A DNA stretch of 10,369 nucleotides from Caecitellus pseudoparvulus. Taxonomy: Eukaryota > Protista > Bigyra: Bicosoecida. Numbering within the stretch: position 1 is the first letter of the stretch; every line of letters starts with the position of its first letter. The stretch is from assembly GCA_965644315.1 (NCBI GenBank), contig CBFFRQ010000130.1, positions 1 through 10,369 of the forward strand, in the 5' to 3' direction. Positions 1-10,369 of the stretch are shown here, piece after piece. Under the pieces are notes generated by a model that was not told the origin of the DNA, did no database searches, and worked only from the letters and a program-made list of their open reading frames with translations. The position numbers and the translations under genes are program-made.

Positions 1-130
1 TGTGCGTGGCAATCGAAATGCATTGAACTGGGCCCGCCTCGAGGCCGTCCCCTCCCCCTCTATGCCAGCGGCCACCAGGGCTCGCTGCATCTCTTGGGGG
101 AGGGGACGCCTCCTTGCGGCACCCGCCAAT
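1..130 (-). repeat. Split direct repeat B2 (element 3' end, partial)
   Basis: Copy of 336-466 that runs off the window start. Confidence 0.92.
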
Positions 131-139
131 CGAGAAAAA

Positions 140-316
140 GAAAAAAAAGGAAAGAGAGTGACGAGGCCGGCTAATGACTGGTTTTGTCATGCCCGGTCCT
201 GCCGTCGTCTACTCTGCGTTGGGGCGGCGGGGGACAATTGTGCCACTAGCGTGGGACTGCCCGCCGCCCCTCCTGCCGGGAAACATGGTTGCCGGCTGGG
301 GTGCCGGCAACCTCGG
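140..316 (-). repeat. Split direct repeat A2
   Basis: Copy of 5628-5804. It abuts B1 at 316/317 and is followed by a short extra purine tract (131-139 on +) and then B2. Confidence 0.95.
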
Positions 317-466
317 TTCCCTCGTGTTGGTGCGTTGTGCGTGGCAATCGAAATGCATTGAACTGGGCCCGCCTCGAGGCCGTCCCCTCCCCCCTCTATG
401 CCAGCGGCCACCAGGGCTCGCTGCATCTCTTGGGGGAGGGGACGCCTCCTTGCGGCACCCGCCAAT
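317..466 (-). repeat. Split direct repeat B1
   Basis: 336-466 matches 1-130 except for one C in a homopolymer (C6 vs C5). 317-335 is assigned to B by inference. It begins 5 nt after the YR stop codon. Confidence 0.9.
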
Positions 467-471
467 ACTTT

Positions 472-1371
472 TCAATGCTTGCTTCCTCCCCTGGGTGTCA
501 TGGCCTCGTGCCACAGCCTCGCCCCCTCCCCCCCCCCCTGGGTGTAGTATCGTGCCCGGGTGGGGGAGCCAGCCGCCCAGCCCGCCGCGTGCTCCACCAA
601 GACGTCGGGGGCCCGGCCTGTCCAGAACATATTGCCCCCGGGTCTCAGGTGGGCCAAGGACACGCCCGCTACAGCCTTCAGGATGCCTTGCAGGCTGAGC
701 CACGCCCACCTTGGGAGCAGGCTTCCCCGCTTGTCCCGGGCCTGCTCCCGGAGGCGGTCGAAGGCCCCCGCCCACTCGGCCTGGCGCACCACCTGGATGT
801 GGCGGTTTGCACTCAGGTGCGTTTTATCCGTGACCCTGGCCTCCACCCACTGCAGGGGGCCCGCCCGCCCGAAGTGCAACTCCTCCCATCGCAGGCCCCG
901 GAGCTCTCCCGGCCTGCACATGCCGTGAAAGCCGATGTAGATAGCTGCGGCGGCAGTTGGGGCATGCCTCCCGAGGTGCGGCCCGTCCCATGCCCGCTTC
1001 ATGGCCTCCATGACTTGTTCTTTGCTGATAGGGCGGCGGTGTTGCTCCCCTCTCCCTCGGTGGAGCCGGCGGATTGCCCGGCAGATGCTGCCGACTGTGA
1101 GCCCCAGCGGGGCTAGCGACGGGATTGGCAGGCCCAGATACCTGAAACCACCGGCCCATTGCGCCAGGATCTGCTTCGCCCGATGGGGGGCCCATTTGCC
1201 TGCGGCCACGCCGCCCGTTAAGATGCCCACCATGGTCCGCGCCCTGTCCCGGGGTGCTGGAGCGGCCCTGATCAGGCCAGCAACCGCGCGAACGTACTTG
1301 ACCACCGTCCCCTTTGCCAGCCTATGTTGGTGAATCCTGCTGATCGGGGACGCGGGGATGGCCCTAATCAT
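472..1371 (-). CDS. Tyrosine recombinase (YR) of the retrotransposon (299 aa)
   Basis: Box I GFHGMCRPGEL (R), VTDKT (K), box II AHLRPGG (R), AAGW (W) and RARYY (nucleophile Y). The stop lies just before repeat B1. Confidence 0.9.
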   Translation of the reverse strand: MIRAIPASPISRIHQHRLAKGTVVKYVRAVAGLIRAAPAPRDRARTMVGILTGGVAAGKWAPHRAKQILAQWAGGFRYLGLPIPSLAPLGLTVGSICRAIRRLHRGRGEQHRRPISKEQVMEAMKRAWDGPHLGRHAPTAAAAIYIGFHGMCRPGELRGLRWEELHFGRAGPLQWVEARVTDKTHLSANRHIQVVRQAEWAGAFDRLREQARDKRGSLLPRWAWLSLQGILKAVAGVSLAHLRPGGNMFWTGRAPDVLVEHAAGWAAGSPTRARYYTQGGGEGARLWHEAMTPRGGSKH

Positions 1372-2143
1372 CTGCCAGAAGGTCTGCTTCCTTATCCAGA
1401 GTGTGTCTGTGCAGGGCGACGGAGAGTTGAGCTGAGTGAATCCACGCGGTGCCCGCCCCGGCCTCTCCCGACGGCCCTACGTCTAGGGACACATCATGCC
1501 ACCGCTCAGCGGCGCTGCTTCCCCCTGCTGATGCCTCCAGCTCGGCTGGTTGCCCTGGCGGGGGGCCGAGCGCTGCCGGTGTGCTGCTATCCACCCTTTC
1601 GGGGTGGCTGAGGGCGTCCGCCCGCCAATTCAGGCTCCTCGGGATCCACCGAGGCGCCAAGTGGACGTCCAAAACACGGGAAACCCGCTCGAGGACCCCG
1701 CAGACGCGCGTGAGTTCACGGCTGTGCTTGCTGTACCCTCGTCGCGCCAGCGCCACCGCTGCCTGGCTGTCCGCAGCTAGGCAAAGCAGCAGCGGCCCCG
1801 GCTCGGGAAAAACATGCCGCGCCATTGCCATAGCCAAGGCGATTGCGTACAGCTCCAGCATCGTGGAGGCTCCCACGAGCTCCTCGCCCGGGGCTGTGCC
1901 GGGGATGCGCATGGACGCGTACCAAGCGGAGTCTGTGCGCTCTCCTGGCCCTGCCCACCTCGACACTGTTGCCCCCAGCCCGCCTTCCCCCGACGCGTCG
2001 CACGAGCCAAAGAGGGCGGCGCGCCACCTGCTTGACAGTGGGGAGAGCGGGCGCATCGGGCCCGTCGATAACGGCCCACCGAGGGCCCCAAGGAGGGTCC
2101 GCAGGGCCCCGTGCGACGCCGGGAGGACAGGCACGAGAGCGCC
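1364..2143 (-). CDS. RNase H domain of pol (in the -1 frame relative to RT)
   Basis: Catalytic D-E-D-D motifs: SCDASGEGGLGA, STMLELYAI, AADSQAAV, WIPRSLNWRADALSH. Lies within ORF 1364..2284. Confidence 0.9.
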   Translation of the reverse strand, partial: GALVPVLPASHGALRTLLGALGGPLSTGPMRPLSPLSSRWRAALFGSCDASGEGGLGATVSRWAGPGERTDSAWYASMRIPGTAPGEELVGASTMLELYAIALAMAMARHVFPEPGPLLLCLAADSQAAVALARRGYSKHSRELTRVCGVLERVSRVLDVHLAPRWIPRSLNWRADALSHPERVDSSTPAALGPPPGQPAELEASAGGSSAAERWHDVSLDVGPSGEAGAGTAWIHSAQLSVALHRHTLDKEADLLADD

Positions 2144-3540
2144 GGGGGGCCGACGCGGTACTTGTGTGTGCGCATGGTATCGTACAAGAGCGACAGCGTT
2201 TGTTTTGCGTGGGGCACCACGGCCGACAGGCCGTGCAAGCGCCCTGTGACCGCGGCGAAAACGCGCTTGGGGATGGTGGAGCAAGCGCCGAGGCGATTAA
2301 GGACCGCGGCCAGCTGCCACCGCAGCTGAGTTCGTTTGGCTTGAGGACACTCAAGGTACACCCCACACGGGGCACACCTGACCACCATCCCCAAGTACTG
2401 AACGACGCGCTGTGGCCCTTGCGTCTTCTTGCGCGACACCCGGAAGCCCACGTCCTCGAACAGTTGAGTTATCTTGGGCACGATCGATGGCCGTGGCCCC
2501 AACGTAGCTCCCCCAAGCCCGACGTCGTCTACGTACACAACCACATGCCCTGCTGGGAACGCCGCTTCGATCTTGGCGCCCAGAAGTCCAGAAAAAAAGC
2601 AGAAAATGGCCCCGGCCGGGCTGTACCCGAAGGCCATCCGAAGCATGCGGAAGGCTGGCCTGCCCTGGGCGAGCATGGTGAACAGTCCGGCGCCCGACGG
2701 AGCGATGGGGATGGCCGTGTACCCTGCTTCCACGTCCAGGACAACACAGTCCGAGTTCGGCGGGAGGCGCAGCGCCCAGCTCTCCAGCGTGGGGTAGTGG
2801 AATGGGGGGCTCACTGTGGCCTGGTTGACGGCTGCCAGATCGTACACCACCCGCTGCTTGGCCCGGAACAGGCGGCTCGGGCGGGCGGGCGCGCGGGAAG
2901 AGCTGGCGGCCTGCACCGCCTCGCCTGGGTTCGCAGCAGCCCACTGTCGTAGAGCTTCGTCGCTGACGCCCGGCTGGGGGGCCCATGTCGTGACAACGAA
3001 GGCAGAAGCGGCTGGCCCTCCCATCTTTCGGTGCTGCTGCAGCTGCTGGGGGGTGACCGGCTGCAGCACGCGCGCAGCCGCGAAGGCGTCATAGGCCGCT
3101 GCCACCGCCCGCTCGTCGTGCGGCTGCAGCACGTATGCCGAGGACGGGGATGCCGCTGCCGGGGGGCGGCGAAACAGCAGCCAAGCGGGGTCCCACCCGC
3201 GCAGCGTGACCACGGTGAGCAGTCGCATGGCTGCGCACCGCTCAAGCTGCCGTAATCTGGAAGTGGTCTCGCCGCATGCGGGACACACGTCAGCGTGGGC
3301 CTCCTGGCAACCCCAGTATGAGACCACGGGGTGGGGGCCCCAGTCCAAGCCCCCACGCAAGATGTCCTCGAAGAGCCCCGGTGGAGTCCAACAACGGTCC
3401 CCATGCAGCTGCTGGACCATTGATTCGATGAGCACGGCCATGGCGCGGTGGTCTGTCGAGAGCGGGGCGGCAGCCCTCCACTCCACGGGCACGGCCCGGT
3501 ACCCCGTGGTCGCTCGCACCACCGCGCTCCGGCCCACCTC
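2144..3540 (-). CDS. Reverse transcriptase (pol, RT part); in frame with gag after one TAG
   Basis: Motifs KQRVVYDLAAVN, VVLDVEAGYTAIPI, RMAFGYSPAGAIF, VVYVDD (YVDD at 2535-2524), GFRVSRKKT...VQYLG and GRLHGLSAVVPHAKQTLSLLY are typical of DIRS/Ngaro RT. The frame stays open to 1777, but the pol-like sequence moves to another frame near 2145. Confidence 0.93.
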
Positions 3541-5559
3541 CTAGAGGCTGAGAGCTGCCTCCACCATGGCCGTGGTGACAGCGCGGGGCTGCATGCGCCG
3601 CTGGAAGTCACGTCCCTTGGATGCCACCTTCCGCTCCCACTGGCGCACCAGCATGGCCACCGCCTGCGCCTGGGTAAGTTCTGCGGGCTTACCTCCGACT
3701 GTGTGGGTCCGGCGCAGGTGGGCCACATGCTGGGCCAGGCGTGGGCATGATGCCAGCGACCGGCGCCGCCGGTCGGATCCGACGCACCCGGGGCACCACA
3801 CGAATGTGCTCGGGTCGTCCTGTCGGTACAGCCCCGCGGGAGGGCCACGAGCGGGGGTTTGCGCCGGGCCGCCCCCCGCACCTGGCATCGGTGTGGCGGC
3901 GGCCCCGGCCGCCCATGCCTCGCGCGCCAGCGAGCTGGCCACCAGTGCTTGCCCCGTCGCCGACGCCATCATGACAATGGTGGCGTTAGTGCGGAACGTG
4001 GCCACCCAGGAGGCCCACGTCAGCTGGGCCCATCGCCTGCGCTGGTCTTCGGGCAACGCAGCGGCGGTCTGCGCCACGGCCCGCACTGCGATTGTGATCA
4101 GGAGTGCGCACGCCATGGCTCGGCACAGGCCCCGCTGGTCTGCCAGGGCGGGCACCTCGGACGCCCACTTCCACCAGAACGCTCGGAGGGAGCGGTGGAG
4201 GTCGTCGGAAGGCGCCGTCAGCAAGTCCCTGGTCATCGCGGCAAGCCACCAAGCGCCCCCACGGTTGCCCAGCATGTGGCATGCCGACAGGGCACCCGCC
4301 CCAGTTACTGCCACTAGATGGGTTGGGTCAACTGTAACTTCCACCCTCCCTTGCACCAGGCGTACAGCAGTCACTACGTCCATAGCGTCGTCCATCATGA
4401 CCGACGCGGACGGCGGGGCTACCTCATCGCCGGGGGCTGTGAGCCAGGACGGGTCGCCGGGAGCGGGCACGCGGGGCGAGTGGGGGGGGAGCTGGCGGGA
4501 CAGGAACGTACCTGACGGCACTGGGCCCGTTGCTGCGGGCACCTCTCGTGCAGCAGCCTCAGCCATCTCGACAGCCACCGTGGTCAAGGCGTCTGTGGTC
4601 CCCGCAGCGAAAACTGCCCCCAAGGCTGACAGGCGGTCCCGGGCCACCGCCGACGAGGGGTGTGCGGTCGGCCCAATGACCCGCAGCGCGCCTACAGTGA
4701 CCAGTACCTCGTCGGCTGGCGACGACCGACCGCTGTTCTCCCCTATGTGACCGAAAACAGCCGACCCGCCTTCGGGGTGGACTGCCGGCGAGGCTCCGCC
4801 GCCCCACGGGGGAGGGGGGGGCTGCGGGCTATAGGCCGCCCTGTGCCTCTTGGAGGCCGGGGGTTGACCCGGGGCCGCCGCACGGGGCTGTAACCGGGCG
4901 GCATCCGGTGTGGTGCCCGGGAAAACGGGAAAGAACGGGGCGCCGGCATCGTCGTCGCCAAAGTCGTCGTCGCCCGCCAGCGCGGCCTCCAGGACCCGCT
5001 GCAAATGCATCACGATGTCGTCGGGGGTGAGGTTGGGGGGAATACCGTTGAGTCTGCACCATGCGGCGAAGCGCCGTGGAGGCCAAGCGGAGAGGGCGTA
5101 CGGCGATGTCTCCTCCGTTGCCAAGCCCACGTAGAACTGCAGCTGCACGACGACGTCCTCGCTCGGCACCGTCGCTCCCCTCTGCAGGAACCACGTAAGC
5201 ACTGTGGCGGGATCGTGCGGGAGGTCGCCTGCGACTGCGTCCGGCTGGGTCGGGCGCGGGGGTAGGTGCGGGCCGTAGGGCGTGCCACTGCTCGCACCGC
5301 GCGGACGGGTTCGCTTCGTGCCGTGCCCCCGTGGTGAGCCGCCTGCGCGATGAGGGGCACCGTCAGCGGGGAGGCGGAAAGCTCTGCCCGCAATGAGGGA
5401 TCGCATGCGATCTGCCCGGAATCCCTCGGGCACCTCCCGGAGGCGCCAAGCGGCCTCCATCTTACCAAAATCCTCAGAATCCGCCCACTTCAGCCAGTAC
5501 TCGAACTCCTGCTCCGTTATGAGCGCCTTGGCTTGCTTGGCGGAGTTGACAGACATCAT
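3541..5559 (-). CDS. Gag-like ORF1 of the YR retrotransposon (672 aa)
   Basis: First long ORF after A1 and directly upstream of RT. It has a Pro/Ala-rich middle and a C-terminal Cys/His cluster (WCPGC...SCPRLAQHVAHLRRTH). The call rests mainly on position. Confidence 0.75.
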   Translation of the reverse strand: MMSVNSAKQAKALITEQEFEYWLKWADSEDFGKMEAAWRLREVPEGFRADRMRSLIAGRAFRLPADGAPHRAGGSPRGHGTKRTRPRGASSGTPYGPHLPPRPTQPDAVAGDLPHDPATVLTWFLQRGATVPSEDVVVQLQFYVGLATEETSPYALSAWPPRRFAAWCRLNGIPPNLTPDDIVMHLQRVLEAALAGDDDFGDDDAGAPFFPVFPGTTPDAARLQPRAAAPGQPPASKRHRAAYSPQPPPPPWGGGASPAVHPEGGSAVFGHIGENSGRSSPADEVLVTVGALRVIGPTAHPSSAVARDRLSALGAVFAAGTTDALTTVAVEMAEAAAREVPAATGPVPSGTFLSRQLPPHSPRVPAPGDPSWLTAPGDEVAPPSASVMMDDAMDVVTAVRLVQGRVEVTVDPTHLVAVTGAGALSACHMLGNRGGAWWLAAMTRDLLTAPSDDLHRSLRAFWWKWASEVPALADQRGLCRAMACALLITIAVRAVAQTAAALPEDQRRRWAQLTWASWVATFRTNATIVMMASATGQALVASSLAREAWAAGAAATPMPGAGGGPAQTPARGPPAGLYRQDDPSTFVWCPGCVGSDRRRRSLASCPRLAQHVAHLRRTHTVGGKPAELTQAQAVAMLVRQWERKVASKGRDFQRRMQPRAVTTAMVEAALSL

Positions 5560-5624
5560 TTGTCGTGGATGTCCTCCCAGCTTCCGCCCTCCGTGTCGCT
5601 GGAAGCTGGATCATCCGATGCCAT
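5556..5624 (-). other. 22-aa upstream ORF (MASDDPASSDTEGGSWEDIHDK*) overlapping the gag start, or the frameshifted true N-terminus of gag
   Basis: ATG at 5624 in context GAGATGG, 3 nt after A1. Its TGA (5558-5556) overlaps the gag ATG (5559-5557). Confidence 0.5.
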
Positions 5625-5627
5625 CTC

Positions 5628-5804
5628 GAAAAAAAAGGAAAGAGAGTGACGAGGCCGGCTAATGACTGGTTTTGTCATGCCCGGTCCTGCCGTCGTCTAC
5701 TCTGCGTTGGGGCGGCGGGGGACAATTGTGCCACTAGCGTGGGACTGCCCGCCGCCCCTCCTGCCGGGAAACATGGTTGCCGGCTGGGGTGCCGGCAACC
5801 TCGG
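5628..5804 (-). repeat. Split direct repeat A1 (element 5' end)
   Basis: 177 nt with no mismatch found by eye against 140-316 (offset 5488). Confidence 0.95.
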
Positions 5805-6700
5805 GCCTTTCACACCCTCACGCCGCGCAGTGGCTGCCACTTTCCCAATGCCAGCCGATTCCGCACCCGCCCACCTGACTCGACACAACCCCGTACTGCT
5901 CTTCTTCTCCACACACCACACTCACTGCACACAGCCCGCCACGTGCGCAAAGTGCAGCGTAGCCAGGACCACTCGCATTCACGCCACGGTGGAACGGAGA
6001 CCTGCCCCCCATCCACCTGACGACCGCTGCCGCAGGGTGTGCTTCCCTTCATGCCGCAGCACAAGCCACGGATCCAGCTGTCCCAACCTGCTCACAGTGT
6101 GCGCTGAGCCCGCCTCTCCACCCCCTTCACACCCGAAAGCGGAACTGAACGCCAGACCTGTTCTCCCTGCAGCCCAATGCCCCCCTCGCAGCCGCCCCTC
6201 GCCCAACGCCACGCCCCGCTTCGCACCACACACAGCATGATCACCTCACACATATATGGCTCAGTCAAGGGCAGATACAGCGGGTGGTGGCTTCACTTCC
6301 AATGCCCCCCCAGCCTCATCAATGAGCTGAGGTGCCGGAGGCTTGGCATCACACCCAGGCATGGCTGGGGTGGGCTCGCTGGCGGCAATGTGGGCCTCTG
6401 GCTCGGCCAGTGGTCGCGAGGCTGTGGCGGTCATGAGCAGCTGGCCCACACCTGCGTCCATGCCGCAACCGTCCCACAGCCACAGCCCAGACCACACGCT
6501 GCACGCCACCATCACCGCCTTGTATCTGCCCGCAGAAGCACCATGTCACACCGACCACGTCGTGTGCTGGTGCCGGCCCACACAGCATCCTTGGCAGGCT
6601 GCACAGCCACTTCGCCAGCGGCAAGTCTGACCTGGAGGGGAATGGCTCGGTGTCCGGTGAGGCCCAGCAGCTCACGCAGCACCCGAACATGCTCATTGAC
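5805..6700. repeat. Segmental/tandem duplication copy 1 (3' end and 3' flank of gene A)
   Basis: Colinear with 9297-10034 (offset 3334 in the gene part), with a 157-nt extra segment at 5877-6033. Confidence 0.9.
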
Positions 6701-7318
6701 ACAGGCAAGCCGGAAGCCAAAGTCGGGCTTGCCTTCAGGCCCAGCGTGCACGTCCACTTCGCGATGCCCAGACAGGCCCAGCAGTGCACGAACCACGCCC
6801 ACATGCCCCTCGCGACAAGCGACACGAAATCCGACTTCAGGGCCGTTACTGAACCCTGCATGCACATCCACCTCCCGGTCACCGCTGAGAGCAAGCAACT
6901 CACGCACCACTCCCGCATGCCCGTTCGCACAGGCACGTCGAAAGCCAGCCTCAGGCATTCCGCCAGCCTCTGCATTTACATTCACCGCAGCTGCTCCGGT
7001 CACACCCAACAGCTCACGCACCATGCCCACATGCCCGCCCCCACATGCTGACCGGAACGCCTTGTCAAACATGCCCTGCTGAGCACACACTACCCCCTCT
7101 TCGACTGTGCCGACCACCTGCTTCAGCAACTCGACGGCATAAGCTTCGCAAGCCACTCTCGCAGCCTCCGCAACATCTCCCGGCGCGAGGGTCCCCATGT
7201 TCGCCTTTCCCGACTCAAGATCTTCCTCCAGCAGTGCCAACAGACACGCCACATCATTTAACCTGCACGCTGCCCGCCAACGATCCAGCCAGGTGCCGCC
7301 ACTGCCGCCATACGCCAT
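6512..7318 (-). CDS. Ankyrin-repeat protein A (4 clear 38-aa repeats, degenerate N-terminal repeats, conserved C-terminal cap)
   Basis: Repeats of GFRxACxxGHxxVVRELLxLxGxREVDVHA. ATG chosen at 7318 (context ACGCCATGG); the ORF track extends to 7357 using a non-ATG start. Confidence 0.85.
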   Translation of the reverse strand: MAYGGSGGTWLDRWRAACRLNDVACLLALLEEDLESGKANMGTLAPGDVAEAARVACEAYAVELLKQVVGTVEEGVVCAQQGMFDKAFRSACGGGHVGMVRELLGVTGAAAVNVNAEAGGMPEAGFRRACANGHAGVVRELLALSGDREVDVHAGFSNGPEVGFRVACREGHVGVVRALLGLSGHREVDVHAGPEGKPDFGFRLACVNEHVRVLRELLGLTGHRAIPLQVRLAAGEVAVQPAKDAVWAGTSTRRGRCDMVLLRADTRR

Positions 7319-7498
7319 GGCGTGGTGTATCCAGTTTCCGCACACACTCCCCAACACTCCTCACTCCATGCGGGATCCCGCACAAAGCTCGCATGCATCC
7401 CGTTGCCCCCCATGTCCCACATTGTGCTATGTTGCAGGCGTCCACAGTTTGACTCACCCTGCCCACTGTGCTGCATTTCCGTGAGTGTGGCATCACAC

Positions 7499-8773
7499 TC
7501 ACTCCCCCCTGCAACCAACCCACACTGCGATCACCACCACCACCACCAACACCACCACCACCGCTGCCGCTGCCACTGCCACTGCCACAGCCCAGGCCGC
7601 GCTGCATGCCCACGTTGCCGTCGTGTACCTCCCCGCAGCAGCAGCATGCCACCTCGCCCTCGCCGGGTGCTGGGGCCGGCGCACACAGAATCTCTTGGCC
7701 GGCTGCACAGACACTTGCCCCGCAGGCAGTCGAGCCTGGAGGGGGATGGTTCGGTGTCCAGAGTGGCCCAGCAGCTCACACAGAACATGAACGTGCCCAT
7801 TCTCGCAGGCAGCTCGGAAGCCAGCTTCCGGTTTGCCCTCAGGCCCGGCACGCACGTCCACCTCCCGATGTCCCGTCAGAGCCAGCAGCTCACGGACCAC
7901 AGCGAGGTGCCCATTCGCACAGGCACGTCGAAAGCCAGCCTCAGGCCCGCAACAATCTCCGGCGTGTACGTCCACTTCCCGCTCGCCACCCAGATCAAGC
8001 AGCGCGCGGACCACATCAATATGCCCATTCGCACAGGCAAGCCGAAAGCCAGCCTCAGGCCCGCAACAATCTCCGGCGTGTACGTCCACTTCCCACTCGC
8101 CACCCAGAGCAAGCAGCGCGCGGACCACATCAATGTGCCCATTCGCACAGGCAAGCCGAAAGCCATGCTCAGGCCTGCCCTCAGGCCCAGCATGCACGTC
8201 CACCTTGCGATGCCCCGTCAGTGCCAGCAGCTCTCGCACCACGCCCACGTGACCATTCTTGCAGGCCCATCTGAAGCCAACCTCAGGCCCGCCCTCAGGC
8301 CCCACATGCACGTCCACCTCCCGGTCGCCTGTCAGCGCCAGCAGCTCACGGACCACAGCCAGATGCCCATTCGCACAAGCAACCCAAAAGCAGGCCTCGG
8401 GAACGCCCCTGAAGTCAGCGTGCACATCCATTTCTCGATCACCGGTCAGCGCCAGCAGTTCGCGCAGAACATCAACATGACCGTATATACAAGCAAGTTG
8501 GAGGAGGACCTCAGATCCATCCTCGTCCCTGTAATGCACATTTACAGCAGCCCTCCCCTTCAGCGCCAGCAGTTCGCGCAAAAGTTCGATGTTCCCCTTT
8601 TCGCAGGCTAGAAGGCAGCCAGCAGTTGTGAAGATCCGGAGCATCCTTTCCATTGCCGCACCTACACCAGGCACACACGAGTCCAACATGCCCAGCAGCG
8701 TATCTGTCTGATCACATGCACTCATGATCCGAGTGCGCCCCACAACCAGCTCTGTACTGCTCGCAGCCCCCAT
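7499..8773 (-). CDS. Ankyrin-repeat protein B (8 repeats), C-terminus frameshifted relative to its paralogs
   Basis: Eight LAC/xAC..GH..V.RELL units with a 114-nt period. Likely ATG at 8773 (ACGCCATGG, MGAASS). There is one extra nt at about 7693 compared with genes A and C. Confidence 0.82.
   Translation of the reverse strand: MGAASSTELVVGRTRIMSACDQTDTLLGMLDSCVPGVGAAMERMLRIFTTAGCLLACEKGNIELLRELLALKGRAAVNVHYRDEDGSEVLLQLACIYGHVDVLRELLALTGDREMDVHADFRGVPEACFWVACANGHLAVVRELLALTGDREVDVHVGPEGGPEVGFRWACKNGHVGVVRELLALTGHRKVDVHAGPEGRPEHGFRLACANGHIDVVRALLALGGEWEVDVHAGDCCGPEAGFRLACANGHIDVVRALLDLGGEREVDVHAGDCCGPEAGFRRACANGHLAVVRELLALTGHREVDVRAGPEGKPEAGFRAACENGHVHVLCELLGHSGHRTIPLQARLPAGQVSVQPAKRFCVRRPQHPARARWHAAAAGRYTTATWACSAAWAVAVAVAAAAVVVVLVVVVVIAVWVGCRGE
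7532..7587. repeat. Compound microsatellite (CAC)n followed by (CTGCCR)n
   Basis: caccaccaccaccaccaacaccaccaccaccgctgccgctgccactgccactgcca. Confidence 0.9.
7929..8164. repeat. Near-perfect 114-nt tandem duplication of one ankyrin unit
   Basis: 7929-8042 vs 8043-8156 shows three substitutions by eye. Confidence 0.92.
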
Positions 8774-9296
8774 GGCGTTGCGAAGCCAGATTCCGCACCT
8801 CGCACCCTTGCAAACCAACGCTGCTGCTCAGGCACCCCAGGCACCACACCACCAAACAGTATGGGCGTGTATTTCCACATGCTCAATGGCAGTGCAAGAT
8901 GGGCATGCTGATTTTGAAACAGACAAGGCAGTGTCGTGCCTGGCGCTGCTGCGCTCCTGCGTTGCGGCGCAGCTGCGTTGCGGGACGATCGCGCTGGCGG
9001 CGCAGCTGGCTTCAAACTGACCGGCGCACCGCACTGCTCAGGCACGCTGCGCCGGCCATGCTCTGCCGCCGCACTCCTGCATCACTTCGACCAAGCACGC
9101 CCAAGCATCACAAGACATGATGGTTGCACTTGCCTGAAATGGAATCAAACACCAACATCCTGACCTGCCCGTCACACATCCCGCAGCCCTCCCCCCATTC
9201 GCGCAAGGTTCCAGCTCAAGCACAGGCTGCTCAACATCACTTGCCAGCACGCCTGAGCACCATATACCCGACACGTGCTCCCCACACCTTCAGGGG

Positions 9297-10034
9297 GCCT
9301 TTCACACCCTCACGCCGCGCAGTGGCCGCCTGTATCCCAATGCCAGCCGATCACGCACCCGCCCACCTAGGTGTGTGTCCTTCAATGTGGACCACAGTCC
9401 AAGGATCCAGCTGTCACGACCCGTTCACAGTGTGCGTTGAGCCCTCCTCCCCGTCCCCTTCACACCCGGAAACGGACCTGAACGCCAGACCTGCTCTCCT
9501 TCCCTCTGCTCAAAGCCCCGTTCCCGTCTGCCCCTCGCCCAACGCCACGCCCCGCTTCGCACCACCTGCAGCATGATCACCTCACACACATGGCTCAGTC
9601 AAGGGCAGATACAGCGGGTGATGGCTTCACTTCCAATGCCCCCCCAGCCTCGTCAATGAGCTGAGGTGCCGGAGGCTTGGCATCACACCCAGGCATGGCT
9701 GGGGTGGGCTCGCTGGTGGCGCTGTGGGCCTCCGACTCGGCCAGTGGTCGCGAGGCTGTGGCGGTCATGAGCAGCTGGCCCACACCTGCGTCCATGTCGC
9801 AACGATCCCACAGGCACACCCCAGACCACACGCTGCGCGCCACCATCACCGTCGTGCACCTGCCCGCAGCAGCACCATGTCACACCGCCCACGTCGTGTG
9901 CTGGTGCCGGCCCACACGGCATCCTTGGCCGGCTGCACCGCCTCTTCGCCAGCGGCAAGTCGAGTGTGGAGGGGAATGGCTCGGTGTCCGGTGAGGCCCA
10001 GCAGCTCACGCAGAATATGAACGTGCCAACAGGT
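9297..10034. repeat. Segmental/tandem duplication copy 2 (3' end and 3' flank of gene C)
   Basis: Starts gcctttcacaccctcacgccgcgcagtgg, the same as 5805, and is highly similar through the gene stop and last repeat. Confidence 0.9.
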
Positions 10035-10369
10035 ACAGGCCAGTCGGAAGCCAGCCTCAGGCTCGCCATCCCATGCTGCATGCACGTCAACCTCACGGTG
10101 CCCAGAAAGGCCCAGTAGCTCTCGAACCACGCGAACATGTCCGCTGGCACATGCACCTTGGAAGCCAGCCTCAGGCCCATCCTGGTCCCCAGCATGCACG
10201 TCTACCTCACGATGCCCACTCAATGTAAGTAGCTCCTGCACCACATGAATATGCCCAGACTCGCAGGCAAGGCGGAAGCCAGCCTCGGAACTGCCCCGGT
10301 ATGCCGCATGCACGTCCACCTCACGATCCCCCGTCAGCCTCAATAACTCTCGAGCCACCTCCACTTGAC
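9846..10369 (-). CDS. Ankyrin-repeat protein C, 3' part (5' end outside the window)
   Basis: Three full repeats plus a partial one. The C-terminus GHRAIPLHTRLAAGEEAVQPAKDAVWAGTSTRRGRCDMVLLRAGARR* is nearly the same as gene A. The frame is open at the window edge. Confidence 0.85.
   Translation of the reverse strand, partial: QVEVARELLRLTGDREVDVHAAYRGSSEAGFRLACESGHIHVVQELLTLSGHREVDVHAGDQDGPEAGFQGACASGHVRVVRELLGLSGHREVDVHAAWDGEPEAGFRLACTCWHVHILRELLGLTGHRAIPLHTRLAAGEEAVQPAKDAVWAGTSTRRGRCDMVLLRAGARR

Follow-up and report, generated by a model that had tools for sequence, protein, structure and literature searches.

A conserved in-frame stop codon with a predicted 3' hairpin as a candidate gag-pol readthrough signal in a Ngaro-like tyrosine-recombinase retrotransposon

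A split-repeat retrotransposon on the minus strand

The window, the whole 10,369-nucleotide stretch of Caecitellus pseudoparvulus DNA analysed here, contains a 5.8-kb tyrosine-recombinase (YR) retrotransposon with split direct repeats whose features all lie on the minus strand. We call it Ngaro-like from its layout and gene order, as our tree holds only metagenomic and database relatives and no named Ngaro reverse transcriptase (RT). The A1 repeat at the 5' end of the element (5628-5804; 177 nt) is 100% identical to positions 140-316, and self-comparison places B1 at 336-466 (matching 1-130), A2 at 140-316 and B2 at 1-130, the last probably cut by the window edge. This A1-ORFs-B1A2B2 arrangement was also seen in L001, L008 and L013 among 11 metagenomic loci compared with themselves. 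Between the repeats the order is gag-like, RT/RNase H and YR, with pol ending about 90 residues past RNase H and, unlike in DIRS and PAT elements, no methyltransferase found by Pfam after RNase H. The Ngaro of Cafeteria burkhardae, in those parts of its published descriptions consulted here, shares the repeat layout, a size of about 6 kb, the GC-rich composition, the gene order and the lack of a detected methyltransferase (PMC8547959, PMC9210276).

The gag-like ORF1 (3544-5624) is named only by its position and by a C-x2-C...C zinc-knuckle-like motif (3745-3795), in which three Cys are invariant across 12 aligned Gags while the His, nearly invariant in relatives, is Arg in the window. Neither Pfam nor a homolog search gave a match for Gag, and a model of its C-terminal half (pLDDT 69) had no Foldseek match in the PDB. 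At position 5558 the window lacks one T that is present in runs X1, X2, X6, X10, X13 and X15, where the gag frame opens at the ATG at 5624 and spans about 694 codons. The pol gene (1322-3540) comprises a Cys/His-rich N-terminal part, an RT with an RVT_1 match and an RNase H, and RT and RNase H are also supported by their atlas neighbours; Pfam gave no match for the gag, RNase H or YR of this element, and past the junction stop we detected no protease domain. In the window pol is split at 2143, where a G run is one base shorter than in X1 and X14, and is cut early at 1366, where it has A and other runs have G. A genuine frameshift between RT and RNase H was rejected because other copies are in frame, the database copies P0001 and P0003 carrying both domains in a single frame. 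Two runs that we guess to be RNA contributed 5 contigs, on pol and YR, with none spanning the junction TAG.

The recombinase exon (472-1406) was assigned from its RPGEL, HLRPGG and ARYY motifs and from homologous ORFs in relatives; of the expected catalytic motifs RPGEL and ARYY are present, but the middle one reads AHLR rather than H-x-x-R. Splicing seems to join this exon to the first half of Gag. A phase-1 donor, CAG/GTACGT (4506-4514, intron starting at 4511), faces a phase-1 acceptor with a pyrimidine tract and a terminal CAG (1407-1430) at the recombinase start, and one DNA contig of run X10 contains the exact GT-AG joint, 1406-4512. The arrangement is conserved, with a phase-1 donor at -926 to -1157 from the gag stop in 15 of the 16 junctions with enough upstream DNA, and all 13 split-YR and all 6 fused-YR loci examined have a phase-1 acceptor where YR begins.

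The stop between gag and pol

Gag and pol are separated by a single in-frame TAG (3541-3543) which, judged from the sequence, its copies and its relatives, is a candidate readthrough stop. The preliminary description had proposed a programmed UAG here without stating the strand, and its context, CTC AGC CTC TAG GAG GTG GGC CGG, is indeed found on the minus strand. The frame shared by gag and pol was likewise recovered, as 689 open codons (5610-3541) leading into the TAG and 587 more codons with RVT_1 following it, and the first in-frame ATG, said to lie more than 30 codons downstream, is codon 34 (3439-3441), encoding a Met that is kept in almost all relatives, those with fused Gag-Pol ORFs included. 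The stop is followed by an 8-nt spacer, GAGGUGGG (3533-3540), with 7 purines in 8; in relatives 2-6 of the 8 are purines.

Might this be a dead copy whose gag-pol ORF, otherwise continuous, is interrupted at the TAG by a nonsense mutation or a sequencing error? The window does carry other errors or lesions (2143, 5558, 1366), and continuous gag-pol ORFs occur in the family. However, near-identical copies from two further studies keep the TAG: the spanning contigs in X1, X2 (both study P1) and X13 (study P6) all agree on it, so it is not a sequencing slip, and X6, possibly from the same sample as the window, also reads only TAG. Copies with intact frames (an X1 contig, 529-5636, and the X2 contig encoding P0003) retain it, and a stop occupies this column in distant relatives too. 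The dead-copy explanation is thus largely refuted and would seem very improbable.

For a wider comparison we collected 32 metagenomic loci, 25 of which cover the junction (L016, L017, L020, L027, L030, L031 and L032 do not); setting aside seven near-copies (L005, L007, L015, L019, L022, L023, L026) and L001 leaves 17, or 18 distinct junctions with the window. These relatives are distant, with RT/RNase H matches 25-33% identical and DNA relatives only 23-30% identical in pol, the closest relatives, P0002 and P0004, being represented by protein only. Two scans of viral contigs found none. An in-frame TAG or TGA closes the gag frame right before pol at 24 of the 25 loci, where the preceding frame is open for more than 600 codons or to the contig end, a distance that is short in L002 (101 codons), L026 (78) and L028 (32). 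As a control, at most 70 open codons precede the stop ahead of the YR ORF in 13 of 13 loci. The stop of the window and those of 11 among 12 distinct close relatives share one alignment column, after the knuckle and a KG helix, with the twelfth, L021, one column off; alignment shows column homology for these close relatives but not for the deep clade of L018, L024, L025/L026, L028 and L029.

A sense codon in most copies would have spoken against a programmed stop, and it was found at one locus of the 25: L001 has AAG in the stop column, a continuous Gag-Pol-YR frame and a gap-free alignment to its sister L002, which has TGA, and is a sense-codon control of a single locus. Among database proteins, P0011 and P0014 are continuous Gag-Pol ORFs as well. 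The 18 junctions divide evenly between TAG (9) and TGA (9), and the tree requires two changes per stop label plus two to a sense codon. The lack of TAA at the junction was rejected as an argument, being uninformative because none of 15 pol-ending stops is TAA either. The contexts match published readthrough types in the part of PMC3159437 consulted, with UAG-G in 5 of the 18 junctions, stop-C in 12, and exactly UAG-CAA-UUA in L009.

The stretch from the stop to the first ATG shows conservation at the protein level: a Pro 8 residues ahead of the conserved Met and a His adjoining it are each kept in 12 of 13 junctions examined, the His with varied codons, and the window, P0002 and P0004 have W-R-x-A-A-P in common upstream of the ATG. 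This bears on a rival in which pol starts alone at Met34, by an internal promoter, reinitiation or a non-canonical bypass like that of the Candida albicans element Tca2, and any hairpin serves another role, for instance in packaging or in holding ribosomes. Met34 hardly varies across 15 aligned pol proteins, its context in the window (CGCGCC-ATG-G) is a good Kozak match that also fits a separate start, and the near-identical protein P0001 has its start called at the codon 12 position. From the portion of PMC2194720 consulted, Tca2 has a promoter at the junction and flanking sequence insufficient for readthrough. However, an independent start does not account for a gag stop that is exactly in frame with pol at 24 of 25 loci, nor for protein-level conservation of the linker preceding the Met. 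The conserved Met is also present in continuous Gag-Pol ORFs, position -3 is C in 6 of the 14 junctions that have it, and L018, L025 and L028 have no in-frame ATG within 80 codons. An independent start is therefore an unlikely account, with a small chance of being right.

Splicing would be another way around the stop, either from the conserved gag donor at 4511 or a second one at 3692 (GAG/GTAAGC) to an acceptor at 3453, which would yield Gag-Pol in frame, or with the TAG itself as a 3' splice site. Splicing is known elsewhere in the element, both donors share phase 1 with the AG at 3453, and strong acceptor-like sites lie 40 nt past the stop in L018 and L028. Yet on a matrix built from YR acceptors the 3453 site reaches 0.2 and the window's YR acceptor 17.5, and in L004 none of CAG, TAG and AAG occurs in the interval from the stop to the conserved Met. 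A conserved pol acceptor was rejected, as a strong phase-1 site lies within 210 nt of the stop in only 2 of 18 junctions and is missing from L025 and L029 of the same clade; across these 18 junctions, then, no acceptor is conserved at the pol start as separate splicing of pol would have it. The TAG is unlikely to be a 3' splice site because half of the stops are TGA, which cannot act as an acceptor. Contigs of eight runs, with RNA contigs only on pol and YR, list no joint that skips the TAG. Taken together, removal of the stop by splicing appears improbable.

Folding downstream of the stop

The sequence from +6 to +48 after the stop (3493-3535) is predicted to form a bulged hairpin of about 14 bp with -25.9 kcal/mol (50 nt). 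All three stems named in the preliminary description are present: GUGGU/ACCAC forms the top and GGCCGG/CCGG-GCC the base of this one hairpin, and CCACGGG/CCCGUGG is an alternative stem favoured at longer fold lengths. Against dinucleotide shuffles the hairpin has z-scores of -2.5 (69 nt), -2.3 (50 nt) and -0.9 (60 nt), and against synonymous-codon shuffles -2.1 at 48-51 nt and -1.3 at 60 nt, the short fold lengths having been chosen after looking at the result; three longer lengths gave 0.0 to -0.6 against dinucleotide shuffles. The window's own structure is thus only modestly above chance.

The 18 junctions together show a folding peak in the first 60 nt past the stop, where the mean z is -2.65, compared with -0.71 to +0.23 at 18 other offsets. 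Thirteen of the 18 fall below a z of -1.5, a cut-off not reached by the window, L010, L014, L018 and L024. Synonymous-codon shuffles gave a signal in 11 of 18 junctions for codons 1-20 and in none of 18 for codons 21-40, and ordinary pol stops, used as a control, have a strong 3' hairpin in 0 of 12 cases. The hairpin of L001, the relative with AAG, is weak (-15.1 kcal/mol, z -1.3), whereas all four of its sisters reach -27 to -29 kcal/mol with z of -3.4 to -5.0. Covariation, the check proposed earlier for the stems, was seen as two-sided changes at 7 of 10 consensus pairs in nine relatives, equalled by 0 of 500 shuffles and compared with 6 pairs for the best slid structure; the sequences are related, the structure was derived from them and the window lies outside the alignment.

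An MLV-type pseudoknot was rejected. Simple enumeration of compact H-type pseudoknots in the window gave none above background, the best candidate being matched or beaten at 24% of 97 other positions in the element, and pairing of the loop to downstream sequence amounts to 2-6 bp in the 18 junctions with no common pattern. The junction had been described as MLV-like, and this holds for the UAG-G and the 8-nt purine-rich spacer, but not for a compact pseudoknot; the family signal is a simple hairpin and relatives mostly have stop-C. Compared with the MuLV Type III signal, as given in the parts of PMC3159437 and PMC2194720 consulted, the window shares an in-frame gag-UAG-pol, UAG-G, an 8-nt purine-rich spacer and structure about 8 nt downstream; unlike MuLV, it lacks a detected protease domain past the stop and is not a retrovirus. 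The stem 7-12 nt past the stop and UGA-C contexts of alphaviruses and tobraviruses also resemble these junctions, and the UAG-CAA-UYA motif of tobamoviruses is matched by L009 (both from the part of PMC3159437 consulted). Unlike the alphavirus and tobravirus cases, the stem here is local (about 45-50 nt) and lies in a retrotransposon rather than an RNA virus.

When upstream sequence is included in the fold, the UAG is paired within a long stem, which would suit recoding of the stop by A-to-I editing to a Trp codon; a host code with UAG as sense would have the same effect. Against this, TAG and TGA alternate at one position and the conserved structure begins past the stop. A variant genetic code was rejected, because six ORF stretches from the element and its neighbours, 2365 codons in total with 75 Gln, contain no TAG. 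Recoding of either kind thus has very little probability.

A possible expression scheme

A stop kept at the same spot with a predicted hairpin behind it makes occasional readthrough likely, and we consider the TAG to be probably a programmed leaky stop at which stem-loop-stimulated readthrough would make Gag-Pol. The original claim of a programmed in-frame gag/pol stop that is bypassed in a YR retrotransposon is well supported by comparison because the stop is conserved, TAG and TGA switch, one relative has a sense codon and folding peaks 3' of the stop; that ribosomes do pass the stop, that the hairpin plays a part, in what ratio the proteins are made and that the RNA is spliced are inferred. 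At the TAG most ribosomes would terminate and release Gag, and a minority, probably aided by the predicted hairpin that begins 6-9 nt downstream, would add an amino acid there and continue into Pol. A second, spliced RNA would join about the first 370 gag codons to the YR exon (intron 4511-1407), so that one element would yield Gag, Gag-Pol and GagN-YR. We lean, by a narrower measure, towards extending this to a broad marine Ngaro-like family in which one promoter would serve three proteins through stem-loop readthrough and a conserved intron, with UAG and UGA swapped and the stop replaced by a sense codon on two or more occasions.

Tca2 is a warning for this reading. According to the portion of PMC2194720 consulted, its gag and pol are likewise separated by an in-frame stop with a purine-rich spacer and a predicted pseudoknot, and its Pol is made from gag-pol RNA, yet the junction gave no readthrough in an S. 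cerevisiae reporter. Unlike the window element, Tca2 is an integrase-type LTR element.

For DIRS-order elements, the literature consulted gives only separate or overlapping frames for RT and recombinase expression, as in published Ngaro elements such as that of Cafeteria burkhardae, and the parts of PMC8547959 and PMC9210276 consulted do not mention readthrough or splicing; the window element differs in having gag and pol in one frame with a single stop and its YR on a conserved GT-AG intron. Our literature search, mostly of openly accessible papers, found no account of readthrough or gag-YR splicing in this order. A conserved leaky stop together with a conserved intron would provide a concrete, testable expression scheme which, if true, would be the first worked out for a DIRS-order element and a retrovirus-style gag-pol readthrough of independent origin, arising in a third class of retroelement. 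The junctions also offer a natural panel of putative readthrough signals, UAG-G, UAG-C, UGA-C and one of TMV type, along with a sense-codon control, and they caution annotators that 'broken' gag-pol frames of this kind are not pseudogenes.

The element and its in-frame stop

The minus strand of the window carries an entire mobile element, some 5.8 kb long, which harbours the gag-pol stop. Self-comparison of the window placed the 177-nt A repeat at 5628-5804 and 140-316 and the B repeat at 336-466 and 1-130, all on the minus strand. Between the repeats, on the same strand, lie a gag-like first ORF (5610-3541) and pol, whose frame includes an RVT_1 domain and an RNase H portion; a tyrosine recombinase (YR)-like ORF occupies 1476-472, also on the minus strand. 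The available text of PMC8547959 gives A1-[ORFs]-B1A2B2 as the defining layout of Ngaro elements. The repeats here are ordered in this way, and the element, as judged from its sequence, is Ngaro-like in structure; in its putative recombinase the motifs RPGEL and ARYY are present, while the middle motif is AHLR in place of H-x-x-R.

The N-terminal part of pol ahead of RT (3420-3100, minus strand) contains a conserved Cys/His-rich stretch, W-x-G...H...C-x2-4-C...C, which has no Pfam match and is possibly a zinc-binding domain. In a contig from sequencing run X2 (record 16), YR, B, A and gag run uninterrupted across window 140 / 5627, the order that a tandem copy or a circle of A-ORFs-B would produce; the contig may also be a collapsed repeat. 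The element is present in marine metagenomes, and its type and GT-AG splicing suggest a eukaryotic host. Its flank holds ankyrin-repeat genes: tandem host genes on the minus strand of 5803-10369, with 114-nt ankyrin-type repeats at 6512-7360, 7499-8827 and 9846-10367, sit in a duplicated unit of 3.3-3.5 kb. The 5' end of the element adjoins sequence 5803-5876, which recurs at 9295-9368.

At 3541-3543 (minus strand) the first ORF terminates ...CTC AGC CTC TAG and the frame continues unchanged into GAG GTG GGC CGG, in agreement with the in-frame TAG between gag and the RT ORF reported in the preliminary description; the first ATG, placed there more than 30 codons past the stop, is pol codon 34. 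The window carries small errors or lesions, other runs having an extra G at 2143, an extra T at 5558 and a G at 1366, and in P0001 and P0003, two copies from the database, RT and RNase H share a single frame. None of these differences between the window and other runs falls at the TAG. No alternative letter occurs at the TAG in the X1 contig 529-5636 and X2 contig 140-4866 (both study P1), in the X13 contig 3341-3720 (study P6) or in X6, a possible source of the window; as these copies are about 99% identical, they show the stop to be real but say nothing of its age. A variant genetic code was excluded, with 0 TAG in 2365 codons that include 75 Gln.

A conserved stop and the start of pol

Searching 1.84 billion representatives with pol returned 23 relatives with E values no higher than 1e-30; continuous Gag-Pol ORFs of 1567-1696 residues make up three of these (P0005, P0011 and P0014). 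A metagenome scan yielded 32 loci with related elements, 25 of them covering the junction. The preliminary description had left it to be checked whether the stop is fixed in related families: a single in-frame TAG or TGA stands immediately ahead of the pol frame in 24 of these 25 loci, with the upstream frame open for more than 600 codons or to the contig end, and one locus has a sense codon. Among the 24 is L007, initially scored as different, whose junction is that of L008 plus a frameshift further on. The 25th locus, L001, near-identical to P0005, is open throughout a single frame of 1701 codons; its stop column reads AAG, and its alignment with its sister L002 is ungapped across the junction.

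Collapsing near-copies left 18 distinct junctions including the window, with TAG in nine and TGA in nine; the tree requires two changes per stop label and two for the sense codon. In 12 closer relatives, as in the window, the stop comes after a common KG helix and knuckle-like motif and occupies one alignment column (L021 is one column off); in the five deep-branching junctions its positional homology is putative. As a control, the stop before the YR ORF closes at most 70 open codons in all 13 loci. Judged by these comparisons, the gag-pol stop is old and conserved.

Rather than being reached through this stop, pol could initiate independently at the Met of codon 34. This explanation deserves weight, as that Met is nearly invariant and Tca2 shows that a junction of similar appearance may fail to be read through (available text of PMC2194720). 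However, the Met is retained in the fused ORFs as well, C occupies its -3 position in 6 of 14 junctions, no ATG occurs within 80 codons in three junctions, and the linker ahead of it is conserved as protein. Pol codon 12 (window 3505-3507) is ACG in a Kozak-like context, GCGACC-ACG-G, and the annotated start of P0001 falls at this position; P0001 may therefore derive from a variant copy in which codon 12 is a start codon.

RNA structure 3' of the stop

A folding peak lies directly 3' of the stop (mean z -2.65, 13 of 18 junctions below -1.5; 60-nt windows, dinucleotide shuffles), whereas mean z at 18 other offsets in the same junctions ranged from -0.71 to +0.23. With synonymous-codon shuffles the count was 11 of 18 in codons 1-20, then 0, 2 and 3 of 18 in the three blocks that follow, and folding after ordinary pol stops, a control, gave 0 of 12. 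In 13 of the 18 junctions, the first four-pair run begins between +6 and +10.

Two of the stems named in the preliminary description combine in the window into one predicted hairpin (3535-3493) downstream of GAGGUGGG, but the window is among the five junctions that miss the z cut-off, at -0.9 for 60 nt and -2.1 to -2.3 for 48-50 nt, lengths picked post hoc. In a covariation test biased in favour of structure, two-sided changes occurred at 7 of 10 consensus pairs among nine relatives, a count reached in 0 of 500 shuffles (best slid structure, 6); in each of two clades of four sequences, such changes were few (2 of 17 and 2 of 13 pairs). In L001, which lacks the stop, the hairpin is weak, at -15.1 kcal/mol (z -1.3), against -27 to -29 in its four sisters, a single case. 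The MLV-type pseudoknot once proposed was dropped as the signal: 24% of 97 background positions matched or beat the best compact H-type candidate in the window. The signal after the stop is thus predicted by folding to be a hairpin and not a pseudoknot.

At window 3516, X6 mostly has T on the plus strand, a change that leaves the amino acid as it is and lies in the predicted hairpin's loop. The word AATGCA, absent from the window, is common to L002-L004, L008, L009, L011-L014 and L021 at about +25 to +60 past the stop, within or close to the hairpin loop in most carriers.

Probable splicing and the proposed expression scheme

In a 4650-nt contig from run X10 (record 1), 4512 is joined to 1406 and the 3105 nt of window 1407-4511 are absent. 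The ends of this gap are GT...AG on the element strand, and the joint fuses about the first 370 Gag codons in frame to the recombinase. The long contigs suggest that X10 is DNA, so the joint, seen in one contig, probably reflects a spliced copy that was retrotransposed. Of the 16 junctions with sufficient DNA, all except L025 have a phase-1 donor 926-1157 nt upstream of the stop (15 of 16), and L001 has a variant form of it. A phase-1 CAG acceptor, chosen by position, is found at the YR start in all 13 split-YR loci (12 score 8-19 in leave-one-out) and in all six loci with YR fused to pol.

Splicing could also bypass the stop, which is geometrically possible in the window, where donors at 4511 and 3692 and an AG at 3453 are all phase 1; the score of that AG, however, is 0.2, compared with 17.5 for the true YR acceptor, and a strong acceptor near the pol start occurs in only 2 of 18 junctions.

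The junction with its in-frame stop is a real feature, and we consider it probable that full-length RNA would yield Gag by termination at the TAG and Gag-Pol by occasional readthrough of the same TAG, with the hairpin positioned close to the ribosome's mRNA entrance; that the stop is read through, at what rate, and what part the hairpin plays are our inferences. Such placement has been proposed for MuLV and alphaviruses (available text of PMC3159437). Spliced RNA would give GagN-YR, the first half of Gag joined to the recombinase. Of the MLV-like signal first suggested, we retain a likeness to stem-stimulated readthrough in viruses, which the junction is proposed to share, although it falls outside the MuLV pseudoknot class. 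ORFs of these elements are described as separate or overlapping in the accessible portions of PMC9210276 and PMC6681497. Term searches of PMC8547959, PMC7192593, PMC8226300 and PMC12477816 did not turn up a description of readthrough for such elements, nor did a search of mainly open-access literature.

In L002, L003, L005, L006 and L009, YR is in frame with pol (ORFs of 950-1066 codons) and the phase-1 acceptor at the YR start is retained. L001:264-5369 spans an entire element, split direct repeats included, in which Gag, Pol and YR share the single 1701-codon frame, and its splice sites are still present despite the sense codon at the stop position.
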